Positions 1 to 64,000 of a stretch of 64,000 nt of DNA are shown piece after piece. The stretch covers positions 434,001-498,000 of the forward strand of contig CBFFRP010000378.1 of NCBI GenBank assembly GCA_965644295.1, read 5' to 3'. Source of the DNA: Paraphysomonas bandaiensis. Taxonomy: Eukaryota > Protista > Chrysophyceae. The notes under the pieces are model-generated. The model was not told where the DNA came from, did not search any database, and was given only the letters and a program-made list of their open reading frames with translations. Each line of letters begins with the position of its first letter. Positions within the stretch are counted from its first letter, which is position 1. Position numbers and translations under genes: made by a program.

Positions 1-3000
1 TGTGAGAATATTTACGACGCATATATGACACTAATAACTTTTACCCTTGACAGATATATGGTTGGGATACTACCACACGCACACTTCAATTGAAAATGAT
101 TGGACACCGACATAGTGTTGTTGCGGTCGCAATCATTTATAATCCACATGAGAGGGCTGCCTCGGTTGATGAAGTAGGTACAGTGAAGGTATGGAATCTG
201 GATAGGGCGCAAGGCATGAGAGCTCAACACCTACAATCTATTGCTATTGGAGGAAGACTGAAAGTATTTGCTTTCACACCGACTATAAATCACGGTATGC
301 TCGCAGTATAGATTGATCTTTGTCCTGGGTGCCATTCATTGTATTTTATCGCTTGCTTTGTACGATTAGTTGTTTGGCTGACGGCTGATTATATACATTT
401 TGCAGGAGCAACTCTTGCGGTTCTGGCCGAGCAACTTTATTTTTTTGATTTACAAGGGGGTATTTTGGAGGATAATCGTTGCATTTCGGGTGGAATGATT
501 GTGTGCGAACAAACAAGCCGACTTTGGGTTATTGCCAGAAAATTGACATTTGAAACGGATCTTAGCACTGGCAGACCAGGAAAAGTGTTTGAGATCATAT
601 CAGAAGAGAGGATGGATACTTGTGCCACCGGTCGGATTGTTACGAAGTCGAAGGCATTGGCGGTTGCACAGGTATGTTCGAAGGCCCAAAAGAAGGCCAG
701 CTCTTCTTCGAGTGTAATGTCTGAGTCTTTCGCAAATGGAACAAGTAAAATTAACAATTTTGATGCGCGAGATATATACACTGATGACGATACCACAGCT
801 GCGACAGGAGGTAAAGAATATTTGCTATTCAAGTATTGAGTTTACAGAGTTTGTGTGGGTGACACAGATCTACGTGGTAAAAAAATATTCACGGGAACAC
901 AATCTGGCCTAGTGTTGATGTACGATGCCACAACGGTAGGAATACTCACTCAACTTTCGTATGAGGAGCACACAACTGGGAGAGAGAACACTGGAGCAGT
1001 GGTTCGTTTGCGGTATTGCGAGCGGTCCGAAATTCTTGTAGCGGCTTACGCAGGTCGGTCACTTAAATAGGATACCTTTCAAATGTGACGTTTTATGTGC
1101 CCGTGATAGCTGGTGCTGTGAAGGTGTTCAGTGGTTGTCATCGTACCATTTCATCAGATAAGAAGAGCTTATATGTGGATTCCAGCGATATATGTGACGA
1201 GTGGTGCCCGTACTTTCAAGGTGGAGGCACACCACCTGCTCCCCAGCTATTACGTGTGAACTACCTCGTTCACGAGACCACTGTAATTGCTATGGATGTG
1301 AGTGAAGAATTTGGGTTGATTGCTGTCAGTGGTGCGGACGGAACTGTCAGAGTATTGGACTTCTATACTTTACTTATCAGGTCTGGTATTTGTAAAAAAA
1401 TATTATAGTGACAGTTCTTGTAGATCAGTGTATGCAGCCCCGTATATAGAGCGACAGCCGGTTGAATGCACTCATCTCTGCTTTGTTCCCTCTGCTCCTC
1501 TTCTCTTGGGAGCTGATAGTCAAGGAAGATTGACACTCTGGTCAGTGTACCCTCTGAAGCCTGTGTGGGTATACACATGGAGTCTGTCTCAGGGAGTGCG
1601 ATTGTTCTCGTATACATCTATGTCGCCTGGTCCAGGAAGCCCAGGTGGAGGTACTGGTGCAGGTATACCCGACGTTGATATTGTGATTTATACCTATTAA
1701 CAGTAAGATGTTTTGCCTAGGAGGTACGCGTAGTCCAACAAAGGATCTAGATAACATCTCCGATGCTGGCATCGAAGAAGAGAATAAAGATGGGGACTAT
1801 GCTGATACAGTAGATTATAGAGCTGTTGACGAAGATATGCTAGAGGACGAGTCCGGAGTGGGGGTTACCAGTCTCCAGTGTGTCGTATGGCAGAACAGTG
1901 AGTATCAGAATTACTCTGAAAAAAAGGCAGAACGAGTTGAATGGACGTGCATAGTTGGTGATAGTGTCGGTCGAATAACGTTGTTGGACATAACTGATGT
2001 ATGCCAACTGAATTATATATTTCGTATATAACGTAAGGTTTACAGCTGGTGTCTCGCGTTGAAGCAGCTGATTTCAAAGCACTTCTGCAGGCAGCTTATC
2101 TTCATCGGTAGTGCAGAGAAAAATTGCATCTATGAATTTCATGGACTATTATGTTCTTCGTAGGCACTCCCTTCCTTATCAACAGTGGAGACGAAAGGAT
2201 ATAAAAGATGGACTTGAAGAATTCCAGATTAGTGAAGTTTTAAGTGCTATTCGCCACCCGATAGGTGTACACTCTTGTACTGCTCATATGCATAAAGGAT
2301 AATAATATGTGAATCTAGGGATGCTCGGCCAAAGTAACGACTCACAGTCTGATCAATGTATTGGAGGTCAAGCCGTTGGACACAAAGGTGTATCTATTAA
2401 AGATATTAAACGAAGATTACGCTGGACTGCACATGTCCACGGTAAGTGGCACTGGTTATACCGGCTTATATTATTTGAAGTAATTTATTTAATTAGGGGT
2501 ATCGGAGATAAGAGCCTTACAGAAATTAAACCTGATGTCCACTCCATTGGGTGTCAACAGACGATCGATCCCTACACTTGCGCCGAGTATTGGAAACAAG
2601 CCGTATGCGCTAATTTCCGTATCTGAGTACGGGACACCGAAGAGGTGGAGTTGGAGGGGAGTTTCACTTGACGATGAGACCGCTGGTATGAAGTACTAGG
2701 TGAAGTTGCTCTGTAATTTTAGTTTTGTTAGATGGCATTCTGTTTCCTGACGCCTCAGAGGACTTTAAGAGTCTACTAACCAGAATGGAAGAATCGAAAA
2801 CTGGAGATAGTGCGGAGAAGTACTCAATGTATCAGGTTCCGTCAGGTTGAATGTCATTATCGTTTGAGTTGCTTTGTCATACTACGTTATCAGGCGCAGC
2901 ACAAGAGCGAATCTCAGCCATTGTGAATTGGGTTTTACCTGTGCTGTCGAAAGCTGCCAGACGAGAAATGATGACTGTATTACGTGCTCCTAAATACGAC

Positions 3001-6000
3001 AAACACGCTCGCAAGCTGGAGAAGAGCATGTCCGGTTCGTTTATATATGAAATCTCGATACAAGTGATGTGCAATTATTTACCAGAGATAACTCAGTATG
3101 GCCCCATTGTCGATGCAGTTCAAGAAGCGCGAGAGTCCTCTAAGCGAAGGCAATCTATGTCAGAAATCCTTTGGAAAAATAGTCGTGAAAATCAAGTAGC
3201 ACCACCTCTTGACGAAGAAGACGATAAAGATGACTTCTTATCGCATTCATACGTGAGTACTGGATTTGAAGAAGGACAAAAAGATACCCACGATCTAAAC
3301 ATTACGGAGAAGGACCTCACCGTTTTAAAGCAGCAAGCAGCAGCAGCTGGAATAAGTATAGGCATAATATATACTGTTTAAATGTCTTATACTTTGGTAT
3401 ACAGAGGGGTCTCAAGTTGATGAATTTGTGATGGGTATTGCGGCAATGAAAGCTGGGGTATGAATAATTGCATATACTTTAAGGAATATCCTATAGAAAT
3501 AAAACACATACTTTTAGGTGGACATTATAAAGCAACGTCAGGAAGCTCAGCACGAATCTTGGAATTCTAAAGTTGGTTCTTTGGAACTGTCGGCTCTAAA
3601 GTTTTACACATTCTTCTCAGGTTAGGTTCCCAAACTTGATGCTTGAGGGCAAAAGAAAACAAAAGTTTAATAATAAAAAGGTATTTATCCTTGCTTTATA
3701 TAAAGTCATTGCAGTAAAACTTTAATCAATAGACTCAAGAAGTTGCTATTACGATTAGCTCTTCCAAGCAACTGGAAACGGCGAATACGGATCCGAGGGG
3801 CTATGAAGAGTTTGTGAAGAAGCGAGAAAAAATGTATTCTACCATTGACAAAGGCTTGCAAAAAGCAGGAACTATATCTAAGAGTGTAAGCACATTTGTG
3901 TCACGTATTGTACGTTGGTATACCTTACCCAAACCCGGACTTGTAGGAATTGGGGAAAGTTGATGATATCATCACTGATGATGAGCAGCCTGAGATTTGC
4001 CAGGCTACACGTCGACGAACTGTCATGACAGCTATCAGGTTTTAAAACTTAAATTTTACGCATATATAATGGCATGTCGGCAGATCGCCGCCAGATAGGT
4101 TCATGGTGAGCAATAAACAACAGGCTTTGCATGTTCCTGCTGCAGTACTGACAGGACCAACACTGGTGCGACAAACTAGTGCAGACAACGAAGATATTAC
4201 AATAGACGATAGCTTAGCAATTCAGAGCGGTGGAGATGATGCATGGAGGAGCTGTGTAGGCCCCAAGTACGGATAAACAGAGTGCCTAAAAAAGTGCAGT
4301 GTTTTACTTTGCTATTTTGTGCTTGTAATATATCCACCCCAGAGTAGTATAAATGCTTACGTACATTTTTTGATATGTATTTCTGCTACTGTAGCAAACT
4401 AAATCGCGAAAAGAAAGAATTTACTAGACAAGAGTCAATGAGTCGTATTCAGGAAACTATGATGCGATTTGAATATTTGACTAATTCTGGTGAGATTCCA
4501 TGTATGCGTGAGATATATAGTAAATATGTTTTGTTCCAGACGACAAAAAATATATGTATTCTTGGACACAAAGAAAATCAGAATCAGTAAGGCGAAAACG
4601 AGCGAAGAGCAAAGACCTTCAAAAAGGTATAGATCTATCCGATATTTATCAAAAGTGTGAGAAATGTTGCGCAGGAGGCAGCACAGATCATAAAGAAATT
4701 GGAAATATGCAGGCTGAATTTTTTAAACCTGATTTACAGACTGGAAGGTAGTCTTGTATAGTTATCCTTGTATTAGTCAAATATTATACCGTCACACAGG
4801 TACGGGCCGTACAAGACAAAAGATATTGTTGCATTTGAGGAATTTATATCCCGGTAAGTTTTGTGTTAGTATCATTACATTGCCTAGTAAATGATATACA
4901 CAAACCGTATATTTGCAGATTACCCATGAAACATTCCACACTTGACCCAGATGTTACCGAGCAAGCCTTAGGTGACTACTTTGCGGATATCATGATTACC
5001 GTAAGTTCGTGACATGACTCCTAGTTACTTCAAAACTCTTATTCTGGCTGCAGCTGAGTATGGGATCCGTATATGATCATAGAGAAGTAATAAATATTGC
5101 GGAACAGACCAAAAGCAAGGTTATTTTATTTTGGTTATCATAATATTTCTCGTTATGTAACATTGTTCGTTTAGATGCTAGCAAGGACCATGATGTCGTT
5201 GCGAGATCGTTCAGATGGAACAATACTTCGGAATGATATTTTCAACGCCATTTTTACCTTTGCTTCGGACGCAGAAAAGTACCGAACATGCACTGTAATT
5301 TTACTTCGTCACTCAGTGTGAATCTTCCTTGTAGACTCAGAATATATACATTTGGTCTTGTCCGAGCCGTTTTATTTGAAGTATTACGCAACCTTCAGCC
5401 TATGCAGTCTACCATACCTTCATTTGACGAGTTGCAAATGAGTTATTTTGAAAAGATGGCGCACCCTAATGCTACTCCTAAGTAAGTGCTACCTGATTGC
5501 AGTTTGCATTTTGAAAACAAAATTCCATCTATATAGGCATGGTCGGAAGTCTGCAATAGTTGGGTTGAGCTCGCCGGTCACCGGCCACCCCATAACAAAT
5601 TCTGGAACAGTTTCACCGCCTGGGCTGCGACAAACTAGAACCCCGAAACGTAAGAATTCAGGTATAAGTATTTATGAATAATTTCTTACTTGTCCGCACT
5701 ACTATTTTCACGTTATACACGTATCAGGAATTGAGGGTTGGAAGCTAGAAAAATCGGTATATATATCTAGAATATCACTAAAATATATTAGGTTATTTGA
5801 TATAGATGCTGGAAGACCTCAAGAAAATGTTTGATGACCTATATAATGACATAAATGGAACTGTGATAGGATCTGAGGTTATAGGTACGTGCACATAACG
5901 TTTTCTATACTTTTCTTGGTTTGAGTTTTATTCGTGGTGCTATAGATATAGTACAGAGTTCACCTGTAATACAAGGGCTTGAAAAACCGTTGAATATATG

Positions 6001-6392
6001 TAAGAGTGTTAATTGGTGCTTGAAATGTTGTAACTTTTTTGAATGAGTATAGCTTTTCTTGCTTTGCGACGCGGGTTTCCTCTCCACTTAGAAGTAAATG
6101 GTGCGAGTATAGGTTCTTTTTTTGAAGACATTTTAAAGGTATGTACGCAATTTGTACTCTTCATACCCCGTAAAGTAGTTTGCAATAGGTTGAGATAGCT
6201 GAAAGCCATGATGTGTTTTTAGAACGTGGGATACAAAGTCGTGACCCAACCCCATTAGCTTCCCCAAGGGATGTAGGGACGGCATCTTCTGGAGTACGTA
6301 AGATAGTGCGATGTCAGCCTTCCATATCATCCGTTCTTGAAGATCGAGATAGGAATGACCGTGTGCCAACAAAGACCGATATGGGACTGTAA
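1..6392 (+). CDS. Large multi-exon WD40-repeat protein with probable C-terminal EF-hand-like region; 5' end lies outside the window
   Basis: WD-like segments GHRHSVVAV...SVDEVGTVKVWNL, FTGTQSGLVLMYD, IAVSGADGTVRVLDF and LLGADSQGRLTLW are separated by GT-AG introns. A late exon reads EDLKKMFDDLYNDINGTV. The last exon reads VEIAESHDV...TDMGL to TAA at 6390-6392. It could be more than one gene. Confidence 0.65.
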
Positions 6393-6557
6393 TAATGGGA
6401 ATACATCTTCAGTAACTATTTTTAAGGAATTGGAATAATTCGCCGCTCCATATATTTCAATAGCAACTCCTTGTTTATTTATATTGAACGTCTTATTATT
6501 AGAGTAGACTTGAGCAATGAAATACTATATTATTGTAGTCTAATGTTCTAATAAATA

Positions 6558-6810
6558 CTGATGCTATTTCTCTGCTATTTAACGCTACGAAAGCTCTTTG
6601 TGCATCTCTGCTAGTACTAAGCGCAACTGATTTCTCGCTCTATCACTCAAAGCAAACGCACTGAGCAAGCCGAATGTTGGTATACCTGACATCTGTTAAC
6701 TTCAGGATTTCTGAGTTCTTAAGGTGAACAGCCCGGATGCTTGCTTGACTTCAGCAGGCAGCCCAATACCCCTGTTACCCTTGAGGCGGGCACATTTGCG
6801 GATGCTAGGC
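6558..6810. repeat. Dispersed repeat family A, partial copy
   Basis: Shares tatttaacgctacgaa, ctcaaagcaaacgcac, gaatgttg.tatacc and aggtgaacagcccggat with the copies at 11497, 55007 and 55664. Confidence 0.85.
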
Positions 6811-7364
6811 TCAGCTGCTCTTCTTAATTTAATTGGTACGTATGCCAATTTAGTAGGAACAAATGGACCAATTTTAGATTAGGAGGAGCGTAGGATAAAT
6901 TTACTAGGGACAAATATATTTTCGCTGTATATCGACCACCACACAGGAATCGCACTACAGTGGAAAAAGGAATATAAGGGTTAAACGGAGAGCAGTTATG
7001 AAGCAATGGTACTGGAGAAAATACTTGGAATTATTTAATTAACACAGAAAGCACACGTCGCGTTCAACATCGTAAACAATTGTTGCCAATTGAAACGTGC
7101 TGAATTTGCAACGGGTGCAATCAAAAAAATTAGAAGCAACCCCCAAAACATGACTAGAATATCATATCATTCCACATACGAAAAAACTTGAATTTACAGT
7201 ACAACACGGAATGCTCTCTATTTGATACTCTAGATACCAAAAGAACAAAAACTTTCAAAAGTACGAAATACACAAATAAGGGCTATAGTACACGGTCAAT
7301 ATCACACCAACGATCAAAGAGGGACAGTACAAAATAACAAACTGGGACAGTTTGAAGAAGAAGT

Positions 7365-7690
7365 TAAAGAACAAACATAATAAGAGGCCAATGCACCAAC
7401 GACAAAACGTTGAACCACCCTGCACTCAAGAAATAACATAATAAGAGGCCAATGTACCAACGACAAAACGTTGAACCACCCTGCGCTCAAGAAATAACAT
7501 AATAAGAGGCCAATGTACCAACGACAAAACGTTGAACTACCATACGTTAAGGAACAAACATAATAAGAGGCCAATGTACCAACGACAAAACGTTGAACTA
7601 CCATAAATTAAGGAACAAACTCAATGAAGGTTGCGGTTTCAACAACTGAACGATAAACCACCATACGATAAGGAACCAACTCAAGAATGG
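7365..7690. repeat. Tandem repeat, ~61 bp unit, 4 good copies plus 1-2 degenerate copies
   Basis: Unit core aacataataagaggccaatgtaccaacgacaaaacgttgaac recurs at about 7375, 7436, 7497 and 7557. Confidence 0.95.
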
Positions 7691-7723
7691 ATAAAATGTG
7701 AAGGCAAAATGTGGTGTTGAATG

Positions 7724-8437
7724 TTAGGACATAAAACTGTCAATAGACGGCCCATATAGATCGCTGTGAGACGTCAGTCTCCTCCGATAGTTATCAATTA
7801 TAGCCTTCTCTTCACAATTAAGAACATAAACATGAATATTATCGACACGATTTGTTCCATTGTAAGGGTCTTCGACATAACAGTCTACTTTCGATTTGAA
7901 ATTGGTGACCACACATATAATAAGAGATAAAGGTTTGAGAGGGGACGTCACTTTTAAAAGTTCGGCAAAACACCGCCCAAGAATTTCGAGAGAATATTCG
8001 TTAAAACGATAAGTCCAGATGTAACGAAGGCAACAAACGACACGTAATGCTTCTTCAACCTTCATTGACTCTCGCGGTCGCCGCGCTGGGTCCACCCACG
8101 GGAAAATAGCCATCAACTTAAGCCCCAATGTCTTGACAGTATATCTGCAATCAGTTTTTGGCAATGTAAAAAGTTTCGAGAGGAGTGTTTCATCATCCAA
8201 CTTAAATTCATCGACGCTATGCGCTTCATGACATAACACTTGTAACGATTCGGCTATAGATGCCTTTGTTACAACTTCATTAACTAATTGACGACAGCGT
8301 CTTTTCTTTCTCTGTGAGGATAATGAGTCATCACTGTCCTCTGCATCCATTACACTGTATGTCCTCCTGATTGCATTTGAAGGTATATCTGAAGTATCGG
8401 AGCAGAGAGAGAGGTATTCGAAATGATCATCATCCAT
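7724..8437 (-). CDS. Hypothetical 237-aa intronless protein, possibly carried by a mobile element
   Basis: Open ORF with an acidic N-terminus and a basic NLS-like stretch (QRKKRRCR). No recognised domain. The tandem repeat follows directly. Confidence 0.45.
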   Translation of the reverse strand: MDDDHFEYLSLCSDTSDIPSNAIRRTYSVMDAEDSDDSLSSQRKKRRCRQLVNEVVTKASIAESLQVLCHEAHSVDEFKLDDETLLSKLFTLPKTDCRYTVKTLGLKLMAIFPWVDPARRPRESMKVEEALRVVCCLRYIWTYRFNEYSLEILGRCFAELLKVTSPLKPLSLIICVVTNFKSKVDCYVEDPYNGTNRVDNIHVYVLNCEEKAIIDNYRRRLTSHSDLYGPSIDSFMS

Positions 8438-8981
8438 AGTTGTAGAGAGTTAGTTAATGTATATATCTTATGATATGTAGATATATATATGGTGGATGTG
8501 GGATAATAATAATGTATGGAGAGGCACACATGATTCCCATGTGTTCTTTTCTACAGACCCATTTAGAAACTGAAAATCTCTGTCCCAAAATAGCCCCATA
8601 TTGGGTGTGTCAAAAAGGTAGGATTTTAGACTAAAAACTCCTGTTTTTGTGATGGAGTAAGAAGATTGCACACAAACATTGCATCATGTGTAAGAATTCT
8701 TAGGTGATATACAGTACTGTATTCAGCAGTATTATTGTGAAGGATTTCTGAGCATATTCTTTGACATGGAACACTGGTATACAGTATATACAGGAGTAAT
8801 ACAGTATATGTGTTCTATCTATTTGTTCTTGTATTCAAATATACACACATTTATATACCGGTATGCTGGTATACTGGCTGGTATACCCACACAACACGTA
8901 GCTACTGTATGTATGTATATATATGCCATCTCCCTGCCCTATCCATATATATACACCTCGAGACCCTCATATATAACACAC

Positions 8982-10573
8982 ATGAACTCTCAATCAATCT
9001 CTATACCTACCCTCGTAATAGATGACACTGAACCTGTCGAACAAGACACAGCAGACTCTGAAGATCTCATTGATCTCCAATCCCTCTTATTACCAGAGGG
9101 ATCATTCCCACATCATGTCTCTCAATTCAGTGTATCTTATAATAAAAAACTATTTAATGGATGGGTAAAACAACCATCCGCATGTTGTGCAGCTGCATCT
9201 GTAGCTGGTGCTATCAATTCATTGGCTGATATTCATCGATCAGATCATCGATCACTGAACCATACGGATATATTATATGTATATATATCTATTATGGAAC
9301 GTTCAATTGATCGTAAAAAGAAATCATTTGAAAGATGTTTAGGGGCTCCAATCGATAATTTATTAACTAAACTCATTGCGGCTTTATTGGAAGCTAAAAA
9401 ATTGGCTACCAAAAAAAAGACCAATATAACATCAAAGGCATCTGTTACTAAACATTTAAAGGCTATTTTACTGGAGCATTTACAGGAAGATGAGAATAAG
9501 ATTAAGAACTCAGAGAATGTTGCTAGTAGTGATGTAGAAATTAATTCTACTCCTTGTGCTATGCAATTGCTCCATGAACTGATAAAGACGGAGGAAGAGG
9601 CGGGAGATACATGTATGGAGGATGTGTGTGTCGTGAAGGACTCGAGGGATGATAAGGTAGGCATCATTGATCCTACTGGTGTGCATCAACCCTTTGTCAT
9701 CGTTTGCTCTGTGTAATTAATGTGTCTGCATGTGGGGTTTATATCAGGACGTCGAAGGGGATGGCGAAGATGAAAATGAAGACGAGACACCTACCCTTCC
9801 TACGGCTCCCAGCACTACGAAGACTGCGAGACCTCTCATTCACAACGCTTGGGACTGGAAATCGGCACTTGCTGACCTTTTAAAGAAAATATTCGGGCTG
9901 CAAAAGTTGAATGCAACGAAGGCATCGACGGCTCCCATTGGGAATTGGTGAGAGCATATATATCTATGGTGCTGTAAATGTCACATTGCGTTAATATAGG
10001 GGAATACTCTCCGGGGTACAGCATATGGTTGAAATATGCGGAATTCCTACCAATCATATCACAGCAAAGCTCTTTATGGGTAAGGGATCGCTTGCAAGCA
10101 AGAACAAGTTGGAGGTTCCTTTGTCTCGATCAGATACACCAGACACCATTCGTAAGCAATGGGATGCACTCCGTGCGGCTTTTTTGGATCCAAATCGCGT
10201 CCTCTTGTTTCATTTAAAAAATCACTATGCACTGATATATGCCTTGAGAGAATGGGTAGATATTGGGGAAGACGGGAAAACCATTGTGGTACGGGAGTTG
10301 TTGACCGCAAGACGAGGTCAGCGTCCTACAGTTTGGATGCCTTTTCCGGAGGCTCGAGAGACGATGCTTGGTTGGGAAGGATATAAGCTAATGACATTTA
10401 GTAGGGCATCTGATGAAGCCGTTGAATCCTTGCGCTCCATCAAGAGTAAATTGAACGAAATATTTGGGACTGTGTGCAACTCTGAAACTAATATAACCCA
10501 AAATGATTGTGACGTGGTCGGCGCTACAGATTGTAGTGAAACTAAAGGGGCGCCAATTGTCAGTGGTGCGTGA
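8982..10573 (+). CDS. Putative papain-fold (peptidase C39/BIVM-like) cysteine hydrolase, 3 exons
   Basis: Candidate Gln/Cys motif KQPSACCAAASVAGA and His motif LLFHLKNHYALIYA, followed by LLTARRGQRP. Introns at about 9657-9748 and 9948-9999. Confidence 0.6.
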
Positions 10574-11496
10574 CTAACAGTGCCCTGCAATGATAAAATG
10601 AGTATATTTGTATCACAATTAGTATAGCGTAGTTATTGTAATATCTAAGGTAACTCTTGAAGTATATTGATTAACAATATTTCATGTATCGTGGACCATG
10701 TTTGTGTTTCTGTATGCTACTGGTAACACGAACTTCATATAGTGAGTACCACATAAATACAGTTATAATATTATGTTGTAATTGTTTCAAATATGTTGTA
10801 ACTGGGGACATAAAATAATATTGTTGTTTCTTGTGCTTTAGAATTGAACATTTCTCTGAAGTTAAACTTGCTCTTTACACCTTAACCTTGCTTTACTGAA
10901 CACAATACACTTTCAAATAAGAATTACAATTATATTTCTAAAACCACTTCACAACATATACATGTTCTCAGTTCTCAGCAACATCCTCTGTTTATCGTTT
11001 ATCATATATTCACCAGGCGCTATATAACTACATTTAATTCCGTTGGAACTACATTTACCCGTTACACTTATGAGTTGATCTCACCTGTTGCACACTACTA
11101 GCTCACTTCAATTAATAGTTAATGAATATATATCGCATCATACTGCAGAATTCAATAATGTGCAAATTAATATTATTTACGTTTGAATTATAAGATAACT
11201 GATAACTAAACGCAATACTCAATTAAAATTATGATTAATGCTTCTCATCATCTAGTTCAACTTGCTGCGTAATACGTAATGACAGTTAACTATAATCATA
11301 AACTGGCACGATCTTGAACACTATTTCACTATATCTTGTCAGACCTATATTTCAGGGCCTGCCGGTAACCATGAGTGCTCATTATAATTGCCGGAATATT
11401 TTTCAATAATGCAATTATAATTGTCGGGAACTGGGCATCCGTTAGTAGTGAATGTCTTATAATTAGCAATATAGGAGTGTAAGAATCAGCCCTTCA

Positions 11497-11920
11497 CTCT
11501 GATATCCTACTATTTAATGCTACGAATGCTGTTTTTGCGTCACCGCAATGGTCCAAGGTGCAACCACTTTTGCTCATTCACTCAAAGCAAACGCACGAAG
11601 CAAGCAGAATGTTGATATACCACTGACATCTGCTGACTTCAGCAGAATTTTTGAGTCCTTAACGTGAACAGCCCGGATATCCTTGAGGTGGGCCCATTCC
11701 CGGAAGCCTGTTTATTCGTCAGGGGCCCAAAGACGTCTACACTAGAGATACTTAATACTTACTAATGTCCCTTGTACCACACAAGCATTTGGCTATAAGC
11801 GGGCAGAACAGTATCTGTTGACTATTTATGCGGCTCACGTTAGTTTCTCGGAGAGATAAATATCTCCGGTACTTATCCCCCAGACCATCACGAAATGGTG
11901 CGAGTCACTTTGCTGAGGGG
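11497..11920. repeat. Dispersed repeat family A, nested in the hAT subterminal region
   Basis: Colinear with 55007-55375 and 55664-56095 (gaggtgggcccattcc.gga, cttgtaccacacaagcatt, aaatatctccggtactta). Confidence 0.85.
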
Positions 11921-12479
11921 CCACCCATTAATGGGCCATTAATGGTAATGCCATTATAATTGCCGGGACATTTTTAATTAAAAGGCCATTATAATTGCGG
12001 GAAACTGGACTACCATTAATGACCTGTACTGCTATATATAGAACTGAGTGTTCTTAAGAGTATAGTATCTCCTCTGTACTCCGAAGAAACTCTAAAGAGT
12101 ATTAGACAACAATGTTCATGCAACTCTACAGGCACTCTGTGGCAACTTTGTTCATTATCTTCTTAATGCATTCTAGAGTTGGAGAATAGTGTCCTGATCA
12201 ATATCCACAGCAACGCAGGAATATACCCAAAAACTCTAAAATAATCATTGAAAATATGCATATTTCACCTAAAAACATTCATAAAAACACTATTTTTCCC
12301 CAAAGTTGAAAGAAGTTGCAGTACACAAACTCTCCTGCATTTCTACCATCCCACATCCAGCTTATGAAGCGACGATGAATTGATGGCAGTGTAATTTACA
12401 GAGTCTTCTTCCGAGTGGTTTCAGAGAATCTTCTCAGTGGTCTGTATCTTATTGTTCGTTGTGCAATGATCTCCTTTAA

Positions 12480-13050
12480 CAAGATATACAGCGAGGTTAT
12501 GCGAGTTGTGTGAATCATACAGCCAAGAAGGGCACCAAACATGCGGATTTTTCTTGGCGAGAGAAACTCGAGAGAATTTTGGGATGTGAAAGACTTCATG
12601 GGGGCGATTTATTGTCCTTTTTGTAAGAAAGAAAGTATCTCCTGCTTCAAGGAACTTATATCAGTGACTGGAATGGATAGCTCTGAACGACGAACCATTT
12701 CCTATCGTGGAGAATAAGTATGTTCGGAAGAACACCAATTTAGCACCCATCTCAGTGAAGACGGTGATGAAATATTTACAACTCACAAATATACTCGTGG
12801 AAAGGAAGTTGAGTATATGTGTGCGTTGTAAATATTTCATCACCGTCTTCAAGGAAGCTGGGGTTACTCGAGTGTTACTATGCTGCGGACCTCAAGAGCA
12901 ACCGGACGAAAACAATTTACCGTGTATTGATTTTACTGCGGCTGATATCGGAGATTATGTCATTAGTCAACTGCAATTATTCAATAAAACTCTTGCCAAT
13001 GTCGATTGTCTTGTGTGTGATAACTGTGCAGCAACTTACCAGGCCCTGCA
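12480..13050 (+). pseudogene. hAT-type transposase pseudogene fragment
   Basis: WIALNDEPFPIVENKYVRKNTNLAPISVKTVMKYL and LLCCGP...DFTAADIGDYVISQLQLFNKTLANVDCLVCDNCA resemble stramenopile hAT transposases (the DN in VCDNC is the catalytic-type motif). It carries stops and deletions. Confidence 0.7.
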
Positions 13051-13468
13051 GCTTTTAACAACTGTATTCGTTACTAACGGCTGTAAACCAAAAACCTTAG
13101 ACTACATCATTTCATTGCCCAGCTTTAAACAAAACCCAAAACCGTGTATAGGTGTATAGATTGAAATATATAATTCTTCAAACACAATTATGACAATTTT
13201 CACACTTATAGGTTATTGGCTATTAAATATTAAACTACTTTAGAAGCGAGTGCAGTTCGATAAATGCTTTATTATTCAATATATATTGTGCGATCTCGTA
13301 GAGTAACTACATGTACTAAAGCAGTGTCATCCAAATGCAAAAAAGTACTTGCTTGTCACGAAAATTTATGATTTACTTCCAGCTTAGATACGATATCTAG
13401 ATTTTCATAACCAAATCACGTACAAAAAATGCTATGATCATTTAGTCGTACCAATACTGTATATTGCC

Positions 13469-16400
13469 TCAGTCAGATACCCATCCTTCATCTTCTTCAC
13501 TTTCAGCTTCTTCCATTTGAGTAACTGCGCAGACAAACTTCAGTACAAAACTAAAACTATACGGGATAACGCATACAATTGCAGAACAAATTCGACAAAA
13601 AAATAAATAAGAGCTTTTAGAACTTACACTTTCTCAGATTACCCATACGCTGCTTAAACGTGGCCACCATTTCATCTGTGGTTTGCGCCTGGTTTTTCTT
13701 GTATTGGTCGAATGCGTTCAGTACTTGACCAGGAGTGACTCCTGTCGAGGTCTCGACTGGCGTATCTGCGGCGGCTGGCTGAACCGCTTTGGCTTTCTTT
13801 TGCGCCACTCTTTGCTTCTCATCAGCAGCTTTCTTTGCTTTTTCTTTCTTTTCGTTCTAAATTCATACTTAGTCAGTGCTAAATTATACTTGCAATGGTA
13901 CAACACCTCTTCCCTCCATTCCTCCATATCAGTCAAACATTTCTTATACAGCAATGCGAATCGAGTCATTAAATCAAAAAACATCTGGTTTACATCGTCG
14001 CCTCCTTGTGCTTCAGCTTTGTCACCAAAAAACTTACGAATGTCATCGGCTTCCTTTCTGACCTCACCCATTGTATCATGTATAATTCGAACCCTATATG
14101 CAGCATACATAAAAACACTACGTCAAAAATATACAAAGCAAACCTAATTTCAGCGTCTCCAATGAAGTCAACTGCATTACTACGTCAGAGTCATATCTAA
14201 AAAACAGATTAAATATACCTAGCATGTTTCTGAGAGGAACACGAATGTCATCATCAGAAATTTCAACACTTGCCACTAACTCTACTCAGAAGAAATTAAA
14301 GTAACATTAGGAACATTCGATCAAGCGCACCATTCTTTGCGTCGGTCACTTGCGCTTCCAAATTTTTTAAGTCAATTTCCATTTGAGATAGTGACAACTA
14401 CACATCACCGTATTATATTTTGGCTACGACGTTGCGTGATATCTATACCTTTGGCGCCTGCCACACAGAGAGCCACTGTCCGTAAAAAGGAGAGTCATTG
14501 GGATACTTTTTGCCATGCTGCTGGACAACAAAATGCATCAAACTCTCTTTTTTGGAACCTGTTTTCTTGATGTTGACAAGTTTCATCTGTATTATAAATA
14601 CATATAATGAGATACTTGTTGGTGCACAGAAGCCGTAAATAAATACCAATGCATCCAGTTTCATTCCGTGAGCTTGACCACGAGACGTTCCGCCATTCAT
14701 ATAGTTTCCTACATCAGTGTTTTATACAGCAATATATTAGCCACGTTTCAATCATACCAACTGCGAGGATGAGAGACAACACATGCTTCAACGATTCTTC
14801 GCATTCAGGTCGCTTAAACTCCGTGACTACAACAGTACAGAAAATGAGAGGGAGTAGTAGAATGTACTTTTACAAATTTCACTCACTTGCGTTGGAAAGA
14901 ATCTCTAAATCTTCCCACACCTTATCCGCGTTGTCTTCCCAGACGAGAATTGCAGAATGCAGCTTAAGCCTTTTCTCAAGCCTTGGAATATCCACAAGAT
15001 GCAAAAACAGCCTTAATTATTAGAGTACTTGTGAGCACACTTCCGCTGTCACGGTTTAAACATTACCTTCCTGGAGTATCTAACTCATGCACATTTCCGT
15101 CAAAAGCCTTATAACAAGGTTAATTAAAAATTCGAGTTGTCTCCAGTTATATATACCCTAACAAGTGCGGTCTCTTCCGAGGTAGGAACAAGTGGAATTA
15201 AGGTTTCTATAAAAACGTATATAACGAAAATGAGAGTTGTATTCATAAATGTTTTACCAACAATATCATGCGTCAGCACAGCAGGATCGAGGTCAACTAT
15301 CATTTGCGCAATTGCTACAATCCATATCAAATTAATACTGATCAAGACAAAACTGGCACACGAAACCTTGAGGCTGCATTCTTAACCTTCCACAAGCGAT
15401 CGATACATTCTATATTCCCCACCTTAAGAATAAAATAGATTGACGTATTTAACTGACCTGCGTACGCTTTCCATCAAAAAGAGATATGAACTTGGGCTTC
15501 TGTTTCTTGACAACAGCGGTTGCACTAGATTCTATTAACAAATAAAAGAAAGTAAATCCTAAAAAAACTACACACACAAACAGACCCTTCGATTTATTAG
15601 AAGACTCGTCAGAAAATCCATTCTCAAGTTCATCAAACGGTAACACAGGCTCTTCAATGGTAGCCCATACTGTTGCGGCAGCCTACATCTGCGTAAGAGT
15701 AAAACGCATGAGAACGACAGTTACCTCTGCAGCTTTCAACTTGGTCCAAAATAACCCCTTCATTTTCTTTTTAGGTGCAAGCTTTGGCTTTGACGGTAAC
15801 CCTAATATGCACATAAACACTTGCTGAAGTGGACTAGAGTATTACCAGTGTTGGATGTCCCTGCAGGCGCCTGTCCAGGTAATGGCGGAGCGACCCCAGA
15901 TGTGTTGCCGACCTGACCAGGAAGTGGTGGAGGAGGAGGAATATCCCGAGAGCTCTTCACTGCTGGCTTGGTCTGAACTACAGCAGCTGAAGGTGGAGGG
16001 CCAGTGCCTCGACCGACACCGCGACCAGCAAGCTGTAAAATTGCCAGATTTAAACTCAGTTACTGAGGAAAGTATATCATACCATGGCTGCCATTGCAGC
16101 CCCTGCCCCTCCTGAACTAACTCCTCGTCCAGCACCACCACGTCCGCCACCACCACGTCCACCTGATCCCCCGCCTCTTCCAGCAAGCTGCATTATAACA
16201 ATACATCAACCTGAAAAATGAAACGTGTGCACAAGTACCATGGCTTGCATTGCAGCAGCAGCGCCACCCCGTCCTGAGTTGTCTGACCCTGCTGTAGTCG
16301 GGGCTGCGGGAGGTGGAGAACCACGTTGAGCAAATAATCCGGACAATGCGGCCTTCGCGTCAGCTTTAGAGGTACTCTCCTCGGTTACTGGAGTAGCAGG

Positions 16401-19400
16401 TGCTGCTACACTGGTTGCCCCATCTGATCACAGATACAACTTACAAAGCTTCAAAGTAATTCATATGTAATACCAGTCTCAGCAGGCATCGGCATTTTGG
16501 ACTCTTCACCACCCTGATTCTTAGCTTGTTCCATTTTCTCTGCACAATAAAATTAGAATCCTTCACTGTAATACGTGTTACCTACGTCGCTTGGCTGCAT
16601 CCAAAAGACTTCGCCAGACCTTTCGTTGTCCTCCAGATTGTGAACTTTGCTAAGACAATGTCACAACCATTATCATACAGCACTAGTATATACCAGTTGC
16701 TTTCTCAATGCCTCGTTTTCAGCTTTCAAGACCTCCAACTCTACGAGAAGTGGAGGCATAATAAAATCACGAAACCATAATTTGAAGATGCACCTGTCCG
16801 AATGCTGGGGTCTTGAATACCAGACATCGTTACTTTCGGTTTAGCAGCTTTCTATAGTTGAGAATTCCTTATGAATACATAATTTCTTTCTCCCTCACAC
16901 ACATACCTTGCGAGTAGTGCCTTTCTTGGCAGATAACTGATATTCGAAAGCATTTAGAGAGTTAACAAAATACAGTATATGGCTTACCAAACGAATATTA
17001 GCTAAAGTGCTATCAAGAAACCCAATGCCTGGAAATACACCAACCATAAATTATAGTTTCTCGTGGAAGATTCTTACCATCATCGCTGCTAGCAGGGAGT
17101 ATAGCCAATTCCTTGTAACAAAGGTAAATGAAATATATTAAGTTTTCATCGCTAGTACCTGAAGCATCATTCGCAGCTTTTCATCGTGGCCAACAGTTTG
17201 TAGTTCGAACTTTACATATCTGTTGGTGCATATAAAATACATACGAATGCGATTAACAAGATATACCTCGACAGATCAACGATCTGGTTAAAAGCACTAT
17301 TGGAACACGCCAAGACAATCATTTCTTTGTCTTCAGTTTCAATGCGCTTGAATATATCCAACTACATGGTGCGTATTATACGGGCCCCTCATGATTACAT
17401 AAAATTCTTGTTCCTTACCTGCTTTTTAAACTCGGCTTGGGCAGAAATGATATCTTCACGGGAAGTTTCCTTATTCTCTAGCCTTCGGTAATACAGTGTT
17501 ATTGGCAACAATCAAAGTATATACATTTTTGTGTACGGACTTGTAAGCCGTTCGTGCTTTGCCTGCAGCTTGCATGGAAGCATTTAACGCAACCACCCAC
17601 TTTTCTTTCGTTATCTTGTCTGCGACCTATAAACGGCATCAGAAACCGACAAAATAGAAAGCTTATCCACACACCCCAAGGTTATATTTGGTACCATCCG
17701 AGCAAGAAATAACAAAACAATGTGTGAATAGAGCCTGTCATATATAAATTAACAAGCTTCATAGGTATAGGCTACCAAGACCTGAATATTTTCAGCGGTG
17801 GAGTAGCTAAGAATTTCCACAACACGTGACATGGGCTGGCTACCATTAGGGGCACAGTTAATGTCCTATGATAGTAACACATTATCATTGCTGCAAGATA
17901 CAAATTTATTCATGATAACCTTCTCACGGTCTTCTACATGATACCTACATAAAACATACATATGAGTCAATATAAATTACAGCTGCAGCGCACTCACCAA
18001 GAAAATACACCATCAACAAGTTGATACCAGCGATGTTTCACACCCTATTAATCGTCAAAAACGTAAACCAGATATCGTAGAATAAGGAGTGGCAATATAT
18101 AAACGGGGCCATCTCACATCTTTTGACTTCTTGGCTTCCCAACAGTATCCTGCCATAACTCCATGCCCAGGATATATTTCAGTGATACTGAAAAAAATGA
18201 GACGACATTGAAAAATACACAGCACAACTCACCCGTCTTCGGCAATGCCGCGTGTAATGTCATTGTACGAGATTTTCATTCCCGCTTGAAATCTACACAA
18301 AATACGTAACGGATGAATAAATGCGAAACTTGTTTTCTAACTTGATAGTTTTCGGGATTTCGTGTTGCTTTTGCTCGGCAGTAGATATGCGTCTTCCAAA
18401 AGCCTTTCCTTGCGCATCACCACTGTACTCACGAAAACTGGACAGTACACCAGAAAGCACCTAAAACGAGCCACGCGTCAAAAATATAATATATTCATGA
18501 ACAACTTACGTCATGAATGTTTACAGCAAGCAAATCATTGCGAGTCGATATTCGCTGTTCCAAATCTACACAACATTGTTACACCACCATCGTAGGCATG
18601 AATGGCGATCACATACCAGTATCGTGATTGATTATTGCATTCATAAGACCAATTATGGCAGCTTGAACTTCAGCATCCTGATACACGCAAAATGACAGGA
18701 GAAATATATAAACATTTAAGCATCGAACCTCTGTCGTTAGTGCATTGGCTAGAATGGCATAAGGTAACTCGTTTCTACCACACAACACATTACCAGATTC
18801 AGAACAAAGCTATACGGTACCTCTTTCGTGCAAGATGACGGAACCCCATCACAGTCTGCCAGACAGCTTCACTTTCTCCAAAAGAACAAACCACCGATAA
18901 CAGATTCAACACCTAGTACATAGTGTGACCACCATTAGAATTCAACATCTTATCCCAATGCTTCCAACCCATGATATCAATGCAACAAAACAACATAATA
19001 ACGCGCAAATTCAATATATAACCACCACAGTTATTTACAGTGAACAAACCTCCATCGCAAGGGGCTTATATTCAAATCGAAGTGACATAACAAACGCATC
19101 AATTGCGCCTGGAAATATTATCAGCTGATTGACAACGATACAGGTCAAAAAATCCACGACATGTACCTCTAGTGTCGATAGCTGTCTTGATGCCGCCTTC
19201 TTTCATAATGTGTATTCTGATACAGAATTTAAAAAACGCATAACTACAGAAAACACTGTAACCCACAGGCAGAGTAGCAATTGATGTAGTGCTGCGGCAT
19301 CCGTTTCCTCCAGCGGCTCCTGGAACATATTTAGAACGATAATACCACGCTGAGAGAGTAATACTACACAAAGCCGACATCAACGTCCATGCTACTATGC

Positions 19401-20615
19401 AACCAACACACGGATCAGTACACTTTTCACCTTCTCAAGCCGATTATCCATGTTCTCCACTAGCACTGATATCCCTGATATTCAACCGACAATGACATCT
19501 TATTCTCGCATGATATGTATACACACCTCCAGACGTGCAGAAATTACTGAGCCAGTCTTCATTCGAGTGCTCTATGCGGTACTTGCACGTAAGAAGTCGA
19601 ATAGAGTCTATTGACCTCTCCGAGTCCATTATAGTTACCATTTCTTCATCTTCCTTCGAAAAATGGGGATGGTCGTCTAGGACACTGTACAAATTGTTAT
19701 GGAGAAATACTACACAATGCTATTCATTTACCATAGTGATCGCTGTACATGCTGAAACCTCTCCATAGGAGTGTAACTACTGCTTAGGGATTCACGGAGC
19801 GATTCAGTCACCTGTAGCTTTCGCAAGAGTTCCGCGAAGTAACCGTCAATCTCTTGCAACACGTCCGGATCAATCGGTTTCGGTTTCGGGTTTGCTTCGG
19901 AGTCAAACTCCTGCTTCTTCTTTTTTGCTTTTGCTTTAGCATCATTGTACTTATTGAGCTCTTTCTGATACTCCTCGAACATGCCCTCAATTGATTTGAG
20001 CCGAAGCAGCAGAGTTCGCTTCGGTTTTGGAGGATACGTTGCTGCCAGTGCAGAGACGAGCTCTTCTTTGTTCTTAAGAACCGTATAATCAATATTCTTC
20101 AACGTGCAAAAGTACTGCAGGTCCTCGATCTTGAAGCTGCTCAACAGAGTATGATCGGGAGGAGGCTGGGGACGATCTTTCTTGGGGAGTGGTAAGGTCG
20201 TGAGCTCCTTCCCTTTCGATCCGCTCTTATTTTCAGTACCAGTCACAGATTCAGTCGACAACTGCTTTGGTTCAGCATTTAAATCATTTGACTTTTCTTT
20301 GTCGGATGTCTGTACACCCTCCATGTCTGCATATGCAGTTGTGGGCATCTCTTGTGTATCACTCTTCATACCAGACAGAGTCTCAACAGACATATCTTGA
20401 GGGGACTCTTCCTTGCCATCATCTTGATTCATCTTAGTCTCATCACACTCTACCCCTTCAGATCCTTCTTCTTTACCAGATCCAGCAATTAACTGTATAG
20501 AAATGAATATATATTTATATAAACTATAAAATCAAATATATCTTACATTATTAATTTTTCTAGCCATTTTCGTCAAGCGAAACTTTCTTGGTTTTGATTT
20601 AGCTTCGTCTGACAT
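13469..20615 (-). CDS. Formin (GBD/FH3 - PH - coiled coil - FH1 - FH2), many small exons
   Basis: ATG at 20615 (MSDEAKSKPRKF). GBD-like HSNEDWLSNFCTSGG. PH-like RWYQLVDGVFSWY...EKWVVALN at ~17570-18170. Pro/Gly-rich FH1 at ~15850-16400. FH2 motifs PKKKMKGLFWTKL, ISLFDGKRTQ, NGGTSRGQAHGMKLDAL and SLMHFVV. TGA at 13469. Confidence 0.92.
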
Positions 20616-20996
20616 GGTAGTAAGATTAGTTACGTCTATTAGTAGAGGATATCCAGGTTATGCATGTAATGTGAATATTCGAGCTACCATAACACACAAT
20701 CTCGTTCGATCTTTTGTTTTTTTGTTGTATCATTGTACATACATACTACGACTTGTATGTATGTATATCCGTGTGTTTTCAGGTAATTCCACTAGTAAAA
20801 TTATCAACCGTACAGTCCGTCTACATATTGTATATTTTTCTGCTATCCGTATTCCTCAACTGAAATATCCCTCATATGGGATAAAATACTTCTTAAAGTG
20901 ATTGATATCTCGTTAGAACTCTTCACGAATTCGCCTTCACCAAGAAACAGACTCCTTTAACTATCTTTTCACATTATTTCTATTGCATCCCTTGAG
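20616..20996. promoter_or_regulatory. Probable bidirectional promoter between the formin and NAA80-ACTMAP genes
   Basis: 381 bp separates two divergent ATGs. Inferred from geometry only. Confidence 0.5.
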
Positions 20997-22385
20997 ATGC
21001 CATTGCAATTAGTGGACTGTAAGAGTGTATCAGATGATGTGTTGTATGATGCAGCCGAGTTGTTGTCATCTTATTGGACAGGATCGATTGCTACAAGAAA
21101 ACATCAGATGCTAAGCAACACTGGAAGTTATGTATTTGTTAAGGAGGATAATAACGACAATCATCCCCAACAAAAGGGAATAGGTCATGTAAAAGTTATA
21201 CCATACAGTGCAACTGGTGATGATGCATTCGGTCCTTGTCTCTGTGGAGTAGTAACATCCGTTATCATTGCAGAGGAATATCGTGGTCAAGGTTATGGAT
21301 ATCGTCTTATGCAGATGTTAGAGGATGTGGCCATCAACCTTGGCTATTGCTTCCTGTACTTGTGGACCAGTGACGCTGTCGAGTTTTATTTGAAAGTTGG
21401 CTATCGCAGATGTGAAAGGGTTCACGAAGCTGTGTCTGCTTTGAAATCAATGAGTTCAACCTCCATATCTAAGTTGGAAAGTATGATATCCAATAAGGCA
21501 GCCGTGGTACTTGATTTGGATGGTGCGGGTGGCACTATGTCCACTGTGTACATGAAGAAACGTATCAGAGATGAGGTTCCGCTGGAACCCTGGACTATAA
21601 GCGAGTTGAGAGCCCAATTAGTCGACGATATTTCTCCGTTAGTAAAGAAAGACAACCTATTTGTTGATGTAAATATAAATCATGTTCCATGGGGGAGACA
21701 AGTTGGACCGTCTTGTGGTATACAAGCGCTTCGAATGACAGCAGCTTATCTTAATCGTTCAACTTTATCGCCAAGTAAGTCCCTTCTACAAGAGGCTATC
21801 GATAAAGGATACAGTTCAGAGGGTGAAATATTTGATATCAATCATATATCAGCACTTGCTGTCTCCATTCACCTGTCTGCTAGGGTATGTCCACTCTCTG
21901 TACTAGGTTTTAATGGGATCCGTGATTTGCTCTCCACCTCTCCAAAGTCAGTTATAATATTACCATACGACAAAGGCCCGTCTTGTGAGCCATGCACTGA
22001 GGGTGGACGGCGCGCACACTATGCAGTGATATGCGGTGCAGCATGTCGGTACTCTGCTGATGTAGTCGGATGTAGTCGCGATGAACGTGTTCGTGTGATT
22101 ATAGATAGTGATAATGCCATCCAGGACTGGCCACATGATAATTCAACCGAACAATCGAACGAATTCTTAATTGCGCTACAAGGGCTGTCAAAGCGCCCCA
22201 TTATTGCATCGTATTCACAATGGAAAGAGTCTAATGCACAGCTTTTTGACAATTCTCTTTGCAAAGACAGTTCTACAATTGATGATAGAGGTAAATTGGC
22301 TAGGCAAAACATAGCGAACAGCAAGTGGATGATTCCTACTGCGGGGCCTAACCTTTCAGGAATGTGTGTTATTGTGTCTTCATAA
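20997..22385 (+). CDS. Fusion of NAA80-like GNAT actin N-terminal acetyltransferase and ACTMAP (C19orf54)-like actin maturation cysteine protease
   Basis: Single 462-aa ORF. N-half: DAAELLSSYW..S.ATR, IGHVKV, VTSVIIAEEYRGQGYGYRLM, LYLWTSDAVEFYLKVGY, TVYMKKRI. C-half: QVGPSCG.QALRM, LLQEAIDKGYSSEGEIF, ILPYD...EPC..GG.RAHYAVI.G, LQGLSK, KESNAQL, NLSGMCVIV. Confidence 0.85.
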   Translation: MPLQLVDCKSVSDDVLYDAAELLSSYWTGSIATRKHQMLSNTGSYVFVKEDNNDNHPQQKGIGHVKVIPYSATGDDAFGPCLCGVVTSVIIAEEYRGQGYGYRLMQMLEDVAINLGYCFLYLWTSDAVEFYLKVGYRRCERVHEAVSALKSMSSTSISKLESMISNKAAVVLDLDGAGGTMSTVYMKKRIRDEVPLEPWTISELRAQLVDDISPLVKKDNLFVDVNINHVPWGRQVGPSCGIQALRMTAAYLNRSTLSPSKSLLQEAIDKGYSSEGEIFDINHISALAVSIHLSARVCPLSVLGFNGIRDLLSTSPKSVIILPYDKGPSCEPCTEGGRRAHYAVICGAACRYSADVVGCSRDERVRVIIDSDNAIQDWPHDNSTEQSNEFLIALQGLSKRPIIASYSQWKESNAQLFDNSLCKDSSTIDDRGKLARQNIANSKWMIPTAGPNLSGMCVIVSS

Positions 22386-23136
22386 ATTTTAATCCAATAT
22401 AGCGATTAGTATTCATTATACTCTTCTCTGCAGTACATATGTACGTACTGGCATACTGGAGTGTCGGGCCGAAAACTATCGAAAATTGAATATTATATTC
22501 TCAACTTTACGAAGAATTACTATGGGCACAGATATAGAAGTAATTTATGTGTTCATTTTATACGGATGAATATTAAATAAAGAACTATTACTATATTTCT
22601 AAAGGTAGTACCACTGGTAGCTTTGTTCTTTGTATATTGTAGAATCATTTTGCCGAATATTTTACTTTCCACTCTTATAACATAACACTCTTAGAATACG
22701 GGAAGAATTTTTTTATACTGAATATACACTACACAACTAGCAGAATAATATGCTCCATAACATCATAACATATTGTCAGTGGGACTACAAACAAAACACT
22801 CAAGAGGAATGAGAAGGTTAGCACGTATTATTACACACCAATGTATTTAAAAGACTAAGATTGGGTATGTTTCGCAAACATGTGACTTGTAAGTATACTC
22901 GAATGAGACGGGAAATATTATTCAACCTAGTCAAATTGGTTGAATTACCTAATCACACTATTTTTGGTGGAATAACCTAGTCAAAGTAATAAATGATTCA
23001 ACCTAGTCATTTTTTTTAAATAATAAGGATCTCTTGTAAATTATGTCACAAGCTCACAACAACACGTTGCCTAATAGTCACACAGATAAGACGATTCCTA
23101 ACTATATAATCCACTTGCATCTCTGTGTTTATCATC

Positions 23137-24118
23137 TCAAGCGGAGGAAGATGCAATGTCGGCGATGTTGCTTTTGTTCGACGCGATGCGCCTCTCCAAG
23201 TACTCCTTTCTGCCCTCCAAGTCCCTCTGGGTCTTGCTGAGCTTCTCACTCTCTTTCTGCAGGAAGGTTTCAATCGAGTCCCTGGGCTCGCGGAGGAATG
23301 CCTTGCCTACTGTGCGGTATAGGGGAGTTTCAGCGTCATACGTGTCAATCTGCTGTTTAGTCACAAGATTGGAACGGAGATCACGCTGGCAGGAGGCAAG
23401 GGACCCCTGCACACCGCGGAGATCGCGAGCATAATTTGAGGTCTGCTCCTGGAGCTCCATCAACTGTTCACATATTCAGTGCACACATAAGTTGGGAAAA
23501 CATTTAAGAAAAATTTCAAATCAATAAAATCTACGAACCTCACGGCGCTGGGACTCATCCAGCTGTCTTGGGGCACGAGCCTTCTGCTTCGTAAGGGCTG
23601 CCTTTTTAGCCCGTACCACACGGAGCTGCTTCTGCAACTGCTCGTTTTCTATTGCACATCCACACCAGCATAATGATAAGGGTAGACTAGGAATTTATGT
23701 ACGGCACCTGAATCTATTCTGAGGGCCTCCTGAAGAACTTTCTGGGCATCGTCGAAATTGCCCAGCTCGGTGTGGGCAACAGCGAGACGGTAATATCCCT
23801 TAACAAAAGATGGGTTCTTACTGATACACGTGGATGCATCTTGAATAGCAGCATCCCATGCTTTCAAAGAAGAGTGACAAGCACTGCATTATCCATCAGT
23901 GATAGCCACGACTAATAGAGTAATAACAAACCTTCTATTCGAATAATAAATAGCATTTTCTGGGTCACAAGAAATAGCATTAGAATAGTGGCCGATAGCT
24001 TCTTCATAATTTTTGGAAGCAAATGCTTCATTTCCTAGTCTATTAATAGGGTTAGTTATATATATTACAGTCATTAACAGTTATGTGATACATACTTCTT
24101 GTGATCCTCTGCTGACAT
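23137..24118 (-). CDS. STI1/HOP-type TPR domain fused to beta-type prefoldin subunit (PFDN1-like), 5 exons
   Basis: Splices as MSAEDHK-LGNEAFASKNYEEAI..YYSNRSAC..KGYYRLA..DSENEQLQKQL..QRRE/LMELQ..LYRTVGKAFL..KEYLERRI. The two GT-AG junctions linking TPR to prefoldin (~23707 and ~23538) keep the frame. Confidence 0.85.
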
Positions 24119-24491
24119 GTCTTTATTTGCATCTGAATCCATTATAGTGGGTAAATTATTAATGTGGGTGTAGTTGATGGAAGGGTGTGATAAATGTTTG
24201 TGATTATGGTTCTATCGGGTGAATAGCATGTAACATACATGTATAGTGAGTGGATGATTATTGGTACAACAGCAGCTCCAGCTGTATGCAGAGTTGTGCG
24301 GTATGTGTATACATAGTGCAGAAGCAGTGTGTGATATGTATATATATGAACTGTATACAGCTGTATATACTGTATATAGGGTATAGTACCCCTCATACTG
24401 GCTGTTCACCGCGCACTCTATACGTACCAAAGCACGGGGGGTGTGTGTATGTATGTAAAGGGTGGGAGGGGTGGAGAGGCAGGCATGACAG

Positions 24492-27400
24492 TAGGAAGGC
24501 GGGTACGTATCTTGGCGGTATTTTTTTGCACTTTTCAGATGCACTTAAAATAACACTCACTGCATGTCTGATTGCAGTGAAAGCATCATTGGAAACGTGA
24601 TGATTTTACCCATATTTCATTCTAAGTGACGAACTGCACTCATAATCTGAAGCTTTTGATATTCATCCTCAAAGTGAGCGCCTTAAGAGGTTTTTGACCT
24701 CATTTCAGTTTTTGGTTTTTCAAAATGGCGGGATTTTTCCCTCTCAGATGACTGCAAATCACAGTCACTTAAATTAAATTGGAGTATTTGGAGATGGTCA
24801 TTGCTCATAGCGGCCATGTGGCGATACAGGTAGACTAAATGTATAGTGCTTGACACGATGGTGCTCTTACTTTCAACTGATTCGCAGTATTCATGGTGAT
24901 AAGTTCTGGTTGGGGAGGAGGGGTCGATTTCGATACGCCGGCACACCACACCTGCGAATGACCTCAACTGACCTGTAGATATACACTCAACTATTGCTCA
25001 TTATATGCGCAATACTATCAGCACACTAATTTGAGTATATGCTCTCCTCTGCGGCATTGTGCATCACATTTCTGAAATAAGCGTGTGTTTAGATTAGCCA
25101 GACGATGACTCTAATGCTGCACCTCTGGAGCGAAATGGAGGCTCTGGTGAATTGAGGAGGAAAGGGGGAGGACTCTGGAGCTGTTTCGGTCTCAGGGTGA
25201 TGCCCGGATTGAAAATTCACTATTCTACAGGGGTCAGGGTGAGGCATGCGGAACAGCAGATGTAGACAGTGAAATTCATTGCACGGGGCTCTGCTCGCAG
25301 TGAAACGTAGAGGGATCCACATTGACGCAGCCCACCAGCGATCCTTGGCCGAATCTTTTTGGAACTGTGGATGTGGTCAAACCGACTGGTGCTTCCCCCG
25401 TCATGACTGATTGCTATCCTAAACTTTTCAATGGTTGAACACCCAGACTCATAGTGGGTCGACTTTGATCCATGGGACATAGGGCACCCCTCTTGAGGAA
25501 CAGCGGGAGCTCAGCAACAACCTGCACTGGATAAAGGTCAGAGGGAACCTGGCCACCTCAGTATTCATACGATTCATAGTACTAAACCTTGCTCTCCAAA
25601 TATATGTTATTGATGCCGAGTAGTATAGGAGTACTACAAGTGATAGATTAACTAAATTATTATTTTGAATTGTTTTTGTTCTGTTGCATATTTACTAAAA
25701 TTGTTTCTACTTCTTAATTTATATTATGTTACACCCATTGAGATTTACTTAAAATCGGACATTGACTGTGTCGTAGAAGCTGGCTTAGTTTGGTCAACAA
25801 GAAGAAGTGTGTAGCCATCAGTGTTGAACTTTATTACTTTCATTCAACTCGTAATTAAATTTCACACTGGAGAAAGAAAATATTAAAAATCCAAAACAAA
25901 AACGATGTTACGTAAAATCATACATACGACAGAGTTAAAGTAGATACGAATATGTACTGCTGGTTTGTGGTATGTATGCGTTGACTTTGCATGAGCAGAA
26001 GTGATTACAATTGTATGCACTTTATCATGCGAAATATCCAAAGAAAATAAAGGACCGAACAGAATCTCAAAAGAAAATAAAGGACCAAGTGGGGTCAAAA
26101 CAAAATAAGAGACTCGCAAGTACGCGATTAAATAGCAAGTAACCTACGCCGCATCGATTGGCTCTCGATCTGATTCCGATACATAAACCTCCTCTCTCTC
26201 CACCTCCACTCCCCCGTGCAGCTGTTTCAACTTGTCAGACATCAGACCTTCGAGCTTGGCTATGAGGTAGGCCTTCGTGCCAACCTTTAGCTCAGGATCA
26301 ATAGGAGTAGTTGCCTTAGGAAGGACAATTAGTGCGGCCTTTAGAACATCATTATTGGCCGTGCGCCAGTCATATTGCTGGTCGCGCACACGTACCAAAA
26401 GCGCCTCCAACGCCTCAACATGTCGGTGATATTCTTCCATCTGGCGGCGCTCCTTTTTGTCCTTACGGCGCTCTTTAGCCTGTTACCCAGAAGGATGTAT
26501 GCTCACCGTGTCTTGCAGAGAATCGCCTTTCCCTCCGCTCCTGAAAGAGTTTGAAGGTAGGGAAGGCGTGCCCCCAAGGGTCGAAGCCAATTTCGTCCCA
26601 GTTCTCGATATCCTCCAGGTCTGGCCCATATGACGGGAAGACCCCTTTCTCTATACACTCCCTGAGGTGCTGCGTGAACTTACGGGCCATAGTACTCGCC
26701 CGGGTCGGGCAGGCCGCTGCTGCCCGCTTGTAGGAAAGATCGGATTTCTTCGTAAAGCGGGCAAACAATTTTCACCAAAGTCAAAAGTGCAGGGTTTGAG
26801 AAAGTTGTCTCGAATAATGGTTTTACTGCATTTTGCATGATCAAGGCATACCGACTCCGGGTATCCTTGCCTCCATTGGCAGTGCGTACAGCACTGGCAT
26901 GGGCGCGGCAATACTCCCTGGCTAGGGCTCGCAAATGGGCATTGCTATACCTGCACAAATAATTACAAAATGTACACTGTACGTCATCATCCACATCATA
27001 CACTTTCATGTACATACCCATATCCAGCTTTATCTTGAAGGTCCATCTTCGTAGCCATGGAGTGAAGCAATCCTTTAGGACCAGACAGGAGTAATCCAGC
27101 TCCATGATGGCCTTCTGTAGCACAGAATGGTTCGTTGGATCGTTCCGAAACATATTAAACTCCTTCGTAGTGAGTCCATACAACTCCCGGATGGTGTTCA
27201 TATCCCGCTCCTGGGTGCGAATAGAGACACCGTACTCCGTGAGAACATGTTTAGAGCTCTTGCCATCAATTACCCTGGCAATGAGCCCGGCCCTACGCGC
27301 TTCAACTGTGTAAACTTTGTAGCTCTGTTTGACGTCTACCTCAGGGATATTATCGATTGCGCTGATAATCGCCGTTCTGTCGCCATACTGGGGAAGCTGC

Positions 27401-27837
27401 TCGTCTCTTCGGGCAGATCCGGCAAAGCCTCCAACACAAAATTAACCTTTCGCTTGTGAGGTACATTTCCTGGAAGCACACCATACTGCTTGGCACGCTT
27501 AACCTCAGTCACAACATCCCTTTTCCCCAATGGGGGCACTGTGACTTCGTCCATACGACTGTCTGTATGAGTATGAGTGATTCGGGGTCGCTGTGGACGT
27601 CCTCGCATTATAATCGATCAATTCTACATGAAAATCAGATCAGACGACGTCATCATGAGCAGTGATTACTGTTTACTGTACCTGATACAATTATATATAA
27701 TGTAGTTCTTGTATAAGTTTGTGGGGTTGGTTTATAGTAAGATTTAAGGTGGTACAATGATAGATTGACACACGAAAACCCGCCATTTTCAAAAACCTAA
27801 AAAAGAAAACCCGCCAAGATAGATACCTGCCTTCCTA
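24492..27837 (-). mobile_element. 3346-bp non-autonomous TIR DNA transposon with pogo/Fot1-like transposase remnant
   Basis: 27-bp TIRs taggaaggcgggtacgtatcttggcgg and ccgccaagatagatacctgccttccta (3 mismatches). A second inverted match links ~24711-24735 and ~27776-27803. tgacag flanks both ends. Confidence 0.9.
26144..27608 (-). pseudogene. Frameshifted, internally deleted pogo/Fot1-like (HTH_psq + DDE) transposase
   Basis: YTVEARRAGLIARVIDGKSSKHVLTEYGVSIRT is a psq-type HTH. RFTKKSDLSYKR..RA is followed by IENWDEIGF (first catalytic Asp). The frame then jumps to a charged C-terminal tail. Confidence 0.7.
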
Positions 27838-28083
27838 TGACAGCTACTCCAAATAAAAGTGCCACAGCACAGCATTTCTCGTACACAGCTACCACATCTC
27901 CGTGTGATCATTTCACACATACAGTTATAAGTAGCTAACACAGAATACACACATTGCACCAACGAAGCATACAAATCGTATTATTATATAGCAATGATTG
28001 CTTAGTTTTCACATTGCGTTATTACTAAAAACAACATAGTGCACTAATTAGAAACTATTTCAATTAACTCACTGCTGTTGGCA

Positions 28084-29404
28084 ATGGTACCTTCACTAGA
28101 TCAATCATGCGAAAATATTAGAAATGTGCTTGCACAAATAGAAATTGAGTTACCTAAATCTTCTCATACTCATGTAACCGAAACATTAGAACAATTAAAA
28201 GTTAAACTGAATTTATTACTTAATCGATTGAAAGAAATTCCAGTCGACTCATCAGACATTGAAAATGAGGTTTGATATTCTTCATTTTCTTGCTTTTCTA
28301 AATATGATTATTGTAGATATCTCATGCATCGTGTGAACTGATGGAAGCCAAATCATATCTCACTCCCGAGTACCTCTGTGGCATCCCTGAAGAGGAATGG
28401 GATGGATGTGTGCCCCCATCACTGGTGCTAATGGACATTCCTTACGAAGTGCGACAGGGCCAAGGTGGATGGGAATGTAGCAACCAATTATTTGATATTC
28501 GCGGGCCCTCTTACCTTTACGACAACGTTAAAGTAAATAAGATATTCTACTTTTATCATTGACTGTAATCATCTATACAGGTCGCATCCCAGGCTCCTCT
28601 CTTTCATATGAGGGGAGTTCAGATGGTTGGGGTCAACGAACTACGCCCCCACATTGCTTTGGAGCCTTGGACGGCCTTCCCCAAAGAAGACGATGGAAAC
28701 GAGTGGCTCATACTTAACTATATGGTGTGTGCACCTCTATGGTGAATTGTGAGAGTGAAAGCTTTTCACAGGTGCCCGGCAGAAGTCCCTTCCAAATGAT
28801 TTGTTACTACACCGCGTCTAAGGAAGCCAAGCGCGTCATAAGCCCCACAAAAGGGGACAGTACCTGTTCCACTGATGAAGAGCAGCCAACCTCTGAAGGA
28901 TGGGAGAATTGTCTCCGAAAGTTCTGGGAAGCTGATCAGGAATATTGCGATGCCAGGTTTAAGATTATCCCCAACGTGGTGAGTACTGTTTCTTATTTTT
29001 TCAATTTCGCATTAGCCACTCTTTCTTCTGTTAGTGTAATCATATTGTTTTCAGGCGTCTGGACCCTGGTTGGTACGAATGGCAGTTGGTAATAAGCCAG
29101 CGCTGACGGGAATGAAAGTGAAGCAACTCTATACCCGCGGGGACCGATTTTTCGAGGTTGATATGGATATTGGGTCGTCCGCTGTAGCTGCCAGGGTCTT
29201 AGGACTGGTGAGTAGAGCCTGTAGTAGTATTGATAAAATATGCTTACAGTGGTATATCAGGTGCGCGATTTCTGCAGCGTGCTGACTGTTGACGTGGGGG
29301 TTACCATTGAGGGCCAGAGTGACGAGGAGTTACCGGAGCGTGTTCTGTGCCGCATGCAGTGGAAAGGAGTTGACTTCAGCAAAGCGCAGCCTCTTGATCG
29401 CTAG
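28084..29404 (+). CDS. EDR2 C-terminal (DUF1336)-domain protein, multi-exon
   Basis: W...FDIRGPSYLYDNVK, DARFKIIPNV, WLVRMAVGNKPAL, FFEVDMDIGSSAVA and IEGQSDEELPERVL. TAG at 29402-29404. Confidence 0.88.
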
Positions 29405-30045
29405 AAAAATAATGCTTGGTTATATTCGGGGTTCAGATTATGTCTGGTATACGGTATTCGGGTATTAGCCGGATCAATTAGAAAAGTAGTACTACCTGCC
29501 TATATAGATAGCCAAGAATATAGCGAATACTTCATACATTGACTTTGTGTCATATGAGAATAGTCATTGCGGTATACAGTGCTTTCACATTAGAAGTGCA
29601 TGTATGAACATATGACGTAAATAATTCGTACCGAAACGATGTGATTCTCTAATCGGATCTCAATTTTGAAGCACTTCAAATTGGAATTGTTAATGACCTT
29701 TTAGGTGAGAAGAACAATATTTAGAGTAAATACAGTTTATTTTTCTCAAACTGGTAAGCATAGCTAGTAGGGGTACGATGCAATGCACTATGCAATTACT
29801 AATTAGTGTATTGCTTATCGAGCGCCCGACAACCACTTCGCTAATGGTATATTAGCGATGAAATTAATACGACAACTGTTTTAAATAACAATACTATGTA
29901 AGCACCGTAAAGTATTTATCATCAAATATACTGCAATGCTTATTTACGTGTTGCGCGTGACAAGGAACTCCTATACTTCCAATATAATCATCGCAACTAG
30001 CCTAAAATTACATCCCAGGCAGATACAGCGACATAAACGTTGGTT

Positions 30046-30743
30046 TTACTTCGAACCTGTTGATATCTCTTTCGGAGCAGCAGATTTTTCACTCTGACTA
30101 TTCAGACTGAGTGAATCGACACCAGCAGTCACTTCGTCTGCGCTTTTTGCACTATCATCCCCATCGACTGGCTTGTTACCAGATTTTTCCTTTGAAAAAT
30201 TACATCTCATGGCGTAAGCATCCTCACCATCTGCGTAATAACCTCGTTCTATGTCTGTTATTTCATACCCTAAGGTTTGGGAGTACAGGTGGTAGGCTGC
30301 TCTGTTTGTGTAACGAACATGCAGACTACAGTACTCGGCATTGAATGATTCTGCCATTCGAGCATGAGCCATTTTCATTAGCTTCGTAGCAATCCCACAC
30401 TTTCGGTTAGTTTTGGCCACTGCTAGTGACGTAATATGACCATGAGGAACATCCGCATCTTCTTCCATTTTAGCAAGAACATAACCAACAATCTTAACAA
30501 ACACATGAACAGACATCGTTTAATATATAAATATATCTCACCTGTCCCTTATGGTTTTCAGCAACATGAAGTAGCTGTGGCCAAGATAATTGATGGTACA
30601 TATAATACTTCATCTGATAGTTCTCAGGAAGGCACCAGAGATTAGTAGTTTGCATTTGCAATAAATCCTCAGCCTGTAAATTTATTACTCACTTGTGGAT
30701 TAGATGCATTGAAACTTACCGTAGCTTGTCGAATACACACCAT
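30046..30743 (-). CDS. NAA10: N-alpha-acetyltransferase 10 (NatA catalytic subunit, ARD1), 3 exons
   Basis: [67 protein letters not shown] and [11 protein letters not shown]. Confidence 0.97.
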
Positions 30744-30998
30744 TTCTACAATATATTTATAAGGTAGAAATATTTATATTTAATTATATGTGTCCTGAGG
30801 TTGGAATTTAGTGTATTGCTTTACTTTAAGCAGTGAGTGCAGTGCAGTGAACTCGCCTGTCCTCTCTTGGCTCTCAGTTCATTCATTTTCTCTAATTTTT
30901 AGAACTGAATGTCTATAATATCTCCTTTTTTTTCGTTGTCTCCAACTAAATTTTTCTTTATAGTCCTAATTTTATGTGATGAACGAGTTTTAAGTCTG

Positions 30999-31192
30999 AA
31001 AATAGCAGGATTTTAGGAAAAAACAGCCTAATATTAAGGTGAGGGTGGGAAGAAGAGATTTCCCAAAATCCTGAAATCAGATAATATTAGACAAAAATAT
31101 CGTGAGACTCCTCTGTAGAAAACAACCATTGAATAATGGCAGGATTTTGGGAAATATGTGCTGTCTCGTTGGTTATGTATGGTAGTGGGGTG
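30999..31192. repeat. 194-bp direct repeat, copy 1 (truncated MITE plus flank)
   Basis: Identical by eye to 32877-33070. Confidence 0.95.
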
Positions 31193-31599
31193 ACTGTATA
31201 GTACGTATAGTGGTATGGTATACACTGTCATGGAAGAGTGGAATCATATCATCACACTAACGGCCCAATTGCTACATATCACTGACAAGAAGACAGAGAA
31301 CAGCGATCGGAAGCGCTCAGGAGGTAGTCTCAAAGCGTCTATGCACCAAGACAGATAGATATGACGGTGGCATGATGAAACTATTCCCTGAATGATGGAT
31401 ACGATACATACATGAAGATCCACCAGTATCCTCTTCATTGTACCACTCTCATACTGGAGAGTTTCCGAATGATACTTTGATTGAAGTTTTTGGTCATATG
31501 TATTGGTAACGGAGGTGACTACATTCTGGATGAAGAAATTTTTCTACAACTCAGTAAGCAATATCCGGTAAAATAGAGGCAGTCCATCGGCAGATCATA

Positions 31600-31825
31600 T
31601 GACGGTTTATGCAATAGTTTAGATGGCAGTGCACGCAACAGTTTGTCAGCATTTCGTATGACAGTTCATATGAGAGTGCATGCAGCAGTTCAGATGACAG
31701 CGCACGCTGTTAATCCTTAATCGGCATTTCGTATGACAGTGCATGCAACAATCATTCAGATGACATTTATACCACGGTTCATATGAAAGTGTATGAAACA
31801 GTTTAGATGACAGTGCGTCACGTGT
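31600..31825. repeat. Degenerate tandem repeats built on atgacagt(t/g)cat and cagttcagatgaca motifs
   Basis: gcatttcgtatgacagt occurs twice (~31649 and ~31724), and cagtt(t/c)agatg(a/g)cag recurs. Confidence 0.6.
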
Positions 31826-32854
31826 ACTACTTTTTAAAAGACAATTAAAAGGTAAAAGTAATGGTATAGTTCGGCAGTTCAAGTAAATTATTACTATATG
31901 GAGCGTAAGGGCTCAATTGTTACATATCAGACAAAAAACCAAATATATTAACACGTAACTAATAACTATATTACACATGGGGTAATAGAGATTTCCCACC
32001 ACAGACAACTAAACACGCGAATTACACTTCCACTCCCAGCATATCCGAAGCTTGTTGCCAAGAAAAAGTCTGGGATGTTTCGTCATCCTACATCACTTAC
32101 ATATCACCCAGTGTCTTCTTGCTGGCAATATATTATACCATATTTATCACATATAAATGGTATAGTATGTAATACATAGTGTCATACATTACTATGTTAT
32201 AATACATACATTGCATGTCTTCTGTGGATGACTTCAAGTGGGGTGACTTCTTCGATAATTCCTCTCCACAATATATCCACAGCTGAAATATCATACTTGT
32301 AATATCTAAATATGACACCCTCAGTCGTATTCATCGTCCTGTACATACAGACTGATGTTAATCCTGTGAGATATTTAATGGAACACATACATATATATAT
32401 ACATACATATAGTGCGTACATCCCCTACCCCATATATATATTATACATAGCCATACTGGTAGCTGTAGTGGCTTAAGTTCTGTATTCACCTTATTCCGCC
32501 ATCCTATGTGTCGTACCACACACATAAAGAGGGCAATGAGGGCGCTTTTAGCCTTTCTGTGTGTACCTCTCTATAGGTCTTGTATTGTTGTCTCTGAGAT
32601 CATAGGGAGGAACAACTCACCTTGGATATGATCCATACACACAACTCCGTCGAAACACGTCTACGGAAGAGCTGAGATCATTGTTTTACTGATGCTATAG
32701 ACCTTCTATTCATGCGTGTAATCTCATAGTAATGTCATGTATGTATCAAACCATATCAACAGCTAGAATACAAACCGCTGTATTATGTAATACATACCAT
32801 TATACATGTATAACCTCATTCACTGTATTATGTAATACATATATTGACTATACA

Positions 32855-33033
32855 TTTCCCAAAATCCTGCCTTTCTAAAATAGCAGGATTTTAGGAAAAA
32901 ACAGCCTAATATTAAGGTGAGGGTGGGAAGAAGAGATTTCCCAAAATCCTGAAATCAGATAATATTAGACAAAAATATCGTGAGACTCCTCTGTAGAAAA
33001 CAACCATTGAATAATGGCAGGATTTTGGGAAAT
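32855..33033. mobile_element. MITE-like element with 18-bp TIRs; overlaps copy 2 of the 194-bp repeat (32877-33070)
   Basis: atttcccaaaatcctgcc ... ggcaggattttgggaaat, with internal copies of the motif. Confidence 0.7.
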
Positions 33034-33284
33034 ATGTGCTGTCTCGTTGGTTATGTATGGTAGTGGGGTGTTTTTATAGCCATTCCTTGCGAGTCCCCCG
33101 TCGAGCAATACAAAACCTGGAGTACAATACAAGCTTGTATATAGCTATGTATTCCACTGTATACCACCATTAACGGCAGAAGGGATGCTCCACTAACATA
33201 TCAGTGCATGCATATGCATTGAATTCCACTCTTACATTGTTATTATTGTCATAAGTTGGGCGAATCACGTGTAACTTGATAAGA

Positions 33285-36019
33285 ATGGATGCGGTAAAAG
33301 GGTTTTCGAAGTGGATAGGGGCGAATATATGCAATTCTTTGCATATGGACTCCACTGGAAACAGTCGAGAAAAGATCTGCTTTACTACTGCATCACAGCC
33401 CTGTGATTATGTAGATATGGCAACTATGTGTTGTACTAACAATATCAGATTGATTTTACCTTTATCTCAACGCAAAATGTTGCCATTTTATTCCACTATA
33501 TGTGACATTGAAATTATACCGCTGCGTATGATGCATTATACATATACGAGAGACACACATATGGAGATACTGCCATTACATCCCGATATTACGATACTTG
33601 AAGATAGCAGCAAGGCACAAATTACTTTACAACACATTATAGCGTCCTCATTTATTTCCTCCCTTTCTGAGCTGACTGCAGACATATCATGTGTAAGCGG
33701 TGAGATAAGGGTGGAAGGGAAGTTAGTTGCAGCAGCAGTAGCAGGGCATGAATATTTTTATGTATATCGTTGGTGTGATTTATTTACTGATAAAGATAAG
33801 CTGGTAGGAATGATTACCGCTGTTATTGCAAGTTGGCGTGCCAGATTTCCAAACACCTCTGAAAGACTGTTGACTGTTCTCTGCAGTGGGGAGGAACTTA
33901 TTAACGATGCCTTGAATATGTGTAATTTCCTTCCCCATCCAGCATGCCAGTTAATTGATAATCCAGATGGTCTATTTGACTGCATTCGTTTCTCGAAGCT
34001 AATTCCTATGCCCTCACTCTCACTCCCCAGGGAATCCGACGGTGACTATCCAGATGCTATATTTCTTCTCATGGGACAGAGCAATATGGCAGGACGAGGA
34101 GAAGTTAGTGAGCTTCAAGACTTCTCCGGATGTATTCAATCTATTCAAGAGCGAGTGCGGGCCCTACACCATGGTTGGGAGGAGAGAGGCCACCCCCCCT
34201 TTGTAAAGTCATTAGAGACACATGCCTCATCTATTTTTCTTGATGTCCCATACAAGTCGAGGGTATTCACTTTCAACCCCATGTCCCTGAAATGGAGTAC
34301 TTTGTATGTTTACATTTATTGTACTCTTTTTCACTGACTTGCTGTTCAGGGACAATGTCATGGAACTGCACCGTTCAGTAGATATATTAAAATCCCCAGG
34401 TCTTGGTCCCGGTCCGAGCTTCGCCTGCCGTTACTTAGATATCAATGTAAAACTACTGACTTCGCGTTTACCGTGGTATATGATTACGTGTGTTTCAGGG
34501 AAATACATGCAGAGTAGGCCTTATACCAGCAGCTGTGGGGGCAACCTCTGCTGAAGAATGGATGCCGTATTACTGCCCTACATATTCCACTGGCTGTCCT
34601 GTTGTTGATGGTGACTCTTGTATCCATCCACCGGCGTATATATATCACAAGGGATGTGTAAATTTGTTTTCATGTGCACTGAGAAGTCTGCACCAGGCTC
34701 TTTTACAGCTTGTTCTCCAGCGAAGGCAAATTTTTTCTCGACCCTCAATGGAAGAAAAATGTACTACTCTGCGCAATATGGTGAAAGGTGTACTGTGGTA
34801 TCAGGGATGTAACGATGCTTTGGATGTAAATAATGCTGAAATTTTTGGCGATAGGTTTGTGGAATTTGTCGATTTTGTCAGAGAGAGTGTGGACATAACT
34901 GTGCGAGCCGTACTAAAGCAACTTTTTTCTCCCATGTCAACTCTTTCATTGGACTCTGGCATACCCACCATTGGCCCACTTATCCCCATTGTGAATGTGG
35001 CTATCACAAGTACACGCCCTTGGCTGACAGAAATATCTACTGTCCGACGACATCAGTTGAATGCATGCTGTCGCGTAGAAGCGTTGCGCACGGTGGATGC
35101 CCTAGGGAGCATTTTGAAAGGAGACTGCATTCACCTGGCTGCCCCAGCTGCAGTTCTGATTGGGTACTTAATGGCCGATGCTTTATGCGAAGCTGCCAAT
35201 TGCACGTCAGTGCAAGTCACGGATGAAAACGGAATTCGTCGTGTTTGTGATATGATGAATGCAAAGGAAAGAAAATGCCTCGATGTGTACCTTGATGCTA
35301 GAAAGCAGGCTGAGTTTGAGATGGACGAGCGATACAACGCGGCGCAGGCTACACCAAAGGAAGGGAGGAAGGTGTTCCCAATACTCCGGACCGGTCTGAA
35401 GCCTGTAAACTTTGTGTATGGTGAGGTGTCATTTGAAGGTGCTGCAATGATATTGCACGAAATATCTTTTCGTAGAGCTATACACGCTTCAAGCAATGAG
35501 TTATCACTGCCACTAAAATTTGTGGATCTGGGGTGTGGTGCCGGGAATGCCATGGCTGCTGCGGCTCTTACTGGGGGTTTCGGTGTAGTGATGGGTATTG
35601 ACCTAATGCGGTCGAAGCTTGAAACGTGTAGTCTTCTCCTTGGTCATATTAGAGAAAGAGCTCGTATCGACACACCCGACGCGCTGGTGAAAATCTGGCC
35701 GGAGATATCCGTCATTGAGGGGAACTTTGTTGAGGATATAGAGAATTGGATTGATTCTGACGTTGTGTTTATATGCTCCACTTGCTTTGCAATAGACCAG
35801 ATGACCATTCTTTACGACAAATTCAAGCAGCTCAAGCACGGGAGCACTGTGGTACTTCTTGACAAACGTATTACTGATACAATTTGCGAAGATGGGGAAC
35901 TAGTTGCATCTCTTAAACCAACACAGGATGTAGAGCACAGAACGATGGAGATGATATTTAGTTGTCAAATTCATGGATCATGGGGCACTGCATGTGCTTA
36001 TATATACCAACGGATTTAG
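33285..36019 (+). CDS. CE6/SASA (DUF303) SGNH acetylesterase fused to a DOT1-like class I SAM methyltransferase
   Basis: Esterase motifs FLLMGQSNMAGRG, GLGPGPSFA, VGLIPAAVGAT, GVLWYQGCND and DCIHL. In the same exon follow FVYGEV, FVDLGCGAG, GIDL, EGNF, DVVFICSTCF, LKHGS and SWG. The start is uncertain. Confidence 0.8.
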
Positions 36020-36718
36020 ACTTTACTATTATAGATATTATAGGAAATACGGAAATACGTACGTTGTGGAATCAATAGCTACAAAGTAGATCTACTCCGT
36101 ATTTCATTAACGAGATAGTAGATATATATGATGGAATGTCATTGAATTTACCGTTTATGATGGTGGTGTCAGCCAACTCCCTTTCTTGCTCTCTTCGAGA
36201 GGATTTCGTCTGACTCGTACTGCTATATACCTATATACTATATACATTGCTCTATATACTTCTTACTGGGAGAAGTTGGTTCCAACACAATAGAATTTTA
36301 GAGAAGATCCAAAACTATCAAGAATAGTAGACAAAGTAAACAAGTGATCGCTGCATATATTTTCAGCAATGTATAAAAGAACAAAGAACCACTTATTTAT
36401 GACTGTATTTATTACTAATTACTAAAATTGAATACGTTTAATCATTTATACCTTGGCTAAGTTATTACTCCAAAACCTCAGATTAAAAATGTTTGTCTCA
36501 TTAGATGATAGAGTTCCACTATGCTGACACGCCTACTGCGTACTAATAAGACGTTAAATAATGTTTGTCTCAGCTAGAAACACACGCAACTATTACACCG
36601 TTCAAATATTATAGTACAAACAATCATACCATTAGACAGTCAGCATATGCACTGTCTTCCACGTACAATAGTTGCTACAACCATTGCGCCCTCTACTAGA
36701 AAAAACGTTGGTCAGTAC

Positions 36719-37783
36719 TTATTCCACTACCGAACAATGGTCAACAGGAATATAGAACTTCCTGTAGAACTTGCCATCCGAAAATTCCCTTGCTGCAGGG
36801 TGGGGGTTCGATTTACTTTTGTCTTCCACCAGCACGGTAACCCTTTTCTGAACTCTATTAACCCGTCCCTTGAACCGTTCGCCTTCAAATTCAAAAGCGA
36901 CGATTGCTCCAACTACTATACTTTTCTCAACGTAGGCCTGTTCATCAGTTGTTGGGAGATCATGCGTCCAGTCTGTCTGTCCAAACAGATTCCGAACCGC
37001 TCGTTGGAAGGTAGGTCCATGGTATGGCTCGCGTTGAAATCCCTCGGGTAGATTATCACGAACATAATTGCAGCAGAACAGCAAATGAATCATTTCATGC
37101 TGAACAATACTGAGTAGGCAATCCAATCTAGACCTGCACACTATTCCATTAACAGTGATACTTCTGTTAAAAGAAACAGGGGAAAACGCTTTAAAAAGAA
37201 GATGAGATGACACTCCTAATTCATGAACCAAAGGACAACGACTATCTGTTACCACCTGGCCTGCACGACTTGTCATTCGACTGGACGCTCGAAACAATAC
37301 CTTCCGCTTTTCGAGTTTCATCAATTTACTTAGCACACCAAACATTAAAGTGTCATCTATAATACGGTACACTTTCTCAATGTGATTTGCATCAATCGAA
37401 TGAAAATTTGGTGTCCCAAATACTTTAAGTGATCTAGATGAAACACTGTTTTGTAATGCCTCTAGTGTTTCCAAGTCTCTTGACGAGCGGTTGTGACGTA
37501 TGCAATCCATTAACTCCAAAATATGTGATTTAAAATCATTTCGATCTTCATGAGAATTGTTTTCTTTGTGTTTTTTATTTGAAGGGATCGTATCTGATAT
37601 ATATGAAGAATGAGACCGTTCAGCAGGGATTGTACGAGAGGAATGAGATCGTTCAATAGTTCTATGGGGATTTCCACTGATGTGATGTGTGTACTCACAT
37701 TCATCATCACTAATAACTATAACTCTCTTGCGTTTATTTCTCTTATGATCATTTGAATAAGTATAAGAAGGATCACTTTGCAT
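36719..37783 (-). CDS. SprT-like zinc metalloprotease, intronless
   Basis: SSRMTSRAG, QHEMIHLL (HExxH), HGPTFQ and C-terminal GRVNRVQKRVTVLVE..FSDGKFYRKFYIP. ATG chosen at 37783. Confidence 0.8.
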   Translation of the reverse strand: MQSDPSYTYSNDHKRNKRKRVIVISDDECEYTHHISGNPHRTIERSHSSRTIPAERSHSSYISDTIPSNKKHKENNSHEDRNDFKSHILELMDCIRHNRSSRDLETLEALQNSVSSRSLKVFGTPNFHSIDANHIEKVYRIIDDTLMFGVLSKLMKLEKRKVLFRASSRMTSRAGQVVTDSRCPLVHELGVSSHLLFKAFSPVSFNRSITVNGIVCRSRLDCLLSIVQHEMIHLLFCCNYVRDNLPEGFQREPYHGPTFQRAVRNLFGQTDWTHDLPTTDEQAYVEKSIVVGAIVAFEFEGERFKGRVNRVQKRVTVLVEDKSKSNPHPAAREFSDGKFYRKFYIPVDHCSVVE

Positions 37784-38069
37784 GATGGAATATATATAGA
37801 TGGGTCGAGGAGGAGTGAATGAGTTGAGTTCTTGAGGTGCAGTGGAATAGAAGCAAATCACACTATAGGCAGAATTAGCTACATGTGGGGAGGTACTCTG
37901 CTGTACATATGTACACACCAGTTGCTACTGTTGTACTTTGTGTACAACACGATCTTTGTGGAGGTATACAGTCAGTATAACGGTATACCAAGAGTGGATG
38001 TGCGTTGTGATGGTTTTACGGCCTTCATATCGGCATCACACCATTTGTATATTTTTGTTCAAAGATGCC

Positions 38070-38165
38070 TCTAAAATTGAGAGAACAATTATCTGTATTC
38101 TCTCCGTAATTGTACTGCAATAATATAGAAGAATTTTGCTTCAATTTATTTCCGAAAAATAAGAA
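38070..38165. repeat. Dispersed repeat family B (second copy at 44191-44286)
   Basis: ctctaa.attgaga.aacaattatctgtattct...taatataga...tccgaaaaataaga is found at both sites. Confidence 0.8.
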
Positions 38166-39484
38166 CGTTGTTACGCTGTCATTGTACAGTATCATGATCA
38201 TGTCGTTTGAAAACACCTCAAAACAGAAAGATTGTAAGGAAGGTATATATATATATGTTCTTGGTACATGGGTTTATATGATCATGTTTTATATATCTTT
38301 CCTTTTTTGTATGGCTTTTGTCGTCCTGTGTGTGTTAACTCATCAACAACAAAGTATCACAACATGGTGTTCATATAAACCCAATTACCTTTTAAATCTT
38401 AGATATCACTATTCCTCGGCTCTTACAGTCTTTCCCTTTTGAGGTGTAGTAGAGTATTTTTTTTAGTTTCAAAGGTAATTATTATTGTGGTTAATTTTAT
38501 AGACAGAATATAAGGATTAGGTCTCAGTAGTACTGTAGGTATATACTCATTATTATTTCAAGTATTTCTGAAGAACTAAATTTTCATATTATAACACTTT
38601 CTTCTCTATGTAAATATCTGCATTGCAAGAGCAATATTATAGATTGCATGATGCTGAACAGAAGAATATGTTGTATGAATACTTTATGCGTCAGAAACTC
38701 ATTAAGATTGAGTATATACCTACTCATAGCAAGAGGGTGTCCCAATGTTCTACATTTCTATCCCATAAATGATGGAATAAAGTGATATGCCAGACGATGT
38801 AGTCAAACAGGTCAAACATATCATGCGTCGCGAGAGAATTAAAATGTGGAACCACTCACCACGTGTCACGGCCACATCACAGATGAGCAATCATGCGAAC
38901 ATTGTTTAGTTTACGAAATGTCAACAGTACTCACCGTTTAGAAATATCGAGTTGATTTAGTACCCTTTGTAAATGTCCTCAGCGACATCTTTTCGGAAGG
39001 AAAGTATATAGTATAGTATATCGTCAAGTTCTACACCACATTTATTATTGCTTTTTAATAAAACTCAAGCAACCCGCCTATGTTGATATTACAGAGCACA
39101 CAGAAATAACACTTTATGACGAACGTATACAACTGCAGTATTCATAGTGTCCTCATCCATAGCCATTAGATATGGGAATTGACTTAACCGTATGTTTATT
39201 ATATGCTGGTCTTGTGTAAACTAAATACGTGGAGTAATAGAGCAAAAAAATATAATATGCAAGCTGCAATATAACACAACATTCTAGCTATGCTTAGGTA
39301 CATTGTAATGTTCGATATATTAGAGCTATGCTTCCGCCATTACTGTACACCAGTTTGTTGGCTCTCTTATGGGTAAAAATATGTATAAGGAGTACTATTT
39401 GCTTCAATTATCCTGTCACAGACCCCTACTTCTAACTTCTAAGTGCTGGGTATACGGTATACACACCGAATGAGAAGATCGTCT

Positions 39485-40536
39485 TCATGAAGTCGAACTC
39501 GATCGCTTACATACGGTTAAAACCTTTTAGACAAATTTGAAGTTGCAAAGGTTTCTAATTTTGATACTTCCTACAGTTGCATTATGATGCCACATAACCA
39601 CCAGCTCTGTTCTAGTTACTTCATGTACCCGGAGAACAGTGCCTTCCAGTCTCCTCCGGTTTTTTGATGCTATGCGCTTTCCCACGTAGTGCTGTAGCAT
39701 GGCCTCGACGTCTGCAGTCAGATTTAAGAAGCTAAGCTGACAACTATTTAACTCTGATGTATGAGTATCACATAGCGCTGTTATATTCTCCTCGTGGCGC
39801 CGAATAACACAATTGATCAGAGTGGCGAGACACGTAGGAGAATATAGATGCCTACAAGAACTGAACAGTGCCTCGTCCGCAAGCAAGTTTGGGTTCCTAA
39901 ATAGATCACATTAGATCAAATACAACTTACTAAACAAACATACCTTATGCACCACTCACTTATGTCCGCAGGGAGTGCATTACACGGGTCACCCAGCATA
40001 TGTAGAACTGCAATGGCGTCCCAGATAGAGACCTCCAGCCCATTCTGCACCCCAGCAGTCGTTGCACTCGTTCCGAAAGTATTTTCTTGAACATGTCGTA
40101 AAACTTCGGTCATATGAGAGACAATAGTATCGCATAGCTGTCCGATACGCATGAACTTTGCAGTGCGGGCAAGTTGTAGAAGAGAACATTCAGGGAATAT
40201 CAAATCAGAAGAATCGGAGTGCATGTACACCAATGCAGCAACCACATTGCATGATTCTTCTTCCTTGAGTTCAAGAACAAACTCAGTGCAATCATCTTCA
40301 TTCTCATAGTCAACAGATTCCATCTTTTCAGCAAGCAATTTCGAGTGACGATGTCCATCTATTATAAGGAGATTGTCAGGATATCAATACTAAGAAATAT
40401 ACTTACACAAACACTGGTATTCGCTTGCGACAATGTTGATTATATCCTGAGTCCTTGTGAGGCGTATATGTAAACATTGATTAGTTTTAGTTTTAATGGG
40501 AACTAGCCATAAAATATTATCACTTTCCTTCTCCAT
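39485..40536 (-). CDS. BTB/POZ-domain protein, multi-exon
   Basis: HSKLLAEKM...LELKEEESCNVVAALVYMHS...LLQLARTAKFMRIGQLCDTI is a BTB pattern. The ends are approximate. Confidence 0.6.
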
Positions 40537-40974
40537 TGCCAGGGTGATGATATGAAGGAATCATTGATATTAATGAAATAAATGAGATGTAAAATAATCA
40601 TATGTCAAGAGTGCTGCACTTTAGTCTGCAAGTTATAAGTATGGTGTCCACTGTAACACTGTACTGTTATAAACACAGTCATGTCAATGTCTATGTGTTG
40701 TGTATATAGCTACTCTGTACCTTATCCAATCAGATCTCATTTTTTAATCAATGAGCCAATATTATCGTAATATATAGTAATACGATCTTTCTATTGGATA
40801 ACACGTTTCACTTTTACAACAAGAACAGTATTTCAATATAGCAGAATCCCATTCTGTAATAGTCTCACATATATGCATGATATCCATATGTAACACACAC
40901 ATCATAGGCATCGACCATGATAGTGTATTATACATTCCCTTTATATCCTTACTATTAATATATAAGCTAACACA

Positions 40975-41501
40975 ATGAGTGATTATCATCAGAGCAGTGA
41001 TATCGAATCATTAGTGAATACTTTTACTAAACAAAGTCAAAATCTTCGAAATTTAGAAATTGAGTGTGATTTATTAGAAATTGAAATCGCCCAAAAAGAC
41101 GATAAAGTTCATTCTTTACATAAAGAAAACCAAAAGATTAGTGCTGCGAATGATGATCTTTTGGAAAGGTTTTCATGTAACTGATCTTGACATTATATAA
41201 CCGTTCGAAAACAAGGATTGAAGTGCATCAAGAAACTCAAAATTGTATTGAGAAAGAACTCGCTAGCACACAATCTTCGAAGACAAAAATGATGATGACA
41301 ATGCAAGCCATGCAGTCTAAGGTTGAGTCTCTGAAGGAAGAACAGGACGCGGAAAGGAATAAGATACTCGAAATGATTACTCAGACTCAAGAAAAAATCA
41401 AATATGAAGATCACATGCGGAATGAGATGATGAAGTTGGGTGTGGTATCTTACTTTCACAGTATATGCTCTGAAATAAAAGAGGAATCAAGTCCAGTATA
41501 A
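40975..41501 (+). CDS. Small coiled-coil protein
   Basis: E/K/Q-rich heptad sequence across ORFs 40975 and 41187. The exon structure and 3' end are uncertain. Confidence 0.5.
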
Positions 41502-41945
41502 ATATTTATCATCATTTCTCTGTGTGATATTTCCCCCGCCATCACATGGCTTTCTGTTACGATGTTACTTCATGGGGATACGATTTGTTATACGAGGTTA
41601 TCATATTTAGCTTCTCTGCGAATTATTTTGCTTTTATACTTTACGCGCAAAGTTTTAAATAAAATATAGGAGACATTTTTTGAATATGAGCTTCTTTTAG
41701 GCATAGTTCATAGTTTATCGTTCATATTGAGTGAAATGAATACGACAAGGGTGTGATACGTTTTGGAATTACCTATGCTATAGGACGAAGAAAGAATGTG
41801 ACCTACTATACATAAACTATTATATACACAGTACTGCAACATCACATAAGCATCGGTAAATTGAGGTTTGTAGAAGATTGTTGTTACTTATATGCACAGC
41901 TTGTATATTCTAATACAAATAATCAGACACTTATCATATCGCTAA

Positions 41946-43515
41946 TCAATCCTTCTTCGCTTTGAAAGACCATTTATCTTTGCTTACATCTGTCACATAC
42001 AACGGGGTCCAGTGTAGCTTGGAGGGGTCTACCAAAAGTCCTTTCACTGGATATTTTTCCATAAGTTCGTCTATGAGGTTGGGTGGGGCATAAATTATGT
42101 ATGTCCCGCTGATGTTACGCAGAAGGTTGAGATGCTGCAAAGTTGAGATGATATCCTCTGAAACGATAGAGGTGAGCTTCGACAGGTCCATTATTGATAG
42201 GCTTGAACTCGTGAAGTGTTTCAGGATAGTAAGTATAGTACTCGCCCAATATGATCGGTAACTAACAGCGCCAAGATCAGACAGAGGTTTCTCTGGAGAC
42301 CCTACCTTCTCCTCCTTCTTCGATAGCTCGTAGCTGAAAGCGATAAGGAATCGCCCATAGCCCTTCCTTTGCGCGAAAGGGAAGGTGAGGATACAAGCAA
42401 GGTTAAACCCTAAATCAGAAAACCTACGTAGCAGACACCGATTACAAGTATTCCTACATATTGCCCAAGGGACTTACTTTTCCTTGCTAAAGTAGCCCAC
42501 AGGGTGGTAACCCTTCTCATCTCGAGAGCAGAGAACATAGAAGAGAAAAGGATCAACGTCATAGTAGAGCGTCTTGTGATCAAGAAACAGCTTTGCGAAG
42601 TATGACAGGTTTTGGCAATAGTACCGCTCTACAGCCCCATCTACTTCGAACATAGATACTTCGGAGTCGCGGTATATTTCGTTTCCAGGGGGGCAGCGCA
42701 TAAGCTGTGATTTCTGCTGGTACCATACTAGCTCCTCTTTATGCCGGAAAAAGCGGAATGAAAATTCACAAAAGTACAGAAACTCAACCGGGCCATCTGG
42801 GTAGAATTCCTTTGGGAATGGGGAGTAGTACCAGCATTCGATGACGTGCCGACCGAACTGCACGTTGCGGATATTTTTGACCTTCGTGATCTCTTCGTGC
42901 TCCTGAAGCTGGTGTTCGTCCATTCCCTCATGTTCATCGTGCTCATTGTCGTGCACTGTGGTCACACCCATGTCCATATGATGGCCTGATCCATCATTGT
43001 CGTTATCAATAACAGACATTGAGGTCTCCGACTGTAGCTCCTCCACTGTCTCGGACCTCTCTTCTCCCTCTCCAGTACGACGACGCTTCAACAGTGGTTC
43101 CGTGCCCACGCCCCCAGAATTAAGAGTTGTACTGTTATCTAAAAACTTTCTACGTTCCTTCATGATCACATTTGCTTCGGAGGGTAACTTTTCGATCCGC
43201 GAGGCATTAACCCACTCGTCCATACGCCGGTTGAAATCCTCATAGTGAACATAGTACTGTGCTTCGGATGCATCTTCTTTATTATTCGATTCTATGATCT
43301 AAAAATACATAAATATTAACAGTGTGACACTCAATATATCTTTTTATTACCTTAGCTAAACGATGCGAATTATCGCGATATCTAACAACCAAAAAATGCC
43401 CTTTTCGAAGTGGATGTTCATCTATATTCCTCGTAATAGTTTCAGTCTCTTCAACGGGTGCTGGGGCAGCTTTCTTTTTCGATTTCTGATTCTTTTTCTT
43501 CTTCGGTTGTGTCAT
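41946..43515 (-). CDS. MYST-family histone acetyltransferase (MOF/Esa1/HAM type) with Tudor-knot
   Basis: YYVHYEDFNRRMDEWV, HEEITKVKNI, WYYSPFP, PPGNEIYR, YCQNLSYFAKLFLDHKTLYYDVDPFLFY, QRKGYG and GSPEKPLSDLG. Confidence 0.97.
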
Positions 43516-43920
43516 ATTAATATATATTTACTGTTAATTCTTTTAATTAATGAAATAATTAACTAAATGACTAATAAGATGGATTTAAAACAGAGGTAAA
43601 TGATTAAAAAAAACTGTATTGGAATATGCACGTTCAAAGGGGTTGGATATTAATGCACCCACAGTAGTGATGCAACGTCACTGTGTTAAAATGCATTCGT
43701 GTAATGCATTTAATTAATTTCAAAGTATTGAAACAAAACAACAGCACAGTACACAATATATACATACATGTATATAGTATGGACATTTTTAGAGGCATTG
43801 TGATAAAACATGTAAAATATTTTACGTAAAATTAATTATTATATCAAAAAAGTGTTGTTTTGTGGAATACGCAATATGGAATACCGACACTGTACAACAG
43901 GAACGAAGTACATACAACAA

Positions 43921-44100
43921 GGAGACTTTTTTCGACAGAGCGGACCAGTCTGGTCCCACTTCATTTTTTTGTATTGTGTTTTTTCGTATGGAATGTGAGT
44001 GTAGAGCTTTGAAATTGTAGTCAAAATGAGTACAATTTTTTTATTTCGAGTGGGACCAAATAAAGTGGAGGGCTGGTCCACTTTGTCAAAAAACGTCTCC
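43921..44100. mobile_element. MITE-like inverted-repeat element
   Basis: ggagacttttttcgacagagcggaccag pairs with ctggtccactttgtcaaaaaacgtctcc, and inner ggtcccact pairs with agtgggacc. Confidence 0.6.
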
Positions 44101-44542
44101 AAGTGAGAAAGTGGCCCAAAATCCTGTAGTTTTATCAAGAAAACTCTGTTTCTACTCTAACGGTATGCGTATCGGCATCCTTCGTATATTCTCTAATATT
44201 GAGACAACAATTATCTGTATTCTAGCCGTAGTTGTATATCAGTAATATAGAGGATTGTTGCTTCATTATATATCCGAAAAATAAGATGTACAGATATACG
44301 GTATACTGCTGTGTGAACTCACTCTACGACGCGACGAACTGCTGTACATACCGTTTCATGTGTACATTATATATATAAATGAGCTTCCTGAAGTATGCAA
44401 CACCTACACGACTAAGATCATCACACCAAAAGAATCAATAGTATTTCTTCTATCCAGTGAATGCATAGGATGCCCACGGGGCCTGAAACATTGTAACAGT
44501 GCTGATAGAAAGTCGAATCCTCGAGCTGAAAAAGATAAACAC

Positions 44543-46724
44543 ATGCAAATTGAAAACAACAGAAATGTACACCATGTCGCCACCATGTGGGACCATCCAC
44601 CTAACCAGTCTATCACATTAGTGCTACCGGATACATTACGGCCAAAATTCTATTTACCAGATAAATGTGGAAAACGACAGCGTAATGCAGCGAAAGAGAT
44701 GCGGGATATGGAACGACACAAGTTTTTGAGTCAAAAAAATATAACAACAACCAAAAAACAAGGAAAGAAGGGGAAAGTGAAATCTGTATGTAGTGGCAAA
44801 AGGTCCTTGAATATAAATAAAGTGGAGAGGTAATGAAGTAATATGATATCTCGTAAGTGTAATATCCATTGATAGAGATGTCGAAGAAAGATTATTAAAG
44901 CCACTTCGTCGAAATAATGCGGCTATGAACGCATTTATGGAAAGGGTAAAGCGAATTAAAATGGGACGAAAGCAACAAAACATTAAATGCATGGTAGTTA
45001 TCACAATGAATTGGTTGAGCATGACAGTGTCTGTCAGGCCCTCTCTCCACCAGCTGTTCATACGTTGGAGAACACAAACCCCACATTTTCTGAATGCGAG
45101 ATGGGAGCTCAGATATCTGAATTTAGTGATGACACGTTTTTAGAACAACCATCTTCCGCCAGGCCCTTGTTGATTAGAGTAGGTTGTTTGCCATGCTATA
45201 TTATGGTTAATTGACTCCCATGTAGGCACAATCCAACGTATCTAACAACAGAAATCTCGCGGCATCTCATTGGCTTACTATGATAGCGATCATTCAACGG
45301 CATCTTCATCTAAATGGTGTCCTTCTTGATCGTCGCATTCAATTCCAGCGGGAACAGGTCCAGTGAGTACTGATGTACTTCTTGTATTAAGTTCTTAAGA
45401 TATTTGTATTTCAGATTGAATGGGGCGTTGACCATTCAGAGGATGTGGCGGAAATCTGAGTACGCCCAGAATATGTCGGTGTTGGTCAAGCACTTTCTAA
45501 ATTCTCAGGGTCGTAGTCATGGACGCGCAATTTATCGAGCTCGACAAGACGCTGCCGATGTCTTGATAAACTACTTGTCCACAAACAACAATTTCAAATC
45601 CACTATGCGGGCGTTTTACAAGTTCGTAGTATATATTCTATACCCGCATACCTGAAATGTGTTATTCATAGGAAAGTAATATACTGTCAGAAAATGATCC
45701 GCGTGCACCAAAGGGTCTCGGCTGTTCGTAGGGATCTTTTGGGGAAAGTCTTTGATCGTGCCCTATCGTTGATTTTATACCACATTGGACATATACTCTC
45801 AGGCAAGTCTTCACGCAACCTAGATGTGAGCCCAATGGACAAGCTTCTCCACCACAATGATCCCTTGGTCGTTCGCAACATTCTAACATCAGATTTTCGG
45901 AACCATCTACAGTACCTTAGCAGCAATAATTCGAACATTACTCAAGCGTTTAGAGTAGCCCACCGAGAGTTCGTCAGTGGAAAATGGGCCCCACAATCTA
46001 AAGAGAGAGAAAGAGCTATCAGAGAGCTTCTTAAAATATCACGACGACGACATAAAGTGACCATTCAGATTGAGTACAATAGAAGGTGGAGTGCTGTCTG
46101 ATGCTTTGTTCTGATTAATGTTTTATCGTTAGTTTGCGCGTACCAAATGTGTCTGAGGAAGAGGTTTTAGCGTACATTCATGGGGGAGAGGACCCACTAA
46201 GCTACCATATAGAAAAGCTTGACGAAGTTTATAGACTTCCGGGTAAACATCTTAGACGCCACATCATTCCACCGCCGATGCTCATGCTTCGCCCACTGAC
46301 TAGTTTGGATCTTCTGCAAGCAGTTGTCAGTGTAGTATTACGAGAGTATGATATCAAAAGAGACCGTGTAAAGGCATCTATGGAGAATGCTCACAAACAA
46401 CGCATGAAGGCTGAGGCCATATTGGCGGGAAACATACGTAGTAGCAACACCAAAGGCATAGGTATCAATAGGACGGTCTCTACCATCACTGGTGATGAGC
46501 TTACCCGGGCAGCAAGCCCTACTTTGACACGAAACTTCGAGAGAAGTGTCACTATGGACAGTGACCCCGCAACCCAGCAAAGAGTTAGGGATTCGATTGT
46601 TTGTCATCCTGAAGTCACGATTCGAGAGACGGTCATTCCTTCCACCCCACCATTGTCTATTAAGCCATCTTCCAAACCACCTCAATCACGACGACTTTTT
46701 GTTACGGAATTTCTCCAAATCTAG
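44543..46724 (+). CDS. Hypothetical IQ-motif-containing protein, multi-exon
   Basis: IQ-like ALTIQRMWRK. Consecutive ORF pieces are joined by short GT-AG introns. The start is uncertain. Confidence 0.55.
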
Positions 46725-47459
46725 AACATATCTTGTATTGTTGCATTTTACGAGAGCACAATAGTTGTGCGTGTAGTTTTATGTTCATGTAGCACATCTG
46801 TAAACAGCTAACCTGTTTACAGGTAGGTTCTCGTTTAGCGGTATACCATGTTTTATTCATACTTTTGCTTGTGTAGCAACAAATAATTGTAAGTCATGAT
46901 TTCACACTTTCAATATTAATGATTAATGATATATGATCAGTAGAATTAGAAACTATACAATAATATGCCATAATAGAAATTTAGAGTAAGACGAGGAGAG
47001 GAAGGAGGCTCAGTGTTTCAATCATAAAACTTACTACTAATTAAGAAATCCAAACAAGCACCCTTATAGCAGGTTTATAAAAATATGTGGTTTATATGAA
47101 TATATGGATGAACATTAACTATAATAATATAAATGTAGATAGTTGAAGAGGATAAGTAGTGTAGTTAGTAGTCTTAGATAGATAAGATGAAATGAAAATC
47201 ATTTTCATCTGTTTGAGTCAGGTTTCTTGCACAAAACTTCAAGAAACCACACCGATGTTCACAACGTATCAACGTATCAATGAGCAAGCCAATTAATTTA
47301 TTTTCTACAGACTAAGGCATCTACTCCTTGTAGTCAGATTATCATAGCTTTACGAGTAATTTACTGCTTAGATTTCATCCAAATTAAAATTGTTTTGTGA
47401 TATTGTTGTAATATATTTCAATATATTGCATGTGCTTTTCTAGATATAAATTTAGTTAT

Positions 47460-48530
47460 ATTTAACCACGGGCAATAAGGAGGCTATATCGTCCCGCGCT
47501 CAAAATTTTGAAACGAGGGCAAAAAGCCCGAGTTTTAAAATTTAGACAAGGGACGATACTCCTTATCCCTAGGTTAAATTGTAGCTTATCCTCATGACGT
47601 TGAAAAGTTAATATTAGATTGTATAGCTATTTGTAGCATGCTTGCTGTATTAAGAAATAGATGTTCCTTGATTAAATTAATAACACAAATGAGAACTCAT
47701 ATAGTTTCAAATGAATGATATGTATACTGTAAGTGTGATGATAAATGTAAACAGTTGAAGATGACAGAGAGGCTTCTTATTGCCTTAATTAGCATCATCA
47801 TCACATTTATATACAGCAGGTTTACCTCTGCAAGTGCACCTTATCGAAGGATGTGTGTATGATATGAGACACACAATATCCTGAGAAGCATGATATGGCT
47901 CCAACCCTGAAAGAACTGGGTGCCACTGCTCCTAACCACCTATATAGCATCAGATATGGTAAACTCTCCTGTAATATTCTTGAAGTTGTTTCGAAGTCCT
48001 GGATATGAAGACAGATCACTTGCACTGACATCGTTGTGATCTTCTACAGCAGTCGAAAGATGGAATATAACCTGGAGTGTTAGATGATCTGCTCTTGATA
48101 TTTGGCTCATGATTGTGGTTTCTCTATAATTGTGTACTATAATAAAATCACGTACATTCGACTGTCATTATCATAATGAAGATAGAAGGGAGCTTCTGTT
48201 CAACCGAATATTGAAGTTGAATGTCTATATTTGCCCGGTGCTGATATGAGCCCAAATCAGGTCAAAAAAAAGCATTTTTTGAGACAAAATGGGGATAAAA
48301 ATATATGCTATCAACCATTGATATTGTGACACTAGGGTCTCTAAGTCTGATTCATCTAGACCAAATGCAACACCAATAGCTCTTATTTGATCTTCACTAG
48401 CATTGGCAATTGAAGGATCATGTCCTCCTAGTATTAATCTTGAGGTCCTTCTTACTGACTCCAAATTAGAAGTAGGATCTTGTACTCTATCAATCACCTC
48501 CTCATCCATAATCCATAGTAATAATCAATA
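47460..48530 (-). mobile_element. Probable Crypton (tyrosine-recombinase transposon) remnant with ~120-nt terminal hairpin
   Basis: A hairpin at 47460-47579 is centred on gagggc-aaaaa-gcccgag. A minus-strand fragment APSSFRVGAIS resembles YR box II. 48055-48310 is repeated at 56199-56468. Confidence 0.5.
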
Positions 48531-49990
48531 TAATTGAATAACAATAAATAAGTCTACAACTACAATACTATCTACAAGCAACTTCCAGAGTGAATACTTA
48601 TTTTATTATCAATAATTCATATATGTCTACCTACGATTCCGTGATCAATGGAATGACCATCATTCATATTTAATACCATACACATCAATCTAATATAGTG
48701 AATCACAATAACTCATCATCAATGTATACGGGATGATACATTCAGGATTCTCATTGTAGTTGAACCTTGTATACGTACTTCCAAGCACAGTCAATAAACA
48801 ATAAGCACTGAAAGAACTACGTAAAGTACAACTATATTACTGGATAATCTGGCAATACACGTCTATCAGCGTGGATATCAAAGCAACCCGGAATTCTTCA
48901 GTAAACTTCTCCAGCCTTAAGCATCAATATATATATAATGTAAGCAACTGAACTCTAACATCACACTATATTCAATTCATTAAAAAAATATGATAACCAC
49001 TTTCAATATTAATCGCAACTTGCTAAACTGATTAGCTGCACGATTACCAACCAATAGATAGTTTTCATAGACAGTCATAAACTTCATAGCACTTCATTAA
49101 ATTCGTATAGTACTTCATTTGACCACTGTATTCTTCACCAACAGTTAAAATTCAAAAACCGTAAACTGTAGCAATAACTCAGAGCAAAACTTAACGCTCC
49201 CTCGCACCACGAGACAAAAAAACTTACGCAACCACCAAAAATTACAGCTAGTGGATGTAAGACTCTGAAATTACAGCCAGTTTCACCACATTCATCACTC
49301 TTACGCCGTTACACGCCATATTATCTACTTACTTCCTTCGACCTTTTCTGCTTCTCATCCAGACAGGAGGGCCCCTTTATGGTTCCTTCATATGCTTCAG
49401 ATGACACCACCATCACTACCCCCCCCTCTTTGTGTCCTTCACATCTTCATCAATACAACACCCATACAGCCACTACAGGAGGTGCCACCCAAAGGAAGTC
49501 CCCCTGTCGGAACAGTTGTACTATGGTGGTTGTAGCAACATAAAACCAGTCACATAGTGGTACATGAAAGTTACATATATAAAAGTAAAAAATCTTGAGC
49601 CGACATACGATGCGTAAGATATGAATGCATGTGTATCTGTAGAGGTCGCATTGAGTGCATAGACACTGGTATTCATTGTATATAATCAGTCTGTATATAT
49701 CACAAGGCAATAAAATCCTACCTTTTTCGAAAAATCTCAAATGATATGCAGTAAAACCCATCACACAGAGCTCAAAAATAAATCAAAAATTTGATCATGG
49801 AATGTATTTTTGTGCCCTTCGTTGTGCCCAATGATTTGTCACGAAGGTTTGTTACACCCATGCGTATGTTGCTATATTGGTATACTGGACCGTCCCAGTG
49901 GTACGACGATAACATAATATAGTTCCAATAAGAGTTAGTATATAATATAGTCATTGGATAGCAGTGCTGTTGCCTGGATACATATCGCAT

Positions 49991-50977
49991 ATGGCGCTTA
50001 GAAGAGTTATTATAAGTGCCTGTCTTCTCATTGTCTTATTGCTGTTGGATTTATGCATGTGTCAATTGCCTCATAATATAGTTGCAGTGAGTGGACACAA
50101 AACAGGCACGGTTATGATGGGATCTATATTTAGAGGAATAGCCGAGAGATATAACGTAAGCACTAGCTTATTACATCGCTGGCGACCTCATATGGCAAAA
50201 TCGAATCGAATTTATCGCACATGGAAGTTCACCGACATTGTTAAATATGCACCGTATTTAGGAAAGTTTAAGGCCATAATAGTCACACGTCATCCACTTG
50301 ATATATTTATATCAGCTCAGCGTTATCACCAAAAGTCAGATGAACCGTGGCTGCATAAGCGTCGAAGATTTTTACATGACAAAACTTATCAGCAGTATAT
50401 GAACTTTATTTCTGATTCAGCTGGTATCCTTGTGGAGATGACATGCTCTCCAACAGTGTATGACATGATATCGACTATATCGGAGACGAAGTACAACAAG
50501 GATATCCGTGTGTACCGATTAGATCATTTTCGCACTAAGTATGAAGAGACCTGTCGAAGCTTATCCAGGCATTTGCAGTTGGACGAGAATATCCTATTAG
50601 AGACTGCCCAGCCATTTTCATATGAGAAATTTGTGCACTCCGACCATTCTTCTGTTGATGCCACGGCTGCCTTGCAAAGAAAGGATAAGCCGTACGAATT
50701 CGACTCAAAGCTGGAGTGTATACATTACAATCACTATGAAGCTATATACGGGTTGCGTTCGCTCTGTGCGGCTGGTTATGGTGAAACTACGGAGCAATTT
50801 ATCATCAACCAGCGCGAGGCCTGTAAAGGGAAGCCAGAGGAAGTTGTGTCATATATAAAGCGTGATTGTGAGTGCTACAACTCTTCGGGTTTTATACATG
50901 CATATGCAGGATGCAGGTACAAAGAACCAAAAAACTTCTACTACGATTCGACTAAGCCAATTGCCAAACAGAATTAG
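49991..50977 (+). CDS. Secretory-pathway sulfotransferase-like protein, intronless
   Basis: Hydrophobic N-terminal signal/anchor, 5'-PSB loop SGHKTGTVMM and 3'-PB motif VTRHPLDIFIS. Confidence 0.8.
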   Translation: MALRRVIISACLLIVLLLLDLCMCQLPHNIVAVSGHKTGTVMMGSIFRGIAERYNVSTSLLHRWRPHMAKSNRIYRTWKFTDIVKYAPYLGKFKAIIVTRHPLDIFISAQRYHQKSDEPWLHKRRRFLHDKTYQQYMNFISDSAGILVEMTCSPTVYDMISTISETKYNKDIRVYRLDHFRTKYEETCRSLSRHLQLDENILLETAQPFSYEKFVHSDHSSVDATAALQRKDKPYEFDSKLECIHYNHYEAIYGLRSLCAAGYGETTEQFIINQREACKGKPEEVVSYIKRDCECYNSSGFIHAYAGCRYKEPKNFYYDSTKPIAKQN

Positions 50978-51465
50978 CACATACTGTTGAATCTGTATCG
51001 TATATGTTAGTGAATATATAGCAGGACTTTGTGTATTTTTTTCCACTGTAGACGGGTATGGGTGTAACGTTCAATTTTGAGCCGACGTAAAAATGCGGTG
51101 TGTAAAGTAAACGTGAGTATGCCTGTCAAGTTGCTGTTGCTATCTGGAAGTGACATTAGAAAATATATCATGTGACAACTTCTAGTGTAGCAGGTAAAGT
51201 GGTAATTAGCTGATAATGAAATGGACTACAGTCACAATTGTGTTGCACACAAAGTAGCTTTACTCAATTCTCGATTCTTGCAGCTGAAAACCAACGAACA
51301 TGTGATATTTTGTAGGATGTGTATATATTATGCATTACGTCTTCTGTTGGAGTGCGTGACGTTGTATACAGTTGTTATCTATATATATCAGTAAGTCGAA
51401 TTATTAGTAGGAATTTACCATTATCTAACGATACAAGCGATGAGCGCATACCGCATACCAACACA

Positions 51466-51607
51466 CAGGGCCTGGCAACTGGTAACCATTAATGGCCCAT
51501 TTATGGTAGTCCATTTCCCGGCAATTATAAAGACATTAATAAAAAATGTCCCGGCAATTATAATGGCATTACCATAAATGGCCCATTAATGCCATTACCA
51601 TTAATTG
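51466..51607. mobile_element. hAT-family terminal fragment
   Basis: CAGGGCCTGG terminus. 51490-51595 is the reverse complement of ~11927-12020. Confidence 0.75.
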
Positions 51608-53048
51608 TTACCTAAAATATCACTGTTTTGATACTAGAGTATCCTGTTTTCAACAGAAAATTAAATTTAGTTATGACGTACCTAGTTACTAGATACAATA
51701 CAGAATAGAATTAACTGCAGATTTGACAAGAGAAAACAAGATGTGTGTTAATCATATATAGATAGATATATGTGTGTCGTGTGAATAACTTGTTGGAACA
51801 CATGATACTCTAAGATAGCGCCGTATTGAAATACTGTATTACTATGTAACTTTAACGCTGAAGTTATTTTTAAGTAATGGTTGTTATTAAAAGGGGAAAG
51901 AAAAATCGCTGGTAGTTTGGGTGTTTTTTTCACGAGCAATTATTTTCTATCTAGTCAGACAGACCCCAATAATTTTGACTTATACTGCATACGTATTTTC
52001 ACAGTGAAAATTATAAGTTAATGCATGTAGCACCAAATTTACTCCATCTATTCAATGTTGACGCCAACACAGACAAGATGGCAAAATAAATTGAAGTTCT
52101 TTCTTTTTTTGCTTCGTATTGGCACCCCGTGAACAGATGACTTAAAGTTATAGAAGAGGTTTAAAATAGAAAATACAAAGACGATTAATTATACTAAAAT
52201 AATTTTTAGTATTACCCTTTGATGATAAATTAGAAAATTTAAGGAGTATATTACTATATCAAGCTTACTAAATATTACTTTTCTTTCAAATTTATTACCA
52301 AAGAGACAACCTAGTTTTCTTACATATGCGTAATAGATGCCTTAAAATTTGAGTAGAAAACAATGCTCTTACCTATTTAAGTGGTTTATAATCTCATCAA
52401 GTCCATGGGATTATTCAGAATTCTCACATGTTAGCTAAACATGTAAAGAAAAGAAAAAAGAACAGCTGGTAGTTCACGGTCATTAGCCCAATGTTACAGA
52501 ACGTTTACGTGCTGGCGCGGAAGAGCAGTCCAATGAGAATGGTGCATAGTTACACCTATGGTCAAATAGCATATCAGCATTTCATTGTGTGCAACTCATA
52601 TGCATGTACACAAGCACTATAACTTAGATAATGTACTACAAAATCCATTACACTACATGATTCTTCCGCTCCGCAGTTATGATACCGATATATTGAGTAG
52701 TTCCAGTGTTCGTTAAAATACCCTCCACCCTGTTATTGGATAGAGTGTATGTATCCAGATATCCATATCCATATCCATATAAAAATCACCCTTTTTGTGA
52801 AATAGAGTCATCAAAAAACTGTTTTTTGCCTGATCGACAGTGTATTCCCACTCACACAGAATACGGAATAGTATCTAAGAATTCCTACAGTGTGTAGGTA
52901 TGGATACTGCTGTACAGCAAGTATGCGGAACACTGGCCTCACTCTCCTCTTTTGTGTGAACTGTGAAGTCTCTATTGTAGTTTATTAGCGTCTACAGCAG
53001 TGTATTAGAGCAGCATATATATACACCTCCTGCTCCACCTCTCATTGA

Positions 53049-54656
53049 ATGTCTACCTCTGGAAACAATCAAACCGATCACCTTACTCACCTAGCGCAGA
53101 TAGCTGCGGGGTTTGCTGGTCAGCCAGTGCCCTCTGTCCATGCTCTTAAGTCTCTGTTAAAGCCCTCTGACACACCCATAGATTCTCAAACCTTATCAGA
53201 TGTACGGGACGGGTCTACACAGACTATAACAAGTCTACGTGATGCATCTGTGCAGACGGGGGGATCCACAGGGCAAGGAACAGGTACAGATGTACCTATG
53301 GCCCCTCATCACTCTCCCGACGCTGAGGTATTGGATCTCATGTATGGACCCTGGTGTAGACTGTGAATATGATTGTTTCAGGGTTTTCTAGAGAGAGTTA
53401 AGGCAACAGTAGGGGAAGACAACTACCGTCAGTTCATAGATATAATGTCTGATATTCGTGTGAATTTCGTGAACCATCGAAAAGATCTTGTCATGGAGGT
53501 AGGATTTTAAATTGCTTTTGGTGCTGTGCTATTATGCACAATGCTATTATGATTGATACTTATAGCGCGGGTAATATGGTATGTACAGAAATTGGATACT
53601 GTGAAGGCTATGCTCACCCATGAGAGTCCTACACTTCGAATGGAACTGGATGATTACTTTCCCGTGTTGCATGCCTTTAAATCCCGCCATGAGTTGGAGC
53701 AGCAAACATTTGAACGAAGTCGTCTTCAATTTCAGCTCTGGAATCACAACCAAATGACCAGACAGCAGAGACATGATAGTAATTTATCGACAACAGAGAG
53801 AAGTAGTAGTGGAGAAAACGCCCGAGTGGGTGCAGAGTGGTGGATACGCGCTCTAGGACGCGTGAATAACGACCAATGGACAGCAAACAGTCGACCGTTT
53901 AATCCGTACGTTCATCCTGTTCCTTTCCCGGCGTACCAATCTCAACTGCAACAGTACCATCAACACTTGCATCAACTCCAGCAGCAAATACATCATGTGC
54001 CGTATTATTCGCCATATAGTTACGGACAGTCTGCCTTACCGATGTCGAGTGCCACAGACACTACCCGAAGGCACAAATCGCGCAGCAGAGCGTCTAAGAG
54101 ATCTCCAGCGGACATATGCTCACCAGTGCCTGAGGAACAAGCCTCTAGTGCCGTATCTGCGCGTGTAGATAAACGGGCAAAGACGACTCAAAGCACATCA
54201 ATCACCAGTGTGGACTCCCAGAAAAATAGTATTAGAACAAACCCCGTGTCCAATGTAAATGCTTTAGACCGCAGCTTTTCCTCCTCTCCCCAACAGATGG
54301 TAGCTGTGGAAAATACTGGTACTAGCATGCACTTTCAGCATATTGAAAGCCCTGGATCTAGTGTGGTTGATGATATACAGCGACGTTCCGATACACCACC
54401 AAGCGTAGGGATCGGAGGGTTGTCCAGTGATTATAACTCAAGCGGATACTCTGTAGCGGTATCAAAGCCTGTTCATACACACAATGAAATGCCAGCTTCC
54501 CCCACCGACAGCTCCACTTTATCCCTCCTCACTCTTCCTTCTACATGGACAGACGATATCGAGACTCGTCTACAATCAGGCGAGCGTTCTACTTACTCCC
54601 CACATCGTCAGCATGGCGATATGTATGCAAACACCAGTGATTTTCGTACTGTGTAG
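53049..54656 (+). CDS. PAH (paired amphipathic helix)-like domain protein with Q/S-rich low-complexity tail
   Basis: Spliced FLERVKATVGEDNYRQFIDIMSD...VKAMLTHESPTLRMELDDYFP fits the PAH pattern, followed by a QLQQYHQHLHQLQQQ tract. Confidence 0.6.
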
Positions 54657-55006
54657 TGTCTCCATTGTGGTATCCAATATCAATGCATGTTTTTTGTATC
54701 TCCTTCATGGGATTTATTTCTTCATCTTTCGATTCACTATAGAGCAATTTTTTTGAGTTTACACTTTGTATTATTTGAATAAAAAATAGTAATGCAAAGA
54801 AGTTAATATGTGGCGAAAGTACTTTTTCAGTGTTAATTATCGCTGCAGGATTTGAAGGCTGAAAGTCGTACTTTTCATCTTTTCATTGTATTGAAAGTCT
54901 TGTTATTAGCAATAGGCGTTAAAAACCTGCACCAACGTAGTAGCTAGATGAATGCTAGACAAACTAGTTAGACCTCTACCTGTAACTAATCAGTACACAC
55001 TTTTTT

Positions 55007-55375
55007 ATCCTACTATTTAACGCTACGGAAGCTGCTTGTGCGTCGCCGCAAGCACCAAGGTGCGACTATTTCCGCTCTGAGTTCTTAAGGTGAACATCCC
55101 GGATGCTTGACTTCAGCTGGCAGCTCAATTCCCCGGTTACCCTTCAGGTAGGCCCTATCCTGGATGCCCTTGAGGTGGGCCCATTCCTGGATGCCTGTTT
55201 GTTCGCGAGTGGCCCAAGGACATCTACACAAGTTGTGACACTTATTAGTGTCCCTTGTACCACACAAGCATTCGGCTATGAGTGGGCAGATCTATATATT
55301 GTACGTTTTAGTTTCCGGGAGAAATATCTCCGGTACTTATACCCCAGAACACCACGAAGAAGACTTTGTTGAGGG
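55007..55375. repeat. Dispersed repeat family A
   Basis: Colinear with 11497-11920, with an internal duplication of ccctt.aggt.ggccc.tcctggatgcc. Confidence 0.85.
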
Positions 55376-55663
55376 AACCTTTTCAGTGTCTTAATATCTT
55401 TAAGTATAGACAACAACATCACCATAATCAACTGTTGTTTTTTCTTTCTCATTATTATTGTGTTGATGTTCCTTATATCTACTCAGCAGTATCATTTTCG
55501 AGTTAAGTGTTATTCTTGTTCTCTTATAGGCTTATAGGACAATTTAGCCCTGCAAAGCTCTGTTTGATTTCATTCAAAACCATGCACACAATAATACTGT
55601 TGATGATTCGTCCTATGTTTCAAAGTTTACTAGTATTGCAAGTCTCATTATTTCAGTGCTTAA

Positions 55664-56095
55664 CTCTGATATCGTACTACTAAACGCTACGAAAGCTACA
55701 AACTTGTGCGTCATCACTTTCTCTCTAACACTCAAAACAAACGCAGTGAGCAAGCAGAATGTTGATATACCTCTCAACTGCTGACTTCAGGACTTTTGAG
55801 TCCTTAAGGTGAACAGCCCGGATGCTGGGCTTTAGCAGGCAGATCAATACACCGGATGCCCTTGAGATGGGCCCATTCCCGGATGCCTGTGTATTCGTCA
55901 GGAGCCCAAAGACGTCTACACAAGTAGTGACACTAAAATTACTGTCGCTTGTACTACACAAACATTCGACCATGAGTGGGCAGATCTGTATCTGCTGATT
56001 ATATATTATGGCTCACGTTAGTTCTCGGAGAAATTTCTCCGGTAGTTTTATCCCCCGGAACACCACGCTAAGAGATGAGAGTCCGACTTTATTGA
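55664..56095. repeat. Dispersed repeat family A
   Basis: Colinear with 11497-11920 and 55007-55375. Confidence 0.85.
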
Positions 56096-56149
56096 CGGTA
56101 ATATATTGTTATTAGGGTTCTATAGTTCTATATAAGTTCTATTATTTTA

Positions 56150-56468
56150 ATCACGGGCTATATAAGAAGGAGGCTATATATCAACCCGCGCTTCAGTTGA
56201 AGGATGGAATATAACTTGGAGTGTTTGATGATCAGCTTTAGATAGTTGGCTCATCCTTGTGGTTTCTCTACAAAAAGTGTACCATAATGAATTCCCATAC
56301 AAATGACTGTCAATATCATAATTGAGATAGAAGAGAGCTTCTGTTGAACCGAATGTTGAAGTTGAATGTCTCTATGTGCCCGGTGCTGAGTGCTGATATG
56401 AGCGCTCTGTTGAGCCCAATTCAGGTTTACAAAAGCTTTTTTGAGACAAATGGGGGATAACAATATGT
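56150..56468. mobile_element. Internally deleted copy of the probable Crypton at 47460-48530
   Basis: cacgggc..aaggaggctatat..cccgcgct matches 47467-47501 and is joined directly to a copy of 48055-48310. Confidence 0.6.
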
Positions 56469-57470
56469 TGATATATTTTCGGCGCTAAAAAGAAAACATT
56501 AGCTGGATCAAGGTTACCACAGATTGATGACAACTCAATAACAATGCAGCAGCTAGTACTCTACGTATTCGAACTCTTCGTCCTCATTCTCGTCATAATC
56601 GGACGGTCTATATATTACTTCAATCCAATATATTTTTACCTGGCCTTGGTCATTATATGAGGAGAAGGAACGTAAGATTGAGATGGAGGACTCTCCTAGA
56701 ACTTATCTTGTTGGTAGAGTCGTAAGAGTAATGTTAGAAGGATATGATCCTTCTACCCCTAGTGACACAGTTCATAAAAATTAAATCAGGGCTGTGGGTA
56801 CACGGGTACACTATGTGGATTATGGACTAGATGACTAGATGAGCCAGGGTTGAATACCCTTGTATCACACTTTTTGTGGCCACTTCAACTACTGATTTAC
56901 TATTACTACAGGTGATACCTTTCAACATTATATAATTATCACTCATGATCCTGACTATTAGACATTATGTGTAAAGTATGTCAATTTATTGAAGTTGTAT
57001 GAGCGATGCAACCGGTCAACTAAATACGTGGGTAAACGACGAGTTGAATATATATATGATGAATCATAGGCTCCTAATCCGTTTATGCTTGTCTTTAAAC
57101 TATCTTGATATGTCTTAGTCGTATATTTATCCTGTATAGAGTGTATATATCGAGGATATTTAGGAACTCTTCTAAGCAAGAAGTTATCTGAAAGGCAGAG
57201 TAGTAGAGTAAAACGAGCGCTGGGTTCTCCCATTTTCGGCAAACAGACTCACAAATATTGTTGCACTATACCGTATGAATAAAACATTGTTATGGGGATA
57301 ACTAATGAAAGATGGAATGTTTACTCACAATCAGTGCACGTTATTAACTTGTAGTTATCTGATAACACCGCACCTACTTCAAAATTATTGACCGTAAAGT
57401 CAATATAACTAGCAGCTATCATACAGCTGCTGTATATTGAGAATTCGTATGCAGAGAGTACTGTATACGT

Positions 57471-57578
57471 CGAGATATGCTCTCCACGTAACAGTAATAG
57501 TAAGTGGCGTTATGAATAGAGAGTACATTCGAGATATACTCTCCACGTAACAGTAATAGTAAGTGGCGTTATGAATAA
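57471..57578. repeat. Tandem duplication, 48-bp core with 60-bp period
   Basis: cgagatat(g/a)ctctccacgtaacagtaatagtaagtggcgttatgaata at 57471 and 57531. Confidence 0.9.
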
Positions 57579-58370
57579 GTATCATTGCGCTCCTGTAGCA
57601 ATATGCATCGGCCTTTCTTCGTACTGCTTGTTTTCATCAAAACATAGAAATCGCGATATACTGAGTAGGACACGGGGAAAATCACCCTTTACATAGTACG
57701 AACTGTGTGTGTACAATGAACGGTAAGCAGTATCTTGATATCCGGATAACTAGATATGGGATATACAGAGCAGTACAGGCAGCTCGCGATATAACGCGAT
57801 AGGTGTCCGCGAAAGGAAATCGCGATATAGGTTTTTAGGGAAAACGTAGCGGTGACCAGTGACGCATCGTTCCTTATTCGGCACCATTATTTCTACACCA
57901 CAATCCAAAATTCTTTCCACTAGAAGCCTTCCATTTCTCACATAGCTCTGATTGCTCTTTAACGGTTCGTGACTTCCTGCTTTCTGGCTCACGACGCTTC
58001 ATTGATCATTCAATTCTTCTTATAACACCACCTGCTAACATACGACTATAGTGATACAAGATCCTATCAGTGACGGAATACCACTGCGACTACACAAAAA
58101 CCCGGGTTTTATAGTATAGAGAATGTGGTGGGTGAAAGAAATACAGGAAGCGCGTTATATCGCGAGTGACCTATGGCCTGCCGTATACCCATGTATAACC
58201 TGTATTCAGTTGGATGGTGTATATGGTATGTGACGTCGATGAGAGAGCGATACTTGTCATAGCTACATTCGCTTGCTTGTATTGGTATAGCGGTGTAGTA
58301 ATTTGCTATATATATACATATATCACATATATCAACCTCACCGCCCACCTTATTGAGATTATTTATACTT

Positions 58371-60167
58371 ATGGTTGCTGTAACCCTTATCGTATCATGC
58401 GCAGCGTTTGCTGCCATGGGCTACGCTATCATTGTGTTTGTTATCAAGGCCTGGACGTTGAGAAAATTCCGCGGCCCACATGCGTTACCAATCGTCGGCT
58501 GCTGTTATAACCCCAAGGCATTTTCTTTATTCCGATACATGGCAACTCTCAGGAAAGAATTCGGGAAAATATTCGTGATGTTTTTGTTTCACAAGGCCTA
58601 TCTGGTCACCCTGGAGCCAACTATTGTCCGCAGAGTTCTCTCCGATACCAAGGCCTTTGTTAAGGGGGTAGACTACAGTGAACAATTCAGTTTGGTTTTT
58701 GGTGATGGTCTTGTTACCTCGAGAAACGACAAGCACAAGGCAGATCGTGCCATATTTGGTAAATATTTTATTCGTGGAAACATTGCCAAGTACATGCCGT
58801 CTGTGTGTGAGATTTCCAACGAAGCGATTGACCAACTTATCGACGGGGAAATGGGGTCAGCAAAGAGTTTGACGTTGGATATTGAGTTCTTCTTTGCCAG
58901 GCTTGCTCTGCGTGAGTTCATGAACTTCGCTGCGGGCACCACTTATCGGAACGACCTTCCCCGCGAGAAAGAGGTATTCATGATGTTGAGTTGTATGTTT
59001 GCGACTTGTGGTTTACTTTAGTGTGCCAGATCTGCAAGATTGTGTCTGACGGTAGCTGTGCGATGGGAAATATTATTATGTTTAGCATTCCACAGTATGA
59101 TTTCATGCCATATGTTAAGACTGCAAGATCTGTTCGCACAGAGGTAGGAACTTTGTCGTCGCCGTCACATTATTTAAATGGATGTAGACACATTGGCAGC
59201 GAGTGTGAATCTATGTAGTATGTATATAATGATACTTTTGCAGCTGTGGAAGGATTTCGAGCCCATTGTCGAGGAGCGTCGTAAACTAATGCAGTCAGGA
59301 CAGGCATACCCTGACGACTGCATTACCGCCATGATCGAGGCCAATATGAGCGAGATAGATATTATTGACCACACAGTCACAATGATATCAGCTGGGCACG
59401 ATACCACTGCATACTTTTCTGCATATGTATGCCTTCTTCTCGCGGAGCACCAAGATGTACAGGAAAAACTTCGCAACGAGATATTCGAGCAGCTCGGTGA
59501 GTACCTGCACTCTCCTGTTGCCATAATAACGAATTAGATGTGTCTGTATTAATGCTGACTTTTGTAGGTGATCGTATCGACATATCTGCTGATGAGATTA
59601 CTGGACTTAAATACTTACACCAGGTACGCTACATTATTTTCATCTGGGGTGTCTCATTTTATAATTAATGCTTCCAATAGGTGTTGCAAGAGTGCCTCCG
59701 ACTATATGCAATTATACCATGCGTTACTCGATATGCTACAACGGATGTCACTATCAAGGATGCCGGAGTGGATGGGGCTGATGTGACTATCCCTAAGGGA
59801 ACCGATGTGATGATTCCTATGTACCTCCTCAACCGGGACCCAAGCATTTGGACTAATCCTTCCAAGTTTGACCCTGATCGGTACGTTAGATATATATTTT
59901 TGTATGTTATTTTCATTTTCTTTCTTCGGATGCAGCTTTGAGGGTAAAGGAGATTACACCAATGCTCGGGCCGGATTCTTTCCATTCGGTTACGGGTCTC
60001 GTACTTGCATCGGCAACACACTGGCGCAATTGGAAGCCTCAGTTTTCATGTGTCACCTCCTGCGCCGATTCCGTTTCCGCCCAGAGCCTGGATTTAAAAT
60101 CAACATTAATGCAGGGATTTCTCTCACTACCTCCAATGGAGTGCGTGTTGTGCTGGAGCGTGTGTAA
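58371..60167 (+). CDS. Cytochrome P450, multi-exon
   Basis: N-terminal TM helix with GPHALPIVG hinge, I-helix AGHDTT, ExxR (ECLR), FDPDRF and heme motif FGYGSRTCIG. Confidence 0.96.
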
Positions 60168-62274
60168 ACCTAGCCAACTACTCCTTTGGAAGTGCGATCT
60201 AAAGTTCTTATGTCACTCATATCACTCTTTTACATATATTATCCACTTGAGCGATCGTATGGATGTGAATTATGACTAGACTTTTCATGTTTATTCTGCA
60301 ATCATACGATATGTTCGGTGTATTTTTCTCATATGCTCATGGAAAGAAACGGCGCATGCTTATCTGCGTTCACACTAGTATGTATCATGATGGCACCACA
60401 GAAAGTAAAATTTCGAAATTAGTGAATAAGTAGGAAACATGTTGGTTTAGTACTGTACTTTGTTTGACTTGAGTACGGAATTCATAGACCTTAACGATAA
60501 TGAGATGCCTAATCTTCTTTATAACTGTCAGTTGAAGAATTACAACTGTAGGACATGAATTAATGATATGATGTAAATTGTAAAATACAGATAAACTTTG
60601 ACTGTATAAGATCATGTCTATCTAAGATATGATAGTGTTGATTGGTAAGAGGTAAGAGAGATTATACATTCGGTGACGACAATGAGTGATAAGATATAGA
60701 ATTAACGATATAGGATAAGGTGATTATAATTTTATTTTACTAATTGAGTGAGTAATTGGCTTTTTTTCGATATGTCTATCCATGCACGACTGAATGCAAC
60801 ATATTGAAATATCTATTCCTCAAATGGTTAGAAGAAGTTTTCCAACTTTGGGTATAGGTAGCTATAGTAGTGTATAATAGTAACTACTACCAGTCATACT
60901 AAATGTTTCTCTTTTATATCTATATTTAACCTGTGCTATTGATTTCATCATTACATTAAATAGGAAGGACAAGTGGAGTAGGAAAGACAAATGAAAATTT
61001 TATAAAAACTAATCAACACACGTTACCGGATGTTGATGGCTCAGTGGACAGGCATGGATAAAAACACGACTATCTAACTTGTAGATAATATTCGTGGGTT
61101 GGTGATCATGTGGTCTAATTACTAGACCTAAGAATGCCAGTGGTATAGACGCATGTATTTAACTGCGGATAGATTATATTACTATACTACAATAGTATTA
61201 CGGTTAGAAAAGTATTACAAAAGTATTGTTCCTTTGTACTGATTTCTCAGTCATCTCGGCAAGCTTATCGCGGAACACAACATGCGTCATCACATCTTAC
61301 CCTCTTGACAGCCAGTTAATCGTATCCAACAATAAATAGATATGCAGTGTAAGTCAGGCATAACGAACAACATGTTGTAATTATAATAATTGAGCCTGAT
61401 TTGTGGTTCCATCAACACTATTGACACCATTGACACCTCGTTTACTTGCGATACTATTGCAATGTATTAAAATTAATCGTTACTACGGTACTAAACAATG
61501 AGACATCAAGAGACTGTGTTTCATCTGTAAAAATAAAGACTAAATATACCATTGCTATATATTGTTCCCTAGTCATTGTATATATATAATTCGAATAAGG
61601 GTCATGTCGTACACCTTGTTTCGTTCCTCACGGTCCAACATCCAACATGCAACGTGTAATTTGTACATGTAATGATGGTAAAGTAAAAACTTTTCAATCA
61701 ATGAACCTGTCAGCGTGATAACTTTTGCTTTCGAAAATCCTCATAATCAACAAGCGCCATACATGTGTCTGTGATGGTTCAGTCGTGCATTGATAGACTT
61801 ATCGAAAAAAAGTCACTTACTCAGTGAGTGAATAATCAAGCAACTTATACTCTTGAGCGAGTGAGAGGGTCTCACTTTCATGCTATATTGTGGTCCATAA
61901 CATACTATGAATTGGAAGACTAGATATCCAGTAGAGCGATATGGGTGTGTATCATACCCTCCCATAGCCGATATACATCAATATATAGTGATATACAGCA
62001 GTATATACAGTGATTCGGCAGCTGCAAATCATAGACCAAAAACTGGGTTTTGCTGACAAAACTGGAGGTTTGTGCAGAGCTGTAGAACATTCATGCTGAC
62101 TGTGTTTGGGGGGTGTATGTGTTCTGTTTTGAGTGTATGAGTATACAGGCAGAGCAGCAGTATACCTGAGTGTGCTGTAAAATTATTAATTATTGATTGT
62201 CCCCCACACATATAATCACATATATATCGTACAATAAATCGCTTCACCTATCAAATCCTCGTCAATTGCTCAAC

Positions 62275-63037
62275 ATGATCCGCACCCTCTCATCCTCCGT
62301 CCGTAGAGCAGGTATTTTTATTGTCTGTCGCAGCCGTATTACTTACAATTTTCCTGCTCAGGATTATCTGTGAGAAATATTCACTCCAGTGCTCTCAGTC
62401 AGGCATCTGTAAGTTTGCTGCCTCGCTATTTTATATTATCAATATTTCCCACAGATTTCACCGGCGGATAGAGTCATGCAGACCGAAAATGTCGACAAGT
62501 TATTGAACACCACTCGCGATGGAGTGGGTATGTAATATTTTTTCTTTAACTACGAGTCTTACAGTTCTGTCTATAGAATTTGTGGTATCAGGCATCGATC
62601 AGCTGGTAAACTGGGCCCGAAAGGATTCTCTCTGGCCAATGACCTTTGGACTAGCTTGCTGCGCCGTTGAGATGATGCACTCCGCCGCTTCCAGGTACGA
62701 TATGGAGCGATGTGGGATGGTATTCCGTGCCTCCCCACGTCAATCAGACGTTATGATTGTTGCCGGAACATTGACTAACAAGATGGCCCCGGCTCTCCGG
62801 AAGGTGTATGATCAAATGCCTGAGCCAAGATGGGTTGTGTCCATGGGTAGCTGTGCCAATGGTGGCGGATACTACCACTACTCCTACGCCGTTGTGAGAG
62901 GATGTGATCGCATCGTCCCGGTCGATATTTATGTTCCTGGGTGCCCGCCTACCGCTGAGGGCCTTCTGTATGGAATGATGCAGCTTCAGAAGAAAGTTAA
63001 GGCCAACAGATCACTCCTCCTCAAGCTGCGCAAATAA
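62275..63037 (+). CDS. NDUFS7: NADH:ubiquinone oxidoreductase PSST subunit (NuoB/Nad10), nuclear-encoded with transit peptide
   Basis: [37 protein letters not shown] and YVPGCPP. An R/S-rich presequence [12 protein letters not shown] is encoded in small 5' exons. Confidence 0.98.
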
Positions 63038-63351
63038 GAAAACACCAGTTTTGTTATCTAGTCTGAGCAGCAGGCAATTCCTACATATTTCGTAATAATT
63101 TGTGACATTGGTGGCATTGTAGCAATCTTTTTCCAAATCTTTTATAGTGACTGCGTAACTACTTGCAAACAACAATTCCACACTAACTAGTCACACTTTA
63201 TTCGTTTATTAAGATAGAAATCTCCATATTTCAGCGTACATTACAAATAAACACAGGTACTTAATTTGGCATGCCAATTTATCTCACTGTACTAGAATAA
63301 GTTAGAGTGAAGAAAAGAATTAAATGCTGCTGAACTATATAGAGTATAGAT

Positions 63352-64000
63352 CAGGGCCTGGTAACCGTTAATAGCTCATTAATAGTAGTCCAGTTCCCGG
63401 CAACTAACTTAAAGTAGATAATACCGCTCATAATAGATAGTGTGGTGCTCCCTTAATTACTATTTTTTTATTAAATAGAAGACTACGAATTGTAACTACA
63501 TCAGGGTCTTCTTGCAGGGTTTCGTGGAGGGTATAAGCATATAAGCATCCCACAAAATGTAATAGGCTCGTAGGAATTGCAACTATTCTGAACGATATAG
63601 ATTCATGTTTCTACGTTCAAGTGTGGTTATCAACTTTGCACTACCAAAGAACCTCTCAACAACAATAGATTGTGCTTCAATCTATTTTTATGAAAGTTTT
63701 CTAGGTGAAATACACATATTTTCAATGTTTCTTTTAGAGTTTTTGGGTATAAGAGAACGTTGCTATGCATACCTAGATATTGCTCAGGAAACTATTCTCT
63801 AAAATTACAGATCATTCAGAAGATAGTGAACAAGGTTGCCACAAAGTACCTGCAGAGTTGCATGCACATTATTCTCTAATATTGTTTAGAGTTTTTTCGG
63901 AGTATAGAAGAGATACTGTATTACCTTAGAAACACTCAGTACTATATATAGCAGTACAGGCCATTAATGGTATGTCATTATAATGGCATTAATGACAAAT
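63352..64000. mobile_element. Non-autonomous hAT derivative that runs off the window
   Basis: CAGGGCCTGGTAACC terminus. 63685-63965 is the reverse complement of ~12015-12290. Confidence 0.75.

What the first reader, a model, noticed from the sequence alone, without database searches (positions are those of the whole stretch)
13469..24118. Apparent actin-biogenesis micro-cluster: formin, NAA80-ACTMAP and TPR-prefoldin side by side
Seen: three consecutive genes. The formin and NAA80-ACTMAP are divergent with 381 bp between ATGs, and TPR-PFDN1 converges ~750 bp downstream. Known: prefoldin delivers nascent actin to CCT, ACTMAP/NAA80 mature its N-terminus, and formins polymerise it; N-terminal acetylation is reported to affect formin-driven elongation. 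Inference: a fold-mature-polymerise neighbourhood with a shared promoter, which is uncommon in eukaryotes. Chance adjacency is not excluded.
Basis: partly seen in the sequence, partly recalled or inferred. Interest (0 to 1): 0.78.

Follow-up and report, generated by a model that had tools for sequence, protein, structure and literature searches.

The report
Formin and actin-maturase head-to-head gene pair
In this protist genome a formin gene and a gene fusing the two actin N-terminus-maturing enzymes sit back to back on a shared short promoter, an arrangement kept in two related lineages, while the prefoldin gene next door looks like a chance neighbour, so there is no good case for a three-gene actin cluster.

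Summary
The region carries three real, transcribed genes:
- a multi-exon FH1-FH2 formin on the minus strand (CDS 13469-20615);
- an intronless NAA80-like GNAT plus ACTMAP-like protease fusion (20997-22385, plus strand);
- a spliced Hop-type TPR plus prefoldin-1 gene on the minus strand (CDS 23137-24142).

Only 268 bp lie between the two transcripts' 5' ends.

The orthologous formin lies head-to-head with the fusion gene on contigs of two other, divergent lineages (fusion proteins 34-36% identical). It is absent beside the fusion in every other locus with enough upstream flank (about 11 lineages), including the lineage closest to the window with a readable flank. Prefoldin is adjacent nowhere else, and it is the genome's only PFDN1-like locus, which suggests a housekeeping gene.

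One control weakens the case for selection. On the same foreign contigs an unrelated head-to-head pair (unknown protein and ABC transporter) is also kept in this genome, while the tandem and convergent neighbours are not. Retention may therefore reflect the general durability of shared promoters.

Random placement puts three actin-theme loci within 11 kb in 1-6% of genomes, before correcting for the many themes the scan could have flagged. Co-expression could not be tested. The scan noted this stretch before, on the same DNA.

The parts
13469..20615 (-). Formin coding region (many short introns): N-terminal basic/SAP-like segment, a lineage-conserved N-terminal region, a short FH1, FH2 and an acidic tail
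   Evidence: FH2 Pfam hits exon by exon and a weak FH1 hit. Hits to an FH2 HMM built from this genome's paralogues. Start codon and first introns taken from transcript contigs. The orthologue in L006 matches only this locus in the genome.
20547..20657 (-). Formin exon 1 (5' UTR plus ATG at 20615); intron 20493-20546 follows
   Evidence: Spliced contigs of runs X1 and X4 reach 20656/20657 and skip 20493-20546 with CT..AC ends, which is GT..AG on the minus strand. Frame check.
14446..16059 (-). FH1 (15805-16059) and FH2 exons (14446-15841)
20658..20925 (.). Shared divergent promoter region: the 268 bp between the outermost transcript contig ends of the two genes
   Evidence: No RNA contig covers 20684-20870. 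The formin contigs end at 20657 and the fusion contigs begin at 20926/20947.
20997..22385 (+). Intronless NAA80-like GNAT plus ACTMAP-like cysteine protease fusion (462 aa); mRNA 20926-22582
   Evidence: Pfam. NAA80 is the best PDB match. The RGQGYG acetyl-CoA motif, Cys240 and His341 are invariant across 23 homologues. Unspliced transcript contigs. Single copy in the genome.
23137..24142 (-). Hop/SGT-type TPR domain fused to prefoldin subunit 1 (5 exons; mRNA 22934-24200)
   Evidence: Pfam TPR_1 and Prefoldin_2. PDB matches to PFDN1 and to HOP/STI1 and SGT2. A single spliced transcript in 4 runs.

Best explanation
The region holds three ordinary, separately transcribed genes. The formin and the NAA80-ACTMAP fusion form an ancestral head-to-head pair that fires from one short divergent promoter region: at most about 270 bp between the 5' ends of the transcript contigs here, and 96-178 bp between start codons in the related lineages.

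The pair was inherited from the common ancestor of a stramenopile sub-clade. It has survived mainly because a breakpoint inside so short a shared promoter would damage both genes. It is not an obligate unit, since the lineage closest to the window with a readable flank has broken it.

The shared promoter probably gives the two genes loosely coupled transcription. That may be mildly useful, because formin-driven elongation is faster on N-terminally acetylated actin.

The TPR-prefoldin-1 gene is a housekeeping chaperone subunit that lies downstream in this lineage only, by chance.

Shown: gene structures, domains, transcription, geometry, and conservation or loss of linkage. Inferred: shared regulation, the enzymes' action on actin, and the reason for retention.
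For: - Gene models and transcripts.
- The orthologous formin lies divergent and immediately upstream of the fusion in L006/L007/L008. Window formin exons hit L006 8251->3150 on the minus strand with up to 75% identity, and the fusion sits at 8678-10243 on the plus strand.
- The same arrangement occurs in L035.
- The N-terminal motifs match, for example ALAATYPPKPKR against ALMATYPPEHER.
- The reciprocal search of the L006 formin exon finds only this window in the genome.
- No other window gene matches L006.
- The neighbours of the pair in L006 map elsewhere in this genome: Metallophos on contig C91 (49% identity) and the ABC transporter on C130 (50%).
- Control: the L006/L035 head-to-head pair '538-aa protein <-> ABC transporter' is also head-to-head on C130 (L045 4297-5367 minus, 6182-8231 plus). 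The tandem junction (fusion->Metallophos) and the convergent junction (Metallophos->|<-538 aa) are not kept.
- No FH2 lies beside the fusion in Hondaea, in diatoms, or in the 16 JGI metagenome loci and the ENA contigs.
- In the sister lineage L009 another gene sits 383 bp upstream. Its best homologue here lies about 318 kb away on the same contig.
- Prefoldin is adjacent nowhere else, and this is the only PFDN1-like locus of four Prefoldin_2 loci.
- Random placement gives any three actin-theme loci within 11 kb in 1-6% of genomes.
Against: - Taking the fusion gene as a given anchor, the chance of having one of at least 12 formin genes as an immediate neighbour is only about 0.1-0.2%. The theme match is therefore not trivially expected.
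- The neutral-retention control rests on a single other head-to-head pair.
- The functional link is real in animals: mDia1-driven polymerisation is about twofold faster with acetylated actin (PMC5924898), and NAA80 and ACTMAP bind profilin-actin, which is also the substrate formin FH1 domains recruit (PMC11735805).
- Co-expression was not measured.
Confidence: 0.55

Rival explanations
1. Selected two-gene module. The formin and the actin maturase are kept head-to-head because co-regulation matters: this formin's elongation activity depends on N-terminally processed, acetylated actin. A common promoter would match the supply of mature actin to formin-driven assembly.
For: - The pair is conserved across lineages whose fusion proteins are only 34-36% identical and whose other neighbours are scrambled.
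- The intergenic spacers are very short: 96, 178 and 381 bp between start codons.
- The nominal chance of a formin neighbour is low.
- A biochemical link between actin N-terminal acetylation and formin elongation is published, as is binding of profilin-actin by NAA80 and ACTMAP.
- Actin here starts MADDDVQ, an acidic N-terminus of the kind these enzymes process.
Against: - An unrelated head-to-head pair on the same contigs is conserved too.
- The pair is broken in the sister lineage L009.
- It is absent from all other fusion-bearing lineages sampled.
- L006 and L035 are collinear with each other, so they amount to one independent comparison.
- There are no expression data.
Confidence: 0.28
2. 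Three-gene actin-biogenesis cluster. Prefoldin (fold), NAA80-ACTMAP (mature) and formin (polymerise) would be held together as a functional neighbourhood, possibly extended by NAA10 about 6 kb further on.
For: - The three genes are consecutive and all transcribed in the same cultures.
- NAA10 lies at 30049-30519. It would be expected to acetylate Ala2 of the MADDD actin.
- The nominal probability of three actin-theme loci within 11 kb is 1-6%.
Against: - Prefoldin is adjacent to the fusion in none of about 25 foreign loci, including those that keep the formin.
- The prefoldin gene is convergent and has its own transcript, so it shares no promoter with the pair.
- It is the only PFDN1-like locus, and its TPR is a general Hsp70/Hsp90-type adaptor, so it should serve all prefoldin clients.
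- NAA10 is a general enzyme and is separated from the trio by other genes.
- The theme was chosen after the fact, among thousands of notes on this genome.
Confidence: 0.05
3. Pure coincidence with no shared regulation. Two independent core promoters happen to lie back to back, and the conserved adjacency is simply residual synteny that has not yet been broken.
For: - Synteny between L006 and L035 extends over five genes, so some residual synteny exists in this clade.
- No sequence motif is shared by the three intergenic regions beyond low-complexity words.
Against: - Between this genome and L006/L035 only the two head-to-head junctions survived, and the two other junctions did not. This pattern points to the shared-promoter geometry rather than to random residual synteny.
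- Spacers of 96-381 bp leave little room for fully independent promoters.
Confidence: 0.12

Closest known systems
Conserved bidirectional (head-to-head) gene pairs in eukaryotes
   Same: Divergent orientation. Under 300 bp between the 5' ends of the transcript contigs. The pair is retained across lineages while tandem and convergent neighbours are reshuffled, and a second unrelated head-to-head pair behaves the same way.
   Different: Here the two partners share a plausible biochemical theme: a formin and an enzyme that modifies the formin's substrate, actin. This pairing has not been described in the papers I could search.
Animal actin N-terminal maturation pathway (ACTMAP protease followed by NAA80/NatH acetyltransferase)
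   Same: The middle gene carries both domains, NAA80 is its best structural-database match, and the Cys/His and acetyl-CoA motifs are conserved. Actin here has an acidic N-terminus after Met-Ala.
   Different: In animals these are two separate genes, and the pathway is described as restricted to animals (PMC11735805). Here they are one polypeptide in a protist, with homologous fusions in diatoms and labyrinthulids. Activity on actin is untested.
Eukaryotic functional gene clusters (fungal and plant metabolic clusters, nematode operons)
   Same: Neighbouring genes with a common functional theme.
   Different: There is no conserved three-gene linkage, no polycistronic transcript (three separate mRNAs), and no enrichment beyond what post-hoc selection can explain.
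Canonical prefoldin subunit 1 (PFDN1) of the hexameric prefoldin complex
   Same: Prefoldin_2 coiled-coil domain, with best match to human PFDN1. It is the sole PFDN1-like locus, alongside PFDN2-like and PFDN4-like loci.
   Different: It carries an N-terminal Hop/SGT-type TPR domain in the same spliced mRNA. That fusion is the subject of a separate scan note and was not pursued here.

Membership tests
Formin | FH2 domain | tested here: met
   PF02181 hits on exons 14446-14721 (E 6e-10, 39 bits, above the 34.8 cut-off), 14882-15016 and 15686-15841. The genome-own FH2 HMM covers positions 2-270 across four exons.
Formin | Proline-rich FH1 upstream of FH2 | tested here: inconclusive
   The Drf_FH1 hit (E 1e-3, 19 bits) is below the cut-off. 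The sequence shows IPPPPPLPG and APPLPG tracts in 15805-16059. FH1 is short.
NAA80 / NatH | GNAT fold with acetyl-CoA motif, closest to NAA80 among N-terminal acetyltransferases | tested here: met
   Pfam Acetyltransf_1 and Acetyltransf_7. The best PDB hits are human NAA80 (E 1.9e-7) and fly NAA80 (E 3.9e-5), ahead of NAA30. G99 and G101 of RGQGYG are invariant.
NAA80 / NatH | Acetylates the processed acidic N-terminus of actin | not testable with these tools
   The only indirect support is that actin genes start MADDDVQ.
ACTMAP | ACTMAP-like C-terminal protease domain with conserved Cys and His | tested here: met
   PF21646 E 4e-22. Cys240 (GPSCG) and His341 are invariant in 23 sequences. Their catalytic role is inferred.
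Prefoldin subunit 1 | Beta-type prefoldin domain that matches PFDN1 best | tested here: met
   PF01920 E 1.5e-13. PDB PFDN1 E 9.5e-6, with no other eukaryotic subunit listed. The other loci match PFDN2 and PFDN4. The PFDN1 margin is modest.
Co-regulated functional gene cluster | Linkage conserved in relatives | tested here: not met
   For the trio, prefoldin is never adjacent elsewhere. For the formin-fusion pair alone, the feature is met in the L006-8 and L035 lineages. It is not met in L009 or in about 10 other lineages.
Co-regulated functional gene cluster | Co-expression across conditions | not testable with these tools
   Only assembled contigs were served. All three genes are transcribed in X1 and X2, but contig depth cannot rank expression.
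Co-regulated functional gene cluster | Adjacency beyond chance | tested here: inconclusive
   Monte Carlo gives 1-6% for any actin-theme triple within 11 kb with 93-120 loci, and about 0.4-1.2 adjacent themed pairs expected genome-wide. This is not corrected for the many themes a reader could flag.
Bidirectional promoter pair | Head-to-head genes with under 1 kb between transcription starts | tested here: met
   The formin contigs end at 20657 and the fusion contigs begin at 20926, a 268 bp gap with no RNA coverage. True transcription start sites were not mapped.

The most novel reading that the evidence does not exclude
In a clade of stramenopile protists, a single-polypeptide actin N-terminal maturase (NAA80 plus ACTMAP, a pathway so far described as animal-only) is transcriptionally coupled, through a conserved shared promoter, to one particular formin. 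Production of mature, acetylated actin would then be co-regulated with the formin that polymerises it. If so, this would be a selected two-gene 'mature-and-polymerise' module.
Probability: 0.25. Interest if true: 0.6.

Novelty: new member of a known kind. Interest (0 to 1): 0.35.

Why it matters
If selection keeps the formin-maturase pairing, it would be genomic evidence from outside animals that N-terminal maturation of actin is functionally tied to formin-driven assembly. It would also point to one specific formin to test.

As it stands, the safer lesson is methodological. In these genomes head-to-head junctions outlast other junctions, so conserved adjacency of a divergent pair is weak evidence of shared function. 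The three-gene 'actin biogenesis cluster' should not be carried forward.

The more notable object in the region is the NAA80-ACTMAP fusion itself, which is covered by separate scan notes.

Tried and rejected
- **Shared promoter motifs.** I looked for k-mers shared by the three formin-fusion intergenic regions (window, L006, L035). Only low-complexity 6-7-mers turned up and no shared 8-mer, so this was uninformative.
- **Second synteny control.** I tried the gene pair at the left end of L006/L007. Both proteins belong to large repeat families in this genome, with 144 and 45 matches, so orthology could not be assigned.
- **Profile search for more fusion homologues.** It added only one new protein.
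- **P0002, the closest relative of the fusion.** Its contig leaves only 117 bp upstream, so it says nothing about linkage.
- **treekit tree.** A FastTree on trimmed alignments replaced it. Support for the clade joining the window/P0001 group with P0004/P0005 is only 0.52 in the first tree.
- **Contig depth as an expression proxy.** Rejected, as the tool itself warns.
- **Complex prediction of formin with the fusion.** Not run, because I do not claim that they bind.
- **Spliced protein models.** They were searched exon by exon, by reference only. The one joining step was a local frame check of formin exons 1 and 2 to place the start codon.
Full report
**What is in the sequence**

The window is G000:C378:434001-498000 of a 62.5-Mb eukaryotic genome. 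It has about 40% G+C and short GT..AG introns. Relatives of its proteins place it among the stramenopiles.

The flagged stretch holds three consecutive genes.

*The middle gene.* It is an intronless ORF at 20997-22385 (+), 462 aa.
- Pfam finds a GNAT domain (residues 44-137) and an ACTMAP-like_C domain (234-348, E 4e-22).
- Among solved structures the GNAT half matches human NAA80 best (6NAS, E 1.9e-7), then Drosophila NAA80.
- In an alignment of 23 homologous fusions, the acetyl-CoA motif glycines, Cys240 (GPSCG) and His341 are invariant. This fits two active enzymes, although activity is inferred.
- The gene is single-copy.

*The formin.* It lies on the minus strand from 20615 down to 13469.
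- FH2 hits fall in several exons.
- A short proline-rich FH1 lies in 15805-16059.

*The third gene.* It is on the minus strand, with CDS 23137-24142.
- It joins Hop/SGT-type TPR repeats to a Prefoldin_2 domain (E 1.5e-13).
- The best solved match of that domain is prefoldin subunit 1 (E 9.5e-6).

**Transcript evidence**

Three culture runs behave as transcriptome assemblies, and one polyA metatranscriptome also holds the region. Their contigs are spliced at GT..AG introns.
- The formin mRNA reaches 20656/20657. It has an intron at 20493-20546 and further introns at 19685-19731, 19474-19525 and beyond.
- The first ATG, at 20615, is in frame across the first intron.
- The fusion mRNA is unspliced and runs 20926-22582.
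- Only 268 bp, with no RNA coverage, separate the 5' ends of the two contigs. This is a classic bidirectional-promoter geometry.
- The TPR-prefoldin mRNA runs 22934-24200 with four introns. It is one transcript in all four runs, so that fusion is real.
- It converges on the fusion gene with about 350-390 bp between the 3' ends. It has its own promoter on the far side and cannot share the divergent promoter.
- The three genes are three separate mRNAs.
- Contig depths cannot be used as expression levels, so co-expression remains untested.

**Is the linkage conserved?**

I collected loci that encode homologues of the fusion, which are 28-38% identical by BLAST. The sources were an annotated Hondaea genome, two diatom assemblies, ENA and JGI metagenome contigs and Logan contigs.

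I searched all of them in two ways:
- with every open frame of the whole 64-kb window by tblastn;
- for loci L001-L025, also with an FH2 HMM built from six paralogous formins of this genome.

The results are as follows.

- *Formin, present in two lineages.* The orthologous formin lies divergent and immediately upstream of the fusion in L006/L007/L008 (one organism, three samples; protein P0004) and in L035 (P0005).
  - Exon-by-exon matches run collinearly along L006 from 8251 down to 3150 on the minus strand, with up to 75% identity.
  - The N-terminal motifs correspond.
  - The L006 formin exon finds only this window when searched back against the whole genome, which holds at least 12 FH2 loci.
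  - Start-codon spacing is about 96 bp in L006 and about 178 bp in L035.
- *Formin, absent elsewhere.* No formin lies beside the fusion in Hondaea (L001), the two diatoms (L003, L005), ENA contigs L002 and L004, the metagenome loci with usable flanks (L010-L025) or L036.
- *Prefoldin.* No prefoldin or TPR gene lies beside the fusion in any locus.

On a tree of the fusion proteins, the window groups with P0002 and P0001. That group is sister to P0004 plus P0005.
- P0002's contig has no usable flank.
- In P0001's contig (L009) a different gene, with a signal peptide, starts 383 bp upstream of the fusion.
- The best homologue of that gene here lies in a giant open frame about 318 kb away on the same contig.

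The simplest history is that the pair arose in, or before, the ancestor of this sub-clade and was later broken in the P0001 lineage.

**A control for neutral retention**

L006 and L035 are collinear with each other over five genes: formin, fusion, a metallophosphatase, a 538/638-aa protein and an ABC transporter. They therefore count as one independent comparison with the window.

In this genome:
- the metallophosphatase orthologue is on contig C91 (49% identity);
- the ABC transporter orthologue is on C130 (50%);
- on C130 the homologue of the 538-aa protein lies head-to-head with the ABC gene, just as in L006/L035.

So of the four junctions in the foreign block, both head-to-head junctions survived, and the tandem and convergent junctions did not. 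This is what one expects if short shared promoters resist breakage whatever the genes do. It is a single control pair, and a second attempt failed because the genes belong to repeat families. It nonetheless removes most of the force from 'conserved, therefore functionally coupled'.

**Chance**

Exon-wise family searches of the genome give:
- at least 12 formin loci;
- about 46 myosin loci;
- about 14 actin or Arp loci;
- 8 or more CCT loci;
- about 5 cofilin loci;
- 1 profilin locus;
- 4 beta-prefoldin loci.

That is about 90 measured loci, and probably around 120 once unmeasured families are added.

Random placement gives any three such loci within 11 kb in 1-6% of genomes, and about one adjacent themed pair per genome. 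Taken alone, the chance that the fusion has a formin as an immediate neighbour is about 0.1-0.2%. These are nominal figures. The theme was chosen after reading, among thousands of notes on this genome, and counting prefoldin as 'actin-related' is generous.

**The prefoldin gene**

The four Prefoldin_2 loci match PFDN2 (C89), PFDN1 (this window) and PFDN4 (two loci). This is therefore the genome's only PFDN1-like gene and should serve all prefoldin clients.

It is a general enzyme, and other genes separate it from the trio.

**Known biology that bears on the pair**

- Acetylated actin is polymerised about twice as fast by mDia1, and the effect is enhanced with profilin (PMC5924898).
- NAA80 and ACTMAP bind profilin-actin, and the pathway is described as exclusive to animals (PMC11735805).
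- Actin here begins MADDDVQ. This is compatible with removal of an acetylated Ala followed by re-acetylation of Asp, but that is an inference.
- I found no paper describing non-animal ACTMAP fusions or any formin linkage.

**Verdict**

The three-gene 'fold-mature-polymerise' cluster is not supported.

The formin-maturase head-to-head pair is real and shares a promoter region. It is conserved in part of a protist clade, but its retention is explained at least as well by promoter geometry as by function.

Probabilities:
- ancestral pair retained for structural reasons, with prefoldin a chance neighbour: 0.55;
- selected two-gene module: 0.28;
- coincidence with no shared regulation: 0.12;
- true three-gene cluster: 0.05.

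Spliced models were searched exon by exon only, and the joined proteins were not searched.

Noticed in passing
window 22910-22958: Many transcript contigs from all four runs break here, with unrelated loose ends on both sides and very high summed depth. It looks like a short repeated element between the convergent 3' ends of the fusion and TPR-prefoldin genes.
   Followed up: no
window 30049-30519 (-): An NAA10 (NatA catalytic subunit) exon, PDB E 2.8e-38, about 6 kb beyond the TPR-prefoldin gene. Other genes lie between, including one with an EDR2_C domain at 28718-29089.
   Followed up: partly
G000:C132:9879-10997 and 38218-39336 (L039, L040): Two identical conventional actin genes begin MADDDVQALVVDNGSG. 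This is an acidic N-terminus after Met-Ala, the kind of substrate an ACTMAP/NAA80 pathway would process.
   Followed up: partly
G000:C89, C363, C26 (L032-L034): Of the four beta-type prefoldin loci, one is PFDN2-like and two are PFDN4-like. No PFDN6-like locus was seen in the exon-wise search.
   Followed up: partly
G000:C506:10820-21334, C319:156175-163407, C66:26313-27884 and others: The protein of L006:850-1437 matches 144 places in this genome, often in long tandem runs. Many matches carry 2-8 in-frame TGA codons and no other stop. These runs often sit next to members of a second large family (L007:2-1042, 45 matches in giant open frames). Unexplained.
   Followed up: no
G000:C378:135308-136990 (-): A 6436-aa open frame holds three repeats homologous (35-51% identity) to the signal-peptide gene that replaces the formin upstream of the fusion in L009. 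It lies on the same contig as the window, about 318 kb away, which suggests an intrachromosomal rearrangement in one lineage.
   Followed up: partly
G000:C397:98794-103950; C298:604745-616304; C132:38218-48208: Other cytoskeleton-theme proximities: an Arp-like gene 3.3 kb from a Cpn60/TCP1 hit, an Arp-like gene 8 kb from a CCT gene, and actin 7 kb from a myosin. Counting the window's formin-prefoldin pair, that makes four pairs within 10 kb, against 1.4-2.3 expected on the full genome length. This is not significant.
   Followed up: partly
G000:C432:165151-169647 (-): A formin FH2 (166072-167028) is flanked on both sides by Cofilin/ADF-H hits in one 1564-aa open frame. This matches an earlier scan note on a formin with ADF-H domains at both termini.
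   Followed up: no

What the first reader, a model, noticed from the sequence alone, without database searches (positions are those of the whole stretch)
20997..22385. Rosetta-stone fusion: NAA80-like acetyltransferase plus ACTMAP-like protease in one polypeptide
Seen: one uninterrupted 462-aa ORF with no intron to mis-splice. It has a GNAT domain (~aa 1-190, RGQGYG acetyl-CoA motif) and then a Cys/His protease domain (GPSCG ... AHYAV). Known: in animals ACTMAP/C19orf54 removes the acetylated first residue of actin, and NAA80/NAT6 then acetylates the exposed acidic N-terminus; these are separate genes. As I recall them, ACTMAP motifs (QEGPQCG, A..RGYT..GEMF, IPYD...EPC...GHKAHWAV, QGKS, ESNLQL) and NAA80 motifs (ACADLIN..W..S...R, L.LTT....FY...GY, FWMEKDI) recur here in the same order. 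Inference: this is a bifunctional actin N-terminal maturase that could channel substrate between the two steps. It would extend this pathway well beyond animals. I know of no description of such a fusion.
Basis: partly seen in the sequence, partly recalled or inferred. Interest (0 to 1): 0.95.

Follow-up and report, generated by a model that had tools for sequence, protein, structure and literature searches.

The report
Fused NAA80–ACTMAP actin-maturation enzyme in protists
A chrysophyte (Paraphysomonas-like) protist encodes, in one expressed intron-free gene, both enzymes that animals use as separate proteins to trim and re-acetylate the start of actin; the same fusion is conserved in at least 178 proteins from diatoms, chrysophytes, thraustochytrids, dinoflagellates, an apicomplexan and diplonemids, which suggests animal-type actin maturation is widespread among protists.

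Summary
Window 20997-22385 (+) is one complete 462-aa ORF. It is transcribed as a single unspliced mRNA (about 20925-22580) in three RNA-derived assemblies.

Residues 1-196 are a GNAT specifically related to NAA80. The family profile scores fly and human NAA80 at 79 and 74 bits, against 36 bits for the next solved GNAT. Foldseek's top five hits are all NAA80. All four residues mutated in catalytically dead human NAA80 are kept.

Residues 226-462 are an ACTMAP-type papain-like protease: PF21646 at E=4e-22, and the best shape match is the chordate C19orf54 cluster (TM 0.75). The Gln/Cys/His/Asn set is invariant across the family.

Of 213 relatives retrieved, 178 carry both domains, always GNAT then protease. 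This is the genome's only copy of either domain. Its actin begins MADDD, a class II-like N-terminus.

Activity on actin is inferred, not shown. The actin complex prediction gave only weak support (0.57 versus a best control of 0.00).

No paper describing the fusion was found in the held library, but Haahr 2022, the paper that identified ACTMAP, is not held. NAA80 in Amoebozoa and Ac-Glu3 actin in a rhizarian were already reported, so 'animal-only' was already overstated.

Verdict: a real and well-supported new variant of a known pathway. The scan's earlier notes shown to me did not include this finding.

The parts
20924..20996 (+). 5'UTR, about 70 nt, as delimited by the transcript contigs. 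It has no upstream ATG, and an in-frame TAA lies at 20958-20960.
20997..22385 (+). Complete intron-free CDS of the 462-aa fusion protein, stop codon included.
20997..21584 (+). NAA80-like GNAT domain, aa 1-196.
21075..21077 (+). W27 codon, equivalent to human NAA80 W105 and fly W36 (orients the substrate peptide). W in 144 of 145 covered family members.
21096..21098 (+). R34 codon, equivalent to fly NAA80 R43, which forms a salt bridge with the second acidic residue of the actin peptide. The family has R in 73 members and Y in 57.
21282..21299 (+). Acetyl-CoA loop R96-G-Q-G-Y-G101. R96 and G99 are equivalent to human R170 and G173.
21387..21389 (+). Y131 codon, equivalent to human NAA80 Y205. 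Y in 175 of 175 covered members.
21414..21545 (+). Variable, partly low-confidence insert (aa 140-183) before the last GNAT beta-strand. This is the same position as human NAA80's Pro-rich profilin-binding loop, but it contains no proline here. It does contain the conserved block L160-E161.
21546..21563 (+). Last GNAT beta-strand (aa 184-189, VYMKKR), with the near-invariant K188 and R189.
21585..21671 (+). Helical connector (aa 197-225; helix 201-217) between the two domains.
21672..22382 (+). ACTMAP-like papain-fold cysteine protease domain, aa 226-462.
21699..21701 (+). Q235 codon, inferred oxyanion-hole Gln. Q in 178 of 178 members.
21714..21716 (+). C240 codon, inferred catalytic nucleophile within GPSCG. 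C in 178 of 178 members. The human counterpart is C132 according to PMC13367750; the residue-level mapping is inferred.
22017..22019 (+). H341 codon, inferred catalytic His. H in 164 of 164 covered members.
22233..22235 (+). N413 codon within the SNxQL motif, inferred third catalytic residue. N in 155 of 157 covered members.
22386..22582 (+). 3'UTR, with a poly(A) signal at 22572. The transcript contigs end at 22564-22582.

Best explanation
The gene encodes a bifunctional actin N-terminal maturation enzyme. Its C-terminal ACTMAP-type cysteine protease (Gln235/Cys240/His341/Asn413) would remove the acetylated first residue from newly made actin. This organism's actin reads Met-Ala-Asp-Asp-Asp, so the expected sequence of events is as follows. 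The initiator Met is removed by methionine aminopeptidase. Ala2 is acetylated by NatA. Ac-Ala is then cut off by the protease domain, exposing Asp3. The N-terminal NAA80-type GNAT domain (Trp27, Arg96-x-x-Gly99-x-Gly101, Tyr131) then acetylates the exposed acidic end using acetyl-CoA. In animals the two enzymes are separate proteins. Shown here: the domain identities, the intact active sites, the single mRNA, the conservation of the fusion, the single-copy status and the actin N-terminal sequence. Inferred: actin as the substrate, the order of the steps, and any hand-over of substrate between the domains.
For: GNAT half is NAA80-like: the fusion-family profile scores fly NAA80 at 2.7e-21/79 bits and human NAA80 at 8.1e-20/74 bits, while the next solved GNAT scores 4.8e-8/36 bits. 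Foldseek's top five hits are all NAA80 entries. The nearest named Atlas clusters are arthropod GNATs, one of them named 'N-alpha-acetyltransferase 80'. The exhaustive profile search recovers a millipede protein at 1.9e-27 that itself matches only NAA80 structures, at 7e-29 and 4e-28. The tree places that animal NAA80 with all fusion GNATs at 100/100 against generic GNATs. The four residues mutated in catalytically dead human NAA80 (W105, R170, G173, Y205; PMC7141826) map to W27, R96, G99 and Y131 and are conserved. The fly peptide contacts W36, R43, S88 and T125 correspond to W27, R34, S88 and T124.

Protease half is ACTMAP-like: PF21646 at 4.3e-22. The nearest stand-alone Atlas clusters are chordate ACTMAP clusters at 0.97 and 0.96. 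The best shape match is the chordate C19orf54 cluster, TM 0.75 over 210 residues. The fold is papain-like. The catalytic Q, C, H and N are invariant.

The fusion is real and under selection: one unspliced transcript contig covers the ORF in each of three RNA-derived assemblies, in which the neighbouring genes are spliced. 178 of 213 relatives have both domains, all in the same order. It is the only copy of either domain in the 62.6-Mb genome.

Substrate: both conventional actins begin MADDDVQALVV. Actin acetylated at Glu3 was seen by mass spectrometry in Paulinella, another SAR (stramenopile-alveolate-rhizarian) protist (PMC9237673). The complex prediction of the fusion with its own actin scored 0.57 versus a best control of 0.00, with the three runs sharing at least 81% of contacts and a partner pLDDT of at least 75. 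The tool rates this as weak support: the mark was reached by 51 of 78 solved complexes and 2 of 108 mismatched pairs, but scores of 0.60 or under came from only 5 of those 78 solved complexes and from all 4 mismatches that passed.
Against: There is no biochemical or proteomic evidence for this organism. Plant actins also begin Met-Ala-acidic yet plants lack both enzymes, so the actin sequence is compatible but not diagnostic. The residue-1 pocket differs from animal NAA80: the invariant W123 replaces fly S124 and human Thr, and the WPR arginine (fly R38) is deleted in the window's subgroup. About 40% of the family (the diatom type) has Tyr instead of the anchoring Arg. The Pro-rich profilin-binding loop of human NAA80 is absent. 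The complex score is in the weak band and may reflect memory of the solved NAA80-actin complex. PF21646 also has bacterial members, so a Pfam match alone does not prove ACTMAP orthology.
Confidence: 0.7

Rival explanations
1. Both domains are active and work in tandem (remove an acetylated N-terminal residue, then re-acetylate), but on a different or broader set of proteins than actin, for example other proteins with acidic N-termini.
For: The substrate pocket is only partly conserved: W123 replaces Ser/Thr, R38 is deleted, and the family splits into R/S and Y/Y,F pocket types. There is no profilin-binding Pro-rich loop. The actin complex score is only weak.
Against: Both animal homologues are described as dedicated to actin (PMC5924903, PMC7141826, PMC11735805). 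Actin is the obvious abundant protein here with a small residue followed by an acidic run. The controls in the complex test scored 0.00.
Confidence: 0.2
2. One of the two domains has lost its enzymatic role and serves only as a binding or regulatory module, so the protein is effectively monofunctional.
For: Fusions sometimes retain a dead domain as an adaptor. No activity data exist.
Against: The catalytic residues of both domains are invariant or nearly so across 178 members that are only 26-46% identical overall. Both domains fold confidently.
Confidence: 0.06
3. The fusion is an artefact: two adjacent genes read through, or an assembly error.
For: None found.
Against: It is a single ORF with no stop. 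One contiguous transcript contig covers it in three RNA-derived assemblies, and a DNA run is contiguous across it. The same architecture appears in transcriptomes (MMETSP, EukProt) and in genomes of many lineages.
Confidence: 0.01

Closest known systems
NAA80 / NatH (human NAT6; Drosophila CG8481), the actin-specific N-terminal acetyltransferase
   Same: It has the GNAT fold. It is by far the best sequence and structure match among all solved GNATs. The catalytic W, RxxGxG and Y residues are conserved. It carries the W-containing alpha1-alpha2 motif (LxxxW) and the Arg that anchors the acidic residue 2 of the peptide. It has an insertion immediately before the last beta-strand.
   Different: It is covalently fused to a protease. 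It lacks human NAA80's 77-aa N-terminal extension. Its insert is not proline-rich and has no canonical profilin-binding site. Trp replaces the Ser/Thr that contacts substrate residue 1, and the window's subgroup lacks the 'PR' after the Trp. Identity to NAA80 is only about 20%.
ACTMAP / C19orf54 (UPF0692), the actin maturation protease of animals
   Same: It matches PF21646 well above the curated threshold. The best Atlas feature and shape matches are chordate ACTMAP clusters. It has a papain-like Cys protease fold with Gln/Cys/His/Asn. Human ACTMAP likewise uses a Cys nucleophile, C132 (PMC13367750).
   Different: It is the C-terminal half of a larger protein, not a stand-alone cytosolic enzyme of about 45 kDa. 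No residue-level alignment to an animal ACTMAP could be made here. No ACTMAP structure is detectable in the PDB by sequence for comparison.
Bacterial PF21646 / peptidase C39-like proteins, and the DUF3335-GNAT fusions noted in the papain-superfamily survey (PMC10318531)
   Same: They belong to the same papain-like cluster. Some bacterial relatives also pair a C39-like peptidase with a GNAT-type domain. Bacterial PF21646 clusters are the second-best matches.
   Different: Those are prokaryotic, their GNAT partners are not NAA80-like, and they are proposed to act as peptide ligases or acetylases. Here both halves match the eukaryotic actin-specific enzymes best.

Membership tests
NAA80 (NatH) | GNAT fold with the Q/RxxGxG/A acetyl-CoA loop | tested here: met
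   Pfam GNAT models match. R96-G-Q-G-Y-G101 is present. The AF2 model has pLDDT 83.
NAA80 (NatH) | Closer to NAA80 than to any other NAT or GNAT | tested here: met
   The profile scores NAA80 at 79 and 74 bits versus 36 bits for the next GNAT. Foldseek's top five hits are NAA80. The tree gives 100/100 support for a clade with an animal NAA80, though only one animal sequence was available.
NAA80 (NatH) | Catalytic residues W105, R170, G173 and Y205 (human numbering, PMC7141826) | tested here: met
   They map to W27, R96, G99 and Y131 by the alignment. They are conserved in 144/145, 154/168, 158/168 and 175/175 covered members.
NAA80 (NatH) | Residues that bind the acidic actin peptide (fly N33, W36, R38, R43, S46, S88, S124, T125; PMC5924903) | tested here: inconclusive
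   The equivalents of W36, R43, S88 and T125 are kept in the window protein. S124 is replaced by the invariant W123, R38 is deleted, and the diatom-type members have Y for R43 and Y/F for S88.
NAA80 (NatH) | Pro-rich profilin-binding loop before the last beta-strand (human NAA80) | tested here: not met
   An insert exists at the same position (aa 140-183), but it has no proline. Fly NAA80 is also compact, so this feature may not define the whole family.
NAA80 (NatH) | Acetylates the processed acidic N-terminus of actin | not testable with these tools
   Only indirect evidence: the actin starts MADDD, and the complex prediction scored 0.57 versus a best control of 0.00, rated weak.
ACTMAP (C19orf54 / PF21646) | Match to the curated family model above its threshold | tested here: met
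   PF21646 at 79 bits against a cut-off of 27, E=4.3e-22, covering 116 of 121 profile positions.
ACTMAP (C19orf54 / PF21646) | Papain-like fold with a catalytic Cys nucleophile (human C132) and His | tested here: met
   The fold matches Alr0975, C39 peptidases and staphopain. Q235, C240, H341 and N413 are invariant. The mapping to human C132 rests on the motif and the profile, not on a direct alignment.
ACTMAP (C19orf54 / PF21646) | Closer to animal ACTMAP than to bacterial PF21646/C39-like proteins | tested here: met
   Atlas features give chordate clusters 0.97 and 0.96 versus bacterial 0.95. Shape gives TM 0.75 for the chordate cluster versus 0.69 for the bacterial one. The margins are modest and no tree was possible.
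ACTMAP (C19orf54 / PF21646) | Removes the acetylated first residue of actin | not testable with these tools
Rosetta-stone fusion of two pathway partners | One ORF and one mRNA, conserved across lineages, with the parts separate elsewhere | tested here: met
   Single ORF. Single transcript contig in three RNA-derived assemblies. 178 two-domain relatives, all in the same order. The two enzymes are separate genes in animals.

The most novel reading that the evidence does not exclude
The NAA80-ACTMAP fusion is the usual form of the actin-maturation machinery across SAR (stramenopiles, alveolates, rhizarians) and Discoba, so animal-type removal and re-acetylation of the actin N-terminus is ancient, possibly present in the last eukaryotic common ancestor. 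The animal and amoebozoan two-gene system would then be either a fission product or the unfused ancestral state. In apicomplexans such as Besnoitia, a single gene would control actin maturation.
Probability: 0.35. Interest if true: 0.8.

Novelty: new variant of a known kind. Interest (0 to 1): 0.7.

Why it matters
The fusion is independent genomic evidence that ACTMAP and NAA80 act as one functional unit. It also predicts that actin in a very large part of eukaryotic diversity undergoes the two-step maturation that recent reviews call animal-specific. That diversity includes diatoms, chrysophytes, thraustochytrids, dinoflagellates, at least one apicomplexan and diplonemids. The prediction is directly testable by mass spectrometry of actin N-termini and by knockouts in tractable diatoms or apicomplexans. 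A natural single-chain enzyme would be a convenient reagent for making fully matured recombinant actin. It would also be a system for studying how the two active sites hand over the substrate.

Tried and rejected
1. Word-indexed searches with each half as a profile returned almost only more fusion-family members. They never reached animal NAA80 or ACTMAP, so they could not serve as a reciprocal test.
2. The exhaustive HMMER search lists only the best 150 hits, and the family itself filled that list. Only one confirmed animal NAA80 (P0205) was recovered, so the tree contains a single animal sequence.
3. No animal ACTMAP sequence could be obtained. A residue-level alignment and a tree for the protease half were therefore not possible.
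4. The protease profile found no solved structure by sequence.
5. Haahr et al. 2022 (Science) is not in the held library, and the supplement of Drazic 2018 is not held. I therefore cannot exclude that one of them mentions the fusion.
6. Six literature searches for the fusion, or for NAA80/ACTMAP in protists, found nothing that describes it. A seventh, for NAA80 with Toxoplasma, listed six papers whose text I did not read.
7. The complex-prediction result was 'weak support' (0.57 versus a best control of 0.00). It is not strong evidence of binding, and it may be memory of the solved NAA80-actin complex.
9. The high-copy element at 22908-23014 is not a tRNA.
10. The artefact reading (two genes, or a misassembly) was considered and rejected.

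Full report
THE OBSERVATION. Window 20997-22385 (+) is one uninterrupted 462-aa ORF. An in-frame TAA lies 12 codons upstream of the ATG. No upstream ATG occurs in the 5'UTR. A poly(A) signal sits at 22572. Pfam places GNAT models on aa 44-137 (E about 2e-9) and PF21646 'ACTMAP-like_C' on aa 234-348 (E=4.3e-22, 79 bits against a curated cut-off of 27).

IS IT ONE GENE AND ONE mRNA? Three runs of one organism (X1-X3) behave as transcript assemblies. In them the neighbouring minus-strand genes lack their 47-, 54- and 75-nt introns (CT..AC joints) and the intergenic DNA is not covered. A DNA run (X9) is contiguous across the same stretch. In each of the three, a single unspliced contig spans the ORF (X1 20926-22582, X2 20924-22567, X3 20947-22564) and differs from the window only by substitutions. 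The five that fall inside the ORF are three synonymous changes plus R361H and C422S. Contigs cannot prove transcript ends, and the three runs may not be fully independent. Even so, nothing suggests a split transcript. The 62.6-Mb genome holds only this one PF21646 locus and only this one NAA80-like locus.

THE ORGANISM. The genome's conventional actin is identical to an MMETSP1103 transcript with taxon id 36769, which is Paraphysomonas, a chrysophyte. This agrees with an earlier scan note. Actin is highly conserved, so I take this as 'Paraphysomonas or a close relative'. In the GNAT tree the window protein groups with unnamed environmental sequences and then with the chrysophyte Pedospumella.

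THE GNAT HALF IS NAA80-LIKE.
- The single sequence already has human NAA80 (6nas) and fly NAA80 (5wjd) as its best solved-structure matches.
- A profile of 22 family GNAT halves scores fly NAA80 at 2.7e-21 (79 bits) and human NAA80 at 8.1e-20 (74 bits). The next solved GNAT scores 4.8e-8 (36 bits) and NAA50 scores 1.1e-7.
- The AF2 model of the whole protein has pLDDT 83.3 and pTM 0.81. Its top five Foldseek PDB hits are all NAA80 entries.
- The nearest named ESM Atlas clusters are arthropod GNATs, one of them named 'N-alpha-acetyltransferase 80'.
- The exhaustive HMMER search gave 127 representatives at E<=1e-30 and 649 at E<=1e-10. It recovered a 220-aa millipede protein at 1.9e-27. That protein matches only NAA80 structures, at 7e-29 and 4e-28.
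- In an ML tree, this animal NAA80 plus all fusion GNATs form a clade with 100/100 support against generic GNATs, and the animal sequence branches first.
- The catalytically dead human NAA80 mutant changes W105, R170, G173 and Y205 (PMC7141826). By the alignment these are W27, R96, G99 and Y131 here, and all are conserved across the family.
- Among the fly residues that contact the acidic peptide (PMC5924903), the equivalents of W36, R43 (the anchor for the second acidic residue), S88 and T125 are present in the window protein. The invariant W123 replaces S124. The Arg of 'WPR' is deleted in the window's subgroup.
- The family splits into an R34/S88 type (like animals, and including the window protein) and a Y plus Y/F type in diatom-like members.
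- A variable insert lies just before the last beta-strand, where human NAA80 has its Pro-rich profilin-binding loop. Here the insert contains no proline. Profilin itself is encoded in the genome.

THE C-TERMINAL HALF IS ACTMAP-LIKE.
- Beyond the Pfam match, the nearest stand-alone Atlas clusters by features are chordate 'actin maturation protease' clusters (0.97 and 0.96), followed by bacterial PF21646 clusters.
- The separately folded domain has pLDDT 82. Its best shape match is the chordate 'UPF0692 protein C19orf54 homolog' cluster (TM 0.75, 210 residues aligned).
- Among solved structures it resembles papain-like enzymes: Alr0975, C39 peptidases and staphopain. No ACTMAP structure is detectable in the PDB by sequence.
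- Q235, C240, H341 and N413 are invariant wherever the position is covered: 178/178, 178/178, 164/164 and 155/157.
- Human ACTMAP's nucleophile is C132 (PMC13367750). Its equivalence to C240 is inferred from the motif and the profile, not from a direct alignment.

THE FUSION IS A CONSERVED FAMILY. Several single-domain representatives belong to clusters that have full-length members of about 480 aa, so many of them are fragments. Named members are:
- diatoms (Cylindrotheca; a Bacillariaceae MAG);
- a thraustochytrid (Hondaea);
- a chrysophyte (Pedospumella);
- a dinoflagellate;
- the apicomplexan Besnoitia besnoiti (756 aa; both domains confirmed by Pfam);
- the diplonemid Flectonema.
Databases label these proteins automatically as 'Actin maturation protease' or 'GNAT family acetyltransferase'.

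SUBSTRATE AND MECHANISM. Both conventional actin genes encode MADDDVQALVV. A small residue followed by an acidic run is the layout of animal class II actins. In those, Met is removed, the small residue is acetylated, ACTMAP removes it, and NAA80 acetylates the exposed Asp/Glu (PMC11735805 and PMC13557074). Mass spectrometry in the rhizarian Paulinella found an actin acetylated at Glu3, and the authors inferred a NatH in Cercozoa (PMC9237673). Drazic et al. reported an NAA80 orthologue in Dictyostelium, which shares the animal processing (PMC5924898). I therefore think the fusion most likely performs both maturation steps on actin (confidence about 0.7). The complex prediction of the fusion with its own actin scored 0.57 in the median of three runs, against a best control of 0.00. 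The runs shared at least 81% of contacts and the partner pLDDT was at least 75. The tool rates this as weak support. The mark was reached by 51 of 78 solved complexes and 2 of 108 mismatched pairs, but scores of 0.60 or under came from only 5 of those 78 solved complexes and from all 4 mismatches that passed. A solved NAA80-actin complex could also be remembered by the model. Plant actins also begin MA-acidic without either enzyme, so the actin sequence is permissive rather than proof. Substrate channelling is speculation: I could not measure the geometry between the two active sites.

NOVELTY. Six full-text searches for the fusion, or for NAA80/ACTMAP in protists, found no description of it. 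A seventh search, for NAA80 with Toxoplasma, listed six papers that I did not open. Recent reviews still call the pathway animal-specific. The library lacks Haahr 2022 and the Drazic supplement, so prior mention cannot be excluded. Both enzymes and the pathway are known. What is new is the single-chain architecture and its broad distribution among protists, so I rate it a new variant of a known kind, with interest 0.7.

Noticed in passing
window 22908-23014: A short, very high-copy element lies between this gene and the next. The DNA run's depth there is about 12,000-13,000, against about 97 around it, and many contigs end or diverge at its edges. It is not a tRNA.
   Followed up: partly
window 19600-20656 (-) and 22976-23600 (-): The neighbouring genes have very short introns (47, 54 and 75 nt, GT..AG on the minus strand). 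These are removed in the RNA-derived assemblies, while the fusion gene itself has no intron.
   Followed up: partly
P0128 (ENA metagenome protein, 786 aa): A three-part architecture: an Exo_endo_phos domain (PF03372, aa 8-244) ahead of the NAA80-like GNAT and the ACTMAP-like protease. It is either a real triple fusion or a merged gene model.
   Followed up: no
P0078 (557 aa): An ACTMAP-like protease domain preceded by a weak PDZ-domain match (PDZ_6 at 25.8 bits, just under its 27-bit cut-off) instead of a GNAT. It may be another way of pairing this protease with a partner domain.
   Followed up: no
P0097 (EukProt, Helgoeca nana, 347 aa): A GNAT-only protein from a choanoflagellate transcriptome nests inside the diatom-type clade of fusion GNATs. 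It is possibly contamination rather than a choanoflagellate gene.
   Followed up: partly
family alignment; window residues 34 and 88: The fusion family splits into two substrate-pocket types: Arg/Ser (as in fly NAA80 R43/S88) and Tyr/Tyr-or-Phe (diatom-like members). This may track differences in the actin N-terminus.
   Followed up: partly
G000 contig C132 (loci L001, L002, L005): Two intron-free actin genes that differ by one residue lie about 28 kb apart in opposite orientation. A third, partial actin-like stretch with stop codons lies beside one of them.
   Followed up: no
ESM Atlas clusters: PF21646 'ACTMAP-like' domains also occur in bacteria (Verrucomicrobiota, Myxococcota clusters). 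The eukaryotic protease may therefore have a bacterial C39-like origin.
   Followed up: no

Follow-up and report, generated by a model that had tools for sequence, protein, structure and literature searches.

A clamp-type TPR domain is encoded in one gene with the sole prefoldin subunit 1 of Paraphysomonas bandaiensis, a candidate coupling of prefoldin to Hsp70/Hsp90

In the marine chrysophyte Paraphysomonas bandaiensis a TPR domain and a prefoldin domain are encoded by one gene and joined in one spliced mRNA, and this gene is the only one in the genome to encode prefoldin subunit 1 (PFDN1). The gene lies in the window, by which we mean the whole 64,000-nucleotide stretch of contig CBFFRP010000378.1 that was analyzed, and which is eukaryotic DNA of ~40% G+C. 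Judging from the features of its sequence, we consider it likely that the protein enters the prefoldin hexamer and, through a clamp in its TPR half, couples prefoldin to the C-terminal tails of Hsp70/Hsp90.

The gene structure could be read directly from public sequencing runs, of which four were compared with positions 22300..25000 of the window: a poly-A metatranscriptome (X1), two organism-labeled runs from other studies that are recorded as probable RNA (X3 and X6), and a run of probable DNA (X18). The three RNA runs each gave one contig (X1, 954 nt; X3, 936 nt; X6, 959 nt) spanning ~24200 to ~23000, and all three contigs skip exactly the same four stretches, given as introns 1 to 4 in Table 1. 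The skipped stretches have CT..AC ends on the plus strand, that is GT..AG on the minus strand, and the DNA contig of X18 is unspliced and colinear with the window. With introns 3 and 4 taken out, the last TPR exon is joined to a linker exon and this in turn to the prefoldin exon, so that the mature mRNA has one continuous reading frame. A sequence-only reading of this DNA had proposed that in-frame splicing joins three TPR motifs to a complete beta-prefoldin, with junctions near 23538 and 23707; the spliced contigs from three studies and the Pfam domains of the exons bear this out, and both junctions proved to be exact. Two bases (23146 and 23392) differ from the window in all of the runs. Both are synonymous third-position changes, and as they are present in the DNA run too we attribute them to strain differences.

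The coding sequence (24142..23137, minus strand) is divided among five exons and comprises 768 nt encoding 255 aa (Table 1). All four introns are GT..AG introns and the reading frame is maintained across each. The start codon at 24142 is more likely than that at 24118, as it is the first ATG after an in-frame upstream stop (TAG, 24214..24212, with no ATG between the two) and lies within the transcript contigs; the gene start of the sequence-only reading, 24118, is the second ATG and would accordingly move upstream. Exon 1 encodes an acidic N-terminus that ends in ..EDHK plus two bases of a lysine codon, and so contributes the first lysine of the clamp (..EDHK|K). Exon 2 translates as LGNEAFASKNYEEAIGHYSNAISCDPENAIYYSNR and supplies two asparagines of the clamp, those of the GN and SNR motifs. 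The translation of exon 3, ACHSSLKAWDAAIQDASTCISKNPSFVKGYYRLAVAHTELGNFDDAQKVLQEALRIDS, reads ACHSS...FVKGYYRLA...RIDS and supplies the clamp lysine and arginine. Exon 4 (NEQLQKQLRVVRAKKAALTKQKARAPRQLDESQRRE) is without an in-frame ATG and is colinear with residues 107-141 of the homolog P0298, described below. Exon 5 translates as LMELQEQ...PLYRTVGKAFL...KEYLERRIASNKSNIADIASSSA, followed by the stop, and includes the sequence YLERRI. As a separate observation, a TAG inside intron 3 would terminate a TPR protein if this intron were read through.

Table 1. Features of the TPR-prefoldin gene in the window, in the order of transcription.
Feature	Position	Strand	Basis or content
5' untranslated region (minimum extent)	24143..24202	-	RNA contigs X1 and X3 reach 24202 and 24200, respectively
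Exon 1	24096..24142	-	Start ATG 24142, second ATG 24118; splice 24096/24039 in three RNA contigs
Intron 1, 56 nt, GTATGT..TAG	24040..24095	-	Skipped in X1, X3, and X6; present in DNA run X18
Exon 2	23932..24039	-	TPR motif 1 and start of motif 2 (LGNEAF..., YYSNR); translation, Pfam
Intron 2, 48 nt	23884..23931	-	Skipped in three RNA contigs
Exon 3	23708..23883	-	Remainder of TPR motif 2 and motif 3 (FVKGYYRLA); translation, Pfam
Intron 3, 59 nt	23649..23707	-	Skipped in three RNA contigs
Exon 4	23539..23648	-	TPR capping helix, basic hinge, start of prefoldin N-terminal helix (..QLDESQRRE)
Intron 4, 75 nt	23464..23538	-	Skipped in three RNA contigs; intron position shared with relative L034
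Exon 5	23137..23463	-	Prefoldin beta domain (helix, LYRTVGKAFL hairpin, helix) and stop TGA 23139..23137
3' untranslated region	23011..23136	-	Contigs end at 22976-23027, at a high-copy repeat

We considered whether a small TPR gene and an adjacent plain PFDN1 gene, starting at Met 23460, had been wrongly joined, either by the reader of the sequence or by the transcript assemblers. Exon 5 alone starts with LM and would yield a 107-aa prefoldin, and the databases contain many "stand-alone" proteins of 105-109 aa. However, the introns that link the TPR, linker, and prefoldin exons (introns 3 and 4) are spliced out of the RNA contigs from three studies, and the linker exon, which has no ATG of its own, is conserved in homologs. 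The short database proteins are ORF calls on the last exon, with TPR exons upstream. Matches of 105-109 aa had suggested to us that close relatives possess a stand-alone PFDN1, an idea that we rejected, one such protein (P0005) being the last exon of a fusion gene; similarly, the cluster mates of a 263-aa Pedospumella protein include 105-aa fragments. At the locus L034 of a relative, the prefoldin exon is preceded on its own strand by TPR exons and a linker exon, and both the order of the exons and the positions of the introns agree with those of the window gene. In a GC-rich relative (L033, assembly GCA_001756985.1) the fusion is a single, uninterrupted, intronless ORF of 771 nt. Proteins of relatives derived from MMETSP transcripts are also full-length fusions. 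We therefore regard an artefactual joining as highly improbable: the RNA contigs hold one spliced mRNA and not the transcripts of two separate genes, the outcome on which the sequence-only reading would have failed. An additional, shorter transcript that starts within the gene, for instance one using the Met at 23460, would be compatible with the RNA contigs.

The C-terminal half of the protein is a PFDN1. Exon 5 matches the Pfam profile Prefoldin_2 (PF01920) with an E-value of 1.3e-13 and a score of 51.2 bits, above the gathering cut-off of 27.6, and the match covers nearly the whole profile (positions 2-100 of 106). Its best solved relative is human PFDN1 (6nr8_1, 9.6e-6), with 78 aligned residues that take in the hairpin and YLER. 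Exon 5 matched no other human prefoldin chain, and the archaeal beta prefoldins are far weaker matches, which identifies the domain as an ortholog of subunit 1 rather than of subunits 2, 4, or 6; the claim that the C-terminal part is a prefoldin is thus upheld. When all 669 contigs of the assembly (62.6 Mb) were scanned in six frames with PF01920, five loci exceeded the cut-off: one PFDN2-like (on contig C89), two PFDN4-like (C363 and C26), one PFDN6-like (C430), and the TPR-prefoldin gene. No second PFDN1-like locus was found in the 62.6-Mb genome, and a protein search with exon 5 matched only itself. On the basis of the scan and this search, which both bear on the question of a separate plain PFDN1 raised by the sequence-only reading, the TPR-prefoldin gene is the genome's only PFDN1. 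Alpha-type prefoldin genes are also present, and a TPR fusion (of a kind met in an oomycete cluster) was not seen in the same ORFs as these alpha-type loci.

By homology we propose that the C-terminal half would enter a normal alpha2-beta4 prefoldin hexamer at the PFDN1 position, by means of its beta hairpin and coiled coil. A different reading is that the fusion acts mainly outside the canonical hexamer, either as a free Hsp70/Hsp90 co-chaperone or as a subunit of an R2TP/PAQosome-type assembly, as a lineage-specific counterpart of the link between RPAP3 and the prefoldin-like proteins. Arabidopsis prefoldins are reported to act with Hsp90 (PMC7293050), which is in keeping with this second reading. 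We judge it to be decidedly unlikely, however, as this is the only PFDN1-type gene and without its product the canonical complex would miss a subunit. In addition, separate genes with the RPAP3_C domain exist in the genome, and the prefoldin part of the fusion is full-length and conserved, including its hairpin, whose Gly-Lys is invariant in 124 full-length relatives.

The N-terminal half is a TPR domain of the type found in Hsp70/Hsp90 co-chaperones. Searched by exon, Pfam reports TPR_11 in exon 2 (3.6e-8) and TPR_1 in exon 3 (4.4e-11); exon 4, the linker, has no significant match. Over their full length, exons 2 and 3 together align with residues 367-459 of human HOP, i.e., with its TPR2B domain (exon 2 with 367-400 and exon 3 with 402-459). 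The best natural solved relatives of these two exons are HOP TPR2B and Sgt2; after HOP, the next best alignments are with Sgt2/SGTA, PP5, and C. elegans STI-1. The carboxylate-clamp consensus of the TPR domains of Hsp70/Hsp90 co-chaperones is K5N9-N6-K2R6 across the three motifs (PMC2939883), and the window protein has all five of these residues, in the sequences HKKLGN (K-x3-N), YYSNR, and VKGYYR. Among the 124 full-length relatives, the first clamp lysine is present in 107 (and replaced by arginine in 7) and the first asparagine in 123, and the Asn of SNR, the Lys of KGY, and the Arg of YYR are invariant. The dicarboxylate-clamp pattern that was originally noticed in the letters of the sequence is therefore retained in full by the window protein and, with very little variation, by its family. 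The accompanying description as "HOP-type" holds in part: the domain resembles HOP TPR2B/TPR1 as well as the TPR domains of SGT and CHIP, but the gene is not a HOP. No STI1 domain (PF17830) was found in the exons, nor among the precomputed Pfam matches of family members, and a true full-length HOP is encoded elsewhere in the genome (contigs C314 and C153).

The exact window protein was absent among the 298 proteins retrieved. Its closest full-length relative, P0298 (254 aa), was folded as a stand-in. P0298 is colinear with the five exons and has 58-80% identity to the window protein in exons 2-5 (68% in the prefoldin part), and exon 1 matches over 8 residues. The AlphaFold2 model, built with the 124-sequence family alignment, has a mean pLDDT of 93.9. 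It comprises six helices that form three TPR motifs, a cap helix (residues 108-129), a hinge of lower confidence (130-135), and a prefoldin part (pLDDT 95-98) consisting of a 47-residue helix (136-182), a beta hairpin (strands 189-193 and 196-200; LYRAV-GK-CFLLS), and a 48-residue helix (202-249). Thus, the helix-hairpin-helix topology of a beta prefoldin is present in the model of this homolog, and three TPR motifs with a capping helix are identified by the model together with the Pfam matches in exons 2 and 3. When the TPR part of P0298 was compared with the PDB by Foldseek, the top matches were SGT, Sgt2 with an Ssa1 peptide, CHIP, HOP TPR1 with an Hsc70 peptide, OM64, PP5, and RPAP3 with Hsp90 peptides, all of them EEVD-binding TPR domains (TM 0.82-0.93 by target). 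On HOP TPR1 with the Hsc70 peptide, the TPR part superimposes with a TM of 0.93 by target and an rmsd of 1.1 A.

The genome's two Hsp90 genes end in TMEEVD and its four cytosolic-type Hsp70 genes end in KIEEID, so that the expected ligands of the clamp exist in the same organism. We propose that the TPR domain would bind cytosolic Hsp70 and/or Hsp90 by the C-terminal (I/M)EE(I/V)D tail. A complex prediction for the TPR part of P0298 with the last 40 residues of Hsp70 scored 0.04 in a run without controls, which counts neither for nor against binding. The classical clients of prefoldin themselves have acidic tails. It could accordingly be envisaged that the fusion is real and its TPR domain binds some other acidic C-terminus (tubulin tails, a CCT subunit, or a co-factor), serving as an extra client or docking arm, particularly as clamp TPR domains recognize short acidic C-terminal peptides with a specificity that is set by residues outside the clamp (PMC2939883). 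Set against this, all five residues of the clamp match those of TPR domains proven to bind EEVD, the domains closest to this one in sequence and in structure all belong to Hsp70/Hsp90 co-chaperones, and the Hsp70 and Hsp90 of this genome retain EEVD-type tails, and on balance we think such an alternative ligand unlikely.

Under the preferred reading, that of a PFDN1 which couples the prefoldin hexamer to Hsp70/Hsp90 tails, the geometry of prefoldin suggests where the TPR domain would sit. The two ends of a beta-prefoldin chain are both located at the distal point of its coiled-coil arm, and for this reason we place the TPR domain at the tip of the PFDN1 arm, from which it would hang on its capping helix and six-residue hinge, beside the client-binding cavity. 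Prefoldin would then be permanently coupled to Hsp70/Hsp90 in this lineage, in agreement with the hard-wired Hsp70/90-to-prefoldin adaptor proposed by the sequence-only reading, and a route could be open for unfolded clients, actin and tubulin among them, to move between Hsp70/90, prefoldin, and the CCT chaperonin.

The fusion is, on the evidence of the sequences of its relatives, an old and widespread stramenopile gene and not peculiar to P. bandaiensis. A HMMER search with exon 5 over 1.84 billion representatives gave 168 matches, dozens of which have a length of 245-275 aa and a C-terminal prefoldin part. Forty-two of the longer matches were tested against Pfam: all 42 have Prefoldin_2 and 35 have a TPR (E <= 0.001), and most of those with no TPR are shorter, N-terminally incomplete sequences. 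A profile search added >110 further clusters with both TPR and PF01920. In all, a search for the TPR plus Prefoldin_2 architecture, the check that had been suggested from the sequence alone, returned >120 full-length relatives with the same architecture. The named members include diatoms (Cyclotella, Discostella, Thalassiosira, Conticribra, Skeletonema, Seminavis, Cylindrotheca, Mayamaea, and Chaetoceros), chrysophytes (Ochromonas sp. CCMP1393, Spumella, Pedospumella, Dinobryon, Chromulina, and Epipyxis), the synurophyte Mallomonas, the brown alga Pylaiella, Chrysoparadoxa, the xanthophyte Tribonema, and Pelagophyceae sp. CCMP2097. The deep-branching heterotrophic flagellate Platysulcus tardus also carries the fusion; apart from it, the members with names fall into seven classes of ochrophytes. 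Among named proteins, those of chrysophytes are nearest to the window protein, with ~51-52% identity in exon 5. No named member outside the stramenopiles was seen among the matches, most of which are unlabeled.

The fusion is probably also present in water moulds (oomycetes). This rests on the annotation of one ESM Atlas cluster of 83 proteins, in which Prefoldin_2 occurs in 99% and TPR_1 in 92% and whose labels are mostly Oomycota; further searches gave ochrophytes and ordinary SGT/HOP only. Specifically, searches seeded with the Platysulcus protein and with P0104 recovered Pelagophyceae sp. CCMP2097, Tribonema minus, and SGT/HOP proteins, and no oomycete or non-stramenopile fusion.

A broader interpretation, which is quite possible although we would stop short of calling it probable, is that across the stramenopiles the classical prefoldin is itself an Hsp70/Hsp90 co-chaperone in a direct and obligatory Hsp70/90-prefoldin-CCT relay, its TPR domain docking the EEVD tails beside the client cavity, and that a single ancient fusion marks the lineage. 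If this is true, other eukaryotes achieve such a relay, if at all, without a covalent link, and the fusion would be usable as a rare-genomic-change marker for stramenopiles (diatoms, brown algae, chrysophytes, pelagophytes, oomycetes, and Platysulcus).

How clients (actin, tubulin, and others) are handed over between Hsp70/Hsp90, prefoldin, and CCT is only partly understood. An EEVD-clamp TPR domain on the sole PFDN1 of a genome would represent a "Rosetta stone" that predicts a direct physical link between these chaperone systems, and the near invariance of the clamp across deeply diverged lineages argues that the link is used. With family members in tractable diatoms and, by the Atlas labels, in oomycetes, the prediction is open to simple peptide-binding and pull-down tests.

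Members of the family carry a variety of database names, including "Hsp70-Hsp90 organising protein," "Stress-induced-phosphoprotein 1," "TPR repeat protein," "chaperonin cofactor prefoldin," and "hypothetical." The first of these, the UniRef name that refers to HOP/STI1, is a misnomer, and many of the 105-aa "prefoldin" entries in the databases are last-exon fragments of the fusion gene. [quoted passage not shown] The fusion sequences were thus already in public collections, unrecognized or mislabeled, and as a described biological entity the fusion appears to be new.

Comparison with the known systems that contain one or the other module helps to define what is distinctive about the fusion. 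We rejected the notion that it replaces HOP or RPAP3, as both exist elsewhere in the genome. RPAP3_C (PF13877) is absent from the fusion gene by Pfam, which distinguishes it from RPAP3/Tah1, and is carried by three other loci of the genome.

The canonical PFDN1 (human 6nr8_1 and 7wu7_1) is a stand-alone protein of ~120 aa. It has in common with the fusion the Prefoldin_2 domain, the helix-hairpin-helix arrangement, the Y-x-x-V-G-K-x-F hairpin, and the C-terminal YLER, whereas the fusion has ~140 extra N-terminal residues that make up the TPR domain, capping helix, and hinge. HOP/STI1 shares the three-motif TPR with the K5N9-N6-K2R6 clamp, but it has three TPR domains, two DP/STI1 domains, and no prefoldin, whereas the fusion has one TPR domain and no DP domain. 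The closest non-fusion relatives of the TPR domain, by sequence and by structure (ranks 1-5), are those of SGT/Sgt2 and CHIP. Like the fusion, SGT and CHIP each consist of a single clamp TPR domain, in their case one that binds Hsp70/Hsp90 tails, joined to a second module, and it is this module that differs: a dimerization/Get5-binding domain plus a Gln-rich client-binding region in SGT, a U-box in CHIP, and a prefoldin subunit in the fusion. A known parallel to the proposed coupling is the R2TP/prefoldin-like complex (PAQosome), which brings an Hsp90/Hsp70-binding TPR protein and a prefoldin-type hexamer together in one assembly (PMC5902453; PMC5460035). In that complex, however, the prefoldin-like module uses URI1/UXT/PDRG1 and not PFDN1, and the link is non-covalent, via RUVBL1/2, PIH1D1, and URI1, whereas the TPR domain of the fusion lies in the PFDN1 chain itself.

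TPR-PFDN1 was found as a single copy in the organism's own genome assembly, compared with two diverged copies each, located on different contigs, of Hsp90 (C288/C431), HOP (C314/C153), and PFDN4 (C363/C26), pairs that could represent haplotigs or duplication. A plus-strand neighbor and the TPR-PFDN1 gene form a divergent pair, and as a consequence of this arrangement we consider the ~430 bp that separate them to be probably a shared promoter region. Long TGTATG/CATACA-type microsatellites, one of which was located in the window, adjoin several genes of this organism, including those at the PFDN6 and PFDN5 loci (L005, L036); these appear in ORF lists as CMYV or HTYI repeats, and mechanical ORF lengths are overstated by them.

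Features flanking the TPR-PFDN1 gene
Feature	Window position	Strand	Details
Candidate short high-copy repeat	22846-23027		Directly beyond TPR-PFDN1 transcript 3' end; depth jump, contig breaks, motif copies
Intergenic stretch, probable shared promoter region	24203-24631		~430 bp
TGTATG/CATACA-type microsatellite	~24240-24470		
Neighbor gene (transcript contigs)	from ~24632	plus	GT..AG intron 24827-24884

At the candidate repeat the summed contig depth in the probable DNA run was 13,000-23,000 vs. ~95 in the surroundings, every contig was broken, and three copies of the motif AACCTAGTCA(A/T) were present. These features suggest a short repeat present in many copies, possibly of MITE-like type.

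Among database relatives, a 529-residue protein of Skeletonema marinoi (P0275, publicly named "chaperonin CPN20") has TPR, Prefoldin_2, and Cpn10 (PF00166) domains in one public gene model, which probably represents two adjacent genes fused by the annotator. For the alpha-type prefoldins of our organism, no TPR was found in the same ORFs at the three loci checked (L036, L037, and L038). TPR_1 and the alpha-type Prefoldin domain (PF02996) do occur together in 76 oomycete proteins of ~460 residues, which form one separate ESM Atlas cluster and constitute a second kind of TPR-prefoldin fusion.
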